From Akkermansia sp. (lineage in GTDB: Bacteria; Verrucomicrobiota; Verrucomicrobiia; Verrucomicrobiales; Akkermansiaceae): DNA of 64,000 bases. Positions 1 to 64,000 of the stretch are shown here, one piece after another; position 1 is the first letter of the stretch, and the number at the start of each line of letters is the position of its first letter. The stretch covers positions 6,715-70,714 of the forward strand of contig JAUNHW010000012.1 of the NCBI GenBank assembly GCA_030523775.1, given 5' to 3'. The position numbers were made by a program, and so were the translations under genes. The notes below the pieces were generated by a model. That model was not told the origin of the DNA. It searched no databases and saw only the letters and a program-made list of their open reading frames with translations.

Positions 1-281
1 ACATCCGTGCGGCCCTTGTAGTTCTTGCGGAGCTTGTCCTGGGCGTCCGTGTCCATCTTGGAGTAGTCCTTGAAGATGTTGATGACAATGCAGCCCTTGG
101 CGTCCTTCATGTCATTGCACGTGATGGCGCTGGGCATCCGCACGCTGGGATCCTTGGAGACGGTGATCTGCGTGGCGTTCACCACGAAGAAAATCAGCAG
201 CAGGAAGCAGCAGTCAATCATGGGGGACATGTTGACATCACCCTTGACCTCTTCCGTGTCTCTAGCGTTTTTCTTAGCCAT
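1..281 (-). CDS. exbD: Biopolymer transport protein ExbD/TolR (runs off the window start)
   Basis: Hand translation from ATG 281: MAKKNARDTEEVKGDVNMSPMIDCCFLLLIFFVV, the ExbD N-terminal PMID-x-x-FLLLIFF motif; directly downstream of exbB. Confidence 0.9.
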   Translation of the reverse strand, partial: MAKKNARDTEEVKGDVNMSPMIDCCFLLLIFFVVNATQITVSKDPSVRMPSAITCNDMKDAKGCIVINIFKDYSKMDTDAQDKLRKNYKGRTD

Positions 282-348
282 GAGTGTAATTCGGCTTGGG
301 ATTCTCCCGCCGCCGGGAAACGGCGGCGGGCCTCACGGGCGGCAGGCG

Positions 349-1188
349 TCAGGCCTGCACTTCCTCCACTGCACCCTCGGCGCCCTCCTCGCCTTCCACA
401 TCCAGGCCCTCCGGGATACGGGCGAGCTGGGCTTCGGCGTTGATGACGTTGATGGAGGTGTTGACCATCTCCTCCACGGCGTTCACGCAGGCGGCTTCAA
501 GGGCCTGCGCCTTCTTCTTGAACAGGAAGAACGCGGGGATGGCGATAATGGAAATGATCAGGCCCCAGAAGGTGGTGAGCAGTGCCACGGAAATATCACC
601 TGCCAGGTCGCTCGGGTCCGCCTGGCCGGTGGTGGCCAGCGTGGCGAATGCGCCGATCATGCCTTGCACGGTACCGAACAGGCCGATGGACGGTGCGATG
701 GAGCCGGCCAGAGCCAGCATATCCACGAACTTCATGGTCTGCGGGCGCTCGTTGGCGGTGAAGTCCGCAATGGCGTCCTCAATGCTGTCCTTGCCCAGGT
801 CCTCGGTGCGGTTGGCATCAATGTTGGGCAGCGCGTATGCCACCAGGCGGCCCAGGTAGGTGGGGCTCTCCGTGGCAAGCTTGATGGCGGACTGCACGCG
901 GCACTCGCCCATGAAAGCAATCAGCTGCGTGCGCAGAGCCTCCGGGCAGAACTTCTCGTCCTTCAGCAGCTGGATGCTGTACACAATCAGGAAAATCGTG
1001 AAGCCCAGCAGCAGCACCAGCGGAATCATGGTGGGACCACCGTCAATCACCCATGTGTCGAGCATGGTCTTCTTGGTCACGGCCTTGGTGGCCTCTTCCT
1101 GCGCCCAGACAGAGCTGGAAAGCGTGGCGGCGGCAAGCATTCCGAGGATGGATGCACGGACGGCGAATCGGGAAATCATGTTTTTCAT
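349..1188 (-). CDS. exbB: MotA/TolQ/ExbB proton channel protein
   Basis: Signal peptide, TM segments, APSIGLFGTVQGMI and ISVALLTTFWGL motifs. Confidence 0.9.
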   Translation of the reverse strand: MKNMISRFAVRASILGMLAAATLSSSVWAQEEATKAVTKKTMLDTWVIDGGPTMIPLVLLLGFTIFLIVYSIQLLKDEKFCPEALRTQLIAFMGECRVQSAIKLATESPTYLGRLVAYALPNIDANRTEDLGKDSIEDAIADFTANERPQTMKFVDMLALAGSIAPSIGLFGTVQGMIGAFATLATTGQADPSDLAGDISVALLTTFWGLIISIIAIPAFFLFKKKAQALEAACVNAVEEMVNTSINVINAEAQLARIPEGLDVEGEEGAEGAVEEVQA

Positions 1189-1344
1189 AAGTTTCGTACG
1201 ATTTGGTTAGGTTGTACAGATTTGACGTCCTCCATTTAACCACATCCACGAGCCTTTGCAAGCAACTTTTTCCAAATTCCCGCTTTTTTTTCTTTACGCG
1301 GGCGCAATTCGCGCTCCGCGCGCGAAAGGGGAGAACGAGTGGCG

Positions 1345-1441
1345 ACAAGAGCCCGGTCCTCCGGAGGACGAGCAGGAACGCGGAGGCTATACGCTTGTTC
1401 CCATCGGAAAAGGCGTGATCCCCGGTAACGAGGCACCACTG
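1345..1441 (-). pseudogene. Fic/Doc-family gene relic (active-site fragment only)
   Basis: Translates as WCLVTGDHAFSDGNKRIASAFLLVLRRTGLL; HxFxDGNKR motif at 1391-1417; no full-length ORF. Confidence 0.6.
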
Positions 1442-1462
1442 GTTGCGCCTTGCACCCACAGA

Positions 1463-1495
1463 AAGGCCCGTCTGGCAGCATGCCAGACGGGCCTT
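1463..1495 (-). terminator. Hairpin terminator of the PEP-CTERM gene
   Basis: Perfect 15-bp stem AAGGCCCGTCTGGCA-GCA-TGCCAGACGGGCCTT; short T run on the minus strand. Confidence 0.75.
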
Positions 1496-1508
1496 GGTAA
1501 TCTTCGCG

Positions 1509-1546
1509 GCGCCTTGTCACGCCGTAGCTTTAGCGAAGGCGGAGCC
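1509..1546 (+). repeat. REP-like imperfect hairpin repeat
   Basis: GCGCCTTGTCACGCCGTAGCTTTAGCGAAGGCGGAGCC; 37/38 identical to the reverse complement of 61586-61623. Confidence 0.85.
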
Positions 1547-1558
1547 TAACTTACTAAA

Positions 1559-1586
1559 TAGTACCTAGTACTTAGTACCTAGTAAA
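1559..1586. repeat. Heptamer tandem repeat, 4 units
   Basis: TAGTACC TAGTACT TAGTACC TAGTAAA abutting the stop codon. Confidence 0.85.
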
Positions 1587-4500
1587 TCACTTGCGGCGGC
1601 GCCTTGCCGCCAGGGCGGCAAGCGCAAGCAAGCTCAGCGTGCCCGTGGTGGGTTCCGGCACGTTGCTGAACTTCTGCAGGCCGAAGCCGTCAACCTCGCT
1701 GAACACGATGTTGAAGTCGCCCTGCAGCTCGTAGTCGCCATCGGCGGCGGTGCGGGAGAACACGCTGTCGTACCAGGCGTCCTCACCGTAATCACCGGTG
1801 TAGGAGAGCTCACGGCCTGCAGCGGCATCGATCAGCCAGAAGTAGTCGCCGACAGCCAGGTCGTCCAGCTTGCGGAGCGTGGTGCCGTCCAGCGCGATGT
1901 TCTGGCCCATGGTGAGCGTGCTGCCCACGTGCAGGGCCTGCTCCACGCCTTGGACGAGCAGTGCGGAGTCGTCGGCCATCACCAGGTTGGCGAGCAGGGT
2001 GCCGCCGCCGGCAGCCAGCTCTTCCGTGACGGTGATGGTGGCCTCGGTTTCCGGCGCGGAGAGGATCTCCACGGCGGAATCCGGGCCAACGGTGATGTTC
2101 GCCACCTCCACGGCATCTTCCATGCCGTTGAGCGTGAGCTTACCGCCCTGCACGTTGGTGATCTCTTCAACGGTCAGCCAGTTGGAGACGGTGACGTCCT
2201 CGCCGATGGTCTTGGTGATACCCGTTGCGGACACGACCATGCTGGTGTTGTCCAGGGAGTAGGCGTCATCATCTCCCTCGTTGTAGACGGCAACGCCGAT
2301 GCTATCAGAGGAGAACTTGACGCCGTCGAGCTCCAAGGATTCGCCGAAGTTTACTATGGATTCGGAAGCGATGCCGACATCCGAGGCATCCAGGCCCTCG
2401 CCGGTCACGGTGGCCATGCCGGTCACGGTGATTTCAATGCCGGAGCCGGCCTGGTCCACATCGAGCGTGCCGGACGCCACCTCGACTGTGGTGGTTTCGT
2501 GGCCGGAGTTGGCGATGTCGGAGATCTTCACCGTGCCGTCGTTCACGTAGAAGGTGGAGTAGTCGACATCTCCCTCGCGCACGATGATGCGGCCATCGCT
2601 CTTAAGGTCGTACGACTGGTCCTGCCAAGTGACGGAGCCGGTGGAGGTGCCGCCGTTGACCACCTGCACAAAGGCTTCACTCTCGCCGATGTAGTAGTTG
2701 TCGCCCTGCGTAATGTCACCGTCCAGGCCGTAGTGTGCGATACCGCCGCCCTGCTGGGAGAAGGCATCGCCGAGCGTGGCATAGTTGATGGTCACGTCAC
2801 CGTGGTTGACGACAGCCGCCAGCAGGTTGACATTGTCGAACTCGGCGGAGGCGTGCTCGTTCACGGTGATGGCGGAGGCGGTGACCTCGCCGTGGAACAC
2901 CGTGGTGAACTCATCCGTGCCGTTGCCGACAACCAGGTTGAGGGTGCCTGCGTTCAGCTCGATGTCCGCGTTCACTTCCGTGGCTTCGTCGTAGAACTTG
3001 AGGGTGCTTGTCTTGCCCGATCCGCTGGCAGTGTAGGAGCCGTTCCATTCGGAGACATCACCGGAGAAGATGTACGTCTGGTTGTTGGCGCCGTTGGCCA
3101 TCGTGTAGACGAAGTCGCCCTCGCCCTTCACGCCGCCCGCGAACTCAATGGTCTTGTTGGAAGAGCCGTTGTTGACCGTCAGGCCATCGCCGGAGAGTTT
3201 CACAGTAGCATTGACGAGCAGGCCGTCGTTGCTCAGCCAGCCGGTCACGCCGTCAAGCTCAACAGTGGAATCGGCATGTCCCAAACTCGCGAGATTCAGG
3301 TTTGTCGCATTGCCGTTGTTGGAGATCTTCACCGTGCCCATCCAGTCATCGGCGAGCGCAACACTGCCCAGGGTGGTGGCGCTGCCCAGGTCGTACGTGC
3401 CCTCGCCATCGAGGGTGAAGTAGCGAGCGCCGGTGGCGGCGGTCACGGTCTTGTCCCCCTGGATGTTGATGGTGCCGGCGCTGTAGGTGCCGATCAAGTC
3501 GGCGCTGATGTCCTGGTCAACCTCCAGCGTACCGTCTTCCTCCACCTCAATGGCGGAAAGGGCGCCGTGCGAACCTTCCATGTCCTTGGCGGTGGTGACC
3601 GTCTCACTTTCAGTGAAGATGTAGAAGGTGCTGTAGTTCTTGCCGTTCACGGCAGCCGTGCCGGTTGCCTCGTCCACCGTCACCACCTGGCCGTTCCACG
3701 TGAACGTGGCACCGGTAGTGGCAAGCGTGGCGCCCTCTTGGATGGTAACCACCAGGGCATCGCCGTCCATAACGGCAAAGCCGTTGCCCTCGTAATGGCC
3801 GCCTTCATAGGAGTATTCGCCGTCAACATAGACATCGCTGATGTCATACTTGCCGCTCATGTTGAGCGTGCCTGCCTGCAGGTCGATGCCGTAGAGGCCG
3901 ATCTTGACGGTGCCATCACCGGAGAGGGTGTAAGCCCCTGTGCCGGTCTTGGTGGCGCTTTCAAGGTTCACGGTGCCGGCGTTCACGGCAAAGCTGCCGG
4001 ACGTGAGGCCCAGCTCGCCGAGGTTCAGCGTACCCTCGCCGTTCTTGGTGTAGGAGGCGCCGTTGGTGATGCTGCCGGTAAGGCTCAGCTCCTTGCCTTC
4101 CGCCACATTCAGGGTCAGGTCGTGGCTGTTCATGTTCAGGCCCACGCCCGTGGAGGTGGTTTCCTGCGCGTCAATGGTAATGTTGGCGCTCACATTCATG
4201 GTGCCGGACACGTTGCCGCCCGCAAGGATGACGTTGGCTGCGGTGGAGCCGCCCTTTTGGGGATCGACCTCAAAGTTCACCTCGCCGCCCCGCACCTCGA
4301 TGGTGCCGGCGCTCACGGTGGTATTCTTCAGGGCAAAGAGACCATCACCCGTCTTCACCAGGGTCTTGCTGTTCAGGTTCAGGGCGGTGGGGTCATAGCC
4401 GCGCGCCAGGAGACGGAGGTCATGCCCGTTGTCCGCATGCACGGTGGAATCGGCGGTCAGGTCCAGGCCGGTTGTCTGCGAGGAGCCGTAGCCCAGGGCC

Positions 4501-6797
4501 GCACCGCTGTTGGTGAGCGTGCCGCCGGCCATCGTGTACTTGAAGTTGGCATCCGTGACACCGTTCAGGTCCAGCGTGCCGCCCTCTGCAATGGTGATGG
4601 TCTTGGTCTGGGAGGCGCCGTTGTTGTGCTCACCCAGGGCCCTCTGGTTGCCGATCTTGAGCGTGCCCTCGGAGATGGTCACATCACCCGTGAAGGCGGT
4701 GTTGGCGCCGGTGATGGTCAGCGTTTCCGCCCCGGCCTTCACCAGCGTTCCCGCGCCGGACACGCTCGTGAGCGTGGCGGCTGCCGTGGTGTCCAGCGTG
4801 CCGGAGGCGCCGGCCGCAAGCGTCAGGCCAATGGAGGCACCGTCCTGGTCCATGGTGATGGTGGAGGTGCCAGTCACGGCGATGGTATTGACGGTGTGCT
4901 CGCGTTCGCTCGCGTACTGGATGGCGTGTGCCAGGCTCTCCGTGCCGCTCTTCACGTAGAAGGTGCCGTAGTTGGTGGAACCCTCGGTGGTGTAGACTCC
5001 GTTCACGACATCCACGTTGGTGCCGCCCACGGTGAAGGTGGCGTTGTCCACATTGACGGTGGCGTCACCAGCCTTGGTGTACACGGTTGCGGAGCCGGCC
5101 GTATGCGCGAAGCCGTTGTCCGTGCTGCTCACTCCGCCCTCGTACGTGGTGGCCATGGTGCCGGTGTTGCCACCGATCTCATACTTGCCGCTGAGGGTAA
5201 GCGTGCCCGCGGTCACGGCGATGGTGTTGCTCAGCACATTGCCGTTGCCGGTCACGGTGGTGGAGCCGCCGGTGATGCTCAGGGAGCCGTCGGTGCCGAT
5301 GATGAGGGCGTGCAGCTCTCCGGTGCCGGAGATATCAACCGTGCCGGCCTGGATGTTCAGGCCCTCGGCCTTGGTCTCGCCCGTGAAGTGGAGGGTGCCT
5401 TCACCCTGCTTCACCACCACGGAGGAGGCGCTGTGGTCGGAGCCGTTGATGGTCAGCTTACCGACGGTGAGCTCGCCCCCGTTCGCCACGTCGATGGTCA
5501 CGCCGTTGCGGCGGACGTCCAGCACGTCGATGTTGTTCTGCACGCCGGAGGCGGTGATATTGCAGCCGAAGGTGTTGAAGCCCGCGGAGCCGCCCTGCTT
5601 GGTGGAGGTGATGGTGGAGTAGCCCTGCATGTTGATGTCCGTCACCATGGTGGCGCTGTTGCCGGTGGACTGGTTGAGTTCCAGGGTGGCCAGCTTGCCC
5701 TCCTCGCCCTTCATGGTGAGGCTCGCCACGCACTGGTTCTTGCTGCCCCAGCCGAAGGCGTCGTGCTCGCCCACGATGCGCATGATGCCGCCGGCGTTGA
5801 TGGTGAGCGCGCCGGTGATGAAGCCGTTGACACCGCTGTGGGTGGTCTCCAGCACGCCCTTGTCATTGATGACAATGTTCACGTTCATGTTGCCGGAGGT
5901 GACGCGGTAGGTGGCGTCCTGCACGGTGACCGTGGCGCCCGCGTGGTCCACCTGGAACACGCCTGTGCCGGTCACGCCCTCCAGCGTAACGGCGTCCGTC
6001 TTCACATAGAACTTGGTGGTGTCCGTCACGTCACCGGCGGTGAAGTAGTAGTTGCCGCCCTCTTCTCCCGTGACAATGTCACCGGTGGTGGTGGTGGCCT
6101 GGAAGCCGGTGCCGGCCGTGGCGCCCTTGATGATGTAGTAGGAGGAGCCGGAGGTCTTCTTGAAGCCCTGCTGGTTGGTCACATCCGTCCAGGTAGCGGA
6201 GCCTTCCTGGCGCAGCGCGTAGTTGTTGGCGTTGGATGTATCGAACGAGTAGGTGCCGTTCAGGGTGACGGTGCCCGCATTGTTGACGATGGCGCCCGTC
6301 AGGCCGAAGGAGGATGCGCCGTCCACGCCCAGCGTGAGCACGCCGTAGTTCTGCACGCCGGTGAGCGTGCCGGTCACGGCCTTCACCGTGGCGGTGGTGT
6401 TCTCCGGAGCCTTGCCGGCCGCGTACGGCTGCGTGCTCAGCAGGATGCTGCCCGTGCCGTTGCCCGCCGTGATATCGTCAATGGTCAGCGCGGCGAACGT
6501 GCGGTCCTGGCCCCAGAAGTTGCCGCCGGAGATGCGCACTGTGGCGCCGTCCTTCACGGTCACCTCGGAAATCCCGGCGGTCACGGGGTTGCTGCCCTCG
6601 GCGGTGATGTTCACCTGGCCGTGCTCGTCATCCGTCAGGACAGAGCCGGTCTTGCCGCTGTCCGTGTAGAACCAGTCGCCGCCGGTGTTGCCGCCGTTCC
6701 AGGAGACAGTGCCGTACGTCTGCGGCAGGGTGAAGCCCACCGCGGAGATGGCGGCGATAAGGGCCGCCCTGAGTTTGGTGTTGATACGTAATTTCAT
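1587..6797 (-). CDS. Large PEP-CTERM surface protein with autotransporter-passenger-like beta-strand repeats (about 1736 aa)
   Basis: Long signal peptide MKLRINTKLRAALIAA; G/T/N-rich repeats such as LVKAGAETLTITGANT and LVKTGDGLF; C-terminal VPEPTTGTLSLLALAALAARRRRK. Confidence 0.9.
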   Translation of the reverse strand: MKLRINTKLRAALIAAISAVGFTLPQTYGTVSWNGGNTGGDWFYTDSGKTGSVLTDDEHGQVNITAEGSNPVTAGISEVTVKDGATVRISGGNFWGQDRTFAALTIDDITAGNGTGSILLSTQPYAAGKAPENTTATVKAVTGTLTGVQNYGVLTLGVDGASSFGLTGAIVNNAGTVTLNGTYSFDTSNANNYALRQEGSATWTDVTNQQGFKKTSGSSYYIIKGATAGTGFQATTTTGDIVTGEEGGNYYFTAGDVTDTTKFYVKTDAVTLEGVTGTGVFQVDHAGATVTVQDATYRVTSGNMNVNIVINDKGVLETTHSGVNGFITGALTINAGGIMRIVGEHDAFGWGSKNQCVASLTMKGEEGKLATLELNQSTGNSATMVTDINMQGYSTITSTKQGGSAGFNTFGCNITASGVQNNIDVLDVRRNGVTIDVANGGELTVGKLTINGSDHSASSVVVKQGEGTLHFTGETKAEGLNIQAGTVDISGTGELHALIIGTDGSLSITGGSTTVTGNGNVLSNTIAVTAGTLTLSGKYEIGGNTGTMATTYEGGVSSTDNGFAHTAGSATVYTKAGDATVNVDNATFTVGGTNVDVVNGVYTTEGSTNYGTFYVKSGTESLAHAIQYASEREHTVNTIAVTGTSTITMDQDGASIGLTLAAGASGTLDTTAAATLTSVSGAGTLVKAGAETLTITGANTAFTGDVTISEGTLKIGNQRALGEHNNGASQTKTITIAEGGTLDLNGVTDANFKYTMAGGTLTNSGAALGYGSSQTTGLDLTADSTVHADNGHDLRLLARGYDPTALNLNSKTLVKTGDGLFALKNTTVSAGTIEVRGGEVNFEVDPQKGGSTAANVILAGGNVSGTMNVSANITIDAQETTSTGVGLNMNSHDLTLNVAEGKELSLTGSITNGASYTKNGEGTLNLGELGLTSGSFAVNAGTVNLESATKTGTGAYTLSGDGTVKIGLYGIDLQAGTLNMSGKYDISDVYVDGEYSYEGGHYEGNGFAVMDGDALVVTIQEGATLATTGATFTWNGQVVTVDEATGTAAVNGKNYSTFYIFTESETVTTAKDMEGSHGALSAIEVEEDGTLEVDQDISADLIGTYSAGTINIQGDKTVTAATGARYFTLDGEGTYDLGSATTLGSVALADDWMGTVKISNNGNATNLNLASLGHADSTVELDGVTGWLSNDGLLVNATVKLSGDGLTVNNGSSNKTIEFAGGVKGEGDFVYTMANGANNQTYIFSGDVSEWNGSYTASGSGKTSTLKFYDEATEVNADIELNAGTLNLVVGNGTDEFTTVFHGEVTASAITVNEHASAEFDNVNLLAAVVNHGDVTINYATLGDAFSQQGGGIAHYGLDGDITQGDNYYIGESEAFVQVVNGGTSTGSVTWQDQSYDLKSDGRIIVREGDVDYSTFYVNDGTVKISDIANSGHETTTVEVASGTLDVDQAGSGIEITVTGMATVTGEGLDASDVGIASESIVNFGESLELDGVKFSSDSIGVAVYNEGDDDAYSLDNTSMVVSATGITKTIGEDVTVSNWLTVEEITNVQGGKLTLNGMEDAVEVANITVGPDSAVEILSAPETEATITVTEELAAGGGTLLANLVMADDSALLVQGVEQALHVGSTLTMGQNIALDGTTLRKLDDLAVGDYFWLIDAAAGRELSYTGDYGEDAWYDSVFSRTAADGDYELQGDFNIVFSEVDGFGLQKFSNVPEPTTGTLSLLALAALAARRRRK

Positions 6798-6866
6798 ATC
6801 TTGTTTTTTTTGTGAGAATTTTGGTGAGAGACGTCTTCTGGGGTACACAGTACCCCATACGGAGCC

Positions 6867-6895
6867 ATTCTAGCAAATCCGCAGCGCGGGGGCAA
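6867..6895 (-). promoter_or_regulatory. Sigma70-type promoter of the PEP-CTERM gene
   Basis: TTGCCC-17-TAGAAT, followed by a 5' UTR hairpin GGGGTAC-TGT-GTACCCC. Confidence 0.6.
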
Positions 6896-6986
6896 GGCAA
6901 AATTTCACTTTCGCGCGCTCGCGCGAGAAAATCGACGCTATGTATTGAAAATGCGAGGTTTATTTTTGCCACGCCCGTTCCATCCA

Positions 6987-9221
6987 TCACTCCGCCGACC
7001 ACGCGGAATCCGGTATTTCCGTGCGCGGCGTGTCGGGGCCCTCCCACTCCAGTTTGACCTTGCCGGGAGCGCCCTGGCCCTGCACGATGGTGAAATCGAT
7101 GGCGTGGGGCCCGGCGGCCAGGGGGATGCCACGCTTGCCGGTGGAGGCGGCGATGGCCTCGTCCGCGTTGATGGCGGCGGACTCGTTGACGGTGGAGCCG
7201 GGCTTGTAGTTGAAGTCGGCGTCAATGAGCTGGAAGCGGTGCATGCGGAGGTATGCCTTGGAGCCGTCCACCTGGTCCAGGGTGAGGTAGAAGTGCCACA
7301 CGCCGTCCGCGGGGATGTTGATGAAGCCGCGGAAGTTGGAGATGCTCTTGGCGGGGAGCTCCGCGGCGGCGGGGCCGGGCACGGTGGATTTCACGGCGGC
7401 GGCCAGGGCGGCTGGCGGCAGGGTGTCGAACTCCGGCACCCAGGGGCAGGCGCGGTTCTCCACGCGGCGGCATTTCAGGCCGGGCGCGGCGGGCTTGGCC
7501 TCGTCCGCGGGCACGTTCAGGGAATCATAGGAGCGGCTGCCGCCGCAGGCGTTGTTGCGGGCTCCGGCGGAGCTGTCGCGCGTGTAGTCGTACGCGCGGC
7601 GGTTGTAGAGCGCCAGGGCCTTGAGGCGCGGCTGCATCTGGGCGAACTTGGGAGCGAGGTTGTGCTCCTCGTGGGGGTCCGCCACGGTGTCGTAAATCTC
7701 AAAGTCCTCGTTTCCGGTGGAGATGTTGCAGCGGATGGCCTTGAGAGTCTTGCCGCCGGGTGCCTGGAAGAAGAGGACCTGCTGCTCGCCGCGCTGGCGG
7801 TTGCGCTTGTTGTCCGCGTAGTCCCGGTACACGGGCATGCCGCCGCCGAAGTTGTACTCCGTGTACACGGTGTGCGGCTGCACGCCCTTCTTCTTGCCCT
7901 TCAGCACGGGCAGCAGGGACACGCCGTCGCAGCGCATCGGCACCGGCACCCCCGCCAGCTCCGCGAACGTGGCCATCCAGTCCTGGAACTGGCTGGGCGT
8001 CTTGTCCTTCAACCCGCCCTTCACGATGCCCGGCGCGTACACCAGGCAGGGAACGCGCAGGCCTCCGTCCCACACGTCACGCTTGATTCCGTCCGCCCCG
8101 CCGTAGCTGCGGAAGAAGGCGGGGTTCTGCGCGGGCGCGGGGTGGCCGGGGGATGTGCCCGCGGCGCCGCCCTCGTTGTGCGGGCCGTTGTCGCTCAGGA
8201 AGACGATGAAGGTGTTCCTGTCAATCTGGAGCTTGCGGCAGGTGTCCACCAGGTCGCCCATGGCGTCGTCCACGCGGGTAATCATGGTGGCGTGGCGCTG
8301 CTCGGCCTCCAGGATACCCTGCTCGTTGCCGAGGGCGCGTGCCTGGTCCCTCCATTCCGCGGTGTCGGCGAGATGCTTCACGCGGGGGTCGATGAAGGAA
8401 TCCCATTCGCCCTTGGCGGTGTTGATCATCTGCCCGGGTTTGCCGAGCCATTTTACGCCACCTCCCTTGGGGTAAGGCGCGGCGGGGATGGCCAAGCGCG
8501 CGTGCGGGGCTATGAGCGTGAGCGCCACGAAGAACGGCTGTTTGGGATGCGCCGCCCGGTGGTCCTGTATCCACTTCTTCGCGCGCGCGGTGAACAGATC
8601 CGTGCTGTAGCAGTTGTCCAGGTCCTTGGTGATCATGTCCTCCATGTCCCAGATGGCGTTGGCGTGCATGTCGGGGTCTGCGTTGTTCTCCTCCTTGGGA
8701 TAGTGGCGGTGCCCGGCGATGTGGTTGTGGTAACCGAAGAAGTAGTCGAACCCGCGCTTGGTGGGCCAGGCCGCGGCGGTCTTGGGGGTACCGCCGCCCT
8801 CCGCACCGCCGCCGATGCCCCACTTGCCGATGAGCGCGGTGGCGTACCCCGCTTCACGCAGCACCGTGGCCAGCGTGTGGGAGTTCTCCAGCGCGGCATC
8901 GAAACTGTTGTTGCGCACCACCTCCGCGTGCCCCTGGTGCACGCCGGAAAACAGGGAAGCGCGCGCGGGCGCGCACACGGGCGCCGCCGTGTAGTGCCGG
9001 CTCAGCAGCGCCCCCTTCTTGGCCATGTCCGCCAGCCGCGGCGTGGGAATTGCCGGCCCCTGCCCCTTCAAGTCCGGGCAGAAGGACAAATCGCCCCACC
9101 CCATGTCGTCCACCAGCACCAGGATAATGTTCGGCCTGGCGGCATCCGGGGCATCCGCCCCATAGGCAGCCGTGCCCAACACCAGCGAACACATCAGCAG
9201 AAGCGTGCGTACCTTGACCAT
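6987..9221 (-). CDS. Secreted Cys-type sulfatase with a C-terminal PA14-like extension
   Basis: PNIILVLVDDMGWGD, CAPAR formylglycine motif, GKWG, SDNG, GIKRDVWDGGLRVP. Confidence 0.9.
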   Translation of the reverse strand: MVKVRTLLLMCSLVLGTAAYGADAPDAARPNIILVLVDDMGWGDLSFCPDLKGQGPAIPTPRLADMAKKGALLSRHYTAAPVCAPARASLFSGVHQGHAEVVRNNSFDAALENSHTLATVLREAGYATALIGKWGIGGGAEGGGTPKTAAAWPTKRGFDYFFGYHNHIAGHRHYPKEENNADPDMHANAIWDMEDMITKDLDNCYSTDLFTARAKKWIQDHRAAHPKQPFFVALTLIAPHARLAIPAAPYPKGGGVKWLGKPGQMINTAKGEWDSFIDPRVKHLADTAEWRDQARALGNEQGILEAEQRHATMITRVDDAMGDLVDTCRKLQIDRNTFIVFLSDNGPHNEGGAAGTSPGHPAPAQNPAFFRSYGGADGIKRDVWDGGLRVPCLVYAPGIVKGGLKDKTPSQFQDWMATFAELAGVPVPMRCDGVSLLPVLKGKKKGVQPHTVYTEYNFGGGMPVYRDYADNKRNRQRGEQQVLFFQAPGGKTLKAIRCNISTGNEDFEIYDTVADPHEEHNLAPKFAQMQPRLKALALYNRRAYDYTRDSSAGARNNACGGSRSYDSLNVPADEAKPAAPGLKCRRVENRACPWVPEFDTLPPAALAAAVKSTVPGPAAAELPAKSISNFRGFINIPADGVWHFYLTLDQVDGSKAYLRMHRFQLIDADFNYKPGSTVNESAAINADEAIAASTGKRGIPLAAGPHAIDFTIVQGQGAPGKVKLEWEGPDTPRTEIPDSAWSAE

Positions 9222-9228
9222 GTACCCT

Positions 9229-9256
9229 ATCATACAGGCGCGGGTGGGAAAGGCAA
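9229..9256 (-). promoter_or_regulatory. Promoter of the sulfatase gene, apparently leaderless
   Basis: TTGCCT-16-TATGAT, 7 nt before ATG 9221. Confidence 0.6.
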
Positions 9257-9327
9257 GGTTATTTGCGATTTGCCATCACGGCCGGGCACATATGTGTGCC
9301 AAAGATATTTGCGGCGGGCGAAAATGC

Positions 9328-9396
9328 GAAACAGGTTCAACCGCCCCGCCATGCGTCCGCCCACGCTACGCTCCCGTCTTCGCGTCTCGCTGCGCC
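9328..9396. repeat. 47-bp direct repeat (copy 1) fused to a REP-like unit
   Basis: 9328-9374 matches 13300-13346 at 43/47; 9374-9396 reads GGCGCAGC-GAGAC-GCGAAGACGG on the minus strand. Confidence 0.8.
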
Positions 9397-9423
9397 CGCG
9401 CGCAACACGATTGCACAACAACA

Positions 9424-9448
9424 CGGGCGGGCCAAAACGGCCCGCCCG
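9424..9448 (-). terminator. Hairpin downstream of nifJ
   Basis: CGGGCGGGCC-AAAAC-GGCCCGCCCG. Confidence 0.65.
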
Positions 9449-9474
9449 TACTGGGATGACTATCTGCCCGGGAA

Positions 9475-12400
9475 TCAGGCCTGGGGTTCGGAGGGTTCCG
9501 CGGCGAAGGAGTAGTCGATGGCGGCGAGGGCCTGGTAGAGGTCCCAGCGGCGCTTGACATCCCCAGCCTCCAGGGCGAGGAGACGCTCGAAGCGCTCCTT
9601 GTTGCCGCGGGCGAGGAGGCGGAAGCGGTTCTCACCACCCTTGCCGTCCGCGCCCACCAGGGCTTCACGCACGGAGATCTTGGGGGCCCTGCTCTTGATG
9701 GTGAGCGGGTTCTTGCCCTGCTTGATGTTGTCCGGGTTGAAGTTGTAGAGCAGCACGCGGCCGCAGTCCACGGCGGCCTTCTGGCGGTCCAGGCCGTCTG
9801 CCATGTTGATGCCGTGGTTGATGCAGTGGCTGTATGCGATGATGAGGGCGGGGCCGTCATACTCCTCAGCCTCCACGAGGGTCTTGAGGGTGTGCTCGTC
9901 GTTGGCGCCGAGGGCGACCGCGGCCACGTAGATGTTGCCGTAGGTCATGGCCATGTAGCCGATGTCCTTCTTCACCTGGTCCTTGCCGCTGGTGGCGAAC
10001 TTGGCCACAGCCGCGCGCGGGGTGGACTTGGAGCACTGGCCGCCGGTGTTGGAGTACACCTCCGTGTCCAGCACCATGACCTTGATATTGCGGCCGGAAG
10101 CCAGCACGTGGTCGAGGCCGCCGTAGCCGATGTCGTACGCCCAGCCGTCGCCGCCGAGAATCCAGACGGACTTGCGGACGAGGTAATTGGCATGGGCCTT
10201 GAGGGCAGCCAGCTCCGGCTTGTCGCCGCAGGCAGCCTTGATGGCGGCCACGGTCTCGCGGGCGCGCTGCACGTCCGCCTCGGTCTTCTGCGGGTTATCC
10301 TTGATGGCCTGCACGAGCTCGGCGCCAACGGCATCGGCGGCGGCGTCCAGCAGCTCCAGGGCGAACTGCTGCTTCTTGTCCAGGGAGACGCGGAAGCCGA
10401 GGCCGAATTCGGCGTTGTCCTCAAAGAGGCTGTTGCTCCAGGCGGGTCCGAGGCCGTCCTTGCCGTGGGACCACGGGGTGGTGGGCAGGTTGCCGCCGTA
10501 GATGGAGGAGCAGCCGGTGGCGTTGGAGACCACGAGGCGGTTGCCGAAGAGCTGGGTGAGGGCCTTGATGTAGGGCGTCTCGCCGCATCCGGCGCAGGCA
10601 CCGGAGAACTCGAAGAGCGGGCGCAGGAACTGCGCGTCGCGCACCGTGGAGCCGTTGAGCTTCGTGCGGTCCGGGTCCGGCAGCTTGTCGAAGAACTCCC
10701 AGTTCTCCGCCTGCGGCTTGAGCGCCTGGGCGGCGGGAGTCATAATCAGGCTGCCCGTGGGGCACACGCGGGAGCAGAGCGTGCAGCCCGTGCAGTCCGA
10801 TGCGGACACCTGGATGATGAACTTCTTGCCCTGCCATTCCTTGTGCATCTTCGCGGCATCCGCGCACTTGAGCGTGGCGGGAGCGCCCGCGAGGTCGGCG
10901 GGGTCGGCCATCTGGGCGCGCAGGGCGGCGTGCGGGCACACGGTGGTGCACTTGCCGCACTGGATGCAGGCCTTGGAGGTTTCGGTCTTCTCCGGCTCCC
11001 ACACGGGAATCATGAGGGCGAGGTTGCGCTTCTCGTACTGGGTGGTGCCGCTGGGGAAGGTGCCGTCTGCGGGCATCTCGGAGACCTTGACGTCGTTGCC
11101 GTTGCCGGCGATGATCTTGCCGAGGACGTCCTTGACGAACGCGGGGGCATCGCCGTGCACGCAGGGAGGAATCTCATGCCCGGTGATTTCCGTGCCGAGT
11201 GCGACCTTGTGGAGGTTGTCCAGGGAGGCGTCCACGGCGGCGATGTTCTTGGCGACGACTTCCTCGCCCTTCTTGCCGTAGGTTTTCTTGATGGCCTCCT
11301 TGATGTAGCCGATGGCCTCGTCCGCGGGAATCACGCCGGAGAGCTTGAAGAAGCAGGTCTGCATGATCATGTTGATGCGGCCGCCCATGCCGGTGGCCTT
11401 GGCCACCTTGAAGGCATCGATGCAGTACATGGTGATGTGCTTGTCGATGATCTGCCTCTGCATGCGTGCGGGGAGGGAATCCCACACCTTGTCTGGGGCC
11501 ACGGCGGTGTTCATGAGGAAGGTGGCGCCGTCCGCCGCGTTCTTCAGGAAGTCCAGGATGTTCAGCAGGCTGGGCTGGTGCAGCGCAATGTAGTTGGCGC
11601 TGTGGATGAAGTACGTGCTGTGGATGGGCTTGGGACCGAAGCGCAGGTGCGAGATGGTGGACGAGCCGGACTTCTTGGAGTCGTACTCGAAGTAGCCCTG
11701 CACGTACAGGTCCGTGTGCTTGCCGATAATCTTGATGGCGTCCTTGTTGGCGCCCACCGTGCCGTCCGAGCCCAGGCCGTAGAACAGGCAGCGGGTCACC
11801 TCCGGGGACTCCGTGGAGTACTCGGGGTCGTAGGCGATGCTCTTGCCGGTCACGTCGTCCTCGATGCCCACGGCGAATCCGGTCATGGGCTGGGGCTTGG
11901 CGAGCTCATCGTACACGCCCTTCACCATGGCGGGGGTGAAATCCTTGGAGCCCAGGCCGTAGCGGCCGCCCACAACAATGGGCATCTCGAAGGGCAGCGT
12001 GCCCGCGGCCTTGGCGGTGTAGAGCGCCTGGGTCACGTCCTGCAGCAGCGGCTCGCCCTGGCTGCCGGGTTCCTTGGTGCGGTCCAGCACGGCGATCTTC
12101 TTCACGGTCTTGGGCAGGGCGGCAATCACGTCCTCCGCGGGGAACGGGCGGTACAGGCGCACCTTGAGCACGCCCACGTCACCGCCCATGGCCTGCACGG
12201 TCTCCAGGCACGCCTCCGCGCCGGAGCCCATGATGACGATGACGCGGGTGGCCTCCGGGCTGCCGATGTACTCCACCACGTCGTAGTGGCGGCCGGTAAG
12301 CTCGCCGAACTGCTTCATGCAGTCCTTCACGATGCCGGGCACGGCGTTGTAGTACTTGTTGACGGTCTCGCGGCCCTGGAAGTAGACATCCGGGTTCTGG

Positions 12401-13056
12401 GCGGTGCCGCGCACGAAGGGTGCATCCGGCGTGAGCCCGCGGGCGTGGAATGCGTCCACGCACTCCTGGTCGATCATGGCGCGCAGGGTGTCGTCCGTGA
12501 TGTCGGCAATCTTGCCCACCTCGTGGGAGGTGCGGAAGCCATCGAAGAAGTTGATGAAGGGCACGCGGCTCTTGAGCGTGGCGGCGTGGGCAATGGCGGC
12601 CATGTCCGGCGCCTCCTGCGTGCTGGCGCCGCAGAGCATGGCGAATCCGGTGGCGCGACAGGCCATGACGTCGCTGTGGTCGCCGAAGATGGAGAGCCCC
12701 TGCGCCGCAAGCGCGCGCGCCGCAATGTGGAACACGCACGGCGTGAGCTCGCCCGCTATCTTGTACATGTTGGGAATCATCAGCAGCAGGCCCTGGGAGG
12801 CCGTGAACGTGGTGGCCAGCGAGCCCGTCTGCAGCGCGCCGTGCACGGCTCCCGCCGCGCCGGCCTCGCTCTCCATCTCCACGATGGAGGGCACCGTGCC
12901 CCACAGGTTCTTGCGGTTCACGGAGGTCCAGGTTTCCGCCGATTCTCCCATGGGGGAGGACGGTGTGATGGGGTAGATGGCCGCCACTTCCGAGCAGCGG
13001 TACGCCACGGAGGCCACGGCCTCGTTGGCATCAATGGTGCTGTATGTCGTATTCAT
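9475..13056 (-). CDS. nifJ: Pyruvate:ferredoxin (flavodoxin) oxidoreductase
   Basis: YPITPSS, two ferredoxin motifs CIQCGKCTTVCP and CTGCTLCSRVCP, FSGACAGCGET, GGDGWAYDIG. Confidence 0.97.
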   Translation of the reverse strand: MNTTYSTIDANEAVASVAYRCSEVAAIYPITPSSPMGESAETWTSVNRKNLWGTVPSIVEMESEAGAAGAVHGALQTGSLATTFTASQGLLLMIPNMYKIAGELTPCVFHIAARALAAQGLSIFGDHSDVMACRATGFAMLCGASTQEAPDMAAIAHAATLKSRVPFINFFDGFRTSHEVGKIADITDDTLRAMIDQECVDAFHARGLTPDAPFVRGTAQNPDVYFQGRETVNKYYNAVPGIVKDCMKQFGELTGRHYDVVEYIGSPEATRVIVIMGSGAEACLETVQAMGGDVGVLKVRLYRPFPAEDVIAALPKTVKKIAVLDRTKEPGSQGEPLLQDVTQALYTAKAAGTLPFEMPIVVGGRYGLGSKDFTPAMVKGVYDELAKPQPMTGFAVGIEDDVTGKSIAYDPEYSTESPEVTRCLFYGLGSDGTVGANKDAIKIIGKHTDLYVQGYFEYDSKKSGSSTISHLRFGPKPIHSTYFIHSANYIALHQPSLLNILDFLKNAADGATFLMNTAVAPDKVWDSLPARMQRQIIDKHITMYCIDAFKVAKATGMGGRINMIMQTCFFKLSGVIPADEAIGYIKEAIKKTYGKKGEEVVAKNIAAVDASLDNLHKVALGTEITGHEIPPCVHGDAPAFVKDVLGKIIAGNGNDVKVSEMPADGTFPSGTTQYEKRNLALMIPVWEPEKTETSKACIQCGKCTTVCPHAALRAQMADPADLAGAPATLKCADAAKMHKEWQGKKFIIQVSASDCTGCTLCSRVCPTGSLIMTPAAQALKPQAENWEFFDKLPDPDRTKLNGSTVRDAQFLRPLFEFSGACAGCGETPYIKALTQLFGNRLVVSNATGCSSIYGGNLPTTPWSHGKDGLGPAWSNSLFEDNAEFGLGFRVSLDKKQQFALELLDAAADAVGAELVQAIKDNPQKTEADVQRARETVAAIKAACGDKPELAALKAHANYLVRKSVWILGGDGWAYDIGYGGLDHVLASGRNIKVMVLDTEVYSNTGGQCSKSTPRAAVAKFATSGKDQVKKDIGYMAMTYGNIYVAAVALGANDEHTLKTLVEAEEYDGPALIIAYSHCINHGINMADGLDRQKAAVDCGRVLLYNFNPDNIKQGKNPLTIKSRAPKISVREALVGADGKGGENRFRLLARGNKERFERLLALEAGDVKRRWDLYQALAAIDYSFAAEPSEPQA

Positions 13057-13113
13057 GATGAAACAGATGGTATAAAACGAATGGGCGGGAACTCGGCGCC
13101 CCCGCGCGGGCGT

Positions 13114-13142
13114 ACTTTACACCCGCGGGCCGCGGATTTCAA
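13114..13142 (-). promoter_or_regulatory. Promoter of nifJ
   Basis: TTGAAA-17-TAAAGT. Confidence 0.5.
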
Positions 13143-13299
13143 TGCAAAAGTGCGCGGGTGACGAAAAACGAGCGCGGTTCCAATGGCTGGACTCTTGTTT
13201 TGCAAAACATTGATGGACAGCAAGTAAGGAATTTCACAAAAAAAAGAAAGCCCCCCTCTTCAAAATTTGTCAGTAATGACGGCCAGATACATGCGGGAG

Positions 13300-13360
13300 G
13301 AAACAGGTCCAACCGCCCCGCCATTCGTCCGCCTACGCTACGCTTCGGCGTGACTAGGCG
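13300..13360. repeat. 47-bp direct repeat (copy 2) including a REP-like unit
   Basis: Minus strand of 13326-13360 reads CGCCTAGTCACGCCGAAGCGTAGCGTAGGCGGACG, the same family as 1509-1546. Confidence 0.8.
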
Positions 13361-13633
13361 GGGTTCGCGACTGGGAGGTTTGAACGGGGGACAATCCCCA
13401 CGTTGACACGTGGGGCGAATTTTTGGAAGCACCCCCCATTCGGCGGGGTGCAAAGTTAGCGCGCGCTTCGCGCGCGGAGCAACCAAGCGCTCACGCGCAA
13501 CACAACGCACCGTCATGAAAAGCGCCCTGCGATTTGTACGTTGGCTGCAAACCTGCGCTTGAGCCTGCCCCGCACATGCGGGGCTTTGTGCAAAAACGCG
13601 CGCGAAAGCCCGCCGGGCTTCCCAGCCTCATCC

Positions 13634-13665
13634 GCCTGTCTCGGCGTAGCGAAGCGAAGACGGAT
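13634..13665 (+). repeat. REP-like imperfect hairpin repeat
   Basis: GCCTGTCTCGGCGTAGC-GAA-GCGAAGACGGAT. Confidence 0.75.
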
Positions 13666-13731
13666 GTGCCGCTTGGAGCGGCAAGTCTCTTGTCGAGGTG
13701 GCGAGTGGTAGCGCGGGCCTTGATACACAGC

Positions 13732-13760
13732 AGGGGAGCACCCCTTTGGGATGCTCCCCT
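13732..13760 (-). terminator. Hairpin downstream of tRNA-Asp
   Basis: AGGGGAGCA...TGCTCCCCT 9-bp stem. Confidence 0.65.
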
Positions 13761-13768
13761 ACTGTGTA

Positions 13769-13843
13769 CGAAGCGGACGAGGCTTGAACTCGCGACCTCA
13801 GCCGTGACAGGGCTGCGCTCTAACCAAACTGAGCTACCGCTCC
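13769..13843 (-). tRNA. tRNA-Asp(GTC), CCA not encoded
   Basis: Cloverleaf GGAGCGG-TA-GCTCAGTTTGGTTAGAGC-G-CAGCC-CTGTCAC-GGCTG-AGGTC-GCGAG-TTCAAGC-CTCGT-CCGCTTC-G. Confidence 0.97.
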
Positions 13844-13879
13844 TTGCCTTGCAAGCCGTCATGCAACGGATGCGGGCAC

Positions 13880-13908
13880 ACTATACACGGCATCTGCGGG
13901 GTTGGCAA
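13880..13908 (-). promoter_or_regulatory. Promoter of tRNA-Asp
   Basis: TTGCCA-17-TATAGT. Confidence 0.7.
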
Positions 13909-13947
13909 GACTTTTTTGCAAAAAAGCGCGCTTATGGCAAAAAAACG

Positions 13948-15939
13948 TCACAAAAACTCGCGCGGGGCGTCCGGGGGAATCGCCAGGAGGAAGTTTCTGC
14001 CATAGTAGGTTCCCACGGCGCGGGAATCCAGGATGGTGACGATTCCTGTATCCGTCTTGGAGCGGATGAGACGGCCTATACCCTGGCGGAATTTGAGCAC
14101 GGCCTCCGGCAGGCTGTAGTCTGCAAAGGGGCGCCCGCCAGCCTCTGCCACGGCTTCCAGGCGCGCCTCCACCAGCGGGTTGCCGGGGGATTCAAAGGGC
14201 AGGCGCGTGATGACAACGTTGGAGAGAGCCTCCCCCGGCACGTCCACGCCCATCCAGAAGCTGTCCGTCCCCAGCAGCACGCTGCCCACCTCACGCTTGA
14301 ACACGGCGAGCATCTGGGTGCGGTCCATCTGGTCGCCCTGCGCCAGCAGGGGCCAGCCGCGCTCCTCGCAGAAGGGGCGCAGGCGTGCCAACTGGTCGCG
14401 CAGCAGGGAATAGCTGGTGAAGAGCACGAAGGCGCGGCCGTTGCTCATGTCGAGCGCGCGCATAATCCATTCCGCCAGGGCGGGGCGGTACTCGTTCGGC
14501 TCTGTGGCGGGCGGTGGCGGGGGCATACTGCGGGCCACCACCACGCGCATCTGCCGGGCAAAGTCGAAGGGGCTGCCGATTTGCAGGAAGCGAGCGGACT
14601 CCGCGCCCACTCGCCCTGCGAAATATCCGATGCCGCGCACACCCCCGGCCAGGGTGGCGCTGGTGCAGATGCAGGTGCGGCCGCTTTCGAAAAGCTTCTC
14701 GCGCAGCACATCCGCCACGTTGATGAGGGCGGATGAGATGTTGGTGAGGGCGCCGCCCGCGCCGCCGGCCTCCACCCAGTACACGGAGTTCTCCAGCTGC
14801 GTGAGCTTCACACACTCCGCGGTGGTGGCGATATAGGAGAGCAGGCGCGCGGCGGTGTCCTTCAGCTCCGCGCAGGTGAGCTCGTTCTCCTCTTCCTCCG
14901 CCATTTTCTTCACCTCCTGGTACAGGTCTGTGAGATAGGGGGAGAGGGTGTCCTCCGTCCACCCCGGCGTGCGGAGCCGCACAATGCCGTTGTTCTCCTG
15001 CAGGCGGCAGTCCGCGCGCGCGGCGCGGAAGAATTCCTCGGTGGCGGTTTGGGCGTCCTCTATGAGCTGGATGAGCGCGGGAGTGGCGTTGTGGCGCATG
15101 CTGCCCTTGCGGGTGCGCGGATTGTAGAGGCGCAGCAGGTCGTACTTCAAATCCCCTTCCCGCAGGGAGATGCCGAGCTGCTGGGAGGCCACATTCTCCA
15201 TGGTGTGGGCCTCATCCAAAATCACGAAGTCGCCGGGGTAGATGAAGCCGTCCATGCGCTCCTCGTCGTCACCCGCCATCTCGTCCGCCAGGGAGAGCAG
15301 GCCGAAAAACAGCGTGTGGTTGAGCACCACCACATCCGCCTCCTGCACGCGGCGGCGCGCGGCCTGGTACGGGCAGTCCGCGCCGCAGTTGCGCGCGGTG
15401 CACACATGGTTCTCGCTGCACACCTGCGCCCACACCTTGGGAGAGACAACCAAATCCTGCGGCAGGTCGGAGAGGGACCCCTCCCCGCAGTTCCGGGACC
15501 AATCCAGCAGCTGGTGCAGCTGCCGGGCCTCCTCCTGGTTGAAGAGATCCCGCGATTGCTCAATGGCGCGGCGCAGGCGGGTGCGGCAGAGATAGTTGGC
15601 GCGGCCTTTCAGCAGGGCGGCCTGGAACTCGCAGCCCAGGGCCTTTTTCACGGTGGGGATATCCTTGTGGAAAAGCTGTTCCTGCAGGTTGATGGTGTGG
15701 GTGGAGATGACCGCCTTGCGGCCCTGCTGCAAGGCGAAGCGCACAGACGGAATGAGGTACGCGAGCGACTTGCCCACGCCGGTGCCGGCCTCCACCAGCA
15801 GGGGGCTGCTGTTCTCCAGCGCCTCCGCCACGGCCTCCGCCATCTGCTGCTGCTGGGGACGGAACTCGAAACCGCTCGCGCGGGAGAGCAGTCCGGTCTC
15901 GGAAAAATCCTGCAGGGTCTGGTCGGTGAGCCATCCCAC
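13948..15939 (-). CDS. dinG: DinG/YoaA-family Fe-S DNA helicase (start uncertain)
   Basis: EAGTGVGKS, Fe-S cysteines (NYLC...CSENHVCTARNCGADCPY), DEAH, TSATL, FWMGVDVPG, QGIGRLIR. Confidence 0.9.
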   Translation of the reverse strand: MGWLTDQTLQDFSETGLLSRASGFEFRPQQQQMAEAVAEALENSSPLLVEAGTGVGKSLAYLIPSVRFALQQGRKAVISTHTINLQEQLFHKDIPTVKKALGCEFQAALLKGRANYLCRTRLRRAIEQSRDLFNQEEARQLHQLLDWSRNCGEGSLSDLPQDLVVSPKVWAQVCSENHVCTARNCGADCPYQAARRRVQEADVVVLNHTLFFGLLSLADEMAGDDEERMDGFIYPGDFVILDEAHTMENVASQQLGISLREGDLKYDLLRLYNPRTRKGSMRHNATPALIQLIEDAQTATEEFFRAARADCRLQENNGIVRLRTPGWTEDTLSPYLTDLYQEVKKMAEEEENELTCAELKDTAARLLSYIATTAECVKLTQLENSVYWVEAGGAGGALTNISSALINVADVLREKLFESGRTCICTSATLAGGVRGIGYFAGRVGAESARFLQIGSPFDFARQMRVVVARSMPPPPPATEPNEYRPALAEWIMRALDMSNGRAFVLFTSYSLLRDQLARLRPFCEERGWPLLAQGDQMDRTQMLAVFKREVGSVLLGTDSFWMGVDVPGEALSNVVITRLPFESPGNPLVEARLEAVAEAGGRPFADYSLPEAVLKFRQGIGRLIRSKTDTGIVTILDSRAVGTYYGRNFLLAIPPDAPREFL

Positions 15940-15958
15940 GTTGGGGAGGGGGAGCGGG

Positions 15959-16798
15959 TTAGTTGAGGATGCGCTCGCCGCAGGTGGGGCGGTCGAGATA
16001 GAGCGGGAGGTCGGGGAAGAAGGTGCGCAGCGTGCCGATGTTCGTGTTGCCGTCGATGAGGTACCACTTGTCCTTCTTGGTCTCGCGGTTGCTGCCCTCG
16101 TCGGAGATGATTTCATCCCGCACGGCGTAGATGTAGCTCTTGCGCTCCATGCGGGTGCGCGCGCCGTTCTGCGCGGGCATGCTCACCACCAGCGTGGTGG
16201 GGATGATGACAATGCGCGAGCGGTCCGTGGTCTCGCCCGTTTCGCTGGCGGGTCCCTTGGAGGGCTGCTCCGGCCAGCCGTTCCCGCGCAAGGCGGTGCC
16301 GCCTTGCGCACTCTGGCGGCGGGCCGCCTCTGCGCGCTGCACGGAAGAGGCGGTGGCGTTCGCCGGGGTGACCACGTACTCCCCGGTGGGGGTGCCGATA
16401 CTGAAACTCTCAATCTTGAGGCCCTGCTTCTTCATGTCCTCGCCCATCTTCTGGTACTGGGCCTTGAGGGCGCGGTTGCTCTCCACATAGCGCTTGCGGT
16501 CCGCCTCTGCGCGGGCGCGCGCCTCCTCCAGGGTCTCCCCGGCCTTCTTGTCCAGCCCCATGATACGGCGCGCGGCCTGTGCCTCCGCGGCGGGGTTGCC
16601 GCGGTTCACGAGCATTTCCGCATAGGTGTTGCGCAGCGGCGGGTACATGCACTCCAGCACCCAGGCCATATCAAAGTTGCGCACGGCGGTGCCGTACCCG
16701 CGGGCGGCCTCCGCCGCGGAAAGCGCATTCTCGCTCTGAGCCGCGCAAACACCGCAAAAGCCCACAACAACCGCACATATCAACGCGAAAAATCTCAT
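15959..16798 (-). CDS. Secreted hypothetical protein
   Basis: Signal peptide MRFFALICAVVVGFCGVCAA; typical codon usage. Confidence 0.75.
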   Translation of the reverse strand: MRFFALICAVVVGFCGVCAAQSENALSAAEAARGYGTAVRNFDMAWVLECMYPPLRNTYAEMLVNRGNPAAEAQAARRIMGLDKKAGETLEEARARAEADRKRYVESNRALKAQYQKMGEDMKKQGLKIESFSIGTPTGEYVVTPANATASSVQRAEAARRQSAQGGTALRGNGWPEQPSKGPASETGETTDRSRIVIIPTTLVVSMPAQNGARTRMERKSYIYAVRDEIISDEGSNRETKKDKWYLIDGNTNIGTLRTFFPDLPLYLDRPTCGERILN

Positions 16799-16924
16799 GC
16801 CGCCTATCCTACCAGAATTGCCCGCCAAGGCAAGGAGATTTTGGATGCGCGCGGCTCCAACCCGCACGCGCCCTTTCCTTTTTTGTTGCGGGCGGGAACG
16901 GAATATGGTAGTCTCCGAGTTGCT

Positions 16925-17269
16925 ATGGAAAAGACCTTGTTCCAGAAAATAGCAGACAAGGAGATACCCTCCGACATGGTGTACGAGGACGAGCACTGCG
17001 TGGCGTTCCGCGATATCTCGCCGAGCGCGCCGGTGCATATCCTGCTGGTGCCGCGCAAGCCGCTGCGGGATATAGCGAGCGCCACGGCGGAGGATGCAGC
17101 CCTGCTCTCCCACCTGATGCTGAAGGTGGGTGAGATTGCGCGGGCGCAGGGTATTGCAGAGAACGGGTTCCGCACGGTGCTCAACACCGGGGAGGACGGC
17201 GGCCAAACCGTGCCGCACCTGCACATCCACATCATCGGCGGGCGCTCCATGCAGTGGCCCCCGGGCTAG
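16925..17269 (+). CDS. hinT: Histidine triad nucleotide-binding protein
   Basis: TLFQKI, AFRDISP, GGQTVPHLHIHIIGG. Confidence 0.93.
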   Translation: MEKTLFQKIADKEIPSDMVYEDEHCVAFRDISPSAPVHILLVPRKPLRDIASATAEDAALLSHLMLKVGEIARAQGIAENGFRTVLNTGEDGGQTVPHLHIHIIGGRSMQWPPG

Positions 17270-17318
17270 GATTCCCCCCCTTCCCCGCCCCATTTGAACA
17301 AACACCGCTTTGAACACC

Positions 17319-19685
17319 ATGGGCAAGCAAAAGGTGGAACGCACGGTGTGGGTTTCCCAACACACGCTGGAGGTGGTGCTTTCCCACAGCAAGCTGCGCC
17401 TTTCCTTCCTGGAGGACGGGCTGGTGCGCTGCCGCTACGTGACCAGCCCGGTGTTCGAGAACATACCGAGCTACGGCATTGCGCCGGAGTACCGCGCGGC
17501 ACCGCCGCAGCTGCAGGCGGAGGACCGCGGGGAGTTCCTGCAGGTGCGCACGCCGCGGCTCTCCCTGCACATCCGCAAGGCGGACGGCGGGCTGGAATTC
17601 TATGACACCGCGGGCACATGCCTGTGCGCAGATGCGGACGGGTTCGGCCACCGGCTCAACGAGCGCACGGGCGACAACTTTGTGTGGGTGCAGAAGCAGA
17701 TGCCGGAAGAGGCACACTTCTTCGCCCTGGGAGACAAGCCCGGCAAGCTCAACCTGCGCGGGCGGCGCCTGGAAATGTGGGGCGCAGACCACTACAAGTT
17801 CACCCCGCAGAGCGACCCGCTCTACAAGAGCATCCCCTTCTTCCTGTGCCTCAACAAGGGGCGGCAGTACGGCATCTTTTTCGACAACACCATGCGCTCC
17901 TACTTCGATTTCGGCAAGGAGCGCGCAGACCGCCTGCTGTTCGGCGCAGACGGCGGGGTGATGGACTACTACTTCATCCTGGGCTCCACGGCGCTGGACA
18001 CCGTGTGCACATACACGCGGCTCACCGGGCTGCCGCCCATGCCGCCGCTCTGGGCCCTGGGCTACCACCAGAGCAAGTGGAGCTACTACCCGGAGCAGGT
18101 GGTCCTGGATTTGGCCGCGCAATTCCGCAAACGCCGCATCCCGTGCGACGGCATCCACCTGGATATCCACCACATGAAGCGCTACCAGGCCCTCACCTGG
18201 GACCGCACCAGCTTCCCGGACCCGCCCGGCATGATCCGCAGGCTCGGCGAAGACGGCTTCAAGGTGGTCTGCATTGTGGACCCCGGCATCAAAATCAACC
18301 CCAACAACTACGTCTGGAAAAGCGGCTTCGAGCGCAATGTCTTCTGCCGCCGGCACGACGGCGCGCTGCTGCGCGGCACCGTGTGGCCGGGGGAGTGCAA
18401 CTTCCCGGACTTCACCTCGCCGGACACGCGCAACTGGTGGGCGGACCTCTTCCACCGCCAGGTGGCGGAATACGGCGTGCGCGGCATCTGGGCAGACATG
18501 AACGAGCCCGCCATGTTCCCGGACAAAACCTTCCCGGACGACACGCGGCACGCGTTCGACGGCTTCTCCTGCTCCCACCTGAAAGCGCACAACGTGTACG
18601 GCCAGTGCATGGCGCGCGCCACGCGGCAGGGCATGGAGCAGGCCGCGCCGGAGCGGCGCCCCTTCGTGCTCTCGCGCTCCGGGTTTGCCGGGCTGCAGCG
18701 CTGGGCCGCCACGTGGACGGGCGACAACGATTCCGACTGGGAGAACCTGCAGATGGCCAACCTGATGGTGCAGCGGCTCTCCGCCAGCGGCGTATCGTTC
18801 TGCGGGGCGGATACGGGCGGGTTCCTGGGGCATCCCACGCCGGAGCTGTTCACGCGCTGGATGCAGATGGCGGCGTTCCACCTGTTCTTCCGCAACCACA
18901 ACAACGGCGAATTCGGCGGGCAGGAGCCGTGGTGCTTCGGCGCGGAGGTGGAGGCGCTCGTGCGCAGCGCCATCGAGGAACGCTACCGCCTGCTCCCCTA
19001 CCTCTACACCCAGTTCCACCGCTACCATGCACACGGCACCCCCGTCATCCGCTCGCTGGCCCTCATGCTGCATGAAAACACGGACATGTACTGGCGCAGC
19101 ACGGAATTCTTCCTGGGCGACGCCCTGTACGTCATCCCCGTGCACTACAAGGGCCAGGCGGAGCAAAAGCTCTTTGTGCCGCCGGGAACATGGTACTGCT
19201 ACCACACGGACAACCGCGTGCCCGTGAGCAACGCGGAATTCATCACCCCGGTGGTGCGCGCGCACATTCCCGTGCTGGTGAAGGGCGGCTGCATCATCCC
19301 GCGCTGGCCCGTGCAGCAGCACGTGGGGGAAATCCCCGTGCCGCCCTGCACCCTGGATTTGTGGTGGGCACCGGACACAGAGGAGGAGAGCAGCCTGTAC
19401 GAGGACGCCGGCGACGGCCCGGACGCCGAGCGTTTCGGGGCCTACCTGCTGCACACGTTCCAATACCGGGCGGGGGCGCGCGGGCTGCGGCTCGCCGCGC
19501 AGCGCAGCGGCTCCCTGAACAACGGGCGCACGGAATTCGCCTTCGCCCTGCACGGCCTGCCGCGGGATGCCGCACCGCACGCCGCGGTGGACGGCACAGA
19601 GCTGGAATGCAGGCTGGATGCAGAGGCCCACATCCTGCACCTCACCCTGCCCGCCGCCTTCTCCACCCTGGAGATTTCATTCTGA
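17319..19685 (+). CDS. GH31 alpha-glucosidase-like glycoside hydrolase
   Basis: PLYKSIPF, WALGYHQSKWSY, GIWADMNEP, TWTGDN, GADTGGF. Confidence 0.92.
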   Translation: MGKQKVERTVWVSQHTLEVVLSHSKLRLSFLEDGLVRCRYVTSPVFENIPSYGIAPEYRAAPPQLQAEDRGEFLQVRTPRLSLHIRKADGGLEFYDTAGTCLCADADGFGHRLNERTGDNFVWVQKQMPEEAHFFALGDKPGKLNLRGRRLEMWGADHYKFTPQSDPLYKSIPFFLCLNKGRQYGIFFDNTMRSYFDFGKERADRLLFGADGGVMDYYFILGSTALDTVCTYTRLTGLPPMPPLWALGYHQSKWSYYPEQVVLDLAAQFRKRRIPCDGIHLDIHHMKRYQALTWDRTSFPDPPGMIRRLGEDGFKVVCIVDPGIKINPNNYVWKSGFERNVFCRRHDGALLRGTVWPGECNFPDFTSPDTRNWWADLFHRQVAEYGVRGIWADMNEPAMFPDKTFPDDTRHAFDGFSCSHLKAHNVYGQCMARATRQGMEQAAPERRPFVLSRSGFAGLQRWAATWTGDNDSDWENLQMANLMVQRLSASGVSFCGADTGGFLGHPTPELFTRWMQMAAFHLFFRNHNNGEFGGQEPWCFGAEVEALVRSAIEERYRLLPYLYTQFHRYHAHGTPVIRSLALMLHENTDMYWRSTEFFLGDALYVIPVHYKGQAEQKLFVPPGTWYCYHTDNRVPVSNAEFITPVVRAHIPVLVKGGCIIPRWPVQQHVGEIPVPPCTLDLWWAPDTEEESSLYEDAGDGPDAERFGAYLLHTFQYRAGARGLRLAAQRSGSLNNGRTEFAFALHGLPRDAAPHAAVDGTELECRLDAEAHILHLTLPAAFSTLEISF

Positions 19686-19692
19686 ACACGCC

Positions 19693-20841
19693 ATGAAAAA
19701 GGATACGCTGGACAAGATTGTTTCCCGCCTGGACAGCCTGAGCACAGACGAGCTGCGCCGCATCTTCCTGCGCATGGCGTCCGACAAGGGACTGCTGCAA
19801 GACGTGTTCGACGCCCTGCGGGACGGCCTCATCCTCTTTGATACGGAAGGGCACGCGCGGCTCGCCAACCACGCCGCCGCCAAAATCTACGCCCGCCCGC
19901 TGCACGAGCTCCTGACCGTGCCCTTCGAAACCCTGGTGGGCAACACCTGCCGCTGGGAGGAGCTGCGCAACAGCGGCATCGCCATCTCGCGCGACCTGCA
20001 GGTGAACTACCCGGAGCCCCGCCACTACAACTTCTTCATGAGCCCCGTGGGCGAAGGCGAGGAATACCTGCTGCTCATCCGCGACGACACGGAAACCCGC
20101 ATGCAGGGAGAGGAGGACGCCGAGGCGCAGCAGATGAACCTGCTCACCTACCTCTCCAGCGCCGTGGCCCATGAAATCGGCAACCCGCTCAACTCCCTGG
20201 GCCTCAACCTGCAGCTGCTGCAGCGCAAGCTCAAAAAGCTGCCCGCGGCAGACCGGGAGAAGATGGAACCCCTGCTGGAGGATGCCCTGGGCGAAACCCG
20301 CCGCCTGGATACCCTGCTCCACCAGTTCCTGCAATCCATGCGCCCCACGCGCCCGCAGCGCCGCCCCGTGGACCTGGCGGACATCATCGACAAGGTCATC
20401 AGTACCCTCACCCCGGAAATAGCCCCGCGCGGCATCGCCATCCACACCGAGCTGGACGAAAAGCAACCGGAGCTCTCCGCGGACGGCGACCAGCTCTTCC
20501 AGGCCCTCTACAACCTCATCCGCAACGCCTACCAATCCATCCCCGGCTCAGACGGCGGCATCTTCATTGCCACAGACCACTCCGATGCAGAGGTCCGCAT
20601 TGTCATCAGCGATACCGGCTCCGGCATCTCACACGAGGTCATGGGCTCCATGTACGAACCCTTCCGCTCCACCAAGAAAAAGGGCAACGGACTCGGCCTG
20701 CTCATCGTCCGCCGTATCATCAAGGACCACGGCGGCTCCCTCTCCTTCTTCTCCAAGGAAGGCACCGGAACCACCGTCACCATCACCCTGCCCCGCGCAG
20801 ACAAGGTGGTGCGCCTCCTCCCGCAGGGAACGGAAATTTAA
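19693..20841 (+). CDS. Cytoplasmic PAS-like sensor histidine kinase
   Basis: H box AHEIGNPLN, N box NLIRNA, DTGSGI, GNGLGL. Confidence 0.9.
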   Translation: MKKDTLDKIVSRLDSLSTDELRRIFLRMASDKGLLQDVFDALRDGLILFDTEGHARLANHAAAKIYARPLHELLTVPFETLVGNTCRWEELRNSGIAISRDLQVNYPEPRHYNFFMSPVGEGEEYLLLIRDDTETRMQGEEDAEAQQMNLLTYLSSAVAHEIGNPLNSLGLNLQLLQRKLKKLPAADREKMEPLLEDALGETRRLDTLLHQFLQSMRPTRPQRRPVDLADIIDKVISTLTPEIAPRGIAIHTELDEKQPELSADGDQLFQALYNLIRNAYQSIPGSDGGIFIATDHSDAEVRIVISDTGSGISHEVMGSMYEPFRSTKKKGNGLGLLIVRRIIKDHGGSLSFFSKEGTGTTVTITLPRADKVVRLLPQGTEI

Positions 20842-20955
20842 CGCCCCGGTGAATCATCCGGCACGGAACAACCGGGTGGCGGCTTGTTGCGGTGAACGGA
20901 TTTTATTGGAATCAAGGTGCGTTCTATCCAGTCTCGCGGACGAAGGGAGCGAGCG

Positions 20956-20988
20956 AAAAAAAGACCACCGGCGGGAAGGCCGGTGGTC
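20956..20988 (-). terminator. Rho-independent terminator of the small lipoprotein gene
   Basis: GACCACCGGC stem (10 bp) followed by T7 on the minus strand. Confidence 0.8.
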
Positions 20989-21011
20989 CCGATAAGAATG
21001 AAGACGAAAAT

Positions 21012-21185
21012 TTACTTGCACTTGCCCTTGGTCTGCCAGACCTTGACGGGCACGTACTGCTGCTGTGCGGGAACATCACAGTTGCCGGGCAGGGGACGAA
21101 GCTTCGGCATGGGCTGGGACTGGCAGCAGCAAGAGCTGAAGCTCACGGCGCACACAACGGAAAGAATGAGAGTGATGGCTTTCAT
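21012..21185 (-). CDS. Small Cys-rich lipoprotein-like protein (57 aa)
   Basis: MKAITLILSVVCAVSFSSCCCQSQP...KGKCK; signal/lipobox-like N-terminus; has its own terminator. Confidence 0.7.
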   Translation of the reverse strand: MKAITLILSVVCAVSFSSCCCQSQPMPKLRPLPGNCDVPAQQQYVPVKVWQTKGKCK

Positions 21186-21271
21186 GGACGTAGAACGTTT
21201 AATGCTTACGCTGCACATTAGAGCAGAAAATCCGGCTGGCGTCAACCAAAATTTTCACCGCGGGGCGAATT

Positions 21272-23134
21272 TTATTTTTCCTGCTGCGTGAAATCCGCAT
21301 CGAAAAACAGCACCTCGAAGGGTTCCAAACGCAGGCGCAGCACGCCTTCCGCGGGTATGGCGAGGTTGTGCACGCGCTGGTCTGCATAGGCGGCGCGCAT
21401 GTGCACGGCGGCATGGTCCGTGGGCTCGAACAAGGCGGCGGAGAGCTCTATCTCCTGCGGCTGGTCGTCCGGGTTGCGCAGCGCGAGCGTGGCCCCGCGG
21501 TCCGCCCGCCAGGCGGCGTAGCCGTACACACGGCCCTCGCCGGGGTCGCCGCCCACCCAGTGGGCATCCGCCAGCACGGGGGCCCACTTGTGGCTCCACT
21601 TGAGGGCGGCGGCCACATCATCCCATGCGGCATCGTTCATCATGCCGGGGGTGAGGTAGAGCTCCTGCTGGTTGGCGCCGCTGGCGCAGAACATGCGGGC
21701 ATCGGAGCGCATGTTGTTGTTGACGGGGAAGGAGAGGTCCTTGGCGGATTCGCAGGCACCCCCCAGCTCCGCGGCGGCAATGGCGGGGTCCGCGCCGTCC
21801 GGGCGCGCGTCACTGGTGTGGGCGGCCTGGAATTCCGTGCCGAGCACAATGCCGTGGTGCATGATGGAGTTGAGCGGGTAGAGCGGGGCGCGCTTCACGA
21901 TGACGCGGTAGCAGCTCATGTCCCGGTAGGTCATGTAGCGTTCGCGGTTGTTACCCTTGCCGTGCCACGCCACGTCCGCGGAGCCGGTGCGCCAGGTGCA
22001 GTCCACGTACATGAGCCAGAACGGGCTGGGCCAAGTGCCCACCGTGGTGCTCAGGAACAGCTCCGGGTCCACCTTGCGCAGTTCCCCGGAGATGCCCAGC
22101 AGCGCCATGAAGTGCGGGGAGACGCCGTCGCCCGCGCGGTCCCACTTGAAGAAGTTGCAGCCGTCCTTCTGCATGAGGTCGCGGCAGCGGTTCAGGTACC
22201 AGTCGTGGTAGCCGGGGTAGGCGAGGTCCAGCCCCTGCGCGTCCTGCGGGATGAGCCCCATGTCGCGCGCGTGCTGGATGCGCTCCGCCTGGCCGCTGTA
22301 GCCGCCGAGCGGGGATATCCAGATGCCGAAGTGCGCGCCGATGTCCTGCGCGGCTTTCGTGACCTTGGCGAAGCCGTTGGGGAACTTCTGCGGGTTGGGC
22401 TGCCAGAGGTCCGCGTTGTAGTCGTCCCAGCCGTCGTCCAGCACAAAGGAATCCACCTTCACGCCGCGCTTCTGCACCAGCTCGCGCCCGTAGGCGTCAA
22501 TGGTCTTGAGCAGCTTTTCCTCCGTGGGGTTCAGGCCGTGCTCGTACCAGCAGTTGTACTGTACCACCTGGTGGTACGGCACGGCGCGCTCCCTCTCCAG
22601 GTAGGCCAGGAAGGCGCGGCGCAGCTGGCCTTCCGGGTACACGCCCTCCACGGTGGTGAAGCTCACGCCCTGCCCCTTGGCGAGCGGCAGGTTGCAGGTG
22701 AGGCCCACGCTGCCCTTGCCGTCCTTCACGGCGGCCTGCGCCACGGGCAGCTCGATACCGTGGAAGCGGTGCGCCGCCGTGTCCACCAGCGGCGTGCCGG
22801 GAACCTCTCCCGGTATGGTGTAGCTGCCGCCTTCCAGCTCAATGGGGGTGAAGCCGGTGAGGGTGACATCCCGCGTGGCGGTGAGGGTGTAGGTGCGGCG
22901 CAGGTAGTGGGAGCCCTGCGGCTGCTCCGTGCGGCAGGTGATGCAGATTCCGGACTCCCGCGGCAGCTGTTCCGGGCGCTGGGCGCGGAAGGTGCCCAGG
23001 TTTGTGGAAACGGTGAGCGCGGTGGGAGCCGCCGCCACCTCTGCGGCGGCGGGCGGTGTGCCGGGGTAGGGCACGTTCGGCTCAAAGGCGGCTGCGGTCA
23101 TGGCTAGGAATGCGATTGTCACCAGGCTTTTCAT
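21272..23134 (-). CDS. Secreted GH36-like TIM-barrel glycoside hydrolase
   Basis: Signal peptide, YNCW, FVLDDGWDD, GIWISPLGGY, FFKWD, YPLNSIMHHG. Confidence 0.7.
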   Translation of the reverse strand: MKSLVTIAFLAMTAAAFEPNVPYPGTPPAAAEVAAAPTALTVSTNLGTFRAQRPEQLPRESGICITCRTEQPQGSHYLRRTYTLTATRDVTLTGFTPIELEGGSYTIPGEVPGTPLVDTAAHRFHGIELPVAQAAVKDGKGSVGLTCNLPLAKGQGVSFTTVEGVYPEGQLRRAFLAYLERERAVPYHQVVQYNCWYEHGLNPTEEKLLKTIDAYGRELVQKRGVKVDSFVLDDGWDDYNADLWQPNPQKFPNGFAKVTKAAQDIGAHFGIWISPLGGYSGQAERIQHARDMGLIPQDAQGLDLAYPGYHDWYLNRCRDLMQKDGCNFFKWDRAGDGVSPHFMALLGISGELRKVDPELFLSTTVGTWPSPFWLMYVDCTWRTGSADVAWHGKGNNRERYMTYRDMSCYRVIVKRAPLYPLNSIMHHGIVLGTEFQAAHTSDARPDGADPAIAAAELGGACESAKDLSFPVNNNMRSDARMFCASGANQQELYLTPGMMNDAAWDDVAAALKWSHKWAPVLADAHWVGGDPGEGRVYGYAAWRADRGATLALRNPDDQPQEIELSAALFEPTDHAAVHMRAAYADQRVHNLAIPAEGVLRLRLEPFEVLFFDADFTQQEK

Positions 23135-23220
23135 CTGCCCGCAAGCCTACCACGCGCACACCGCCTTGTCCATCATTATCACCGCGGCCAATGGCCGCAG
23201 CATGGCGGCGTTTCCCCATC

Positions 23221-24105
23221 TCAGCCCATGAGGGCGTCTATCTTCACCTCGGACTTGGGCCAGATTCCGGTATCCACCATAAAGGTCTCCCAGGCCAGGA
23301 GCACCTGCTCGAAAACGGTGGGGTTCACCTCGAAGTGGGTGAGCGTGTGGTCCCCGTTGGGGCAGAGCAGGCATTCCGCAATGTTGCCCTGTGCCTCCCA
23401 CTGGTCGCAGAACCACTGGCGCATCTCGAAATCCAGCAGGGGGTCCAGCATGCCGTGGGCGCAGAAGAGCGCAGGCAGGTGGCTGCGCAGCAGGGCGCAG
23501 GGGTTCACGCTCTGCGGGTCCGGCACTTCCTCCGCCACGCGGAGCGTGCGGGCCTCCGGCGCGGTGGCATCCACTATGCCGCGGAAGATGGCCACGCAGG
23601 CAGGCTGCAGGGGCGGCACATCCCGCTTGCCGAACTCCCACCACTTTTTCTTGTAGAGCAAGGGCTGCATGGCGGCGTTGAGCGCCATGAGGCCGCCGGC
23701 ATCCGTGCCGGCCAGGGTGATGCGGCCGCGGTCTATGCCCAAATTCCCCGCGTTGTGGTGCACCCATTTCCAGATGTCCAGACCGTCCGCTATGATGTCG
23801 CCCGCCTTCACATCGAAGCGCGCATGGGTGCGGTACTCCGGGATGAGGCAGACGATGCCGCGGTCGGAGAGGTGCACGGCCCAGGAAATGAACTCCGGAG
23901 AATACTCCAGCGCCCACATGCCGCCGAATAGGAACACCACCGCCGGCGCCGCGGCAGAGGGCGTGTGGTCGTCCGGCGCAATCATGAGGCAGCGCAGCTC
24001 CGTGCCGTCCAAGAAGCGTTTCCAAGTGAAGGAGGGTGCCTCCTGCAGCACCTGCTGGATGAAATCCGGCTCTTCCTGCGCGGGTTCTGTGGTGGGTTCC
24101 GGCAT
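23221..24105 (-). CDS. Alpha/beta hydrolase, HSL/esterase-like, with atypical nucleophile elbow
   Basis: FGGMW oxyanion region, PEYR, AGTDAGG, HGMLDP, GDH. Confidence 0.75.
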   Translation of the reverse strand: MPEPTTEPAQEEPDFIQQVLQEAPSFTWKRFLDGTELRCLMIAPDDHTPSAAAPAVVFLFGGMWALEYSPEFISWAVHLSDRGIVCLIPEYRTHARFDVKAGDIIADGLDIWKWVHHNAGNLGIDRGRITLAGTDAGGLMALNAAMQPLLYKKKWWEFGKRDVPPLQPACVAIFRGIVDATAPEARTLRVAEEVPDPQSVNPCALLRSHLPALFCAHGMLDPLLDFEMRQWFCDQWEAQGNIAECLLCPNGDHTLTHFEVNPTVFEQVLLAWETFMVDTGIWPKSEVKIDALMG

Positions 24106-24172
24106 GGGTTACGCCCCACAGTATGCATTTTTCTTGCCACAAAGGCAAGCTTGTTGTAAGCTGGAAGAAGCC

Positions 24173-25216
24173 ATGAGAGCACTTTTCCCAGTCATAGGAA
24201 CCCTGGCGTTGGCCGGCCTGGCATGGGCGCAGCAGCCCGCACAGCGCAACACCGCACCCATTCCCTCCCCGCGCGGCATCTCCCTGCCGCCGGAGGCCGT
24301 GACCCCGCCCACCCCCGCATATGTGATACCCAACCAGCAGAAGGCAAAGGAAATTGCGGAGACGGTGTACAACACTTGGCGCATAGGCATGATGCGCGCC
24401 AACGAGCAGGCCTGGGCAAGCGCCACCACCGCCGCCCGCCGCACCAAGATCCGCAACATGGTGGTTTCCGAGCGCAAGCAGTTCCCGCAGGATTTCTTCA
24501 GCAAGCAGCCCCCGCCACCGCAGCTGGAGCACTTCTCCTACGTTGGCTCCATTGCCGGCTGCGGCAACCGCACCATGGCCTGCACCTTTGTGGGCAAGCT
24601 CCAGCTCGGTGAGAAGGGAACGCTCACCGAAAACGCCATGGTCATCGAGCTCGTGAACGAGGGAGGCAAATGGAAGCTGGACCAGACCCGCTTCTTCAAC
24701 CTCGCCAACCTGCCGGATGTGAAGAAGCGCCTGCACGCGCGAGACCTCACCGTGCTGCAGGAACAGGACGGGTTCCACCCGTATGACAAGCTGCCCGCCA
24801 TACCGCCCGCCTGCGGCACCCCGCAGCTCATCGGCAAGGTGTTTGTGGATGCCCCCGGGCGCGAGATTGAGATGCGCATCAACGGCGTCTCCCTGCACGA
24901 GTTCTACGACGAGCGCCGCGCAGACATCATTGCAGGCGGTCTGCGCCGCGGCCAGAACACCATCTCCTACACCATCAAGGACAACGCCGGCATGCAGCAC
25001 CCCACGCTCGGCATCGGCCTCTTCGTGATGCCGGAAACCCCCGGCAACCACCCCGTCTGCGTCTTCGACCACATCCTGGATGCCAAGGACCCCGCCCGCG
25101 GCGGCACCTTCACCTTCAACGTGACCAACGAGCAGATTGCCTCCATGAATCCCGCCTTCCAGCGCACGCAGCCGCAACCCTACCACGTGGTGCCGCTGAA
25201 ACCCAAGAAGGATTGA
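24173..25216 (+). CDS. Secreted hypothetical protein
   Basis: Signal peptide MRALFPVIGTLALAGLAWA; typical codon usage. Confidence 0.75.
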   Translation: MRALFPVIGTLALAGLAWAQQPAQRNTAPIPSPRGISLPPEAVTPPTPAYVIPNQQKAKEIAETVYNTWRIGMMRANEQAWASATTAARRTKIRNMVVSERKQFPQDFFSKQPPPPQLEHFSYVGSIAGCGNRTMACTFVGKLQLGEKGTLTENAMVIELVNEGGKWKLDQTRFFNLANLPDVKKRLHARDLTVLQEQDGFHPYDKLPAIPPACGTPQLIGKVFVDAPGREIEMRINGVSLHEFYDERRADIIAGGLRRGQNTISYTIKDNAGMQHPTLGIGLFVMPETPGNHPVCVFDHILDAKDPARGGTFTFNVTNEQIASMNPAFQRTQPQPYHVVPLKPKKD

Positions 25217-25354
25217 CTCCTTGCAAAGACGCCCGTGCCGCAGGCGCGGGGAATTCCCCAACAGCACCCGGCGCCGCCACCAGCTGCGGCAGCGCCCCCG
25301 CGCTGTCACAGCCGGCAGTTGACTTTCCCGCCCCCGCGCGCTACATATACACGC

Positions 25355-25936
25355 ATGCGAGAGAAAAAACAAGAGGAGGCGGAAAACCGGGAACCCGTAA
25401 CGGAATGCGAGCCGGAATGCCCCTGCCACGAGGCGGAGCAGCCGCAGGATGCCGGGGAGACGGAACCCGCACCGGAGGATGAGCTCGCCAAGTGGCGCGA
25501 GCTTGCCATGCGCACCGCCGCAGAGTACGACAACTACCGCAAGCGCTGCGTGAAGGACCGCGAGGATTTTGCCAAGTACGCCAACCGCAGCCTGCTGGAG
25601 GAGCTGCTGCCCGTCATCGACAATTTCGAGATGGGCATGCAGATGGCGGAGAAGGAGCAAGGCTCCATGATCTACATCGGCATGAAAATGGTGCAGAAGC
25701 AGCTGGCCGACTTCCTGGACGCCCAGGGCGTGGAGGCCATCCCCGCCGAGCCCGGCCAGATGTTCGACCACAACATCCACGAGGCCATCATGAGCGAGCC
25801 GAGCGACCAGCCGGAAGGCACCGTGCTGCGCATCCTGCGCCGCGGCTACAACCTGCGCGGGCGCCTGCTGCGCCCCGTGAACGTGGTGACCGCCGCCACC
25901 GCGGAACAACCCGCAGAAGATGCCCCGCAGGCATAA
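25355..25936 (+). CDS. grpE: Nucleotide exchange factor GrpE
   Basis: AEYDNYRKR, LLPVIDNF, FDHNIHEA, RGYNLRGRLLRPVNV. Confidence 0.95.
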   Translation: MREKKQEEAENREPVTECEPECPCHEAEQPQDAGETEPAPEDELAKWRELAMRTAAEYDNYRKRCVKDREDFAKYANRSLLEELLPVIDNFEMGMQMAEKEQGSMIYIGMKMVQKQLADFLDAQGVEAIPAEPGQMFDHNIHEAIMSEPSDQPEGTVLRILRRGYNLRGRLLRPVNVVTAATAEQPAEDAPQA

Positions 25937-25957
25937 CCACTTCCACTACCCAATACT

Positions 25958-27106
25958 ATGTCCAGAGATTATTACGAGGTGCTCGGCGTGGACCGCAACG
26001 CGGACGACGCCACCATCAAGAAAGCCTACCGCAAGCTCGCCATGAAGTACCATCCGGACCGCAATCCGGACAACAAGGAGGCAGAGGAGAAATTCAAGGA
26101 GCTCGGCGAGGCCTACGAGGTGCTCAGCGATGCCGACAAGCGCGCCGCCTACGACCGCATGGGCCACGAGGCCTTCAAGAACGGCGGCATGGGCGGCGCC
26201 GGCGGCCCCGGCGGGTTCGGCGGGTTCTCGGACCCCATGGATATCTTCGCCCAGATGTTCGGCGGCGGCTTTGGCGGCGGATTCGGCGGGTTCGGCCGGC
26301 AGCAGCGCCGCCAGGCGGACCCCCGCCAGCCCGGCTCCGACCTGCGGTTCGACCTGGAGCTCACGCTGGAGGAAGCCTTCACCGGGTGCGACAAGAAGCT
26401 CAACATCGAGCGCCTGGCGCCGTGCGAGACCTGCAACGCCACCGGCTCCAAGGATGGCTCCGCGGGTTTCAAGACCTGCCCCACCTGCCACGGCACCGGC
26501 GTGGTCACACGCCAGAGCGGTTTCTTTGTGCAGCAGAGCACCTGCCCCACCTGCCGCGGCATGGGCCAAACCATCACCAATCCCTGCCCCAAGTGCCGCG
26601 GGGAGGGCCGCGTGCACAAGGATGTCACCATCACCATGCACATCCCCGCAGGCGTGGATTCCGGCGTGAAGCTCCGCTCCTCCGGAAACGGGGATGCCGG
26701 TCTGCACGGCGGCAACACCGGGGATTTGTACGTCTTTATCGAGGTGAAGCCGCATGATGTCTTCACCCGCAACGGTGCAGACCTCAGCTGCACGGTGTTC
26801 ATCCCGTTTGCGGATGCCGCGCGCGGCGGCGTGGTGGCCGCCCCCACCCTGGAGGGCCCCGCCAAGCTCAAGATTCCCGCCGGCACCCAGAGCGGCACCA
26901 TCCTCCGCGTGCGCGGCAAGGGCATGCCCCAGCTGCGCGGCGGCAACCGCGGCGACCTCCTGGTGGAGGTGCAGGTGGAGACCCCCAAGGGGCTCAGCTC
27001 CGCCCAGCAGAAAGCGCTGGATGCCTTCGCGGAATCCCTCAAGGACAGCAACCAGCCGGAGGTGGCAGAGTTCCGCAAGCGCGCCGCACGTTTCCTGAAA
27101 TCCTGA
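25958..27106 (+). CDS. dnaJ: Chaperone DnaJ
   Basis: J domain with HPD, G/F-rich region, four CxxCxGxG repeats. Confidence 0.97.
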
Positions 27107-27135
27107 ATTTCACCGCTTATCGCCCCCCCACGGCC

Positions 27136-27885
27136 ATGCACCGCTGCTACCTGCCGGATGCCGATTTCTCCGCGCCCGCGCTCACCATTGAGCGTGAGGA
27201 GGCCCACCACGCCCTGCGCGTGCTGCGCATGAAGGTGGGAGAGGTGTGCGAGGTGTTCGACGGTCGCGGCCACGCCGCGCGCGGGCGCATTACCGCCACG
27301 CAGGGCGGCAGCTGCCTCACCGTGGGGTATTTGGAACCCCTGCCGCCCACGCCGCCCCTGCCGCACATCACCCTGGCCGTGGCGCTCGCCAAGGGCACCA
27401 ACACGGATCTCATCATGCAGAAGGCGGTGGAGCTCGGCGCCTCCCGCATCATCCCCGTCATTTCCGAACGCACCATCGTGCGCCTCAAACCCGCAGAGGC
27501 CCAGGCCAAGGCGGAAAAGTGGCGCCGCACCGTGCTGGAGGCCTGCAAGCAGTGCGGCGTGCGCCACCTGCCCACCGTGGACACCCCACAGCCCCTCGCG
27601 GACCTCCTCCTCCGCGCGGACCTGCCGCAAACGCGGCTCGTGTGCGCCATCACCCCCCAGGCAAAACCCATCCGCAGCGTGCTGGAACAGGCCCGCGCCA
27701 ACGGGGCCGGCGCCGCCCTCATCCTCATCGGCCCGGAAGGAGACTTCTCCCCCGCGGAATACGCCGCCATCTCCCAAGCCGGCTACACGCAGGTTTCCCT
27801 GGGCTCCATCATCCTGCGCGTGGAAACAGCCGCCTTCATGGCCCTCTCCGCTCTCCGCTACGCCCTGGACCCCAGCCTGAATTGA
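27136..27885 (+). CDS. rsmE: 16S rRNA m3U1498 methyltransferase RsmE
   Basis: HHALRVLRM, QKAVELG, EACKQC, IGPEGDFS, LRVETA. Confidence 0.93.
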   Translation: MHRCYLPDADFSAPALTIEREEAHHALRVLRMKVGEVCEVFDGRGHAARGRITATQGGSCLTVGYLEPLPPTPPLPHITLAVALAKGTNTDLIMQKAVELGASRIIPVISERTIVRLKPAEAQAKAEKWRRTVLEACKQCGVRHLPTVDTPQPLADLLLRADLPQTRLVCAITPQAKPIRSVLEQARANGAGAALILIGPEGDFSPAEYAAISQAGYTQVSLGSIILRVETAAFMALSALRYALDPSLN

Positions 27886-27907
27886 GGCAGCGTATCCCCA
27901 AAAGACA

Positions 27908-27936
27908 TTGACGCGGGGCGCGGGGCACCGTACAAT
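27908..27936 (+). promoter_or_regulatory. Promoter of the DJ-1 gene
   Basis: TTGACG-17-TACAAT, 10 nt before ATG 27947. Confidence 0.75.
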
Positions 27937-27946
27937 GGAGAGCATC

Positions 27947-28492
27947 ATGAAGCCCATCCTCTTTATCGTTGCCCCGGGGTTCGAGGAAATCGAGCTCACC
28001 GCCCCCATCGACATCCTGCGCCGCCTGGAGATACCTGTGATGACCGCCGGGCTCAACGGCCTCTCGGCATCCGGAGCGCATGGAATACCCGTGATGGCGG
28101 AAATGCTGATATCAAGCGCGCACGCCATGGACTTTTCCGGCATAGTGCTGCCGGGCGGTCCGGCATCCTGGGATCTGCGTGACACGCCCGCCGTGCTCTC
28201 CCTGGTGCGGGATATGCATGAGGAGGGCAAGCTGGTGGGAGCCATCTGCGCCGCCCCCATAGCGCTGGAGGCCGCGGGTGTGCTGGCGGGCCGCCGAGTA
28301 ACCTGCTACCCCTCCGTGAAGGGTGATTTGAAATCCGCCGCAGAGGTGCTGGACTCCCCCACGGCCACGGACGGCAACATTGTGACCGGCCGCGGCCCCG
28401 GTGCGGCGTTGGAGTTCGGCTTTGCGCTGGCAGACTACCTGGGCTTTGCGGACAAGACCCCCGCCCTGCGCCGGGACATGTGCATGTGCTGA
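27947..28492 (+). CDS. DJ-1/PfpI (YajL/ThiJ-like) protein
   Basis: GFEEIE, LPGG, AICAAP, TGRGPG. Confidence 0.9.
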   Translation: MKPILFIVAPGFEEIELTAPIDILRRLEIPVMTAGLNGLSASGAHGIPVMAEMLISSAHAMDFSGIVLPGGPASWDLRDTPAVLSLVRDMHEEGKLVGAICAAPIALEAAGVLAGRRVTCYPSVKGDLKSAAEVLDSPTATDGNIVTGRGPGAALEFGFALADYLGFADKTPALRRDMCMC

Positions 28493-28499
28493 GCGCGGC

Positions 28500-28670
28500 T
28501 CACTGCTTGGGCGCGGTCACGGCGCTTTTCAAGCAGGCCTCCGCCTTGGCCTCGTCCTGCGGCACACCCAAACCGCGGTGGTGGCAGATGGCCAGGTTCA
28601 TCATAGCGGCGCCGATTCCGCTGCTGCGTCCTGTGGTGAAAATAACAGTTCCCCTCTCCTTGTAGACCAT
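28500..28670 (-). CDS. Micro-ORF or relic with a single Sel1-like repeat
   Basis: AMMNLAICHHRGLGVPQDEAKAEACLKSA; start uncertain. Confidence 0.4.
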   Translation of the reverse strand: MVYKERGTVIFTTGRSSGIGAAMMNLAICHHRGLGVPQDEAKAEACLKSAVTAPKQ

Positions 28671-28823
28671 GTTGTCAATATTGGAGGGAGCTGCTACCGT
28701 TTTGGGAGTGCTTGCCTGCGCGGGCTGAGGCAGGCGCAAAGGGAATCCGCGAGCTGCCTGCCGTTGTACTGGTTGTAGAGGACGGACGAGTTCTCACCGC
28801 GCGTGGACCAGCCTGCACAGGCC

Positions 28824-28853
28824 ATTGTACTGCAACCCTGAATGAAAAGTCAA
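28824..28853 (-). promoter_or_regulatory. Sigma70-type promoter divergent from sdaA
   Basis: TTGACT-18-TACAAT. Confidence 0.55.
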
Positions 28854-28955
28854 CTTTTTTTCGTACGCATGCATACCGCATACGTATACGGCTTCCGCCC
28901 CCAAACCTTTCGGCGCGTTTTATTTCGATGCACCACCGTGGCGGGGTATCGCGGG

Positions 28956-28984
28956 TTGACCGCGCCGCGCAGCCGCGCTACAAT
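28956..28984 (+). promoter_or_regulatory. Promoter of sdaA
   Basis: TTGACC-17-TACAAT, 9 nt before ATG 28994. Confidence 0.8.
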
Positions 28985-28993
28985 AGGGGCGAC

Positions 28994-30370
28994 ATGTACA
29001 CCAGCTTCTTCGATGTATTCTCCATCGGCATAGGCCCTTCCAGCTCACACACCATGGGGCCCATGCGCGCGGCCGCGCGCTTTGTGGACGACCTGCGGGA
29101 GCGCGGGGCGCTGGGCTCCGTGCGGCGGGTGAAGGTGAACCTGTACGGCTCGCTGGCGCTCACGGGAGAGGGGCACGGCACGCCATCCGCCGTGGTGTAC
29201 GGACTCATGGGCTATGATGCGGAGCACATGAACCCGCACGATGTGCAGCTGCGCGAGGGCAATCTCACCCTCAACCTGGGCGGGGAGCACCCCATTGCCT
29301 TCTGCGCGGAGAGCGATTTGGAGCTCAAGATGGAGGAAAGCCTGCCGGAGCACCCCAACGGCATGCGCCTGTACGCCTACGGCGCGCGCGGCGAGCTGCT
29401 GCTGGAGGAAACCTTCTTCTCCGTGGGCGGCGGCTCCGTGCGCCGGCTGGACGAGATGGACAGTGCGGACACCACAGCCGCCCCCGTGGTGCCGTATGAT
29501 TTCAACAGCTGTGACGAGATGATGCGCTTCTGCGCCAAGCAGCAGGTCACCCTGGGCGGGCTGGTGATGGCCAACGAAACCTCCCTGCGCGCCGTGCACG
29601 AGGTGAACATGCGGCTGAAACTGGTGTACGATGTGATGATGGAAAGCATAGACCGCGGCGTGGCCGCGGAAGGCCACCTGCCCGGCTCCCTGCACCTGGA
29701 ACGCCGCGCACCGCGCATCTTCAAGCGCATGCAGGAGCGTTTCCTGAGCACCCAGGTGGACCCGCTCGTGAACATGGATTGGCTCAACCTGTGGGCCTTC
29801 GCCGTGGCGGAGGAAAACGCCGCCGGCGGCCGCATTGTCACCGCGCCCACCATGGGCTCCGCGGGCGTATTGCCCGCCGTGCTGCGCTACTTTGCACGCG
29901 TGGGCTACAAGGAGGCCGGTGTGGATGTGGATGCGGGCGTGCGCAACTTCCTGCTCTCCGCCTCCGCCATCTGCTCCCTGTACCGCGCAAACGCCTCCAT
30001 CTCCGGCGCAGAGGTGGGCTGCCAGGGAGAGGTGGGCGTGGCCTGCTCCATGGCCGCAGGGGCCCTGGTGGCCGCCATGGGCGGCTCCAACGCCCAGATT
30101 GAGAATGCGGCGGAGATTGCCATGGAGCACAACCTGGGCCTCACCTGCGACCCCGTGTGCGGCCTGGTGCAGGTGCCCTGCATTGAGCGCAACGCCATCG
30201 GCGCCGTCAAGGCCGTGAACGCCGCCCGCCTGGCCCTGCGCGGCAACGGTTCCCATTTTGTGAGCCTGGACAAGGTGATAGCCACCATGTACGAAACCGG
30301 GCGGAGCCTGGCCGCCGGGTACCGGGAGACCTCACTGGCCGGCCTGGCCAAAAACGCCCTCACCTGCTAG
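28994..30370 (+). CDS. sdaA: Fe-S L-serine dehydratase
   Basis: SIGIGPSSSHTMGPM, GAEVGCQGEVG, HNLGLTCDP, PCIERN. Confidence 0.95.
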   Translation: MYTSFFDVFSIGIGPSSSHTMGPMRAAARFVDDLRERGALGSVRRVKVNLYGSLALTGEGHGTPSAVVYGLMGYDAEHMNPHDVQLREGNLTLNLGGEHPIAFCAESDLELKMEESLPEHPNGMRLYAYGARGELLLEETFFSVGGGSVRRLDEMDSADTTAAPVVPYDFNSCDEMMRFCAKQQVTLGGLVMANETSLRAVHEVNMRLKLVYDVMMESIDRGVAAEGHLPGSLHLERRAPRIFKRMQERFLSTQVDPLVNMDWLNLWAFAVAEENAAGGRIVTAPTMGSAGVLPAVLRYFARVGYKEAGVDVDAGVRNFLLSASAICSLYRANASISGAEVGCQGEVGVACSMAAGALVAAMGGSNAQIENAAEIAMEHNLGLTCDPVCGLVQVPCIERNAIGAVKAVNAARLALRGNGSHFVSLDKVIATMYETGRSLAAGYRETSLAGLAKNALTC

Positions 30371-30411
30371 GGGCGCTGTTCCCGTTTCAACAACTTGCGC
30401 CGCACACGCAC

Positions 30412-31158
30412 TCAGGTGTACATGCCGCCGTCGCACACCAGCACCTGGCCGGTGACGTAGCGGGCGGCATCCGAGGCCAGGAAGAGGGCGCAGGCGGCCA
30501 CGTCTTCCGGCTTCCCCATGCAGCCCAGGGGTATGCGGCGCAGGATGTCCGCGCGCACGCTCTCCGGCAGGGCTTCGGTCATATCCGTGCCGATGAAGCC
30601 CGGAGCAATGGCGTTCACCGTGACCTTGCGGCTGGCGATTTCCAAGGCGAGCGACTTGGTGAGGCCCACCACGCCGGCCTTGGAGGCGGCGTAGTTCACC
30701 TGCCCGCCGTTGCCGCCCAGACCCACGATGGAGCTGAGGTTGATGATGCGCCCGGCCGGGCTTTTCATGATGGTGCGCATGAAGGCCTTGCAGCAGAGGA
30801 AAACGCTTTTCAGGTTGGTGGCCAGCACGGAATCCCAGTCCTCCTCCTTCATACGCATGGCCAAGCCGTCACGCGTGATGCCGGCGTTGTTCACCAGGAT
30901 ATCGATGGAGGGGAAATCCGCCAGCACGCGCGCGGCGCATTCCTCCACCGCCGCGGCCTTGGCCACATCGCAAGCGTACGCCTTGCAACTGCCGGGGTGT
31001 TGCGCGTTGATTTCATCTGCGGCCGCCCCGCATGATTCCGCGCTGCGGGAGATGAGCGCCACGTGCGCACCCTCCGCCGCAAACATGCGCGCCACCGCAA
31101 GCCCGATGCCGCGCCCGGCTCCCGTTACCACCGCTGTTCTGCCTTCCAGTATTCCCAT
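30412..31158 (-). CDS. fabG: 3-oxoacyl-ACP reductase
   Basis: TGAGRGIG, NNAGITRD, NYAASKAG, VNAIAPGFI. Confidence 0.92.
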   Translation of the reverse strand: MGILEGRTAVVTGAGRGIGLAVARMFAAEGAHVALISRSAESCGAAADEINAQHPGSCKAYACDVAKAAAVEECAARVLADFPSIDILVNNAGITRDGLAMRMKEEDWDSVLATNLKSVFLCCKAFMRTIMKSPAGRIINLSSIVGLGGNGGQVNYAASKAGVVGLTKSLALEIASRKVTVNAIAPGFIGTDMTEALPESVRADILRRIPLGCMGKPEDVAACALFLASDAARYVTGQVLVCDGGMYT

Positions 31159-31166
31159 GGGGATGC

Positions 31167-31195
31167 ATTCTACACGACTTTTCGCCCCAACGCAA
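31167..31195 (-). promoter_or_regulatory. Promoter of fabG
   Basis: TTGCGT-17-TAGAAT, 8 nt before ATG 31158. Confidence 0.7.
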
Positions 31196-31247
31196 GGACT
31201 CAGTGCCTTTTGGGGATACGATTTTTCTACGCCACGGCGGGGCCGCC

Positions 31248-32306
31248 TCAATCCACCAGGGAGGAGAGGATGTCTTTGGTGACGGAGTTGACCACGGCGC
31301 AGGTGAGCTCCACGCAGGCGTCCAGGTCGCGGTCGTCCAAGATGCCGTTGTGGGAGTGGATGTAGCGAGTGGGCACGCCGAAGACGATGGCCGGGGTGCC
31401 GTGCCACTGGGGATAGCTTGCGGCGGCATCCGTGCCGCCGGTGCGGCGCACGGTGGGCTGGCAGGGGATGCCGTGTTCCGCCGCCACGCGCAGGGCGAAA
31501 TCTCCCAGGGCGGGCGGGGTGATGTTGGTGGGGTCGAACAGGCGCACCTGCACGCCGCCGCCCAGCACGCCCTGCCGGCATGTGGCGGATTGGCCGAAGG
31601 TGTCGTCCGCGGGCGGGCCCTCCAGCACAATGGCGAGGTCCGGGGTATGCTCCAGGGCGCGTGCGCCGCGGGTGCCCACCTCCTCCTGCACGGTGCCGAT
31701 GCCGTGAACGGTGCAAGCGGGTTTCCGGGCGGCCAGGCGCTTCATGGCCTCCACCATGCAGTAGACGCCGGCGCGGTTGTCGAAGGCCTTGCCCATCCAG
31801 CGGTGGGGGAGCTCCAGGGGTTGGAGCTGCACATCCGGGGTGACGGCGCAGCCAATGGTGATGCCGCAGGCGGCCACCTCCTCTCCGGAAGAGGCGCCGA
31901 TATCGATGAAGAGGGCATCGTTTGGCATCACGGAGTGGCGCTGCGCTTCCGGCAGCAGGTGGGGCGGCTTGGTGCCGATCTGGCCGGGGATGCTCTTGCC
32001 GCCGCGGGTGTGCACGTGCACGCGCTGGCTGGGCAGGGTGTGGTTCCACCAGCCGCCCAGCGGCACAATGAGCAGGAAGCCGTCCGGCGTGATGCCCTGC
32101 ACCATGAAGCCAATTTCATCCATGTGGGAAAGCAGGGCCACGGTGGGGCCGCCGCTGCCGTGCAGGGTGCATACCACATTTCCGGCGGTGGTGGTGGAGA
32201 TTTCAGTGATGCCGCCGAGCTCTTGGCGAATGATGGAGCGCACGGGCCCCTCGAAACCGGAGGGCGCGGCGGCGTTGCTGCAGCGGGTGAGCAGTTCCTG
32301 GTTCAT
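31248..32306 (-). CDS. M42-family metallo-aminopeptidase
   Basis: SHMDEIG, KAFDNRAG, QEEVG, GGTD, RYIHS. Confidence 0.9.
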   Translation of the reverse strand: MNQELLTRCSNAAAPSGFEGPVRSIIRQELGGITEISTTTAGNVVCTLHGSGGPTVALLSHMDEIGFMVQGITPDGFLLIVPLGGWWNHTLPSQRVHVHTRGGKSIPGQIGTKPPHLLPEAQRHSVMPNDALFIDIGASSGEEVAACGITIGCAVTPDVQLQPLELPHRWMGKAFDNRAGVYCMVEAMKRLAARKPACTVHGIGTVQEEVGTRGARALEHTPDLAIVLEGPPADDTFGQSATCRQGVLGGGVQVRLFDPTNITPPALGDFALRVAAEHGIPCQPTVRRTGGTDAAASYPQWHGTPAIVFGVPTRYIHSHNGILDDRDLDACVELTCAVVNSVTKDILSSLVD

Positions 32307-32327
32307 GGTTTGTTCAAAATGGAAGCG

Positions 32328-33980
32328 TTATTCCGGGAACATGTCCCGGAGATCGTTGAAGCGCAGGGAGGGCGGCGTGTCGATGTCGTCTTCCTTGGCG
32401 GCGCGTGCCCGGGCGTCCGGGCTGTAGGCGGGCTTGTCTTCCGCGGCGGGGTCCGGGCGGGCGTTGTCGATATCGCCGAAGATGTCGCGCACCCTGGAAT
32501 CGATTTCCTCCCCGGCGGCGGCGTTGGTGCGGCGGCGCGGCGGGAGCACGGTGGGTTGCTCCTCCAGGTTGAGCATGGCCTGGCGCTGCGGTGCAAAATC
32601 CGGCAGGTCCAGGAAGCTCTGCTGCCTCTCCGCTGCGGGCTTTGCGGGCTCCGGTTCGGGGGCGGGCACAGGCTCTTCCACGGGTTCGGGCCGGGGTTCT
32701 TCCCGCGGCTCCGGCATGGGTTCTTCTTCCGGCGCGGGTTCTTCCATGGGCTCCGGCGCAGGCTCCCCTTCCGGTTCGGGTTCGTGGGTGGCGTTGTCGA
32801 TATCCGCGAACATGTTGTGCACGCGGGCGTCCAGCTCGTCCTCTTCTCCGCCCCCGTTCTCCGGTTCCCCTTCCGGCTCCGGCATGGGTTCGGGCACAGG
32901 CTCTTCCTGCGGTTCCGGCGCAGGCTCGGGTTCTTCTTCCGGCTCGGGTTCAGGCACCGGGGAAAGGTCGGCGGTTTCTTCCTGTTGTTCTGTCTCTTGC
33001 ACGGCGGGTGCGGGCATATCCGCGGCGTTCACGGAAGTAATCAGGGTAACGCGCATTTCATCCTTTAGTGCAGGTTTCACACATGCGCCGAACAAGATTT
33101 CAACGTTGGCGCCGAGTTCTGCGCAGATGGTGTCCATCAGGCGGCCAATCTCACCCAGCGCCAGGCTTTCTCCCCCGGCCACGTGCAAAAGCACCTTGCC
33201 GCGCACGGCATGGAGGGAGCGGTGGTAGGCCAGCAAGGGGGATTGCAGGAGGGTGCGGACGGCTTCCTCTGCGCGCGCGGCGCCGAATCCGCGCCCGAAA
33301 CCGAAGATGCAGCGGGAGTTTTCCCCGCGCAGGGCTGCCGCCAGGTCGTCCAGCCCCAGGTTGATGAGCCCTGGGGAGTTGGCCAGGAAGGGCACGGCGG
33401 CGGTGGCCTGCGCCAGCAGGCGGTTGGCGTGCTCGAAAAGCTCGTCTGCGTTGCTGGAGCCGCCGAAAAGGGATTCCAGGTAGTCGTTCTCAAAGCAGAG
33501 GCTGATATCCGCCTGGCGTTCGATGACAGCCAGGGCGCCCTCTGCGCGGCGGCGGCGCACGGCGCCTTCGAAACCGAAGGGCATGATGGACACGCTCACC
33601 AGGTACAGGCCTGCCTGCTTGGCCCATTCCGCCAGCAGCGGGGCGGCTCCGGAGCCCGTGCCGCCGCCCAGCCCGGCCACCATCACCAGCATGCGCACGC
33701 CGGTGAGCATCTCCTGCACCTTTTCCCGGCAGTGGTTGAGCGCGCTGCGCCCGCGGTCCGGGTCTCCCCCGGTGGCGAATCCTCCTTCATCCCCGCCCAG
33801 GCGCACGAATTCCACGTTGCCGAAATCTCGTTCCAGGCGGTCATCCGCGGCCATGGCGTACATGCGCACGTTCTCCGCGCTGGAGCCGCCGAAGTTGTGG
33901 AGGATGTTCACGCCCGCCCCGCCGATGCCGACAATGGCGAGGCGGTCTTCCACGTGCGGTGTCTTCTGGTAGGGGAGCAT
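32328..33980 (-). CDS. ftsZ: Divergent cell division protein FtsZ with a long Pro/Glu-rich tail
   Basis: [17 protein letters not shown] tubulin signature, GLINL T7 loop, C-terminal DIDTPPSLR; follows ftsA. Confidence 0.85.
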
Positions 33981-34000
33981 GGCGTGCGGGTGGGAACTTG

Positions 34001-35209
34001 TCAGTGGTGGGAGCGGAAGCGCCGGAAGAGCGAATCCAGCCAGCCGCCGCCCGGCATGGCATCGTCATCATACCGCTGGGCAAAGCGGAGGAGGCCGATG
34101 GTTGTGCAGTAGCGGGGGTCGTTCAGGTAGCGCCCCTCCTCCGGGGTCATCTGCGCCGGCTGGTTGACCGGCATGCCGAAAATGTAGCGGGCCAGGCTGT
34201 CCAGCCCGCGCATCATGCTGGTGCCGCCGCACAGGTAGAGGGCCATGCCGTTCTGGCTGAGCACCTCCTTGGGAATGCGGTCGCGCACGCGCAGCAGGGC
34301 GTCTGCCAGGCGGTCGCGGATGATGCGGTTGAGCAGGCCGCGCTCTATGCTCACGTCATGCATGCCCAGCTGGCTGCGGTACTGGGCGAGCGAACGGTCC
34401 TTCACATCGCCGAAGGCATCGCCCTCCGTGCATTTGAGGTATTCCGCGGCCTCCCTGGAGACGGGCTGTTCCGCCAGGCGCATGATATCCTGGTTGATGG
34501 TGACGCCGCCGATGGGGATGCAGCCGGAGGCGATGATATCCGTGCCCTTGTAGCAGATGAAATCGGAGGTGCCGCCGCCGATGTCGATGAGCAGCGCACC
34601 GCTTTCCTTCTGGGCGCGGGAGAGCACCATCTGGGCGGTTGCGAGCGGGGCGAACACCAGTTCCTCCACCTCCAGCGGCACGCCGCGCACGCATACCAGC
34701 GAGTTCTTGACGCGGCTGCTGATGCCGTGGATGATGTGGCTGTTGACATCCAGCGTGTGGCCCGTGAGCCCGGCGGGGTGGCGCGTGGGTTCGTCCCCAT
34801 CCACGGAGTAGCCGCCGGTTTCCGTGTGCATGGTGAAGTGGTCCGACGGGAGCTCCGCGTGTTCCGCCTTTTCGCGGGCGTAGCTCATGTGCTCCTCGTC
34901 AATGATGTCCTCTGTGTCCGGCAGGCGGTAGGAGCCCACGTTGTTGATGCCGGAGATGTGGTCTCCGGTGACGGAAAGGAAGACGTTGAGGATATCCACT
35001 TTGGCATGGTCCTGTGCAAGCTGCCAGGCATCGCACACGCATTGGCGCGCCATGTTCTGGTCCACGATTTCGCCTTTGCGGATACCGGCGCTGGGCACTT
35101 CACCGCCGCCGATGATGGTGGCGGTGGCATCCGGGTGGATTTCCCCCACCACCATGCAGGTTTTGGAGGTGCCTATTTCAAGGCTTGCGAGTATTTTGGT
35201 CTTGGGCAT
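34001..35209 (-). CDS. ftsA: Cell division protein FtsA
   Basis: [29 protein letters not shown]. Confidence 0.92.
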
Positions 35210-35217
35210 GTGTTTTT

Positions 35218-35763
35218 CTAGGGTTGTTTATGGGAAGTGGTTGCGGGCACGCCGGCGGCGGCGCACACCTGCGGGTCCGGCATAATGCGCGGGTCCAGGG
35301 TGACGAAGTCGTCGGAGCGTTTTTCGGAGGGCTTGAAGAGGAATCCGGGTTTGCGGTTGAGCACGCGGTAGGAGGTGGCCATGAACAGGGGGAGCACCTG
35401 GTTGGTGCTGGGTTCGTAGGCGCTCTTGCCGGTGAACTTGCCGGTGATGGCGTACTCCACGTTGTCATCCGTGCCGAAAACGGCGTTCTTGAGCGGGGGC
35501 TCCGGGCCGCGGTCCGGCTGGTGGATGGTGTGCTCGTCCATCATCACCAGCTTGGCGGTGCGCCAGCTTTCCCCGGGGCGCCGCAGGTAGCCCCACATAC
35601 GCGTGAAGGGTATGTAGTAGCGGCGGCCTATGTAGTAGTCTCCGGGCTGTTCCGCGGCTATGGCGGCCTCCCGTTCCTGAATGGCTTGGCAGTCGCTCTT
35701 CAGGGTGTTGCACTGGCTCAGGCAAAGCACGCCCGCCAGCAGCATGAAAATCTTTCGAGACAT
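35218..35763 (-). CDS. Hypothetical lipoprotein
   Basis: Lipobox-like LCLSQC after a hydrophobic N-terminus; co-oriented with ftsA-ftsZ. Confidence 0.7.
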   Translation of the reverse strand: MSRKIFMLLAGVLCLSQCNTLKSDCQAIQEREAAIAAEQPGDYYIGRRYYIPFTRMWGYLRRPGESWRTAKLVMMDEHTIHQPDRGPEPPLKNAVFGTDDNVEYAITGKFTGKSAYEPSTNQVLPLFMATSYRVLNRKPGFLFKPSEKRSDDFVTLDPRIMPDPQVCAAAGVPATTSHKQP

Positions 35764-35841
35764 CATTACCATGTGATAGGGAGAGCGTACCAAAGCCTCA
35801 TGCCGCGGTCAAGTGCTAATGCGGGCAAATGGGGGGGCGCG

Positions 35842-36627
35842 TCAGTCCATGATGGACCAGAGGCGGCCGTTGGCGCCCTGGATGAGGCGGATGGGGAGGT
35901 CGAACGCGCGCTGCAGGATGGGTTCCGTGAGCACATCCTCCCGCGCGCCGCGGGCAATGATGTTTCCCTCCCGCAGGATGAGGCCTTGCGAGAATGCGGG
36001 CAGGATGTCCTCTATGCGCTGGGTGATGAAGATGATGGTGAGCTCCGGGCGCTGCGCCGCCAGGTCTGCAATGGCTCCCAGTAGGAACTCCCGCCCGGCA
36101 ATGTCCAGGAACACGCTGGGCTCGTCCAGTATCATCAGGTCCGGCCGTGTCATGAGCGCGCGTGCAATGAGCACCTTCACCTGCTCCCCGGAGCTCATGG
36201 TGGCCACGGTGCGGTCTGCCAAATGTTCCGCGCGCAGGGAGGCCAGCAGCTCTGCGGCGCGCGCCTCCTCCCCCGCGGTGGGTGTGCGGAAGAGGCCGAT
36301 GGTGGCGTCCGGCCCGGAGAGCACCATTTCGCGGCCTGTCCAGTCGCGCTGGCCGAGCCACTGGTGCATGAGCGGGCTCACCCAGGCGATGCGCTTGCGG
36401 AGCTCCTGCAGGTTGATGGTGCCGAAACGGTGGCCCAGCACCTCCACGGTGGCGCCGAAGAGCGGCCAGGCATAGCCCATGAGCATGCGCACCAGGGTGG
36501 TCTTGCCGGCACCGTTTGCGCCCAGGATGAAGCAGCGCTCGCCCTGCTGCACGCGCCAGTTGATGCCGTGCAGCACCTCCCTGCCGGAGAGGTACACGCT
36601 GGCGTTCTCTATGCGTACGGCATCCAT
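35842..36627 (-). CDS. ABC ATP-binding protein, ModF-like
   Basis: GANGAGKTT, SSGEQ, ILDEP. Confidence 0.88.
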   Translation of the reverse strand: MDAVRIENASVYLSGREVLHGINWRVQQGERCFILGANGAGKTTLVRMLMGYAWPLFGATVEVLGHRFGTINLQELRKRIAWVSPLMHQWLGQRDWTGREMVLSGPDATIGLFRTPTAGEEARAAELLASLRAEHLADRTVATMSSGEQVKVLIARALMTRPDLMILDEPSVFLDIAGREFLLGAIADLAAQRPELTIIFITQRIEDILPAFSQGLILREGNIIARGAREDVLTEPILQRAFDLPIRLIQGANGRLWSIMD

Positions 36628-36682
36628 GGAAAAGCAAACGGCGGGGTTGCAGCGCACCGCAACCCCGCCGGGAATGGGAAAA

Positions 36683-37663
36683 TCACTTGCGCTCGAAGAG
36701 GGAGCGGATCTTCTTGCCCACAATCTCCACGGGGTGCTCCGCCAGGGCGGCGCGCTTGGCCTGCAGGTTGGGGGCTCCGGCGGCGGCCTCCGCCAGCCAG
36801 TCCTTGGCGAACTTGCCGGATTCGATGCGCTGCAGGCTCTCCTTCATCTTGGCCTTCACCTCCGGGCCGAGGATCTGCGGGCCGTTGTAGTACTCGCCGA
36901 ATTCGGCGGTGTTGGAGATGACGCTGTTCATGCGCTGGATGCCGCCAGTGTAGATGAGGTCCACGATGAGCTTGGCCTCGTGCACGCACTCGAAGTACGC
37001 CATCTCATGCGGGTAGCCCGCCTCGATGAGCGTCTCGAACCCGTACTTCATCAGGTCCACCAGGCCGCCGCAGAGCACGTTCTGCTCGCCGAACAGGTCT
37101 TCATACGTCTCTTGCGCCATGGTGCATTCCAGCACACCGCCGCGCGTGAGACCCTCCGCCTTGGCAATGGCCAGCGCCGTGGCGCGCGCCTTGCCGCTCG
37201 GGTCCTGGAACACCGCTATCAGGCCGGGGCAGCCGAAGCCTTCCTCGAACACGCGGCGAACCTCCGTGCCCGGGCCCTTCGGCGCCACCATGATCACGTC
37301 CACGTCCGCCGGCGGCTCAATCGTCTTGAACACGTACGCAAAGCCGTGGGAGCAGCACAGCGTCTTGCCCGCCGCCAGCTGCGGCTTGATCTGCTTGGCG
37401 TACACCTCCCCGTGCTTCTCGTCCGGAAGCAACAGGTGGATGATATCCGCCTTGCCGGCGGCCTCGTCCACCGGCATCACTTCAAAACCGTCCTGCACCG
37501 CTGCATCCCAGCTCTTGCCGGGGCGGATGCCGATGATGACATGCACGCCGCTGTCGCGCATGCAGAGCGCTTGCGCGCGCCCCTGTGCACCGTAACCGAT
37601 GACGGCCACGGTACGCCCGTTCAGAACGCTCACATCGGCGTCCTTATCGTGAAGTATCTCCAT
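36683..37663 (-). CDS. ilvC: Ketol-acid reductoisomerase
   Basis: IGYGAQG, MVAPKGPG, DLFGEQ, YFECVHE, SNTAEFG. Confidence 0.96.
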   Translation of the reverse strand: MEILHDKDADVSVLNGRTVAVIGYGAQGRAQALCMRDSGVHVIIGIRPGKSWDAAVQDGFEVMPVDEAAGKADIIHLLLPDEKHGEVYAKQIKPQLAAGKTLCCSHGFAYVFKTIEPPADVDVIMVAPKGPGTEVRRVFEEGFGCPGLIAVFQDPSGKARATALAIAKAEGLTRGGVLECTMAQETYEDLFGEQNVLCGGLVDLMKYGFETLIEAGYPHEMAYFECVHEAKLIVDLIYTGGIQRMNSVISNTAEFGEYYNGPQILGPEVKAKMKESLQRIESGKFAKDWLAEAAAGAPNLQAKRAALAEHPVEIVGKKIRSLFERK

Positions 37664-37825
37664 AATCAGATTAGGTTTGGGTTGAACGCCGCCCGCCACC
37701 GCGGTGGGCAACGCGAGACACTATACCACCAGAGCCCCGCTTTTCAAGCGGTTCAGGGGCATTATGACAGAAGAACCCGCCACCGGCGCAAGGCGTATGC
37801 AGCCTGTATGTGGCGCAGAATATCC

Positions 37826-37854
37826 TTGCCATCCCGCGGTGCGTGTGTTAGAGT
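37826..37854 (+). promoter_or_regulatory. Leaderless promoter of the NUDIX-like gene
   Basis: TTGCCA-17-TAGAGT, 6 nt before ATG 37861. Confidence 0.75.
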
Positions 37855-37860
37855 TCCCGC

Positions 37861-38478
37861 ATGTCAACACATGAGGGAGAACAGGTGCTGGTGGTGCCGC
37901 GCGAGGCATTCAATGCGGTGGGGGCTTTCAATGGCGTGCGCCGCAACCCGCAGGATTACCTGGAAGCCTTCCTCAAGCCGGGCGTGGCACGCTACATGGA
38001 CCGCGCGCTGGCAGAGAAAAGCCCGCAGTTCAAGCAGCTTATCGGCTACGCCATCTTCTGCCACCGGGGCCGCATCCTGGCCTACTCCCGCACCGCCAAG
38101 GGCACGGAAACGCGCCTGCACGACAAGTGGTCGCTGGGCATTGGCGGCCATATCAACCCCATAGACGGGCTCACGGACAGCATCCACACCTACCTCACCG
38201 GCATGGAGCGCGAAATCCGCGAGGAAATCAGCATCCCCGCCGCCGTGGGCCAGGAGCTCTACGCCGTGATCAACGACGACACGGACGAGGTGGGCTCCGT
38301 GCACCTGGGCATCGTGCACCGTTTCGAGCTGGAAAGCGAGGAGGTGGCACCCAACGAGAAGAAGCTGGACAACCTGGGATTCCACTCGCTGGAAGAGCTG
38401 GTGGGCGACCTCTACCCCAAGCTGGAGAGCTGGTCCGCCATCTGTGTGGACGCCCTGCGCGCCGATGCTGCCAAGTAA
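37861..38478 (+). CDS. Predicted NUDIX-family phosphoesterase
   Basis: RLHDKWSLGIGGHINP, EREIREEI, VHLGIVH. Confidence 0.75.
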   Translation: MSTHEGEQVLVVPREAFNAVGAFNGVRRNPQDYLEAFLKPGVARYMDRALAEKSPQFKQLIGYAIFCHRGRILAYSRTAKGTETRLHDKWSLGIGGHINPIDGLTDSIHTYLTGMEREIREEISIPAAVGQELYAVINDDTDEVGSVHLGIVHRFELESEEVAPNEKKLDNLGFHSLEELVGDLYPKLESWSAICVDALRADAAK

Positions 38479-38497
38479 CGTTTTAACACCCAAAGCA

Positions 38498-39463
38498 ATG
38501 AACACCAAGACTAGCATCCTTGCCATCGCCGCGCTGTGCAGCCTGTGCGCCCCGCAGGCGCTCGCAGACCGCAACAGCGACTACTGGGCGCCGCAGAACA
38601 TGGCGCGCCGCCAGTGCACCTCCGTGCATATCGGCTTCATGCCCACCGTGCCGCACCACAGCGCGGCCTACCAGGAGATGGTGGTGGAGAAGAGCGCCCC
38701 CGGCACCTATTTCTGCTGCAACAACTTCTCCAACGGATACATCGGCGTTCAGGAGCTTGCCGAACGGCCGGACGGCCCCCCCAAGCGCGTGGTCATCTTC
38801 TCCATATGGGATGCCCAGGATTCCGGCGACAACCCGAACGCCGCGCCTGAATCGGAGCGCGCCAAGCTGGTGCAGCGCGGCGCCGGCGTGCACACCACGC
38901 GTTTCGGCGGTGAGGGCACGGGCGGCAAGTCCATGCGCGAATTCAACTGGAAGGAGGGCCAGCGCATCCGCACCCTGGTGGTGGAGAAGCAGGATGGTGA
39001 AAAATTCCGCCAGATTGCCGGCTACCTGTACAATGATGAAACCCAGAACTGGGAGCTGCTGAGCTGCTGGCGCGTGCAGGCCATCCACCGCGGGCTTGGC
39101 GGCGGCAGCGGCTTTGTGGAGGATTTCCGCCGCAACGTGGAATCCAAGAAATACGAGCGCCGCGCCACCTTCGGCCCCGCCTTCCGCTGGGTCGGCAACG
39201 AGTGGAAGCAGGCCACCGAATTCCGCTTCACCCGCGATGCCAACCCCAACAACGAAATCAACTGCCGCCTCAACCCCAAGCTCGGGTACTTCTCCCTGGC
39301 AACCGGCGGAAACATCAAGCCGGAGGCGGATTTCAAGCCCTTCGACACCAAGCCCCTCATCCCCCTGCCGGAAGCCCAGGAACCCGGCCAGCAGGTGATG
39401 GACATCATCCGCGCGCCCAAGCTGGAGATGATGCAGTACAACGATGACGGACCCGCCATCTGA
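38498..39463 (+). CDS. Secreted protein, DUF3472-like
   Basis: Signal peptide; SVH, GYIGVQ, IFSIWD, FGGEGTGG and FVEDF blocks as recalled for this family. Confidence 0.65.
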   Translation: MNTKTSILAIAALCSLCAPQALADRNSDYWAPQNMARRQCTSVHIGFMPTVPHHSAAYQEMVVEKSAPGTYFCCNNFSNGYIGVQELAERPDGPPKRVVIFSIWDAQDSGDNPNAAPESERAKLVQRGAGVHTTRFGGEGTGGKSMREFNWKEGQRIRTLVVEKQDGEKFRQIAGYLYNDETQNWELLSCWRVQAIHRGLGGGSGFVEDFRRNVESKKYERRATFGPAFRWVGNEWKQATEFRFTRDANPNNEINCRLNPKLGYFSLATGGNIKPEADFKPFDTKPLIPLPEAQEPGQQVMDIIRAPKLEMMQYNDDGPAI

Positions 39464-39472
39464 CACACGGCC

Positions 39473-39766
39473 ATGGGATTGTTCGACGGCATGCTGGGCT
39501 CCCTGATGGGAGGCAAAATCGGTGACGCGCTGCGGCAGAACTGCCCGCCGGACGTGCTGCCCGCGCTGGAGAGGCTGCTGGCGGATTCCGATGCGGTGAA
39601 AACCATCACCGGCTATGTGGGCGACTGCATGGGCGGTCTGGCGGACCTCTCCGTGGAGGATCTGAAAGCCCTGCCCTTCGGCCGGGAGGCCGCAGACCTG
39701 CTGCAGCAGAACACCGCCCTGGCGGAACACCTGGTGAACACGGCCAGGGAAAAGCTGGGGCTGTAA
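39473..39766 (+). CDS. Small hypothetical protein
   Basis: 97-aa ORF filling the gap; typical codon usage. Confidence 0.7.
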   Translation: MGLFDGMLGSLMGGKIGDALRQNCPPDVLPALERLLADSDAVKTITGYVGDCMGGLADLSVEDLKALPFGREAADLLQQNTALAEHLVNTAREKLGL

Positions 39767-39783
39767 CAATTTGCCGTTTTTGC

Positions 39784-39813
39784 TTGCAGCGGGGACACGC
39801 GGCGCGCTATACT
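39784..39813 (+). promoter_or_regulatory. Leaderless promoter of the thioredoxin-domain gene
   Basis: TTGCAG-18-TATACT, 6 nt before ATG 39820. Confidence 0.65.
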
Positions 39814-39819
39814 GCACGC

Positions 39820-41772
39820 ATGCGCAAGACTTGGATTTGTACGTTGTTGGCGGCGGTTGCGGCAGCTCCCGCATTCTCGCTGGACTGGATGACGGATTTC
39901 GATGCCGCCAAGGCACAGGCCGCCAAGGAGGGCAAGCCCATCCTCGTGGACTTCACGGGGTCGGACTGGTGCGGCTTCTGCATCAAGCTCAAGAAGCAGG
40001 TGTTCGACACCCCGGAGTTCGATGCCTACGCCAAGGACAAGTTCGTGTGCCTGGAAATCGACCTGCCGCACGGCAACAAAATCAGCGAGGAGCAGAAGAA
40101 GGCCAACGAGGCGCTCAGCGAGCAGTACAACGTGGACGGCTTCCCCTCCATCTTCGTGATGACCCCGCAGGGCTACGTGGTGGGCGGATTCAGCGGATTC
40201 CACGAGCTCGCGGATGCCAAGGAGGCGCTGGATGCCGGACTGGCCAACGCCAAGGCCATGGCCGATGCGCAGAAACTGGAGGGTGATGCCAGGGTGGACG
40301 CCATGTTCGCGGTGTACAAGGGGCTGGATGAGGACCTGGCGCCCGCCGCCCAATCCCTGCGCGACGCCATTGCGCAAATGGACACCAACGACCGCTGCGG
40401 CATGCGCCGCGGCAAGCAGGCGGCGGAGGAGATGAACACCCTGCAGGAGCAGTTGCGCAAAGGGGTGGAGGAGTCAGGCTCCGCCGGGCTGAAGGATGTG
40501 CTGGCCAAGCTGGAGGCCGCACGGCCCGCCCTGCTGCCGGAGAACAGCCACGCCGCCGTGCAGATGAAAACCAGCATCATGTTCCTGCTCTGCGAATCCC
40601 AGGAGGATTTGGATAAATTGCGTGACACCATCGTGGCGGACCTCAAGGCGCTGGACCCCGCCCATGCCAACCCGGAACAGGTGAAGCAGGACATCGAGCG
40701 CGTCACCCAGATTGCCAAGGACGGCCAGCGCGCGCTCGACTACGCCAAGAACAGCCGTGCAGAGCTTGATGACCGCGCTGCGGCCGCCAAGGTAGCCAAG
40801 GAGGAGGAAGAGGAGGAAGCCCGCCTGCAGGCCGCCGGTGCCGCCAAGCTGGTGTGGGGCACGGACCTGGCCGCCGCCAGGGAGCAGGCCGCCGGGGAGA
40901 ACAAGCCCATCCTGCTGGTGTTCACGGGGTCGGATTGGTGCGGCGCATGCATTGCCCTGCACCAGGAGGTCTTTGAGAAACTGAGCTTCGCCGCCTATGC
41001 GAAGGAACGCTTCATCCCCGTGGAGATAGACTGCCCGCACGGCAACAAGATGAGCGAGGAACAGAAGAAGGCCAACAACGCGCTGGCGGAGGAATTCCAC
41101 GTGGAGGGCTTCCCCACCATCCTTGTGCTCAACCCGCAGGGTGTCGTCTCCGGCGGATTTGTCGGCGGCCAGGAAATGGCAGACGTGAAGGCGGATTTGG
41201 AAACCGCGCTCGCCAACGTGAAAAAGCTTGCAGATGCGCAATCCCTGCAGCCGGAAGCCAGGCTGAAGGTTCTCACCACCCTTTACAACGAGCTGGACGA
41301 GGACGTGGCCCCCTGCGCCGCCTCCCTGGAGGCGGAAATCACCAAGCTGGACCCGGAGGACAAATCCGGCTTCCGCCATGGGCGGGAAATTGCCGCCAAG
41401 CGCGCCAAGATTGAGGAGATGACGCAGCAGTTCCTGGAGGAACGCGGCGTGGACGCCCTGCCGGAGCTCGTGAAGGCCTGTGACGAGCAGCTGCCCAAGA
41501 TTGAACCGGAGCTCAAGCTGGACATCATCACCACCAAGGCGAACGCCCTCATGCTCGCCGCGGAATCCAAGGAGGACCTGCAGAAGGCGTGCGATACCCT
41601 GGAGGCGGACCTCAAGGGCGTGGACCGCGCTGTGTCCGACCCGGAGCTCTACAAGGCCTGCGAGGAGGCTCTCCAATCCTGGCGTGAGAAGGCGGACGCC
41701 GTGCTGCAGGAGGCCAGGCAGATGCGCGAAATCCTGAAATCACTCCGCAACATTCAGCAGGAGCAGGAATAG
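39820..41772 (+). CDS. Exported protein with two thioredoxin-like domains
   Basis: Signal peptide; DFTGSDWCGFC and FTGSDWCGAC, each with a cis-Pro motif GFP. Confidence 0.88.
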   Translation: MRKTWICTLLAAVAAAPAFSLDWMTDFDAAKAQAAKEGKPILVDFTGSDWCGFCIKLKKQVFDTPEFDAYAKDKFVCLEIDLPHGNKISEEQKKANEALSEQYNVDGFPSIFVMTPQGYVVGGFSGFHELADAKEALDAGLANAKAMADAQKLEGDARVDAMFAVYKGLDEDLAPAAQSLRDAIAQMDTNDRCGMRRGKQAAEEMNTLQEQLRKGVEESGSAGLKDVLAKLEAARPALLPENSHAAVQMKTSIMFLLCESQEDLDKLRDTIVADLKALDPAHANPEQVKQDIERVTQIAKDGQRALDYAKNSRAELDDRAAAAKVAKEEEEEEARLQAAGAAKLVWGTDLAAAREQAAGENKPILLVFTGSDWCGACIALHQEVFEKLSFAAYAKERFIPVEIDCPHGNKMSEEQKKANNALAEEFHVEGFPTILVLNPQGVVSGGFVGGQEMADVKADLETALANVKKLADAQSLQPEARLKVLTTLYNELDEDVAPCAASLEAEITKLDPEDKSGFRHGREIAAKRAKIEEMTQQFLEERGVDALPELVKACDEQLPKIEPELKLDIITTKANALMLAAESKEDLQKACDTLEADLKGVDRAVSDPELYKACEEALQSWREKADAVLQEARQMREILKSLRNIQQEQE

Positions 41773-41814
41773 GGCGGAGCCAGCCGCCACACCCGCCCGC
41801 AATGAGCCTTTCCC

Positions 41815-43026
41815 CTACTGCTGCGTGGCGCGGTAGCCAAGCTCGTTCTTGAGCAGGGCCTTGGCCTCGCCGAGAAGGAAGAAGGAACCGCAGATGAGCG
41901 TGGGGCCGGTGCTGGATTGCAGGCATTCCGCCAGCGTGGCGGGCGTGGAAACGGGGGCGTTGCCGAAGGCGCGCACCTTATCCGCCAGCTCATGCTGCGG
42001 CAGGATGCGCGGGCTCTGCACAGGCGGCAGCACCCATTCCGCCACAATGGGGGAAAGCAGGGAAATCACCTCGTCCAGCGCCTTGTCTGCGCTGCCGGCA
42101 TAGATGCAGCGCGCCCGGGCGCCGGGGTATTCCCTTTCCCACGTTTCCACGAGCACGCGGATGGCGGGCGGGTTGTGCGCGCCGTCCATAATCACGCCGG
42201 GGGCAATCTCCTCGAACCTGCCGGGCCACTGCACCTCCGCCAGTCCGCGCGCCTCCTCCTCTGCAGAGCACAGGAAGTGCGGCAGCGCGTGGAGCGCGGC
42301 CAGCGCCAGCGCGGCGTTCATCTTCTGGTATGTTCCGCGCAGGCCGAGCGGCTGTTCGCAGGGCGTGTCCACGATGCGGTAGTCGGTGTCCATACGCTGG
42401 GCGGCCTCGTGTATGGCGCGCAGGGCGTCCGGCTGCTGCGGGGCGGAGAGTGCGAGGCGGTGCCAGGCGATGATGGCGGCCTTCTCCCCGGCAATCTCGT
42501 AGAGCGTGTTGCCCAGGTACTGCATGTGGTCCATGCCGATGGGGGTGATGACGGCCACGTCCTTGGGCACGGCGTTGGTGGCGTCCAACCGCCCGCCCAT
42601 GCCGGTTTCCAGGATGATGATATCCACCGCGCGCTCCGCGAAGTGCATCATGGCCACGGCCAGCACGATTTCAAAGAAGGTGGGCGGGGTCTCCCAGTCC
42701 GCGATGGTGTCCCTCACCTTGCCGATGAGGCGCGCGGCGTCCGCATCCGGGATGTCCTCTCCGTTGACGCGGATGCGCTCGTTGAACGCTATCAGGTGGG
42801 GGGAGGTGAACAGGCCGGTGGAGTACCCCGCCGCGCGCGCCACGGATTCCGCGAAGGCGCAGGTGGAGCCTTTGCCGTTGGTGCCCGCCACATGGATGAC
42901 ACGGGCGCGCGGCTCGCTCACGCCGCATTCGCGCAGCAGGCGGCGCATGCCGTCCAGCCCCAGCTTGATGCCGAACACCTGCGTGGCGTACAGCCAGTCC
43001 AGCGCCTCTGCGAGTCCGGTGAACAC
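41815..43026 (-). CDS. folC: Folylpolyglutamate synthase/dihydrofolate synthase
   Basis: HVAGTNGKGS, FTSPHL, ETGMGGRLDATN, WPGRFE, DGAHN. Confidence 0.95.
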   Translation of the reverse strand: MFTGLAEALDWLYATQVFGIKLGLDGMRRLLRECGVSEPRARVIHVAGTNGKGSTCAFAESVARAAGYSTGLFTSPHLIAFNERIRVNGEDIPDADAARLIGKVRDTIADWETPPTFFEIVLAVAMMHFAERAVDIIILETGMGGRLDATNAVPKDVAVITPIGMDHMQYLGNTLYEIAGEKAAIIAWHRLALSAPQQPDALRAIHEAAQRMDTDYRIVDTPCEQPLGLRGTYQKMNAALALAALHALPHFLCSAEEEARGLAEVQWPGRFEEIAPGVIMDGAHNPPAIRVLVETWEREYPGARARCIYAGSADKALDEVISLLSPIVAEWVLPPVQSPRILPQHELADKVRAFGNAPVSTPATLAECLQSSTGPTLICGSFFLLGEAKALLKNELGYRATQQ

Positions 43027-43030
43027 GGTA

Positions 43031-44443
43031 TCAATAGCGGTAGAACTCGCTCTTGAAGGGGCCCTGCACGGGCACGCCCAGGTAGTCCGCCTGCTTCTGC
43101 GTGAGCGTGGTGAGACGCACGCCGAGCTTGTGCAGGTGCAGGCGCGCCACCTCCTCGTCCAGCACCTTGGGCAGCACCTTCACGCCGGGCTTGGCGGTGG
43201 CGCGGTCCTTCCACAGGGCCATCTGCGCGAGCACCTGGTTGGTGAAGCTGTTGCTCATCACAAAGGAGGCGTGGCCCGTGGCGCAGCCCAGGTTCACCAG
43301 GCGGCCCTCCGCCAGCAGGTACAGGCTGTGGCCGTCCGGGAAGGTGTACATGTCCACCTGCGGCTTGATGTTGGTGCACTTGATGCCCTCGCGCGCCTGC
43401 AGACGCGCCACCTGGATCTCGTTGTCGAAGTGGCCGATGTTGCAGACGATGGCCTGGTCTTTTATCTTCTCCATGTGCTCCAGGGTGATGATGTCGCAGT
43501 TGCCGGTGGTGGTCACGTAGATGTCTCCCCAGCCGAGGGTGTCCTCCACGGTGAGCACGCGGTAGCCCTCCATGGCCGCCTGCAGCGCGCAGATGGGATC
43601 CACTTCCGTCACCACCACCTGGGCACCGAGCCCGCGCAGCGCTTGCGCGCAGCCCTTGCCCACATCACCATACCCGCACACCACGGCCACCTTGCCCGCC
43701 ACCATCACGTCCGTGGCGCGCTTGATGCCGTCCGTCAGGCTTTCGCGGCAGCCGTACAGGTTGTCGAACTTGCTCTTGGTGACGGAATCGTTGACGTTGA
43801 TGGCGGGGATGAGCAGGCGGCCGTCGCGCTCCATCTGGTAGAGCCTGTGCACGCCGGTGGTGGTTTCCTCGGACACGCCGGCAATCTCCGGCATCCAGCG
43901 GTGGAACACGCCGGGATTCTCCTTGGCGATGCGCTTGAGCAGGGCCTTGATGACGCCCTCTTCCGCGGATGTGGCGGGGGTGTCCACCCACGGGTCGCCG
44001 TCCTCCATTTCATAGCCCTTGTGCAGCAGGAGCGTGGCATCGCCGCCATCGTCCACAATGAGCTGCGGACCCTTTCCGTCCCTGTGGCAGAGGGCGTTCC
44101 AGGTGCACTCCCAGTATTCCTCCAGGGATTCGCCCTTCCAGGCGAAGACGGGCACTCCGGCGGCGGCAATGGCGGCGGCGGCGTGGTCCTGTGTGGAGAA
44201 AATGTTGCAGCTGGCCCAGCGCACCTCTGCGCCCAGCGCCACCAGCGTTTCGATGAGGATGGCGGTTTGGATGGTCATGTGCAGCGAGCCGGTGATGCGC
44301 ACGCCCGCCAGCGGCTGCTGCGGCCCGTACTTCTCCCGGCAGGCCATGAGCCCCGGCATCTCGAATTCCGACATCGTGATTTCCTTGCGGCCCCAGTCCT
44401 TGAGGGATATATCCGCCACCTTGTATGATGCGTTCTCAGTCAT
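43031..44443 (-). CDS. ahcY: S-adenosylhomocysteine hydrolase
   Basis: [44 protein letters not shown]. Confidence 0.97.
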
Positions 44444-44452
44444 GCTGCCGCA

Positions 44453-44481
44453 AGTCTAGCGCAATTGCACCACCGGGTCAA
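44453..44481 (-). promoter_or_regulatory. Promoter of ahcY
   Basis: TTGACC-17-TAGACT, 9 nt before ATG 44443. Confidence 0.75.
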
Positions 44482-44498
44482 GGGAGGATGTGCCGCAC

Positions 44499-44526
44499 CA
44501 CCCGTGCCGCATATGCGGCACGGGTG
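44499..44526. terminator. Perfect 28-bp palindrome after pheT
   Basis: CACCCGTGCCGCATATGCGGCACGGGTG. Confidence 0.7.
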
Positions 44527-44537
44527 TGTAAGGCATC

Positions 44538-47015
44538 TCACCTGAAGCTGAGGCCCTGCACCTTGGAGGCGAGGGTATCCAGCACCTGCTTGTGGGCGGC
44601 ATCCACCTCTGCGGCGGTGAGGGTCTTCTTCTCGTCGCGGTAGAGGAAGGAATAGGTCATGGCCTTGCGGTCCGCGGGAAGCTTCTCGCCGGAGGGATCG
44701 CAGAACACGTCCTTGAGGTTGAAGGAGACGAGCAGCTTCTGCTTGGCGGCCTCCACGGCCTTCACGATATCCGCGTTGCGGGTGGCGGCGGACACATCCA
44801 GGGAGGCATCGCGGCCGGAGCCGGGGAACTGCGGCAGGTCCGCGGCCTTGTAGGGGGCGGTGGCCACCTGCTGGAGCTTGCGGAGGTCCAGCTCCGCGTA
44901 GTAGCACTCCATGGGCAGGCCGAGCGCGCGGCACTTGGAGAGCGACAGGCGTGCGAAGTAGCCGCAGCCTTGTCCGTTGATCTGGATATCCGCGCCCACG
45001 GCGGCGTTCTCACGCTCCTGCTTGGCGGGAACAAGGGTGATTTGTGCCTTGGGCACAATGGTGTCCACCACGGCGCGCAGGTGCTCGAAATGCACGTCTG
45101 CGGGCTTGGTGGCGGCCCAGCTGGCGGGCGTAAGCTTGCCGGCCATGAAGATGCCGAGAACCTCGTTCTCGATATCCTTGCCCTTGCCGCCGCCGGTGTT
45201 GCGGAACACGCGTCCGCACTCGAAGAAGCGGAGGCAATCCATGCCCTGGTTGATGTTGCGGGCGGCCACGGCGATGAGGCCGGGAGCGAGCGAGGGACGC
45301 AGGGTGGAGTGGTCTTCCGAGATGGGCAGCGCCACGCGGATAATGTCGCCCTCCACAAGCGGCTTGATGGGCAGGGCGTTCTCCACGCTGGCAATGGTGG
45401 GATCAATGCTCTTGTCGGCAATGAGCTTGAAGCTCTGCACCTCCCAGAAGCCGGCGCCGGCGAGCTTGCGGGAAACCTGCATGCGGTAGTCGTTGGCGCG
45501 GTCGCTGGCGCTTTCCTCCACGTAGATGGCGGTGTTGGTGGCGGGGATGTTGTCGATGCCCCACACGCGCACCACCTCCTCCAGCAGGTCGCAGCTGCGC
45601 TTCAGGTCGATGCGCCAGGGCGGGCATGCCCAGGAGCCGTCGCCGTTGTCCTCCAGACCGAGGTTTTTCAGGATGCGCGCGGCCTCCAGGTGGGGGATGG
45701 AGGCGTTGGTCATGACATCCAGCTCCTTCCAGTCCAGCTCCACGTTGCGGAGGGCGTTGAAGATTTTGGCATTGGTGCCCTGGGCCACCACCTTGGCGGC
45801 GGCGGCCTTCTCCTCCGGCACCAGGCAGGGGGCCTGGCCGGCCACCATGGTGGGCTCCACCGTGCCGCCCGCGCATTCCAGGATGAGCTCGATGGCGCGC
45901 CCGGCGGCGAACGCCACGTTCCACGGGGACGCCCCGCGCTCGAAACGGTAGGAGGAATCCGAGCCCAGCCCCAGGCGGCGGCTGGTGTAGCGGATGCCGG
46001 AAGGCTGGAACCAGGCGGACTCCAGCACGATGTCCGTGGTAGCCTCCGTAACGCCGGAATCCAGACCGCCCATCACGCCGCCGAGGGCGAGGGCGGCGCC
46101 GCTGGCATCGGAGATGACCAGGTCCTCATGCGTGAGCTCGTACTCATCCTCCATGAGGCTGGTGAACTTCTCGCCGTCCTTGGCGTAGCGGATGTTGAGC
46201 CCGCCGGTGAGCTTGGCGGCATCAAAGGCGTGCAGCGGGTGGCCCAGCTCAAAGAGCACGTAGTTGGTGATATCCACCACGTTGTTGATGGGGCGCAGGC
46301 CGATGGCGATAAGGCGCTCCTGCAGCCACTCCGGGGAGGGGGCGATCTTGATGCCCTTGATGCGGGTGGCGGTGTAGAGCGGGCATGCCTGCGGCGCGGA
46401 AAGGGTGATGAAATCCCCGGCGGGCACGGTGTCCAGCTTGTACTCCGGGGCGTGCGGGGTGCGGCCGGTGATGCCGGCCAGCTCGCGCGCCATGCCCCAG
46501 TGGCTCAGCAGATCCGGGCGGTTCGGCGTGATTTCCAGCTCAAAGATGGTGTCCGACTTCACGAACTCGCGAACGGGCGTGCCGATGGCGTAGTCCTGCG
46601 GGAGAATCCAGAGGCCGTGCTCCTTGTCGGGCAGGCCGAGCTCGGATGCGGAGCAGAGCATGCCGTTGCTGGCCACGCCGCGCATCTTGCCCTCCTTGAT
46701 TTCCCAGCCGCCGGGCAGGATGGCGCCGGGCAGCGCGCAGGGCACCTTGTCCCCCACCTTGTAGTTGGCGGCACCACACACGATCTGGCGCAGGGAACCC
46801 TCCCCCGCGTCCACCTGGCAGCAGTTGAGGTGGTCGCTGCCCTCCACGGGCACCTTCTCCATCACCTGGGCCACCACCACCTTGTCCGTGGTGACGCCGC
46901 GCTGCTGGATGCCCTCCACCTCGATTCCGGCGAAGGTGAGCATGTCGGCCATCTTCTGGGTGTCAAGGTCCGCGATGTCGATGTATTGGGAAAGCCAATT
47001 GAGTGAAACGTTCAT
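44538..47015 (-). CDS. pheT: Phenylalanine-tRNA ligase beta subunit
   Basis: QIVCGA, GMLCS, TPNRPDLLS, PINNVVDITNYV, C-terminal anticodon-binding domain. Confidence 0.96.
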   Translation of the reverse strand: MNVSLNWLSQYIDIADLDTQKMADMLTFAGIEVEGIQQRGVTTDKVVVAQVMEKVPVEGSDHLNCCQVDAGEGSLRQIVCGAANYKVGDKVPCALPGAILPGGWEIKEGKMRGVASNGMLCSASELGLPDKEHGLWILPQDYAIGTPVREFVKSDTIFELEITPNRPDLLSHWGMARELAGITGRTPHAPEYKLDTVPAGDFITLSAPQACPLYTATRIKGIKIAPSPEWLQERLIAIGLRPINNVVDITNYVLFELGHPLHAFDAAKLTGGLNIRYAKDGEKFTSLMEDEYELTHEDLVISDASGAALALGGVMGGLDSGVTEATTDIVLESAWFQPSGIRYTSRRLGLGSDSSYRFERGASPWNVAFAAGRAIELILECAGGTVEPTMVAGQAPCLVPEEKAAAAKVVAQGTNAKIFNALRNVELDWKELDVMTNASIPHLEAARILKNLGLEDNGDGSWACPPWRIDLKRSCDLLEEVVRVWGIDNIPATNTAIYVEESASDRANDYRMQVSRKLAGAGFWEVQSFKLIADKSIDPTIASVENALPIKPLVEGDIIRVALPISEDHSTLRPSLAPGLIAVAARNINQGMDCLRFFECGRVFRNTGGGKGKDIENEVLGIFMAGKLTPASWAATKPADVHFEHLRAVVDTIVPKAQITLVPAKQERENAAVGADIQINGQGCGYFARLSLSKCRALGLPMECYYAELDLRKLQQVATAPYKAADLPQFPGSGRDASLDVSAATRNADIVKAVEAAKQKLLVSFNLKDVFCDPSGEKLPADRKAMTYSFLYRDEKKTLTAAEVDAAHKQVLDTLASKVQGLSFR

Positions 47016-47033
47016 GGTAAGGAAGGGTTGGGG

Positions 47034-48044
47034 TTATTGGAACTGGGCGAGGAAGCGCACATCGTTCTCGATGAGCAAACGGATATCGCGGATGCCCCAG
47101 CGAATCATGGCGAGGCGCTCCAGGCCGATGCCGAAGGCGAAGCCCGTGCAATCGCTGTACAGGCGCTTTCCGGTGGCCTTGTCGATGTTCTCGAACACGG
47201 CGGGGTTCACCATGCCGCAGCCGGCGATTTCAATCCAGCGCGGGGCCTGGCCCGCCGCCTGCAGCAGCACGTCAATCTCGAAGCTCGGCTCCGTGAACGG
47301 GAAGAAGTGCGGGCGGAAGCGAACCGCCGTCTCGCTGCCGAACAGGGCCTTCAAGAAGTACTCCAGCGTGCCCTTGAGGTCGCCCACGCTCACGTGCTTG
47401 TCCACGTACAGTCCCTCAATCTGGTTGAAGGCGGAGAGGTGGGTGGCGTCGATGGCATCCCGCCGGAAGGCGGAACCGGGGCAGAAGATGCGCACGGGTG
47501 GCGCCTGCTTCTCCATCACGCGGGCCTGCACGGTGCTGGTCTGCGTGCGCAGCAGCTTGCCGCTGTCAAAGTAGAAGGTGTCCTTCTCGTTGCGGGCGGG
47601 GTGGTCCTCCGGCGTGTTGAGCGCATCAAAGCAGTGCCACTCGTCCTCAATCTCCGGGCCGTCTGCAAGCGTGAATCCCATGCGGCGCAGGATGCGCACG
47701 GCCTCATCCCGAACAATGCTGATGGGGTGCAGGCCGCCGCTGGGGAGCGTGGCGCCGGGCATGGTGAAATCGCACCCGGCCACGGCGGCGCGGTCAATCT
47801 CCTGCTGCAGCGCCTCCTTGCGGGCGTCCAGCGCGGCGGTGATGGCGGCGCGGGCCTCGTTCAGGAGCGCGCCCACGGCGGGCTTGTCCTCCTTGGGCAC
47901 ATCCTTCATGCCCTGCTGGAGCTGGGTGAGTGTGCCCTTCTTGCCAAGGATGGCCACGCGGGCATCCTCCACGCCCTTCATATCGGCAATGGAGCCGATG
48001 CGGGCCAGGGATTCTGCTTGTACGCTTGCTATCTTCTCTTTCAT
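47034..48044 (-). CDS. pheS: Phenylalanine-tRNA ligase alpha subunit
   Basis: HPAR, LRTQTS, FRPHFFPFTEP, GCGMV, AFGIGLER. Confidence 0.97.
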   Translation of the reverse strand: MKEKIASVQAESLARIGSIADMKGVEDARVAILGKKGTLTQLQQGMKDVPKEDKPAVGALLNEARAAITAALDARKEALQQEIDRAAVAGCDFTMPGATLPSGGLHPISIVRDEAVRILRRMGFTLADGPEIEDEWHCFDALNTPEDHPARNEKDTFYFDSGKLLRTQTSTVQARVMEKQAPPVRIFCPGSAFRRDAIDATHLSAFNQIEGLYVDKHVSVGDLKGTLEYFLKALFGSETAVRFRPHFFPFTEPSFEIDVLLQAAGQAPRWIEIAGCGMVNPAVFENIDKATGKRLYSDCTGFAFGIGLERLAMIRWGIRDIRLLIENDVRFLAQFQ

Positions 48045-48056
48045 AACGCGCGGCAC

Positions 48057-48084
48057 ACTATACGCGCGTGCGCGGGTTTGTCAA
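48057..48084 (-). promoter_or_regulatory. Promoter of pheST
   Basis: TTGACA-16-TATAGT, 12 nt before ATG 48044. Confidence 0.75.
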
Positions 48085-48101
48085 GCCCAAAGCAGACACC
48101 G

Positions 48102-50792
48102 CTACAGGCCCAGCTCCTCCATGGCCTTCTCTTCCGCCTCCTGCTGCAGGGCATCCGTGTCCACGCCCTCGTACACGCGGTCATCTATGGAGTTGCCCAT
48201 GATGAAGCTCCCTGCCATCATGGGCACGGCGACATCCACGTTCGTGGAGAAATAGCCGCCGCCCAGCTTTTCCCAAGCCAGGCGGGCCACCTCCGGAAGC
48301 AGCTTTTTCTCCCCGGCGGCCAGCCCGGCGAATTCCTTGCCCTTGGCATTCTTGATGCGGTCCAGGTAGGAGCTCGCCACGGCTGCCACCTTCTGAGATT
48401 CCTCCACCAGGGGCTTCTCCTGCAGCTCGTACTCGTAGCAGATTTGCGCCACGCGCTGTTCCGCGTCATCAATGGCGGCATTCCACTGCTCGCGGGGCAT
48501 GGCCTTGATTTGCGGCACCACCTGGTCCGTGTATGCATCTACTTCCTTCCTGCACGCCTTGTACAGGGCGCTGCTCTGCTTTTCAATCTCTGCGCGGCGC
48601 GCCACCAGGGATTCCAGCTTCTTTTCATCCACCACCCGGTGATACAGGCTCTCCACCGCAGCATCACGCTCTTTCTCCTTCTGCGCCCGCACCTCCTTCA
48701 TCTCCCTGCGCAGCGTGTCGCGCGCGCCGTCCTCATCCGGGCTGGCCACGTGCGCCAGGTTTCTGTACGGCTCGATTTCCTCCCTGATGCGCTTCTCAAT
48801 GCCACCGAGCAAATCCCGCTCGTCCTCCGTGACAAATGTGAACTCGGACGACTTCCCGCAGTTGTCGATGATATAGCGGAGGGGATACTCCACCTCCGAG
48901 TGGAAGCGCTCCCGGAAATCGCTCATCTTCTTGCGGTACTCGCGCTCGCACGCCAGGATTTTGCCATCCGTGTCCGACTCTATCTTGGAGACGTCGTCCA
49001 TAGGTGCGGCCTTGGCCTTGGCGATGCCCTCCGCGGCGATGCGGTCCATGGCTTTCAATCCCTCCTCCGGAATGGCCGCATACTCCTTCTTCATCTGCTC
49101 CGCCTTCTGCATGAGCTCCACCATGCCGCTCTGCGCGTGCACCTTTTGGTACAGGGCCTCGGTCATGCGCTCCTTGTCGATTTCACTTTGCCGCTCCTGC
49201 TGCTTGCGTTGGAGATTGCGCTGGCGCCGCTGCTCCTCTGCATGGGCCTCCTTGGTTTCACGGAGCACGCCTCTCAGCGCGCGCTCTTCCTCGTTTTTCA
49301 GCTGGGAGAAATTGTCGGTGGAGTTCAGGCTGTAGAAACTGTAGTTTTCACATTGCCCCACAGCCTTGGAATGCACGCGCGAGGAAACGGCGTGCATGAG
49401 CGCCAGCTTTTCCGCCGTGGAGAGCCCCGGCCAACCCCGGCCGCTTTCCATGGATTCCAGGGCGGCCCGGAAGGGCGTGACGACCTCTCGCTCGTATTGC
49501 TTGTCCAGCTCCTTGAGCTTTTCCTGGCAGGCGGCTGCCAAGCTTTCGAACTCTCTGTCAGCCGGGCTTGAATCCTCAGCCAGCGCCTGATTGCCCCGGC
49601 AGCGCTCCCTGTGCTTGCGGCAATCATCACTGAACTGGCTGGCGAGCTTCGCCCCGTCCGCCTCGAACTGCCTGTTTTTCTCCAGCAGCTTGTCTATCCC
49701 GTAATACTCCCAGGCGCGCTCCGTGAGCGCATCCAGATTCACCTCTCCACCGGCTGTTTCCACCGCGGGCGTTTCCCCGTCATCCCCGCGCGGTGCGGTT
49801 TTCGGCCCCGCCACGCACCAGCCCAGCACGGCGGCGGCCAGCGCGCCGCCCCACAGCAGGAAACGGCGCCGCCGCTTTTGGAGGAACCTGCGCGGTTGGC
49901 GCCTGCCATCCAGCACGGCCAGCCATTCCGCCGCGTTTTGACAGCGTTCCGCGGCGCGCAGCTCCAGGTTGCACATAATACCCGCCGCCAGGTGCGGCGC
50001 GGCCTGCACGCGTTCCGGCTGCAGCTTCTCCAGCGGCACCAGGCTGTCATCCACCATGCGGCGCAGGGTTGTCTCCGGTGCGCAGTTTGAAAAGACCTCG
50101 TACCAGGTGCAGGCCAGGGCGTAGAAATCCGTCCACGGGCCTATTTCCCCCTTGCCGGAGAGTTGCTCCGGCGCGGCGTACGCGGCGGAGAGCGCGCCCT
50201 GCGTGAGCGTGTGCGTGAGGCGGGAAATGTTCACCGCGGAGCCGAAATCCACCAGCACGGGCCGCCCGCTCTCGTCGAACATGATGTTCTCCGGCTTGAT
50301 ATCGCGGTGGATGATACCCTGCGCGTGCATGTGCGCGAGCGCATCCAGCAGCTGGCGCAGCCAATCCTCCACCTGCCCCGCGGGCAGCGGCGCATCCGCA
50401 GCCTCCGCAGTGTCCAGCCGCGCGCGCAGCGTGTCGCCCTCCAGCCAGTGCATCACGCAGAACAGGCTGCCGTGCGCGGCGAACACATCATGCACCTGCA
50501 CGATGTTCGGGTGGTTCAATTTGGCCAGCAGGCGCCCCTCCTTCTGGAGGTCCGCCATGGCCATTATGTACGCATCCTCCAGCTCCGGGCGGGCGGGCAG
50601 GATATGCCCGCTGTCGGCGTCTCTCACGCAGATTTCCTGCGGAAAGCACTCTTTGATGGCCACGTTCCGCTCCAGGGATTTATCCCAGCCCACATAAGTG
50701 ATGCCGAAGCCCCCCTGGCCGCGCGCAGCCAGGATTTTGTACCTGTCGTTGCCGAGGACGGCCCCCGGCGGCAATGCGCTGACCAGTTGCAT
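48102..50792 (-). CDS. Membrane-anchored Hanks-type Ser/Thr kinase with a long helical C-terminal domain
   Basis: GQGGFGITY, VAIKE, HRDIKPEN, DFG, YAAPEQ, DFYAL; basic stretch plus TM FLLWGGALAAAVLGWCVAG. Confidence 0.92.
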   Translation of the reverse strand: MQLVSALPPGAVLGNDRYKILAARGQGGFGITYVGWDKSLERNVAIKECFPQEICVRDADSGHILPARPELEDAYIMAMADLQKEGRLLAKLNHPNIVQVHDVFAAHGSLFCVMHWLEGDTLRARLDTAEAADAPLPAGQVEDWLRQLLDALAHMHAQGIIHRDIKPENIMFDESGRPVLVDFGSAVNISRLTHTLTQGALSAAYAAPEQLSGKGEIGPWTDFYALACTWYEVFSNCAPETTLRRMVDDSLVPLEKLQPERVQAAPHLAAGIMCNLELRAAERCQNAAEWLAVLDGRRQPRRFLQKRRRRFLLWGGALAAAVLGWCVAGPKTAPRGDDGETPAVETAGGEVNLDALTERAWEYYGIDKLLEKNRQFEADGAKLASQFSDDCRKHRERCRGNQALAEDSSPADREFESLAAACQEKLKELDKQYEREVVTPFRAALESMESGRGWPGLSTAEKLALMHAVSSRVHSKAVGQCENYSFYSLNSTDNFSQLKNEEERALRGVLRETKEAHAEEQRRQRNLQRKQQERQSEIDKERMTEALYQKVHAQSGMVELMQKAEQMKKEYAAIPEEGLKAMDRIAAEGIAKAKAAPMDDVSKIESDTDGKILACEREYRKKMSDFRERFHSEVEYPLRYIIDNCGKSSEFTFVTEDERDLLGGIEKRIREEIEPYRNLAHVASPDEDGARDTLRREMKEVRAQKEKERDAAVESLYHRVVDEKKLESLVARRAEIEKQSSALYKACRKEVDAYTDQVVPQIKAMPREQWNAAIDDAEQRVAQICYEYELQEKPLVEESQKVAAVASSYLDRIKNAKGKEFAGLAAGEKKLLPEVARLAWEKLGGGYFSTNVDVAVPMMAGSFIMGNSIDDRVYEGVDTDALQQEAEEKAMEELGL

Positions 50793-50823
50793 GGCCCCAC
50801 CTTTCAAAATGGCGTCACCCGCC

Positions 50824-51189
50824 CTACTCCGCGGGCTTGTCTTCGCTCGCCCCCAGGCGCGGCACCTCGTCCGCCAGGAACTCCGCCAGCGTCTTGCCGC
50901 AGCGGAACGCCTTTTGCTCCAGCGCCTTGCGGGTGGAGGAATCCAGGCTTAGCGTCACCAGTGTCTCCTCCTGCACCTTCACCCGGCTGGGCAGGGAGAG
51001 GGGGAGCTGCTTGATGAGCTCGCGAATGATGTGCTCCTTCGCCGCAGGAATGGGCTTGCGCGCCATCCAGTTGCGAACCGTCGCTTCCGTGACATAGCAC
51101 TTATCCGCCAGCCATGCGTAGTTCATGCCGTTGGCTTTCAGCCAAAGCTTGATGTTGACCTTCAGCTCGTCTTGGTTTGGTGCTTCCAC
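50824..51189 (-). CDS. Putative DNA-binding protein: N-terminal XRE-like HTH plus C-terminal RHH-like segment
   Basis: IKLWLKANGMNYAWLADKCYVTEATVRNWM; VTLSLDSSTRKALEQKAFRCGKTLAEFL. Confidence 0.75.
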   Translation of the reverse strand: MEAPNQDELKVNIKLWLKANGMNYAWLADKCYVTEATVRNWMARKPIPAAKEHIIRELIKQLPLSLPSRVKVQEETLVTLSLDSSTRKALEQKAFRCGKTLAEFLADEVPRLGASEDKPAE

Positions 51190-51196
51190 GCTCAAC

Positions 51197-51225
51197 AGTG
51201 TAGCAATTCTGCCATCATTTTGCAA
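51197..51225 (-). promoter_or_regulatory. Leaderless promoter of the HTH-kinase unit
   Basis: TTGCAA-17-TACACT, 7 nt before GTG 51189. Confidence 0.7.
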
Positions 51226-51275
51226 GAAATTTTACTGGTTTTCACCCATTTTATTTCTTTGATGGCGAAAAAAGG

Positions 51276-51304
51276 TTGACAATGTATCCAAAAACAGGTA
51301 ATTT
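51276..51304 (+). promoter_or_regulatory. Divergent promoter of the Zn-ribbon/Sel1 unit
   Basis: TTGACA-17-TAATTT. Confidence 0.6.
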
Positions 51305-51328
51305 TTGAAGCGTAAAAGCTACTTTGTA

Positions 51329-51835
51329 ATGCCAAACGTATCATTCACCTGCCCCTGCTGCGGCCGCCACCAGCTCATGCGCATTGAGCAGGCCATCCAC
51401 CGCTGCATCCTGCACTTTGCGGCAGACGACAAGGGCGGCATCTCTGCCCAGCCGCTGGACCGCGCGGACGAGCTGCACGGAGAAGTGCTGGGATACCGCT
51501 GCCAGCACTGCCGCTACCCCGACAACCGCAACGCCGACGACGGACCGGATTTCCTGTGGAAAACGCTGGATGACGTGCAGGCAGAGGGCGCCCTGGAGCT
51601 CAGCGACCAGCCGCCGCCGGAGCCGCGGCACTGCATGGTGTGCCACCCGGACGGCCGCCTGGAGCCCCTGGTGGTGGAATCAAAACGCCACGGAAAACTC
51701 ACCCAAACCCAGCGCCGCGCCATCCTGGCCGCCCGCAAGGCCCCCCAGGGCTGCATCCTGCTCTGCGAGCAGGACAAGGGCATCAAGAGCTTCTCCCCCC
51801 AAGACTGGCCCGCCGCGGAACACATGCGGGTGTAA
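51329..51835 (+). CDS. Hypothetical Cys-rich protein, putative zinc ribbon
   Basis: CPCC near the N-terminus, CQHC, CMVC. Confidence 0.7.
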   Translation: MPNVSFTCPCCGRHQLMRIEQAIHRCILHFAADDKGGISAQPLDRADELHGEVLGYRCQHCRYPDNRNADDGPDFLWKTLDDVQAEGALELSDQPPPEPRHCMVCHPDGRLEPLVVESKRHGKLTQTQRRAILAARKAPQGCILLCEQDKGIKSFSPQDWPAAEHMRV

Positions 51836-51855
51836 CCTCAAACCATGAACCCCAC

Positions 51856-54042
51856 ATGAAAATCCTCCCCATCCTCATCTCCTCCGTCATGGCTCTCAGC
51901 AGTGTCGCGTACGCAGACAAGGCCGTTGCAAACCTCGTCAAGCGCGCCCAGCAGCATGACGTGCCCGCCATGCGCACCCTGGGCATCCGCATGTACAAGG
52001 GAGGCTCTCCCGGCATCCCCACCGACCGCAAGGTGGCCCTCACCTGGCTCAACATGGCGGCCGACCAGAAGGATGAGGTGGCCCTCGTCTTCCTGGGCGA
52101 CATTTATGCCAAGGGATTCCACACTGCCAAGAATGAGCGCAAAGCTGCCAAATTCTACGCGGAGGCCGCCCAACTGGGCAACGACAAGGCTGTGGAGGCC
52201 ATGAACAAGCTGCCCGTCAAATACGCCCTTGAATGGCATGAGAGAAACGCCCAAAAGAAGGACTACGACAGCGCCATTCGCTTGGCTGAATACTACGTGG
52301 ACAAGGGAGATGGGGACGAAGCCCGCAAGAACTTCAAGATTGCCATCCAGGCCAACAGGGACAAGGCCGTGAAGCGCATGGCCAAGAAAGACATGGACAA
52401 GGCGGAAATCTTCTGGCGCGTTCTGGCAGACGACTTCAAGGATGGGGATGCCGCCATGCGCCTGGCAGACGCATACGGTACGGCAGACGGCGCAGCTTCC
52501 AATCCATCGGAAGCCGTCAAGTGGTTGCGCAAAGCTGCAGAGCGCAACCATGCCGAGGCTCAGTTCAGGCTCGGTCAATTATATCTGGCGGGAACAGGTG
52601 TGGACATGAACAGGCTAGAGGCCGCAAAATGGTTCCGCTTGGCCGCCAATCAAGGCCATGAGAATGCAAAAATGGCCCTTGCCAGTTGCTCTGTGACACC
52701 TGAAGTCGCGAAACCGACCGTCCCCGGGGGAAACCATGTTGAACATTTAAGGCCGACAAAAAAACTTGGAGAGGCGGCAGAGGCGCTTCGCATGGCATGG
52801 CGCTACAGGCAGGGTGGAGGAGTGGGCGACGGGCCCAAAGTCATTGAATCGTTCCGCAAGGCCGCCGAGCTGGGCCACCCCCAGGCACAGTACGCACTTG
52901 CATTGAGCCACATGTTCGGTTGGTGCGTGGCAAAAGACAAGCAAGAGGCCGTCAAATGGCTTCGCGAGGCTGCGGATCGCGGATATCTCTTGGCTCCATA
53001 CAAACTTGGCTGTTGCTACTATCTCGGAGAGGGAGTTCCCATGGACAGACAGGAGGCTGAAAGGTGGTTCCGCAAAGCCGCCGAACGGAACGATTTCGAT
53101 GCCCTGGTGTATTTTGAGGCCCATCGTGTAATAACAGACGAAAAGGACAGGGAGACAGATGCCGCCATGTGGTTCGCCACATCCGCGGCGGAGAGTGAAA
53201 GCAACTATCAATTGGTAAGGCAGGCAGAATCCGGAGATGCAAAGGCACAGTTCCTGCTCGGTGGCCGATATTGGAAAGGCGGTGATGTGGGTTTGGACAA
53301 GAGAGAGGCCGCCGGATGGTGGAGCTTGGCAGCCGAACAGGGGAATGCAGATGCCCAATGCTCACTGGCGTTGTATTACTGGGGGAACAATGGCACGGGG
53401 GGAAACCTGCCCGAAGCCGTTTATTGGTTTGGCAAGTCTGCCGAGCAAGGGCATGACATTGCTCAACATTTTCTTGGCCAATGCTACTGGATGGGCAAAG
53501 GCGTGACCATGGACAAGCAGGAGGCTGCCAAATGGTGGCGCAAGGCCGCAGAACAGGGAAACGCCCATTCTCAATTGAGCCTGGGTTTATGTTACCTCAC
53601 CGGACAAGGCGTGACCATGGACAAGCAGGAGGTGTACAAATGGTGGCGGAAGTCCGCAGAACAAGGAAATGCGGATGCCCAATGCGGGATAGGATGCTGT
53701 TTCCATGACGGCGAAGGTGTGCCGAAAGACTATGCAGAGGCCGTTAAGTGGTGGCGCAAGGCCGCAGAACAGGGGCACGCTCAAGCCCAGCGCAATTTGG
53801 CGGAATGCTATTATTGGGGAGACGGTGTGGACCTGGATGAACAAGAAGCAGCCAAATGGTGGAGTAAAGCTGCACAAAACGGAGACGCGAAGGCCCAATT
53901 TTGCCTTGGCAGCTGTTATAAAGCAGGGAAAGGCGTGCGCTCAGACGATCAAGAGGCTGTCAAATGGTGGCGCAAATCGGCTAGCCAAGGCTACGATGAT
54001 GCCATTGATATCCTCAACAAGTTGGGTATCCCCATGGAATAG
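51856..54042 (+). CDS. Secreted Sel1-like repeat protein
   Basis: Signal peptide; many 36-aa AQxxLGxxYxxGxGVxxDxxEAxKWxRKAAEQG units. Confidence 0.93.
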   Translation: MKILPILISSVMALSSVAYADKAVANLVKRAQQHDVPAMRTLGIRMYKGGSPGIPTDRKVALTWLNMAADQKDEVALVFLGDIYAKGFHTAKNERKAAKFYAEAAQLGNDKAVEAMNKLPVKYALEWHERNAQKKDYDSAIRLAEYYVDKGDGDEARKNFKIAIQANRDKAVKRMAKKDMDKAEIFWRVLADDFKDGDAAMRLADAYGTADGAASNPSEAVKWLRKAAERNHAEAQFRLGQLYLAGTGVDMNRLEAAKWFRLAANQGHENAKMALASCSVTPEVAKPTVPGGNHVEHLRPTKKLGEAAEALRMAWRYRQGGGVGDGPKVIESFRKAAELGHPQAQYALALSHMFGWCVAKDKQEAVKWLREAADRGYLLAPYKLGCCYYLGEGVPMDRQEAERWFRKAAERNDFDALVYFEAHRVITDEKDRETDAAMWFATSAAESESNYQLVRQAESGDAKAQFLLGGRYWKGGDVGLDKREAAGWWSLAAEQGNADAQCSLALYYWGNNGTGGNLPEAVYWFGKSAEQGHDIAQHFLGQCYWMGKGVTMDKQEAAKWWRKAAEQGNAHSQLSLGLCYLTGQGVTMDKQEVYKWWRKSAEQGNADAQCGIGCCFHDGEGVPKDYAEAVKWWRKAAEQGHAQAQRNLAECYYWGDGVDLDEQEAAKWWSKAAQNGDAKAQFCLGSCYKAGKGVRSDDQEAVKWWRKSASQGYDDAIDILNKLGIPME

Positions 54043-54081
54043 CATCCCACATGGCATAGGGCATTTTACTTGAAAGAAACC

Positions 54082-54258
54082 ATGACAAATCTTATACAAG
54101 ACTATTGGGCCATGTCGCCGCTGGCGGCGGTGGGGCTGGTGTTGCTGATATGCTGCCATTTGGGCAGGTGGAAAGGCGGCCTGAAGGTTGCCGGCAACGT
54201 TGTGGGCTGGGCGCTGGTGCTTATCGGTATCGGCAGTTTCCTGGGTTCGCTGGTGTGA
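54082..54258 (+). CDS. Small two-TM membrane protein (58 aa)
   Basis: Two hydrophobic segments separated by GRWKGGLK. Confidence 0.6.
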   Translation: MTNLIQDYWAMSPLAAVGLVLLICCHLGRWKGGLKVAGNVVGWALVLIGIGSFLGSLV

Positions 54259-54307
54259 GATAGAAGTTGACAGGGAAACACTCTTGGGGTTCAATGGAGA
54301 CTTGAAC

Positions 54308-54736
54308 ATGAAAGCGATTGCATCCTTGACATTGGCGGCCGCGCTGTGCGGCGGGGCGTGGGCGCAGCAGGGGAGCGCGTACACCACGCCGGGGGGAACC
54401 ACGCATTACACGGGACCGAACGGCTACCACGGCTCCTCCTACACCACACCGGGCGGCACCACACACTACCAGGACAACCGCGGCACGCGCGGCAGCTCCT
54501 ACACCTCGCCGGGCGGCTCCTCACATTAGACGGACAACAAGGGCTCGCTCGGCTCCTCGTACACCACGCCGGGCGGTACCACGCACTATACGGACAACAA
54601 GGGGCGCAGCGTCACCTCGTACACCACGCCCGGCGGCACCACCCACTACCGCGACAACCAGGGCCGCACGGGCACCTCGTACACCACGCCCGGCGGCACC
54701 ACGCATTACAGCGGGAACTTTTTCGACAAGAAGTAA
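54308..54736 (+). pseudogene. Secreted 20-aa-repeat protein interrupted by an in-frame TAG at 54527-54529
   Basis: Signal peptide then six SYTTPGGTTHY units; the frame continues past TAG to TAA 54734-54736; upstream TTGACA-17-TTCAAT. Confidence 0.8.
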
Positions 54737-54748
54737 GTAGCCTGCGGG

Positions 54749-55129
54749 TTATGGCAGGCGCTTTTCCTCCTCCGCCTGTTGGGGCGGGGTGCAGTTGCGC
54801 ATGGGGCGCTCCTGCGGGGCTTCGTCATTCGGCAAATTGTCTGCGCGGCGGTGCGCGGCGGATGCGATGAGGGCCACGGCGATGCCGAGCACGCCTATGT
54901 CGTCCAGCCAGCCGACAATGGGCATGAGATCCGGCAGGAAATCCACGGGCCACACGGCGTAGAGGATGGCGAGCACGGCAATGATGATGTTGCGCGGGGT
55001 GAGGAGATTCCCCTTCATGTGCTGCGTGCCCGCGCCCGCACGCTGCCCTGCGGGCTTGCCGCGGAACAGGCGCGCCAGCAGCTCGGGAATCGCCAGCAGG
55101 CATCCTGCCTTCTCGGGTGTTGCGCTCAT
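54749..55129 (-). CDS. YkvA/DUF1232-family membrane protein
   Basis: YAVWPVDFLPDLMPIVGWLDD. Confidence 0.85.
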   Translation of the reverse strand: MSATPEKAGCLLAIPELLARLFRGKPAGQRAGAGTQHMKGNLLTPRNIIIAVLAILYAVWPVDFLPDLMPIVGWLDDIGVLGIAVALIASAAHRRADNLPNDEAPQERPMRNCTPPQQAEEEKRLP

Positions 55130-55307
55130 GGGTTCAGTGTATACACCCCCTGCCCCGCATGGCAACACCAAACCGCGGCTGCTGCGTCATGGTGCCGTGA
55201 AACGCACCCTGCAAGCCAGTGAAAAAAGCCTCGTGTAGTCTTGGAATTCGCGCCAGGAGGATAATTGTCCTATAATTTGTTGGGTTTCAACGCACAGTAA
55301 ACACTCC

Positions 55308-55396
55308 CTGCCATTTTTATGTAGGAGATTCAACCGTATTCTGCCACTTTTATGTAGGAGATTGGGGCACATTCTGCCATTTTTCTGTAGGAGATT
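55308..55396. repeat. Three 23-bp direct repeats with a 33-bp period
   Basis: CTGCCATTTTTATGTAGGAGATT at 55308, 55341 and 55374 (1 mismatch each in copies 2 and 3). Confidence 0.9.
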
Positions 55397-55413
55397 TGAG
55401 CGCGAAGCGACTC

Positions 55414-55447
55414 AAAAACGCCCCGCTTGGTCCATGACCAAGCGGGG
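55414..55447 (-). terminator. Terminator of the gcv operon
   Basis: CCCCGCTTGGTC-CAT-GACCAAGCGGGG 12-bp stem; T5 tail on the minus strand. Confidence 0.8.
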
Positions 55448-55499
55448 TGTGTCATTCTCGCGCGGCGAACGCCGCGCCTAACTTACAAAATCGTCAATT

Positions 55500-55567
55500 G
55501 CCTGTCTCGGCGTTTTATCTCGGCGTAGCCCCACCGGGGCGTAGACGGAAGCTTTGCGAAGACGGAT
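55500..55567 (+). repeat. Nested REP-like element (one unit inside another)
   Basis: GCCTGTCTCGGCG[TTTTATCTCGGCGTAGCCCCACCGGGGCGTAGACGG]AAGCTTTGCGAAGACGGAT. Confidence 0.75.
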
Positions 55568-55575
55568 AAATTACT

Positions 55576-58410
<2,835 letters not shown>

Positions 58411-58500
58411 AATTTATTGAATATCAGTTAGTTATATTTTGTGAAAAGACAAGCATGCGGTCACACGCCGGGTGGGCATGCGACCGCATGGAAGTGGGGT

Positions 58501-58884
58501 TTACTTGCAGAATTCCTCGTAGGCGGCAGCGTCCATGAGCTCATCGAGCTCGGCGGGGTCGCTGATGCGGACCTTGCAGATCCAGCCGGCGCCGTTGGCA
58601 TCCGCATTCACGGTGGCGGGCTCTGCGTCCAGCACCTCGTTCACCTCCACCACCTCGCCGGAGACGGGGGTGTACACGTCGGAAGCGGCCTTCACGGACT
58701 CCACGGCGGCGATGTTGTCGCCCTTGGAGAAGGAGTCGCCCACGGCGGGGAGGTCCACGTACACGATGTCGCCCAGCTCAGACTGAGCGTGGTCGGTGAT
58801 GCCGAGGGTCACGATGCCGTCAACGACGGGGCTGACCCATTCGTGCTCGGAGGAATACTTGTAATCAGCGGGGATTGCACTCAT
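58501..58884 (-). CDS. gcvH: Glycine cleavage H protein
   Basis: HEW, GITDHAQ, ESVKAASD. Confidence 0.97.
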   Translation of the reverse strand: MSAIPADYKYSSEHEWVSPVVDGIVTLGITDHAQSELGDIVYVDLPAVGDSFSKGDNIAAVESVKAASDVYTPVSGEVVEVNEVLDAEPATVNADANGAGWICKVRISDPAELDELMDAAAYEEFCK

Positions 58885-58905
58885 GGTTGTAATTAGGTTT
58901 GGGGT

Positions 58906-59988
58906 TTACTTCTTGAGGAAGGGTTTCTTGATGATGACGGCGGGGACGGGCTTGTTGCGGACGATGACGTTCACCTCCGTGCCGATCTTGCCGAGGGCGG
59001 TGGGAACGTATGCCATGGCAATGCCCTTGCCGAGGGTGGGGGAAAGCACGCCGCTGCAGAGCTCGCCCAGGTGCGTGCCGTCCGGCAGCTGCACCTCGTA
59101 GCCGTGGCGGGGCGGGGCGCCCTTGCCCGTGTACTCGATGGCCACCAGCGCGGTGGGGCGGCCCTCCGCCTTCTGCTGGCGCAGCACCTCCACGCCGATG
59201 AAGTCCTTCGTGAGGTCGCAGCACCAGGAGAGTCCGGCCTCCAGCGGGGTCTTCTCCGGGGAGAGGTCGCTGCCGTTCAGGGAGTAGCACATCTCCAGGC
59301 GCAGGCTGTCGCGCGCGCCCAGGCCGCAGGGCTTGGCGCCGCTGGCAATGACCTTCTCCAGCCACTTCACGCCCTCTGCCGCCGGGCAGAAGAACTCGAA
59401 GCCGTTCTCACCGGTGTACCCGGTGCGGCAGACGTAGAGCTCGTCGCCGTCGCAGCTGAACTTGAGGATGCCGTTGCGCTCCGGCAGCACAATGCCCGGG
59501 CACATGCCCGCGAAAACTTTTTCACAGTTGGGCCCCTGCACGGCCAGGCCCACGAAATCCGCGCTCTTGTTGACGAGCGAGACGCCCTCCGGCTTGTGCG
59601 CGGTGAGCCAGGCGTAGTCCTCGTCAATCATGGAGGCGTTCACCACAATGAAGTAGTTGTCCTCGCCCATGCGGTAGATGATGAGGTCGTCGATGACGCC
59701 GCCGCGCTCGTTGAGCATCATGGAGTACTGGCCCACGCCGTCCGTGAGCTTGTGCAGGTTGTTGGTGAACATGCCGTTCAACCACTCCGTGGTGCCCGGG
59801 CCGTAGGCCAGGAACTGCCCCATGTGGGAGATGTCGAACACGCCGCAATCGTTGCGAACGGCGTTGTGCTCATCAATGATTCCCGTGTACTGCACGGGCA
59901 TGTTCCAACCGGCAAACGGCACCATCTTGGCACCCAGAGCCACATGCTTTTCGCACAAAGGCGTGCATTTAATCTGTTCTTCGCTCAT
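58906..59988 (-). CDS. gcvT: Aminomethyltransferase (T protein)
   Basis: FAGWNMPVQY, FDISHMG, RTGYTGENGFE, GLGARDSLRLE. Confidence 0.96.
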   Translation of the reverse strand: MSEEQIKCTPLCEKHVALGAKMVPFAGWNMPVQYTGIIDEHNAVRNDCGVFDISHMGQFLAYGPGTTEWLNGMFTNNLHKLTDGVGQYSMMLNERGGVIDDLIIYRMGEDNYFIVVNASMIDEDYAWLTAHKPEGVSLVNKSADFVGLAVQGPNCEKVFAGMCPGIVLPERNGILKFSCDGDELYVCRTGYTGENGFEFFCPAAEGVKWLEKVIASGAKPCGLGARDSLRLEMCYSLNGSDLSPEKTPLEAGLSWCCDLTKDFIGVEVLRQQKAEGRPTALVAIEYTGKGAPPRHGYEVQLPDGTHLGELCSGVLSPTLGKGIAMAYVPTALGKIGTEVNVIVRNKPVPAVIIKKPFLKK

Positions 59989-59998
59989 GTTACCATCC

Positions 59999-60027
59999 AC
60001 TATAAGCCCCCCGCCCCGCCGAGTCAA
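59999..60027 (-). promoter_or_regulatory. Promoter of gcvTHP
   Basis: TTGACT-17-TATAGT, 10 nt before ATG 59988. Confidence 0.8.
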
Positions 60028-60265
60028 GCAATATCCCGCACCTTTCCGAGAAAATTCCCATTCCCCCAACACCCGGAGATAGATGAACGCGAGACGCCAT
60101 CCACCCCGCAGTGCGGGATTCGGCGGCGAGACGTGCTTCCAGCCGTCGGGCGTATTGTAAATCCCTTGTCCTGCGGAAGTTGAAAAGAGGGATGCGCCTA
60201 GCCGGAAAACCGAGGAAACCGCAAAAAAACGCTTGACAACTTGGCCATTTGTGTTTTAATGGCGG

Positions 60266-60342
60266 TGTCACGGCACGCTAACGCCTCTGCTCTTCCTTAA
60301 CCGGAGGGGATACGCGCAACAAAGCGTGCCTTTCCTTTTTTC
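60266..60342 (+). ncRNA. Candidate small structured RNA
   Basis: Upstream TTGACA-16-TTTAAT; closing stem GGCACGCT/AGCGTGCC, inner hairpin, T-rich tail. Confidence 0.4.
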
Positions 60343-60647
60343 ATGGACAATCCTTTCCTGGATGGGGTTGCCATCTCACTGGCAGGACCATCCACTGTGG
60401 AAATAGGGTTCACAAAGGCGTGGACTCACGCCCCCCGCCCGCCGAGTCAAGCAATATCCCCGCTAGTTTCAAACAAAATTCGGAGCTGCGCCAGATTTTG
60501 CGGGTGGTCGAAAAAACGCCCGGTGAGGTGCAGGCGTGGACGCAATCCACCCCGCGGAGCGGGGTTACCGTGGAAGGTATGCGGGGGGGGTGCCCCATGG
60601 GTTAAAGGGAGACGTCATCCGCCCCGCCGCATGGCGGCGGGACTCCG

Positions 60648-61505
60648 TTAGTGCATGTCCGCATAACTCTGCACCATCGTCACGCGCCTTGCGTTCCCAT
60701 CGCCAGACGCCCCTCCCATTCCAGTTCCCAACCTCACACGGTCCCCCGTTGGAGCAGTTGACAGCGCCTCCAGCGGCAAGAGGGAAATGAAACTTCGCTG
60801 ATAGCGCTTCGCCCCCGCCGGCATCCTGCGTGTGGCGGCGGGATCTATGAGGCCGTGTGCGCGGCAGATTTCGGAGAAGCGGCGGGAAACGTGGCAGGTG
60901 TGTATATCATGCAATTCTTGCAGAATGTACTCGTCCTCCGGCTTGGCGATATCGTCCAGCAGGCGGATGAACTCCCGGGAGAGGAAGTGCACGATATATC
61001 CCCCGCGCGAGTCGTTGTTCTTGATCACCAGCATGTTCGCCTTACGGTTGAGCTGTGAGCGGCGCAGGTTCTGGCAGGTTGTTATGCCAAGCCCCCCGCA
61101 GTATACCCGCAAGCCCACCAGCGCGCGGTACACGGGCGGGAACTCCGTGAGCATGCGCTGCACCTCCGGCAGGGTGAAGGCGCGCCCTTCCTCCGTGGCC
61201 CGCGTGTGCGCAGCCGGCAGCGGCACCCCGCGCATGGGCGACTCGTGCAGCAGGCCGCTCTTCACCGCTGCCTGGAACGCTGCATTCAGGTACGCGCGGT
61301 ATGAACGCAGCGTTCGCGGGGCCATACTCTGCGCGCGTTCCTCAAAGAAGCGTTCGCAGTGCCCGGGCTTCAGGGAGTCCAGCGGCCCGTTCGCCAGCTC
61401 TCCCAGATACTCCAGGAAGCGGGCGTACACCTGGCAGCGCTTCTCCAGCGTACGCGGCGCATCCTTGGGCGGGCGGAACGCTTCCAGATACGCGCGGATG
61501 CTCAT
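60648..61505 (-). CDS. Tyrosine recombinase-like protein with degenerate catalytic motifs
   Basis: Core-binding region (APRTLRSYRAYLNAAFQAAVKSGLLHESP), AFTLPEV, YCGGLGI, RSFISLL. Confidence 0.75.
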   Translation of the reverse strand: MSIRAYLEAFRPPKDAPRTLEKRCQVYARFLEYLGELANGPLDSLKPGHCERFFEERAQSMAPRTLRSYRAYLNAAFQAAVKSGLLHESPMRGVPLPAAHTRATEEGRAFTLPEVQRMLTEFPPVYRALVGLRVYCGGLGITTCQNLRRSQLNRKANMLVIKNNDSRGGYIVHFLSREFIRLLDDIAKPEDEYILQELHDIHTCHVSRRFSEICRAHGLIDPAATRRMPAGAKRYQRSFISLLPLEALSTAPTGDRVRLGTGMGGASGDGNARRVTMVQSYADMH

Positions 61506-61545
61506 CTCTCCCCCGCCGCTGCCTGCCACGATGAAATGCATGGAA

Positions 61546-61573
61546 TTTACGATTGACGATTGACGATTTACAA
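61546..61573. repeat. Heptamer tandem repeat, 4 units
   Basis: TTTACGA TTGACGA TTGACGA TTTACAA. Confidence 0.8.
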
Positions 61574-61585
61574 TTGGGAGAGTTC

Positions 61586-61623
61586 GGCTCCGCCTTCGCT
61601 AAAGCTTCGGCGTGACAAGGCGC
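61586..61623 (-). repeat. REP-like imperfect hairpin repeat
   Basis: Reverse complement matches 1509-1546 at 37/38. Confidence 0.85.
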
Positions 61624-61638
61624 GCCGGGATTTGGGGA

Positions 61639-61668
61639 ATTAGGATTAGAATTAGGATTTGGATTTGG
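61639..61668. repeat. Hexamer tandem repeat, 5 units
   Basis: ATTAGG ATTAGA ATTAGG ATTTGG ATTTGG. Confidence 0.8.
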
Positions 61669-61702
61669 AAAAAGCCCCGCGCGGTGCGCGTCCGCGCGGG
61701 GC
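61669..61702 (-). terminator. Terminator of the second PEP-CTERM gene
   Basis: GCCCCGCGCGG 11-bp stem; T5 tail on the minus strand. Confidence 0.8.
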
Positions 61703-61760
61703 CTGTTAATCTGTTCTCCTGCGGCAACGCCGCCTAACTTATGATTTGTACATTGCTTGC

Positions 61761-61809
61761 CTCGGCGTAGCCCGCAGGGCGTAGACGGGTACTTTGTACT
61801 TTGTACATC
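61761..61809 (+). repeat. REP-like unit followed by heptamer repeats
   Basis: CTCGGCGTAGC-CCGCAGG-GCGTAGACGG, then GTACTTT GTACTTT GTACATC. Confidence 0.75.
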
Positions 61810-64000
61810 TCACTTGCGGCGTCTGCGCGCTGCCAGCGCGCAGAGCGCCAGCAAGCTCAGGGTGCTTGTGGTGGGTTCGGGGACCTGCACAATGTAGACG
61901 GTGCCCACATTGCTGCCGTTGCCGCCCGGGTTCACGCCGCTGTAGAACACGTAGTAGTCCTTGCCTTCCGTCTTGAAGAGGTCGTTGTTGAAGACCTCGT
62001 TGGCCTTGACCCACGTCTCGGAAGCGAAGGTGATTTCGGAGTACTGCTGCGTGCCGATGAAGAAACTCTCCACATCGTAGTACAGGTCGTACGCCTCCAT
62101 GAATCCGAGTCCGGCCACATTTTCCATATCTTTGGTGGAGAGGGACATGCCCGGGTTCAGGGTCACGGAGCAGCCCATGTTCAGGCCGCCCGTGCCGCCG
62201 TAGGCGGAGACATCCAGCGTGGAGCCGGCGTCCATCACCAGGTTGGCGTTCAGCTTGGCGTCCGCACCGCTGGCGGTGAGGGTGCCCTTGACGGTCAGCG
62301 CGCCCACGTTCTCTTCCGCAGCCGTGGCGTTGGTGTACACGCCCAGGTTGCTGTTGTTGATGGTGACATCCTGCGCGCTCACGCTGGCGGCCTGGGCGAT
62401 GTTCATGATGTTGAGCGTACCGGCCTCCACGTCGATGGAGCCGTCGAAGCCGTCCACACCGCCGAAGCTCTGGGTGCCGGAGCCGCTGTGCACCACATCC
62501 AGGTTGGCGCCCAGCTTGCCGTTGTAGGTGTAGTTGTCGTCACCCGTGATTTCGAGCACGCGGTTCTTGTCGGCCTCCGTGCCGCGCACGTTCACGGTCT
62601 TGCCGGTGGTGGCGTCCTTAAGGCCCTTCACCTGGGCGCGGGCGGTGTCCACGGTCACGGTGGCGTAGGTGCCGCCGCTCATTGTCGACTGCAGCACGGC
62701 ATTGGCGGCCACGTACTCGTCCTTGATGACCAGGTTCATGCCGCCGCCGGTCTTGACGTAGCTGGAGCCGGTGCCGTACTGGATGGTGCCGGTGTAGGCG
62801 GGCGCCGAGGCCGCGGAGGTTTCATCGCCGAGGATGAAGTTGACCACCTTGCCCGTACCTGCATTACCGCCGGTGTAGCAGGTGGTCACCTGCAGGGTGT
62901 GGCCCGTGCCGCCGCCGGAGAGGGACTTCACCACAATGTCCGTGGTGTAGTTCACCGAGCCGGATGTAAGCATATAGGTGATGCCGGACGCGCCGTCGAT
63001 ATCCAGATGGCCCAGATTGAACACCTGGTCGTCCTCATAGCCAGCGAGGCGGATATCACCGTTGCTGCCCTTGAGCTTGAGCGTGCCCTGGACATCCAAG
63101 TCGCCCACCAGGGAGTAGTAACTGTTACGGTTGGTGGAAGTCAGCGTCAGCGTGGCGTTTTCACCCACCACCACGGCGGAACCCGCATTGCCCGTCAAGC
63201 GGCGCACGGAAGCATCCTTGTCGAACGTGGCCGTAACGTGGTTGTTGAGCGTCACATCAGAGGAGGCTCCATTGGAAAGCGTGCCCATGGTGTAGGCGGT
63301 GCCGCCCTCCCGGCCGTTCAAGGTCAGGGCCTTGTTGGTCAGGTTGACCGTGCCGGCGTTGTCCATGCCGTTAGCCAGCGTCAGGTTGGCGCCCAGCTCC
63401 AGCGTGCCGACGGCCGCCACGTCCACATGGGCGTTGCCCAGGGCGGTTCCCGTGGTGGTCTTGAGCGTGCCTCCCTGCACGTCAACCGTGCCTTCCATGG
63501 TGTTGTCGGCGCTCAGGGTGAGCACCTTGCCGGTGGTGCCGGTGACGGTCAGCGTCTGGCCGGCGCCCACGCCCTCCACAGAGGCAACGGAGGCGTTCTC
63601 CGACACCTGGACGGTGGCGGAGGCATCCTCCGTGAGCACCAGGTGGGCGAGCGCGGCATCAGCCTTGTTCAGGTTGATGGCGGTGGCGTCAGCCAGTTTC
63701 ACGGTGGTCAGATTCTCGCCTGCGAAGTCAAACGCAGTGGTGTACTTTTCCGTGGTCCCATCCGCCCGCACGTGGAACGTGGTCATGTCCTTCTGGCCAT
63801 TGCCGGTGAAGGTACCGGCCTGGGCATCGAATGTACCGCCGACACCCTTGTAGGTGATGGTGGCGGCGGAGCTGTCAACCACGCCCACACGGTTCTCGGT
63901 GAAGACGCGCACGGTGGAGGAATTGTAGTAGAAGCCGTTGCCATCATGTTCGCCTTCGTCGTAGCCTTCGTCTTCGGTGAGGGCGGTCAGGGCGTCCAGG
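61810..64000 (-). CDS. PEP-CTERM surface protein with passenger-like repeats (5' end outside the window)
   Basis: Open frame to the window edge; LTLSADNTMEGTVDVQGGTL; C-terminal VPEPTTSTLSLLALCALAARRRRK. Confidence 0.9.
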   Translation of the reverse strand, partial: LDALTALTEDEGYDEGEHDGNGFYYNSSTVRVFTENRVGVVDSSAATITYKGVGGTFDAQAGTFTGNGQKDMTTFHVRADGTTEKYTTAFDFAGENLTTVKLADATAINLNKADAALAHLVLTEDASATVQVSENASVASVEGVGAGQTLTVTGTTGKVLTLSADNTMEGTVDVQGGTLKTTTGTALGNAHVDVAAVGTLELGANLTLANGMDNAGTVNLTNKALTLNGREGGTAYTMGTLSNGASSDVTLNNHVTATFDKDASVRRLTGNAGSAVVVGENATLTLTSTNRNSYYSLVGDLDVQGTLKLKGSNGDIRLAGYEDDQVFNLGHLDIDGASGITYMLTSGSVNYTTDIVVKSLSGGGTGHTLQVTTCYTGGNAGTGKVVNFILGDETSAASAPAYTGTIQYGTGSSYVKTGGGMNLVIKDEYVAANAVLQSTMSGGTYATVTVDTARAQVKGLKDATTGKTVNVRGTEADKNRVLEITGDDNYTYNGKLGANLDVVHSGSGTQSFGGVDGFDGSIDVEAGTLNIMNIAQAASVSAQDVTINNSNLGVYTNATAAEENVGALTVKGTLTASGADAKLNANLVMDAGSTLDVSAYGGTGGLNMGCSVTLNPGMSLSTKDMENVAGLGFMEAYDLYYDVESFFIGTQQYSEITFASETWVKANEVFNNDLFKTEGKDYYVFYSGVNPGGNGSNVGTVYIVQVPEPTTSTLSLLALCALAARRRRK

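Follow-up and report, generated by a model that had tools for sequence, protein, structure and literature searches.

Does the gene block at positions 48,102 to 55,400 of the stretch of Akkermansia DNA analysed here (64,000 nucleotides, hereafter the window) encode one self-contained system? An earlier note on this DNA had read it as six genes in two divergent units, coding for a regulator, a membrane kinase, a Zn-ribbon protein, a Sel1-repeat protein, a small protein with two transmembrane (TM) helices and a secreted repeat protein, with the block ending at a 33-bp repeat array. All these elements are present, with coordinates that we refined (Table 1). We find the block to be layered, and its most likely reading, which we give somewhat better than an even chance, is a receptor kinase and a regulator controlling a divergent operon of variable cargo.

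Table 1. Features of the block, in window coordinates.
Feature	Position	Strand	Basis and remarks
Membrane Hanks-type Ser/Thr kinase, 901 aa	48102..50807	-	Pfam Pkinase, TM prediction, alignment
Regulator, 121 aa	50824..51189	-	ORF to 51225; GTG start; public gene call also 121 aa
Promoter of the regulator-kinase operon (P_HTH)	51197..51225	-	TTGCAA 51225-51220, 17 nt, TACACT 51202-51197
Promoter of the Zn-ribbon/cargo operon (P_ZnR)	51276..51304	+	TTGACA 51276-51281, 17 nt, TAATTT 51299-51304
Cytoplasmic four-Cys Zn-ribbon, β-rich protein, 168 aa	51329..51835	+	first gene of the rightward operon
Left 9-bp direct repeat AAACCATGA	51840..51848	+	flanks Sel1 insert
Exported Sel1-repeat protein, 728 aa	51856..54042	+	signal peptide, 13 Sel1 repeats, E=3e-99
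Right 9-bp direct repeat AAACCATGA	54077..54085	+	overlaps start codon of the 2-TM gene
58-aa protein, two TM helices	54082..54258	+	far boundary of the slot, kept in 7 species
Secreted repeat protein	54308..54736	+	signal peptide, six 20-aa units
Terminator-like hairpin	54740..54759	+	directly 3' of the repeat-gene stop
Convergent DUF1232 membrane protein	54749..55129	-	E=1.9e-10; ORF extends to 55171
33-bp array	55308..55396	+	TRF 2.7 copies; three copies of the unit (23-bp core + 10-nt spacer)

For comparison we used 80 Akkermansia loci fetched via the regulator, all of which derive from Akkermansia MAGs, besides one record that is probably mis-binned; counts are given out of 81 and overstate the number of independent events because the loci are related by descent. 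A Hanks-type kinase gene lies directly downstream of the regulator gene in 69 of the 81 loci; the other 12 include some cut by contig ends and four with the kinase on the other side. The Zn-ribbon gene is divergent to the regulator in 55 loci, and a search of the 26 loci lacking it found no common replacement. No gene family besides the kinase and the Zn-ribbon occurs in more than 15 of the 81 loci. Three layers are evident from this comparison: a constant, apparently bicistronic operon of a 121-aa XRE-HTH regulator with a putative ribbon-helix-helix (RHH)-like tail and a receptor-type Hanks kinase; in roughly two loci out of three, a Zn-ribbon gene running the opposite way, with a conserved predicted sigma-70-type promoter about 50 bp away; and a cargo string led by the Zn-ribbon gene, whose content varies between species and even between strains.

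Synteny across Akkermansia, the kind of check that the earlier note had proposed for the Akkermansiaceae, splits the block. Regulator, kinase and Zn-ribbon gene stay together across dozens of species while their flanks are shuffled; the 2-TM and repeat genes are found in only 7-8 of 154 species. Sequences that flank the module fall on separate contigs of the window's own genome, and the trio has therefore been kept together despite rearrangement. A family member is present in 125 of 154 species and the pair in about two thirds of species; within the sequences searched, the family is confined to Akkermansia. The window's genome carries a paralogous regulator-kinase pair (G000:C5:19504-20810), and coordinate comparison places a paralogous regulator immediately 5' of a paralogous kinase in at least nine other genomes.

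The description of the kinase as intact, with a TM helix and a large ectodomain, is borne out. Its residues 29-244 match Pfam Pkinase (E=1.5e-36, 126.6 bits, cutoff 31.7), and K52, H167-R168-D169, K171, N174, D187-F188-G189 and P213-E214 are invariant across 61 orthologues; translation starts at TTG 50807 or ATG 50792. The single TM helix spans residues 316-334, with RRQPRRFLQKRRRR just before it, and the positively charged stretch on the kinase side predicts a topology with the kinase domain in the cytoplasm and the C-terminal domain in the periplasm. The latter part, about 565 residues rich in E, A, R and K, has no match in Pfam or PDB and was found only fused to this kinase (39 proteins). 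Between the window and its relative L029, identity is 82% in the kinase domain and 69% in the ectodomain, and across other close relatives ectodomain identity falls to 24%. The predicted periplasmic domain is, by these comparisons, fast-evolving and of no recognised type.

The regulator gene, whose stop lies 16-31 nt upstream of the kinase start, has no Pfam family. An ORF start at TTG 51225 (ORF 50824-51225) was rejected, as this position belongs to the -35 box of P_HTH and a conserved GTG at 51189 is the real start. The N-terminus of the protein is XRE-, HipB- or SinR-like (Foldseek probability 0.99-1.0, TM-score 0.6-0.7; PDB 3bs3, E=0.002), which upholds the HTH half of the earlier HTH/RHH assignment; the putative RHH-like tail, a strand and two helices, is assigned from a model of the monomer, in which a coil and two helices are seen. 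Fold comparison of the N-terminus gave HipB structures among its best matches, and the gene order, with an XRE-type HTH gene immediately before the gene of a Ser/Thr kinase, also recalls the toxin-antitoxin pair HipB-HipA. HipA, however, is soluble and has another kinase fold, whereas the kinase here is of the Hanks type (PF00069), with a TM helix and the long periplasmic domain, and no HipA family was found among the families matched at E<=0.01.

Back-to-back promoters, as the earlier note had proposed, are supported by a consensus of 51 loci from 54 aligned sequences, in which both P_HTH and P_ZnR, including the -35 box of the latter, are conserved. In most orthologues P_HTH has a TG-extended -10 box. 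The GTG start lies 7 nt past this box, again conserved in the consensus, and the regulator mRNA is therefore probably leaderless. A generic promoter scan detected neither promoter, and the divergent region showed no clear conserved palindromic operator besides the promoter boxes.

A leaderless repressor facing a divergent promoter is a cI/cro-like arrangement, and could be what is left of a temperate phage or mobile element, its lysogeny switch decayed and its cargo genes morons. The only matches of the regulator in the phage collection were to proteins of the Akkermansia phages Moulinsart (WAK79094.1) and Chambord (WAK78975.1), distant homologues that share 32-37% identity with it over the HTH and the PIPxAK motif next to it. 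They are annotated as regulators or repressors, a function assigned from HHpred only, and one is encoded near an integrase; a tyrosine recombinase gene also adjoins the paralogous pair mentioned above, and the genes downstream are variable. Yet the C-terminal tails are only weakly similar, neither a kinase nor a Zn-ribbon gene adjoins the genes in the phages, and neither an integrase nor a tRNA adjoins the block in the window. The Zn-ribbon protein has no phage match and its fold no viral match, the regulator has no plasmid match, the trio has native GC content, and its position next to pheST is retained in the window's subclade. With the pair as widespread as described and the catalytic residues of its kinase invariant, we regard such an origin as very improbable.

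To return to the layered reading, its second and third layers are read rightward from P_ZnR. The Zn-ribbon protein, whose true start makes it shorter than the ORF first listed, has four cysteines (C16, C19, C66, C69, ORF numbering) that are invariant in 50 sequences; its family is confined to Akkermansia and has no Pfam entry. In 49 of 52 loci the next gene is on the same strand, and these genes belong to about 30 (~31) different families. In the window, the Zn-ribbon, Sel1, 2-TM and repeat genes follow each other at gaps of 20-49 nt, and no convincing terminator was found from the Zn-ribbon gene up to 54740, where the hairpin probably marks the end of the operon. In the seven species closest to the window's, the last genes of the string are those of the 2-TM and repeat proteins.

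This co-directional arrangement with a single hairpin, together with the signal peptides of the Sel1 and repeat proteins, agrees with the view that the six genes together make up a single, obligate envelope-sensing system, in which the exported Sel1 protein, perhaps with the 2-TM and repeat proteins, binds and regulates the kinase ectodomain as ExoR does with ExoS. Sel1-repeat genes recur within the Zn-ribbon string in about 10 loci, and in another species three tandem paralogous kinases (G017) have Sel1 repeats as a C-terminal domain, which makes a Sel1-kinase link plausible; among the 61 regulator-linked kinases, none has Sel1 repeats. The Sel1 gene itself, however, is dispensable. In the relative L140, whose kinase is 89% identical, the Zn-ribbon, 2-TM and repeat genes are present and the slot between them is empty: the window is collinear with it except for an extra 2,237 bp (51849-54085), exactly the Sel1 gene, bounded by the 9-bp direct repeats. 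No full-length orthologue of the 728-aa gene was found in 60 other species, and in the six closest species its slot is filled by unrelated cassettes. Its GC content is atypical (56.6%, genome 63.4%). The earlier remark on AT-rich parts thus holds for this gene, the 2-TM gene (58.2%) and intergenic parts (34-52%), and fails for the trio (61-67%). ExoR-ExoS/ChvI resembles the locus in placing the gene for an exported Sel1-repeat protein close to that of a membrane kinase, and in the Sel1-fused kinases of the genus; it differs in that the partner here is a Hanks kinase and not a histidine kinase, and membership of the Sel1 protein in the ExoR family fails at 96.9 bits against a cutoff of 450. Taken with the damaged repeat gene described below, these findings make the six-gene system improbable, and they point to the Sel1 gene as a recent, lineage-specific acquisition that is cargo and not a core part.

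In the repeat gene (TRF period 60, 5.6 copies) one unit reads TAG, in frame, at 54527-54529, a place at which the others code for Tyr; the earlier note had missed this. All seven relatives that carry the gene have it intact, and the protein is apparently inactivated here by this nonsense codon. Between the repeat gene and the 33-bp array lies the DUF1232 gene, which the earlier note likewise overlooked; in many other species it directly follows the Zn-ribbon gene on the same strand. The 33-bp unit is single-copy in L140, and the array is, on this comparison, a private triplication outside the conserved unit.

Is the locus then a defence system? It could be an abortive-infection pair of a repressor or antitoxin-like HTH protein and an effector kinase resembling Stk2 or PD-T4-6, or the trio could sense attack and in response switch on interchangeable defence cargo. 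Strain-level gene flux and AT-rich cargo are compatible with this, as is the resemblance of the regulator to HipB, Aca-type HTHs and Akkermansia phage regulators. The kinase matches PADLOC mad6 and PD-T4-6 (E=1e-45 to 1e-47), but only over the generic kinase domain and far below curated cutoffs (NCBIfam MAD6 115.7 against 460, PglW 52.8 against 990), and the earlier comparison to defence kinases is not supported; a survey of the block and its flanks showed no other MADS or BREX genes. The combination of a TM helix with a large periplasmic domain is moreover a receptor architecture, unlike a typical toxin. In other relatives the slot holds cassettes of 3.7-10 kb, either GTPase-type, with dynamin-like or DO-GTPase-like genes, or combining vWA, kinase-FHA and phosphoesterase genes. 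Dynamin-like or DO-GTPase-like genes lie within 9 kb in 29 of the 81 loci (none of five such families occurs anywhere in this genome), and among the other cargo are vWA, kinase-FHA, metallophosphoesterase, GYF_2, PrsW and GrpE-like proteins. The trios of relatives are thus accompanied by dynamin-like, DO-GTPase-like, vWA, kinase-FHA, calcineurin-like phosphoesterase, GYF and GrpE-like genes, a set that recalls the GTPase-centric (DO-GTPase/GAP1) conflict systems (Kaur, Burroughs, Iyer and Aravind 2020, PMC7159879). No GAP1 domain was found in the cargo, the DO-GTPase2 matches stay below the Pfam cutoff (24 against 27 bits), and the window has no GTPase. Its cargo shows no recognisable effector, and PADLOC reported nothing beyond one stretchless match of the Sel1 protein to PtuA. 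We therefore consider a defence role unlikely and not supported by the evidence here.

One parallel to a receptor kinase encoded with a regulator comes from Mycobacterium tuberculosis, where the receptor Hanks kinase PknH is encoded beside its cognate transcription factor EmbR. Both loci encode, next to a DNA-binding regulator, a Ser/Thr kinase that is anchored in the membrane and has an extracytoplasmic sensor domain, and the presumed logic leads from kinase to regulator to nearby genes. Instead of a SARP/FHA protein, the regulator here is a small XRE-HTH protein that carries an RHH-like tail and has no FHA domain; it is first in its operon, probably on a leaderless mRNA, and in two thirds of loci the pair faces a Zn-ribbon gene of opposite direction. 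Regulator, Zn-ribbon protein and ectodomain, moreover, all fall outside Pfam families.

In the proposed mechanism, the periplasmic domain would sense an envelope or extracellular cue, and the kinase would phosphorylate or otherwise control the co-translated regulator and possibly the Zn-ribbon protein too. The regulator would bind the divergent promoter region of about 100 bp and in this way control its own synthesis as well as the expression of the Zn-ribbon/cargo operon, whose output in the window's genome may be the exported or membrane Sel1, 2-TM and repeat proteins. Regulator, membrane protein kinase and small zinc-binding protein are, as gene content and order indicate, an undescribed unit conserved across Akkermansia, adjoined by a variable slot whose predicted genes differ among close relatives.

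All genes named in the earlier note were recovered in the window by ORF listing, family searches and repeat finding, together with one it had not listed, for a DUF1232 membrane protein (see table). The genes named there form, as described, two divergent units with back-to-back promoters, both of which are conserved in an alignment of 54 intergenic regions. The description of parts of the block as AT-rich fits the Sel1 gene (56.6% GC), the 2-TM gene (58.2%) and the intergenic DNA, but not the regulator, kinase and Zn-ribbon genes, which at 61-67% lie near the genome's 63.4%. The source contig is C16 in a genome of 2.33 Mb, and neither a tRNA nor an Rfam family was found in or near the block. 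We rejected the reading of the block as an insertion between pheS and gcvP private to this genome, since L140, a metagenome contig from a close relative, has the same flanks, and the pheST side is common to the loci of two further relatives (L029 and L030).

Features of the block between pheS and gcvP (window coordinates)
Feature	Position	Unit or strand	Product	Remark
Kinase gene	48102-50807	leftward unit	901 aa	Pfam Pkinase
Regulator ORF	50824-51225	leftward unit	121 aa from GTG 51189	predicted XRE HTH fold
Zn-ribbon gene	ATG 51329	rightward unit	168 aa	conserved start
Sel1 gene		rightward unit	728 aa	signal peptide and 13 repeats
2-TM gene		rightward unit	58 aa	two TM helices
Repeat gene		rightward unit	secreted	six 20-aa repeats
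DUF1232 gene	54749-55129	minus strand	membrane protein	between repeat gene and 33-bp array
33-bp array	55308-55396			three copies

The kinase is an intact Hanks-type kinase with a TM helix and a large C-terminal part, as had been read from the sequence. It matches PF00069 in Pfam with 126.6 bits (cutoff 31.7, E=1.5e-36), and K52, H167-R168-D169, K171, N174, D187-F188-G189 and P213-E214 are invariant across 61 orthologues. Its sole TM helix (aa 316-334) is preceded by RRQPRRFLQKRRRR, and the kinase domain is therefore predicted to be cytoplasmic and the C-terminus to lie outside. The predicted ectodomain, about 565 residues rich in Glu, Ala, Arg and Lys, has no match in Pfam or among PDB sequences, and no Pfam domain was found in the ectodomain of any of the 61 orthologues. 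We found it in 39 proteins, only as a fusion to this kinase; the majority of the orthologues carry an unrelated, shorter tail of about 200 residues instead. Compared with the kinase of L029, the kinase domain is 82% and the ectodomain 69% identical, the latter falling to 24% against the most distant of six close relatives, which indicates that the ectodomain evolves faster than the kinase domain.

The model for PASTA kinases (PknB/Stk1, NF033483) scores 146 bits against a cutoff of 450 and covers the kinase domain only, without any PASTA match. Scores for MAD6 of the MADS system (115.7, cutoff 460) and PglW of BREX (52.8, cutoff 990) are also far too low, PADLOC matches to defence kinases span only aa 14-305, and no partner gene of a defence system was seen in the surveyed block and flanks. 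PD-T4-6 is a single-gene system, for which kinase-domain similarity alone cannot settle membership. A HipBA pair is not indicated either, as the kinase belongs to PF00069 and has a TM helix, and no HipA family appears among its matches at E<=0.01. In another Akkermansia species (L119, G017:C16:1-16000) six Hanks kinase genes stand in tandem, three of them (931-1110 aa) with C-terminal Sel1 repeats.

The regulator gene, the other member of the leftward operon, is shorter than its ORF. In the intergenic alignment, its promoter has the consensus CTTGCaAA, a 17-nt spacer and a TG-extended TAtatT, followed 7-8 nt further by a conserved GTG; in the window these are TTGCAA (51225-51220), TACACT (51202-51197) and GTG 51189. 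The TTG at the head of the ORF is thus part of the -35 box of the gene's own promoter and the protein has 121 residues, in agreement with public gene calls; an ORF-based annotation would make the gene 12 codons too long. The mRNA is probably leaderless. On the opposite strand, the Zn-ribbon gene has its promoter at 51276-51281 (TTGACA) and 51299-51304 (TAATTT). We found no conserved palindromic operator between the two promoters; what is conserved are the promoter boxes and a weak TGC/GGC periodicity.

The earlier note had called the regulator HTH/RHH-like, and structure prediction bears out the first half of this name. In its AlphaFold model (mean pLDDT 80, AF2 pLDDT >90 at aa 21-70), the N-terminal domain superimposes onto HipB, SinR, Aca1 and CapH with Foldseek probabilities of 0.96-1.0 and an rmsd of 1.8-2.5 Å. 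The family profile further matches PDB 3bs3 (E=0.002) and the protein matches phrog_4779 (E=3.9e-5), although no HTH family of Pfam passes its threshold and the HTH matches obtained from Pfam, NCBIfam, PADLOC and PHROGs were all weak and generic. Judged by the model and these matches, the regulator is a predicted XRE (Cro/C1-type) HTH protein. Its tail, modelled in the monomer as an extended segment (84-95) and two helices (96-108 and 113-129), has no sequence match in Pfam or PDB and is compatible with a putative ribbon-helix-helix of the CopG/Arc/MetJ type. The only matches in the phage collection are regulators of the Akkermansia phages Moulinsart and Chambord, with 32-37% identity, which, unlike the window's regulator, have no adjoining kinase. 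The family comprises 331 proteins, none of which has a functional name or a Pfam domain. At two loci, L087 (1252-1599 and 3740-4114) and L064 (610-987 and 2807-3127), two members lie within 2.5 kb of each other, suggesting local duplication of the regulator.

The Zn-ribbon protein is similarly isolated. Its four cysteines are invariant and its model is β-rich with a pLDDT of 83, but without a fold match in PDB or BFVD; a sequence search of PDB was also empty. Pfam, NCBIfam, PADLOC and PHROGs yielded a single sub-threshold Zn-finger match (E=0.0098) and nothing useful for the 2-TM and repeat proteins, and among 1.84 billion representative proteins the Zn-ribbon protein matches 48 clusters. The regulator and the Zn-ribbon protein are both orphan families.

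A search with the regulator profile against one genome per prokaryotic species yielded 96 loci, of which we kept the best 80 and compared them, together with the window, by tblastn and all-ORF clustering. All 80 came from uncultured Akkermansia of animal guts, except for one record labelled Bacteroidaceae, which is probably mis-binned. The kinase gene lies immediately 3' of the regulator gene in 69 of the 81 loci and the divergent Zn-ribbon gene upstream in 55, and no further gene family exceeds 15 loci. The genes flanking the module in 13 relatives scatter over many contigs of the window's genome; the trio of regulator, kinase and Zn-ribbon gene has therefore remained linked although the DNA around it was reshuffled. 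The co-occurrence proposed for the whole block thus holds for these three genes across Akkermansia but fails for the rest: we found no full-length orthologue of the Sel1 protein in 60 other species, and the 2-TM and repeat genes are limited to 7-8 of 154 species, where they always share the regulator's contig. Where the Zn-ribbon gene is missing, no common substitute takes its place; the pair of regulator and kinase is thus the invariant unit, and the Zn-ribbon gene is a clade-level addition to it.

The window's genome has a second, paralogous pair (G000:C5:19504-20810, L120:2490-4072), located between aspS and the gene for a 375-aa tyrosine recombinase. Its regulator is 41% identical to that of the window over the full length, and its kinase, with 371 residues and a TM helix near the C-terminus, has almost no ectodomain. 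Counterparts of this pair are present in many Akkermansia genomes. Coordinate comparison showed paralogous pairs to be adjacent in at least nine other genomes as well; adjacency has therefore been kept in two gene lineages. Overall, 125 of 154 Akkermansia species have a member of the regulator family, about 100 of them with an orthologue-grade match, and several complete genomes of 2.7-3.1 Mb have distant members only. Orthologues are present in the complete genomes G006, G043 and G085.

The idea of a self-contained six-gene system is not supported by comparison with relatives, whose loci differ in what follows the Zn-ribbon gene. In 49 of 52 loci a gene follows on the same strand, from about 31 different families. 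The 2-TM and repeat genes close this gene string in the seven closest species, and the slot from the Zn-ribbon gene to the 2-TM gene varies in content. In the window the slot holds the Sel1 gene; in G002, the genome of another species, a dynamin-like GTPase; in L029, DUF445 and a dynamin-like GTPase, followed in the list by a DO-GTPase2-like protein and two unknowns; in L030 and L033, a dynamin-like GTPase together with a DUF697-like protein and further genes; and in L031 and L032, a dynamin-like GTPase as well as two vWA proteins, a kinase-FHA protein and a calcineurin-like phosphoesterase. Further cargo comprises GYF_2 fused to DUF805, PrsW or Sel1, as well as DUF1232, DUF4230, GNAT, LRAT, a C39-like peptidase and a GrpE-like protein.

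In L140 the slot is empty. Its kinase is 89% identical to that of the window and the region from pheS to gcvP is collinear, except that 51849-54085 is missing, so that the 2-TM gene directly follows the Zn-ribbon gene. The 2,237 bp found only in the window consist of the Sel1 gene and short flanks and are bounded by a 9-bp direct repeat, AAACCATGA, at 51840-51848 and 54077-54085. The 2-TM gene has its start codon inside the right copy, and the left copy resembles a duplicated remnant of the right one. A second metagenome contig, L139, with 98% identical DNA, has the Sel1 gene. In this contig (L139:1-1782) the repeat gene is about four units shorter and is followed by a gene for a dynamin-like GTPase (P-loop GKST) that is missing from the window's genome.

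The Sel1 protein itself is a clear member of its family (PF08238, 322.4 bits, cutoff 30.7, 13 stretches). The earlier note had linked it to the kinase by analogy to ExoR, for which there is some indirect support: about ten loci have some Sel1-repeat gene in the string, and three of the tandem kinases of G017 have such repeats as their own C-terminal domain. Yet the gene is dispensable and its product is not ExoR, as the ExoR model (NF045484) reaches only 96.9 bits against a cutoff of 450 and the partner of ExoR is the histidine kinase ExoS/ChvG, whereas the candidate partner here is a Hanks kinase.

The repeat gene, in turn, is interrupted in the window by an in-frame TAG (54527-54529) in its third unit, at a codon that reads TAC or TAT (Tyr) in the remaining five. 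No stop interrupts the orthologues in the genomes of seven other species or in L140; since the gene is intact in all seven carrier relatives, the TAG should be a nonsense mutation of recent origin, a polymorphism or an error in the assembly. The adjacent DUF1232 (YkvA-like) protein matches PF06803 with 40.7 bits (cutoff 23) and has two hydrophobic segments. The 33-bp array had been taken as the end of the block, but its 23-bp core, present three times in the window, was found nowhere else in the genome or the relatives searched, and L140 has a single unit, in reverse complement, at about 5605-5632. By this comparison, the array is a private triplication and no system boundary. The same copy numbers led us to reject iterons and a CRISPR-like array.

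Could the locus be a defence system? Kaur et al. (PMC7159879) predicted GTPase-centric conflict systems with which its cargo themes overlap, and in 29 of 81 loci the regulator has a dynamin-like or DO-GTPase-like gene within 9 kb. The DO-GTPase/GAP1 systems of that study combine a DO-GTPase gene with a GAP1 gene; the window has no GTPase, and in relatives the DO-GTPase2 matches (24.1 and 20.5 bits) stay below the cutoff of 27 and no GAP1 family was matched. Five of the six dynamin-like and DO-GTPase-like families are found nowhere in the window's genome. As the PADLOC and NCBIfam matches, too, reflect a generic kinase domain and fall far below their cutoffs, we consider a defence system unlikely. 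In L031 (4569-9363) and L032 (4628-9361), the Zn-ribbon gene is directly followed by a cassette of vWA, kinase-FHA and phosphoesterase genes that is similar to predicted vWA/kinase/phosphatase conflict systems.

Gene order, promoters, domain content, the topology signal of the kinase and the turnover of cargo are directly established, and we somewhat favour a reading in which they form one signalling path. The variable domain of the kinase would sense a periplasmic or envelope cue, the kinase would control the co-expressed regulator and perhaps also the Zn-ribbon protein, and the regulator would set transcription from both promoters and thereby the output of the slot's cargo, in the window's genome exported and membrane proteins. 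A bolder version, which we regard as doubtful, makes the trio the sensor and switch of an exchangeable effector operon: the receptor kinase would read envelope damage or phage attack, and its leaderless, repressor-like partner would turn on a slot cassette with membrane-acting or conflict functions, be it dynamin-like GTPases, DO-GTPase-like proteins, vWA/kinase/phosphoesterase sets or Sel1. If true, a major gut genus would have its own kinase-gated island for defence or stress, in which the control head is fixed and the cargo can be swapped.

Akkermansia is a major genus of the gut whose signal sensing is, to our knowledge, little understood; a literature search found no paper on its Ser/Thr kinases and nothing relevant on Akkermansia kinases and Sel1. 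The trio, which is coupled to a hypervariable cargo operon, represents an undescribed, genus-specific variant of a known theme in which a receptor Ser/Thr kinase has a regulator next to it. In about two thirds of Akkermansia species, it ties two orphan families, regulator and Zn-ribbon protein, to a receptor kinase. An annotation that treats the Sel1, 2-TM and repeat genes as constant components of one system is unwarranted, and that a Hanks kinase gates a variable cargo operon is a directly testable idea. Because gene content next to the unit varies even among 98%-identical strains, it offers a practical locus in which to look for strain-specific envelope or defence functions.

Follow-up and report, generated by a model that had tools for sequence, protein, structure and literature searches.

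The three-box repeat array beside gcvP in this Akkermansia genome is probably an orphan member of the class of box arrays, phased at 32-33 bp, that stand at the promoters of AAA_14+DUF4143 (PDC-S01) genes. The array of the window (the whole stretch of 64,000 nucleotides that was analysed) shares with these promoter arrays a period of 33 bp and a CAYTTTT arm, and the centre TAGGA of its boxes fits the ..CCTAGGAAAA.. type of family box. The array was classed as an orphan because no ATPase gene stands 3' of it; when the four ATPase paralogues of the genome were compared with the window by tblastn, neither a gene nor a remnant was found near the array. An initial annotation of the locus had proposed phased, iteron-like sites of the protein-bound kind, and the period and arm shared with the AAA_14/DUF4143 arrays support this proposal at the level of sequence. 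In the following, this genome is referred to as G000, the related genomes as G002, G108 (the Horse_feces184 MAG), G110 and G144, and a metagenome contig as L142. The coordinates of all features are collated in Table 1.

Table 1. Features of the array and its surroundings in the window, and of related sites elsewhere in the same genome.
Feature	Position	Strand	Remark
Kinase/HTH/Zn-ribbon block	48100-51835		In 6/6 close relatives, with or without array
HTH gene	50824-51225		In 6/6 close relatives regardless of array
Box-like sequence ATTCTGCCATCATTTTGCAAGAAATT	51206-51231		In the spacer of the leftward HTH promoter; 20/26 positions match the box
YTTPGG/DUF1232 block	54078-55200		In 6/6 close relatives
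Secreted protein gene	54308-54736		60-bp (20-aa, YTTPGGTTHY) tandem repeats
DUF1232 (YkvA-like) gene	54749-55129	-	Left neighbour of the array
DUF1232 promoter, TTGCCA-18-TACACT	55136-55165	-	Kept in relatives without array
108-bp stretch unique to this genome	55200-55307		Separates the array from the conserved DUF1232 promoter region
CAGGAGG	55253-55259
TATAAT	55271-55276		Inside the 108-bp stretch, 32 nt upstream of the array; no usable -35
Box 1, CTGCCATTTTTATGTAGGAGATT	55308-55330	+	Left arm GCCATTTTT fits the CAYTTTT half-site of PDC-S01 arrays
Box 2, CTGCCACTTTTATGTAGGAGATT	55341-55363	+	With ATT prefix 55338-55363, ATTCTGCCACTTTTATGTAGGAGATT
Box 3, CTGCCATTTTTCTGTAGGAGATT	55374-55396	+	With ATT prefix 55371-55396
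-35-like hexamer TTGAGC	55396-55401	+	Directly after box 3, at the offset where TTGACA follows the homologous C19 box
Small hairpin TTGAGCGCGAAGCGACTCAA	55396-55415		At the gcvP terminator junction
Dispersed repeats	55413-55500 and 55500-55566		From the array to the gcvP stop codon
Intrinsic terminator of gcvTHP	55421-55447	-	12-bp stem, then CGTTTTTGAG on the minus strand
gcvP	55576-58410	-	Right neighbour, convergent with the array direction
gcvT-gcvH-gcvP	55576-60072	-	Ends in the strong terminator 55421-55447
Promoter-proximal C19 box, ATTCTGCCATTTTTTCGAAGGAAAGC	C19:14178		20/26 match to the 26-mer
C19 ATPase gene	C19:14253-15572		440 aa
Second orphan array of this genome	C14:42728-42813		33-bp period, 2.6 copies

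The repeat array and its surroundings

The boxes follow the consensus CTGCCA(T/C)TTTT(A/C)TGTAGGAGATT (23 bp, three copies, 33 + 33 bp from start to start), with a box-to-box identity of 22/23. The three 23-bp repeats and their exact 33-bp period, as initially described, were confirmed by their coordinates (55308-55396), by TRF (period 33, 2.7 copies, score 122) and by 100 dinucleotide-preserving shuffles, which gave 0.00 expected occurrences of the 23-mer with up to three mismatches, compared with three in the window. With the same number of mismatches allowed, the unit was not found elsewhere in the 2.33-Mb genome (99.5% complete). The two 10-nt spacers, the TATAAT and the fourth CAGGAGG were likewise present as described. 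The spacers, CAACCGTATT and GGGGCACATT, are unrelated to each other except for a shared terminal ATT; since this triplet ends both, units 2 and 3 are really a 26-bp repeat with a 7-bp variable spacer. Arms of the form CA[CT][TA]TTT occur three times in the array, all forward, at 55312, 55345 and 55378. A reverse (inverted) arm was not found in the window boxes, which are therefore not palindromes, and their right arm GGAGATT is degenerate. The array thus consists of direct repeats of an asymmetric unit, is intergenic and is phased at three helical turns.

Its placement at the right edge of an accessory block was only roughly right. Homology to the relatives stops near 55200 on the DUF1232 side, and on the gcvP side it stops at 55419 in most relatives and at about 55305 in one species; the array consequently sits in a 220-bp junction between two conserved blocks. 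In relatives without the array the DUF1232 gene is divergent from aroK and not adjacent to gcvP. On the plus strand, neither a -10 element nor a gene was found 3' of the TTGAGC hexamer that follows box 3; the gcvP terminator stands there instead. The hexamer may be a promoter remnant, judged by its sequence and offset. It also forms one arm of the small hairpin, the outer stem of which is conserved in Horse_feces184 while the interior differs, and its likeness to a -35 element could be coincidental.

Several minor observations were made in this region. The -10 element of the DUF1232 promoter lies about 10 nt before the ATG, so that a near-leaderless mRNA is indicated (relatives checked: L143-L146). 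The dispersed repeats between the array and the gcvP stop codon have several copies in this genome and many in G002; the one at 55500-55566 is missing at the gcvP spot in G002 and Horse_feces184. The gene for the secreted protein carries an in-frame TAG at about 54527-54529, where the other YTTPGGTTHY units have TAC or TAT, and intact repeats continue beyond it in frame.

Binding of the array by some other regulator, unrelated to the ATPase family, was considered in the form of a DUF1232 activator array or a centromere-like or iteron site. Intergenic direct repeats phased at three helical turns would suit such a site, and ATTCTGCCATC is present in the promoter spacer of the conserved HTH gene. 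The DUF1232 promoter, however, is also kept in relatives without an array, and the array therefore has no part in the control of DUF1232. Moreover, the neighbours of the arrays differ by context (a DUF1232 or EF-hand gene as opposed to an SNF2 gene). The HTH gene, the protein of which (annotated at 50824-51189) had been suggested as a partner for DNA pull-down, is present with or without the array and shows no co-variation with it, and G110 combines the array with another HTH spacer. Neither rep nor par genes were found nearby, and there was no GC-skew switch and no phage or plasmid match. As the period, the half-site and the best genomic match all point to the ATPase arrays, we regard another regulator as improbable. 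The box-like sequence in the HTH promoter spacer may be a chance occurrence or a shared operator word; its core AATTCTGCCATC was found in 5/7 relatives and is replaced in G110 and G002.

The following candidates were rejected: an origin or terminus (the cumulative GC skew rises through the locus without a switch); a dif site (on inspection, the unit has no dif dyad symmetry); a transposon end or att site (inverted copies are lacking, the array has neither an integrase nor a transposase next to it, and in G110 and G144 it stands between two core genes without cargo); a dispersed repeat of the MITE or REP kind (the array is one locus per genome); a phage or plasmid origin (no blastn match in phage and plasmid collections and none in viral contigs); an operator of the DUF1232 or HTH protein (both are conserved without the array); and a sigma-70, sigma-54 or ECF promoter inside each unit (none fits by inspection and promoter scan). 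In type III toxin-antitoxin systems, the tandem ToxI repeats of about 36 nt are followed by a terminator and then a toxN-like gene. A ToxI-like array was also rejected, since no plus-strand gene follows the window array and, in contrast to processed ToxI units, its spacers vary.

A small non-coding RNA or 5' leader, acting through its U-tracts and Shine-Dalgarno-like GGAG as a sponge in the CsrB/RsmZ manner, had been hinted at in the initial annotation by reference to the repeated GGA motifs of CsrB-type RNAs. In accordance with such an RNA, AGGAG or GGAGG follows the U-tract in every unit, and the array is preceded by TATAAT and followed in the window by a strong hairpin. The TATAAT is, however, without a usable -35, and no terminator follows the array in G110 and G144. 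CsrA (PF02599) was absent according to tblastn and a whole-genome Pfam search for which the controls E. coli, B. subtilis and Thermotoga were positive, and the genome gave no convincing Hfq in tblastn and Pfam searches. An Rfam scan of 54000-57000 with E up to 10 returned no match on the array (a sroE-like match with E = 0.06 covers the terminator region). RNAalifold of the aligned units gave no consensus pairs, and folding z-scores were near 0 (-0.03 to +1.8; both strands, window and G110 arrays, terminator excluded). The hairpins of CsrB and RsmZ thus have no counterpart here, and in the paralogous arrays the place of the GGAG is taken by the centre and right arm (..GGAAAA..) of DNA palindromes. 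We consider an RNA sponge very improbable.

A peptide with 11-residue repeats had been named as a finding that would speak against binding sites. The period equals 11 codons, the frame CHFYVGD... is open across four arrays, and an ATG is available in G110 and G144. There is no start codon in the window or in Horse_feces184, however, the ATG lacks a Shine-Dalgarno sequence, and the ends are inconsistent. Two frames are open without a consistent start, neither gave a Pfam match, and on inspection the repeat frame has mostly A/T at its third codon positions, compared with a GC3 of about 0.85 in the genes of the genome. A coding function is hardly credible.

The C19 gene and the box arrays of its family

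The whole genome was searched for the 26-mer with up to seven mismatches, and only two sites were found outside the array. One of them is the C19:14178 box, the first 14 bases of which (the left arm, ATTCTGCCATTTTT) are identical to box 3. It directly abuts the TTGACA-17-TAGGAT promoter of an ATPase gene, and another box, TTGCCACTTTTTCCCATGGAAAAGTGTGG, this one palindromic, precedes it by 33 bp. The promoter-proximal box is one-armed, as the window boxes are; palindromy is therefore typical of PDC-S01 arrays and not universal. From the homology to the C19 boxes and the offset of TTGAGC it follows that the window array points right, on the plus strand, towards gcvP. The opposite, minus-strand direction had been proposed initially, with the array leading into IIGQLSSWRE as a possible ATPase start; this peptide belongs to a minus-strand ORF that has no Pfam match even at E = 10. 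The accompanying suggestion, a control region of a deleted AAA_14/DUF4143 gene, survived as an idea, since the arrays of the family and a G002 locus with a missing cassette and retained boxes speak for it; the strand and peptide evidence offered for it did not.

The C19 gene product is an AAA_14+DUF4143 protein that matches PADLOC PDC-S01 with E = 1e-159. PDC-S01, an ATPase fused to PD-(D/E)XK, is reported to rank fourth in frequency among the candidate defence genes of prokaryotes and is functionally unvalidated (PMC12988326); of DUF4143, only its membership of the PD-(D/E)XK superfamily is known (PMC3424549). The protein has more than 8000 homologues. An AlphaFold2 model of the C19 protein was built from 64 aligned homologues (mean pLDDT 91.6). 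The best PDB folds were the Pyrococcus Walker-type ATPase PAB2304, Aeropyrum ORC2/Cdc6 and eukaryotic ORC subunits. Beyond the AAA+ core, helices span 232-250 and 267-279 and are followed by strands at 283-289 and 300-309; this region is probably a winged helix. The C-terminus reads EVDFV...LEVK, consistent with DUF4143 in the PD-(D/E)XK superfamily. The protein accordingly models as an Orc1/Cdc6-like AAA+ ATPase with a winged helix and a PD-(D/E)XK nuclease domain.

Paralogues recognised by the N-terminus of the C19 ATPase occur in 89/154 Akkermansia genomes, with up to eight per genome. The 200 nt upstream of 31 sampled Akkermansia copies were scored for direct repeats at lags of 26-41, together with 1102 control upstream regions. 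The best direct repeat fell at lag 32 or 33 in all 31 family regions, and at least 18/22 matches were reached in 28/31 of them versus 11/1102 controls (1.0%). The generality of the array rule was tested on plasmid and metagenome copies: among 11 homologues outside the genus, ten have a direct repeat at lag 32-33, which is the best lag in eight. These ten comprise copies on plasmids of Collinsella, Segatella, Vibrio, Acinetobacter, Criblamydia, Vescimonas and Agathobacter, and three metagenome or MAG loci; the Vescimonas copy and one MAG locus gave a higher or equal score at lags 42 and 65. The eleventh homologue, on a Bacteroides plasmid, is preceded by two boxes at a spacing of 66 bp. The half-site CA[CT][TA]TTT or its reverse complement was present at least twice in 30/42 family upstream regions, compared with 10/1102 controls. 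No ATPase homologue was detected at E = 1e-15 in 16 genomes of other Verrucomicrobiales families.

Arrays of the family consist of two to five boxes spaced three helical turns apart and placed immediately upstream of the -35 element of the gene. The boxes are usually palindromes (CACTTTT...AAAAGTG), typical units being TTGCCAYTTTTATC..GATAAAATGTG or ..TTTTTCCTAGGAAAAATGTG.., and the palindromes end at the -35. Each non-Akkermansia copy has different flanking genes, which leaves the ATPase as the only constant neighbour across phyla. Because it is this sole conserved neighbour and because its predicted fold is Orc1/Cdc6-like with a winged helix, the encoded ATPase is most likely the binder of its own boxes. 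A literature search found no published description of upstream arrays of AAA_14+DUF4143, COG1373 or PDC-S01 genes, and no report of protein binding to any PDC-S01-type box array.

Orphan arrays and constraint among the relatives

The unit was sought in 154 species of Akkermansia (GTDB sense) by pattern matching and by a covariance model of sequence alone, for which 12 units were used, a search in related genomes that the initial annotation had recommended. It was present in four of them, at a single locus each, and none of these arrays, at gcvP or between rplI and SNF2, is followed by an ATPase gene. The three boxes of G000 stand beside the gcvP terminator, and the same spot in Horse_feces184 has one box (L054:593-615), orthologous to box 3. 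G110 has five boxes, flanked by the rplI terminator on one side and the promoter of an SNF2 helicase gene on the other, and G144 has three in the same context; the array of L142 is like that of G110. Judged by SNF2 identity, G108, G110, G144 and G002 form a clade at 94-96%, with G000 at 92%; G002 is without this array. This distribution implies that the array exists at two loci and was lost once within a small clade. The SNF2 promoter, TTGAG(T/A)-17-TAGAAT, is intact in genomes without the array. In this clade, 7-nt microsatellites of the form (C/T)GTAAAT or TGTAGAT also recur intergenically (L092, L093 and L094, 3' of gcvP in G144, G110 and G002; L144, upstream of aroK).

The window array could be a pure fossil of a lost ATPase promoter, functionless, and either young or homogenised by recombination between its units. 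In favour of a fossil, the array is not followed by a gene, its right arms are degenerate, only 4/154 species carry it, and its copy number (1, 3, 3 and 5) changes by whole units, including a 66-bp (two-unit) indel between G110 and G144. Several observations weigh against a fossil. The boxes are near-identical although the intervening spacers are unrelated, and adjacent boxes of these arrays are separated in all ten cases by exactly 10 bp, although the spacer sequences have diverged. Between G110 and L142, the boxes and the 47-nt leader differ at 0/162 positions, compared with 18/159 at the adjacent rplI third codon positions (Fisher p = 2e-6); the spacers show 3/50 differences, and the rplI 3' UTR/terminator has several substitutions and indels in the alignment in which boxes and leader stay conserved. 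The related orphan arrays in G110, L142 and G144 are thus shown to be under sequence constraint. A functionless remnant is on balance unlikely.

Orphan arrays are not rare in the clade. When the C19 locus of G000 was compared with its counterpart in G002, a 1375-bp segment comprising promoter and gene (C19:14203-15577) was absent from G002, with flanks 94% and 93% identical, and both boxes were retained as an orphan (G002:C24:25737-25779, L205). A second G002 orphan (G002:C61:31233-31295, L221) consists of two palindromic boxes without an ATPase gene within 1.5 kb. G000 likewise has a second orphan, at C14, a 33-bp array (CACGTTTTTCGGGGGAACTTTTGCC..) between convergent genes, the boxes of which resemble those of the CGGAGGGAG type in G110. 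The C19 locus of G002 shows one route by which orphans can arise, namely absence of the promoter-plus-gene cassette with the boxes kept.

Proposed role and comparison with known systems

On the reading of the window array as an orphan PDC-S01 array, the boxes would be docking sites of the family's own ATPase on one face of the DNA, and the docked ATPase would serve for self-control of its promoter or for assembly of an oligomer. The window array would have been left after loss of a promoter-plus-gene cassette, or would be an empty site. By analogy with the C19/G002 case, an ATPase gene may once have followed it, although none of the relatives was found to carry an ATPase gene at either place, beside gcvP or between rplI and SNF2. 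The array may still be bound in trans. If anything still binds it, the C19 ATPase would be the candidate, since the 14-nt left arm is identical to that of the C19 proximal box. The resident C19 orthologue of G110 and G144 has boxes of another type (TTGGCAAY...) than the orphan arrays there (CTGCCAY...), so that in these genomes a trans binder is not obvious. A bolder version was also considered, in which the box arrays, beyond acting as operators, would serve a selfish cassette of a single gene as its address. The boxes phased at 33 bp would be recognised by the ATPase-nuclease they belong to, promoter and gene would be gained or lost precisely beside them by homing or nuclease-provoked recombination, and the orphans would be empty but still recognisable landing or decoy sites, kept by selection and marking synteny breakpoints. 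We rate this version as rather improbable.

Compared with the PDC-S01 promoter arrays, the window array has the same 33-bp period and CAYTTTT arm, a copy number within the range of two to five and a position just after a neighbour's terminator, and the hexamer after its last box may correspond to their -35; it differs in lacking the ATPase gene and in being built of asymmetric direct repeats, and these non-palindromic boxes set it apart from most boxes of the family. Archaeal Orc1/Cdc6 proteins have origin recognition boxes (ORBs) next to their own gene. The PDC-S01 proteins resemble them in the predicted initiator-fold AAA+ with winged helix, encoded beside repeated boxes as the putative ligand; they differ in the PD-(D/E)XK domain and in having their arrays on a promoter, and the locus gave no evidence of replication initiation and no GC-skew switch. 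Plasmid iterons (F, P1, R6K, pSC101, RK2) are also short direct repeats in helical phase, and they adjoin and control the gene of the Rep protein that binds them; extra iteron arrays titrate or handcuff in trans. The window array, in contrast, is chromosomal and single-locus, without plasmid or phage match, and has no replicon, Rep fold, AT-rich unwinding element or DnaA boxes.

A phased box array at PDC-S01 promoters provides a handle on an unvalidated defence candidate, as it predicts the DNA ligand of the protein. The window adds an orphan case with persisting boxes, copy changes by whole units and two loci in sister species, and accounts for an odd AT-rich repeat next to gcvP without a new RNA or origin. 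Together with the polymorphism of filled and empty cassettes beside retained boxes, this allows decoy or titration sites acting in trans to be told apart from targets for gain and loss of the gene. The non-Akkermansia PDC-S01 copies in L191 (NCBI JAXERL010000039.1) and L193 have as neighbours restriction-modification genes (MmeI-type methylase, type I HsdR), an integrase and another AAA ATPase (ATPase_2 + DUF234), as would fit a defence-island setting.

Follow-up and report, generated by a model that had tools for sequence, protein, structure and literature searches.

The minus-strand gene that follows a giant PEP-CTERM surface-protein gene in the analysed Akkermansia genome descends from a tyrosine recombinase, and its product is probably an exapted non-catalytic DNA-binding protein kept by selection. 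We refer to the gene as the dead integrase gene, and to the whole stretch of 64,000 nucleotides that was analysed as the window (C16:6715-70714 of the source genome, which comprises 2.33 Mb in 37 contigs with 64% GC). The initial annotation, made from the letters alone, had proposed a retained non-catalytic recombinase derivative. Its descent from a recombinase, its catalytic loss and its open, constrained gene were borne out by our analysis, and two of the four motif assignments made at that time were not. The features of the locus are collected in Table 1.

The open reading frame runs without interruption on the minus strand from ATG 61541 to the TAA stop at 60648-60650 (60648..61541; 297 codons from the first ATG). 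It had been described earlier as an uninterrupted ORF of 285 aa; the frame is indeed open, and the stated length is too short, as those 285 aa begin at the internal Met13 (ATG 61503-61505). An N-terminal motif, AGSGGxE, is invariant in the homologues except one (L002) and lies upstream of Met13, so that ATG 61541 or GTG 61529 is more likely to be the true start; GTG 61529 aligns with the Met of the homologues' MAGSGG. All four strings quoted from the protein at the outset (YCGGLGI, SFISLL, LGT and VQSY) are present in the ORF. At the 3' end, the window has GGA (60720-60722) where a 98%-identical strain (L037) has TGA directly behind the codons for '...RLGT', and a 1-nt indel follows further on; residues 274-297, including 'VQSY', are therefore a stop-loss read-through. 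The GC content at the three codon positions was 0.60/0.55/0.66 in this tail versus 0.66/0.46/0.82 in the core, showing no codon-position signature in the tail, and residues 265-297 were predicted by AlphaFold2 to be disordered (pLDDT below 50). We also considered the tail as a degenerate His-III/Tyr region, which was ruled out by the stop loss relative to L037 and by the missing codon signature.

The origin of the protein was analysed by profile, sequence and structure searches. PHROG_1 (integrase) matched residues 18-227 (E=1.6e-15) and was the only profile of the named-family libraries to recognise the protein; NCBIfam and PADLOC left it unmatched, and Pfam PF00589 gave no match at E<=1. The integrase-like core-binding region noticed earlier was supported by Pfam matches to the SAM-like core-binding families SAM_5, SAM_1 and SAM_2, which are weak (E 0.027-0.18), and by the single kind of match found in a PDB sequence search, the integrase N-terminal domain 2kkp. 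In the same genome, two intact integrases matched with 29% and 26% identity (E=4.9e-21). When the family profile was compared with 1.8 billion representatives, its own kind formed one cluster, and the next matches were integrases of ~380-410 aa (E about 1e-22), whose residues ~80-340 aligned to residues 14-256 of the dead protein. This alignment indicates that the dead protein corresponds to the internal two thirds of an arm-type phage/ICE integrase of ~400 aa. The N-terminal arm-binding domain (~70-80 aa) that marks arm-type (lambda-like) integrases is absent, residue 14 aligning to about residue 80 of the intact relatives and being preceded only by a 12-aa Gly-rich peptide. An origin from the genome's seven-member family of ~340-385-aa recombinases was also considered and rejected, as no similarity was detected at E<0.01.

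The AlphaFold2 model, whose input alignment was dominated by intact integrases, had a mean pLDDT of 85.6 with residues 11-260 confident, and it placed the core-binding helices at H15-21, H29-51, H59-69 and H75-94 (pLDDT 89 or more). Of the catalytic domain, about the first two thirds remain, up to the HxxR helix; a catalytic domain without its last three or four helices may adopt an actual fold that differs from the model. A Foldseek search with the model retrieved Tn1549 Int, lambda Int, XerA and XerH at probability 1.0 (TMq up to 0.56) and, at ranks 25-34, the non-catalytic YR-fold repressors SroF (9rd5), YopR (8bj6) and MrpR (8a0a), with E values of 6e-4 to 1.5e-3 and TMq of 0.23-0.44. By sequence similarity and by its two-lobed fold alike, the protein belongs to the tyrosine recombinase/phage integrase superfamily.

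Table 1. Features of the dead integrase locus in the window
Feature	Coordinates	Strand	Basis or remark
3' part (last 729 codons) of giant surface-protein gene	61810..64000	-	3,829-aa PEP-CTERM/autotransporter-repeat (beta-strand-repeat) protein; gene continues to the end of contig C16
Intrinsic-terminator hairpin (GGCCCCGCGCGG...CCGCGCGGGGC, then T run)	61669..61707	-	Between the giant gene and the dead integrase gene
Dead-integrase upstream region	61542..61668	-	AT-rich 6-7-nt tandem repeats reaching the start codon
Conserved coding part of dead integrase gene	60723..61541	-	273 codons, ending where the 98%-identical strain stops; homologues 258-273 aa
Core-binding (SAM-like) domain, residues 14-105, four helices	61227..61502	-	Pfam, 2kkp, AlphaFold
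Catalytic-domain remnant, residues 120-260	60762..61184	-	Alignment to intact integrases, AlphaFold elements H124-260, Foldseek
Gly152 (codon GGC) in the Arg-I place	61086..61088	-	R in 37/37 intact relatives, G in 7/7 of the family
Degenerate HxxR box, Ile252-Ser-Leu-Leu255 for His-II...Arg-II	60777..60788	-	Alignment with 37 relatives
Stop-loss read-through tail, residues 274-297, and TAA stop	60648..60722	-	Contains 'VQSY'; unconserved, predicted disordered

To compare the catalytic residues, the seven proteins of the dead family were aligned with 37 intact relatives. The losses of Arg-I and of the HxxR box that the initial annotation had read from the sequence were both recovered: GGLGI stands opposite GGxR[LI], with the invariant Arg replaced by Gly in every dead protein, and SFISLL stands opposite SFHSxR, with His-II (H in 37/37 intact relatives) replaced by L or I in all seven. 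The Arg-II position, likewise R in 37/37, is occupied by L, P, R or Q in the dead family and by Leu in the window copy. The reading of 'LGT' as the His/Trp-III box was wrong; the homologues end 5-21 residues past the HxxR box. Nor is 'VQSY' a surviving candidate Tyr, since it sits in the unconserved stop-loss tail, where L037 has TGA for the GGA of the window. Intact integrases extend ~50-60 residues past the HxxR box and carry GH...Y there, and the His-III/Tyr segment of the dead protein is deleted rather than mutated. The sole remaining member of the catalytic set is the Lys of the beta-hairpin region (K174), present in six of the seven family members.

Two further strings were tried as catalytic motifs. 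'HDIH' (residues 211-214) was rejected as the HxxR box, as the alignment with the intact integrases of the same genome puts SFISLL opposite SFHSIR, and 'KRYQRS' was rejected as the catalytic Tyr, which is Asn in P0006, P0007 and L002 and precedes the HxxR box. In the alignment to the 37 intact relatives, canonical catalytic residues were not placed elsewhere in the protein, and the R-K-H-R-H/W-Y set of an active tyrosine recombinase is not present. With Arg-I, His-II and mostly Arg-II replaced and the His-III/Tyr segment absent, the protein is predicted to be unable to cut DNA.

To evaluate the constraint on the gene, we compared its copies pairwise. The dN/dS ratio was 0.21-0.54 in seven pairs, with bootstrap upper bounds of 0.37-0.73, all below 1. 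In the catalytic remnant it was 0.09-0.41 in six of the seven pairs and 0.69 in the remaining one, and it lay below that of the core-binding domain in five of the seven. The differences at codon positions 1/2/3 numbered 41/35/80 in an example pair, a third-position excess, and the GC3 of the core (0.82) stood against a GC2 of 0.46. No stops or frameshifts were found in five different full-length gene sequences at dS up to about 1, and among the seven different proteins, which range down to 60% identity, the only indel is short and in-frame. Neutral decay among close homologues, which the initial annotation had suggested looking for as the sign of a recent pseudogene, was thus not seen. These comparisons show that the protein, including its dead catalytic remnant, has been under purifying selection since inactivation.

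In the phylogenetic tree, the dead family formed one clade with 100/100 support, on a stem of 2.5 substitutions/site and with short crown branches. Because the losses are common to all members and the members form one clade on a long stem, the inactivation was a single old event before the family diversified, followed by constraint. That constraint is loose compared with the neighbouring gcvT, whose omega between the same species was 0.085 with a dS of 0.19-0.21. The dS of the dead integrase was 0.6-0.7 between species, three times that of gcvT, and 0.6-1.0 within the family, three to five times that of gcvT. The excess over gcvT and the differing genomic positions ruled out simple orthology with species divergence, and they suggest that the copies are older paralogous lineages or were moved by recombination. 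The source genome holds a second copy (C19, L002) with 60% identity, which has lost the AGSGGxE N-terminus; this loss and the stop loss between near-identical strains are signs of sloppiness. The family was detected in 4 of the 154 species genomes of the genus, and was absent from other genera among 150 sampled genomes of Akkermansiaceae.

The PEP-CTERM gene that had been reported directly upstream was confirmed by PF07589 (23 bits vs a cut-off of 20.7). In all copies with readable upstream DNA (the window, L002, L005, L007, L008, L037, L038 and L039), the dead integrase gene follows a giant PATR/SASA/PEP-CTERM gene at a distance of 170-290 bp, and the giant genes that are complete code for 2,941-5,030 aa. 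On the downstream side the neighbours vary, being gcvT (with or without an intervening Abi_2 gene), aconitase, aspartate-semialdehyde dehydrogenase or others; in the window they are gcvT, gcvH and gcvP. Related giant genes in three genomes (G197, G196 and G219) have no dead integrase and are followed instead by ffh, a glutamine-synthetase-like gene or an ATPase gene, so the dead integrase is not needed by giant genes in general, and the association is one-way. Inheritance of one ancestral arrangement would be enough to account for the synteny.

Between the two genes, the terminator hairpin was found at the corresponding position in every locus compared and is closely conserved in most of them. 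Since this hairpin and an upstream region of its own separate the dead integrase gene from the giant gene, it is probably its own transcription unit, with a promoter presumably within that upstream region. The tandem repeats there consist of AATCGTC x3 at about 61546-61575 and of AAATCC/TAATYC units at about 61630-61668; at other loci, equivalent arrays are built from different unit sequences, and the count of (CTAATC)n varies between samples. No locus-specific binding site was found, the common intergenic motifs being generic REP-like 3'-end modules that also occur at other genes. The sequence CCGAGNCAAGCAATRT, near both copies, was considered as a binding site and rejected, as it belongs to a genome-wide REP-like element.

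Two duplicated blocks, at 60006-60120 and 60430-60566, had been put forward as candidate targets of the protein. They repeat each other in direct orientation (30 nt at 93%, 28 nt at 86%) and flank an intact Abi_2 gene in L037 (PF07751, E=5e-43); in the source genome the Abi_2 gene carries an 887-bp deletion at about 60348-60350. The gcvT-proximal 30 nt hold a promoter-like site, TTGACT-17-TATAGT. Synteny with two related species breaks in block 1 (60037-60059), beyond which the two species have a HipA-type toxin pair or an ATPase gene. Given that the blocks flank Abi_2 in L037 and that synteny breaks in block 1, they more probably represent the borders of a variable cassette slot that lies upstream of gcvT than operators bound by the dead recombinase, and sequence comparison found no link between them and the dead integrase. 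A glycine riboswitch or another known RNA between gcvT and the gene was also considered as an explanation of the blocks and dismissed, Rfam giving nothing credible.

In A. muciniphila, invertons reportedly control PEP-CTERM genes, and their flipping is locus-specific, the repeat sequence alone being insufficient as an explanation (PMC11892184). The motif of invertons of this type, CAGTATTnGGAATRCTG, is found in the source genome in inverted pairs with a spacing of about 155-170 bp, and also at several contig ends. One such repeat (ATTGGGAATGCTG) lies 91-104 nt upstream of the ATG of the giant gene, exactly at the break of contig C16, and the motif is also present at the 5' end of the orthologous giant gene that precedes the G288 copy; in all, at least two giant genes adjoining dead integrase copies carry the repeat. 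The inverton is about 11.5 kb from the dead integrase gene, at the far end of the giant gene, and the inverted-repeat motif was not found within 59,900-62,000 of the window. In the source genome, most of the PEP-CTERM genes under inverton control have no dead-integrase neighbour. The dead integrase is not itself one of the Akkermansia inverton invertases, which are active recombinases on CAGTATTnGGAATRCTG, as it is predicted not to be catalytic.

Taken as a DNA-binding protein, the dead integrase would clamp a specific DNA site with the two retained lobes of a basic protein (core pI 9.5) without cleaving it, and would serve as a repressor or an architectural protein, as do MrpR/YopR and SroF of SPbeta-like phages and TnsF of Tn6022. 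The most plausible candidate target would be either the dead integrase locus itself or that of the giant adhesin next to it. Assembly of a canonical synaptic recombinase tetramer is improbable, as the C-terminal exchange helices are absent. We regard it as unlikely, by comparison with this DNA-binding role, that the gene is a functionless relic, in which case the integrase of a long-gone prophage or integrative element at the adhesin 3' end would have been truncated at both ends and would be decaying slowly, surviving mainly by linkage to and duplication with the giant gene. The two truncations and the lost catalytic residues would suit such decay, as would the stop loss between 98%-identical strains, the second genome copy without the conserved N-terminus, the occurrence in only 4/154 species, the related giant genes that lack a dead integrase, the recognition by PHROG integrase alone among the named-family libraries, and a dN/dS several times the 0.085 of gcvT. 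The same dN/dS is, however, significantly below 1 in all seven pairs, the dead catalytic remnant included, and the family has reached a dS three to five times that of gcvT with no stop or frameshift and one short in-frame indel. The strong codon-position signature likewise speaks against a relic, and a long stem leading to short crown branches agrees with a phase of change and later constraint.

It is more doubtful still that the protein serves recombination instead of transcription, as a cofactor or decoy that would bind sites without cutting them and modulate an active recombinase, the candidate sites being the inverton repeats of the giant genes or the core sites of intact integrases. The inverton repeats before the adjoining giant gene and its G288 ortholog, the locus-specific flipping in A. 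muciniphila beyond the repeat sequence (PMC11892184) and the intact relatives of 26-29% identity in the same genome are consistent with this; yet the inverton sits at the opposite end of the giant gene, such a neighbour is missing from most PEP-CTERM genes that invertons control in the genome, descent is from an arm-type phage integrase with no match to the seven-paralogue recombinase family, and the C-terminal helices that normally mediate protomer contacts are missing. Slighter again is the chance that the protein binds recombination sites and, without cleaving them, acts in a locus-specific way as a 'lock' or decoy for DNA rearrangement at the giant adhesin loci; it would then bias which of the giant surface proteins is displayed, and its candidate sites would be the inverton repeats of the neighbouring 11.5-kb gene or sequences common to recombining paralogous loci. 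If true, a protein descended from a recombinase would be regulating phase or antigenic variation in a gut symbiont, and this would explain why inverton flipping in Akkermansia depends on more than the repeat sequence. Continued activity as a recombinase, through unconventional residues or a Tyr donated in trans, is hardly credible: no member retains Arg-I or His-II, most have also lost Arg-II, the His-III/Tyr segment is missing throughout, and the Tyr candidates are unconserved ('KRYQRS' has N in three members, and 'VQSY' lies in the read-through tail). The Lys conserved in six of the seven members (K174, beta-hairpin region) would suit such activity, and Flp-type recombinases, whose active sites are assembled in trans, provide a precedent.

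If the dead integrase does bind DNA, it would offer a handle on how the giant adhesin loci are controlled or kept apart, and would show in nature what portion of the recombinase fold is enough to recognise DNA. The locus also shows annotators that an 'integrase-like' gene next to an Akkermansia PEP-CTERM gene is not necessarily the sign of a mobile element. The reach of these points is limited by the narrow distribution of the family (4/154 species).

Among known systems, the closest sequence relatives are the intact arm-type integrases of Akkermansia (e.g. 401 aa, L003, G000 C12:37,5xx), at 26-29% identity. The dead protein has the same core-binding domain and the same leading part of the catalytic domain as these proteins and as Tn1549 Int and lambda Int; the intact integrases have in addition an arm-binding domain of ~80 aa, the full R-K-H-R-H-Y set and the C-terminal helices, which the dead protein lacks. 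Animal crypton-derived host genes are reportedly domesticated tyrosine recombinases that the host kept after catalytic loss; they are alike in concept, but they are eukaryotic, unrelated in sequence and found in other domain contexts.

MrpR can no longer function as a recombinase and acts as a DNA-binding repressor (PMC10516654). MrpR/YopR, the master repressor of the B. subtilis prophage SPbeta (PDB 8A0A, 8BJ6), and SroF of phi3T (PDB 9RD5) resemble the dead integrase in their YR fold with a core-binding and a catalytic domain, and the catalytic residues are largely replaced in both types, for MrpR according to its residue table (PMC10516654). MrpR differs in having a full-length catalytic domain with Tyr and Lys, whereas the dead protein lacks the Tyr and the last three or four helices. 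MrpR is moreover a phage lysis-lysogeny regulator, whereas the dead integrase gene is chromosomal and adjoins a giant surface-protein gene. There is no sequence homology to MrpR or SroF beyond the superfamily, the global TM-scores are 0.23-0.44, and the tree puts the dead protein with Akkermansia-type integrases. The missing homology and the low TM-scores suggest that its inactivation was independent of theirs.

In Tn6022-like Tn7 transposons, TnsF is an inactivated YR that serves as a target selector (PMC10293859). Like the dead integrase as we interpret it, TnsF is a YR derivative that lacks the catalytic pocket and is reused purely for DNA recognition (PMC10293859). It has N-terminal zinc fingers, tandem core-binding-like domains, a TnsABC partnership within the transposon and comM as its target, none of which applies to the dead integrase. 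A search for zinc fingers and a TnsABC neighbourhood found neither; the neighbours are the giant PEP-CTERM gene and housekeeping or defence genes. Dead YR-fold proteins have been recognised as DNA binders only recently, with MrpR/YopR and SroF in phages and TnsF in transposons. Beside these, the dead integrase would add an independent case, located on the chromosome of a gut symbiont and going further in its losses, with the tyrosine-bearing end deleted. It is associated with the largest of the lineage's phase-variable genes for surface proteins. What is new is the setting, the chromosome of a high-GC Akkermansia lineage beside its giant phase-variable adhesin genes.

In strain L037, which is 98% identical to the window, an intact Abi_2 (abortive-infection-like) gene of 317 aa separates the dead integrase gene from gcvT. 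The corresponding stretches, L037:3954-5020 and window 60233-60430 (+), were compared, and the results showed that an 887-bp deletion at about 60348-60350 has left only the ATG (60343), the first 8 nt and the last 59 nt of Abi_2 in the window. The predicted promoter (TTGACA-16-TTTAAT) and the structured stretch of about 75 nt that precede this remnant occupy exactly the place expected for the promoter and 5' leader of Abi_2. The Abi_2 cassette is bounded on both sides by the direct-repeat blocks 60006-60120 and 60430-60566, and synteny with two related species (loci L041 and L042) ends inside the first of them, at 60037-60059. Past the synteny break, the related-species genome G219 carries an XRE-HipA pair and G226 carries a DUF4143-type ATPase fragment. 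The stretch immediately upstream of the gcvT promoter looks like a variable slot for defence and toxin-antitoxin cassettes.

Upstream of every dead integrase copy, we found AT-rich tandem repeats of 6-7 nt (61545-61668 in the window), whose units vary by copy (AATCGTC, TAGTACN, CAAATYC, and CTAATC). Locus L008 was compared with L009 and L010 in the region preceding the gene, which encodes the same 261-aa protein in each; L008 carries about 25 units of the (CTAATC)n array and L009 carries 3, although the protein is identical. The array is a microsatellite of variable length that lies about 90 nt ahead of the start.

We further compared L037:1-2818 with window 61541-64000 and with locus L039. 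L037 and the window are about 98% identical from 15 nt before the start codon onwards. The intergenic region preceding the gene in L037, together with the first codons (MLPIM), matches L039, which represents the other paralogue type. The last 2.6 kb of the L037 giant PEP-CTERM gene does not align with that of the window. A recombination breakpoint thus lies in or close to the conserved GGCAGGCAGCGGCGG with which the dead integrase gene begins at its 5' end, and near-identical strains have exchanged giant-gene ends. In the window's own genome, the giant genes on C16 and C19 are 93% identical in the 5' UTR and signal peptide (MKLRLPHKFQTALMAALASVS; C16:79,9xx-80,056 and C19:1-130), about 50% identical in the central parts of the protein, and nearly identical in the last ~70 nt and terminator region, suggesting that gene conversion has acted at either end.

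A REP-like intergenic element (...ACCCGTCT[AT]CGC-hairpin-GCTACGCCGAGGCAAGCAATGT...) was matched 11 times in this genome versus 0 in the control; it is bordered by 7-nt repeats, e.g., GTACAAA, and often lies directly past PEP-CTERM gene stops.

Coordinates of predicted features in the window and on contigs (C) of the same genome
Feature	Location	Strand
Promoter and structured stretch	window 60233-60342	+
REP-like element	window 61750-61765	-
REP-like element, further sites	C19:12345, C11:18238, C20:17829, C10:13394/13442	
CAGTATTnGGAATRCTG inverted pair	C20:57874/58032	
CAGTATTnGGAATRCTG inverted pair	C20:51246/51404	
CAGTATTnGGAATRCTG inverted pair	C13:34388/34541	
CAGTATTnGGAATRCTG inverted pair	C28:35591/35745	
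CAGTATTnGGAATRCTG inverted pair	C28:37316/37468	
CAGTATTnGGAATRCTG inverted pair	C24:12935/13101	
CAGTATTnGGAATRCTG at contig ends	C5, C15, C16, C17, C19	
Recombinase genes, ~340-385 aa	C13:154252, C20:5332, C8:26571, C37:537, C14:8073, C35:83526, C25:76442	

The genome also encodes seven paralogous tyrosine recombinases with split and weak PF00589 matches, for which no relationship to the dead integrase family was found at E<0.01; an IS-like or an invertase family is a possible identity for them.

The motif CAGTATTnGGAATRCTG has 34 matches in the genome versus 0 in the control, arranged as inverted pairs spaced about 155-170 bp apart and also placed at many contig ends. On C20, two paralogous PEP-CTERM genes share a 230-bp upstream segment that is 93% identical yet inverted. 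The inverted motif pairs and this flipped segment are consistent with the published invertible promoters of Akkermansia (PMC11892184), and such promoters would account for the breaks in the assembly ahead of the giant genes.
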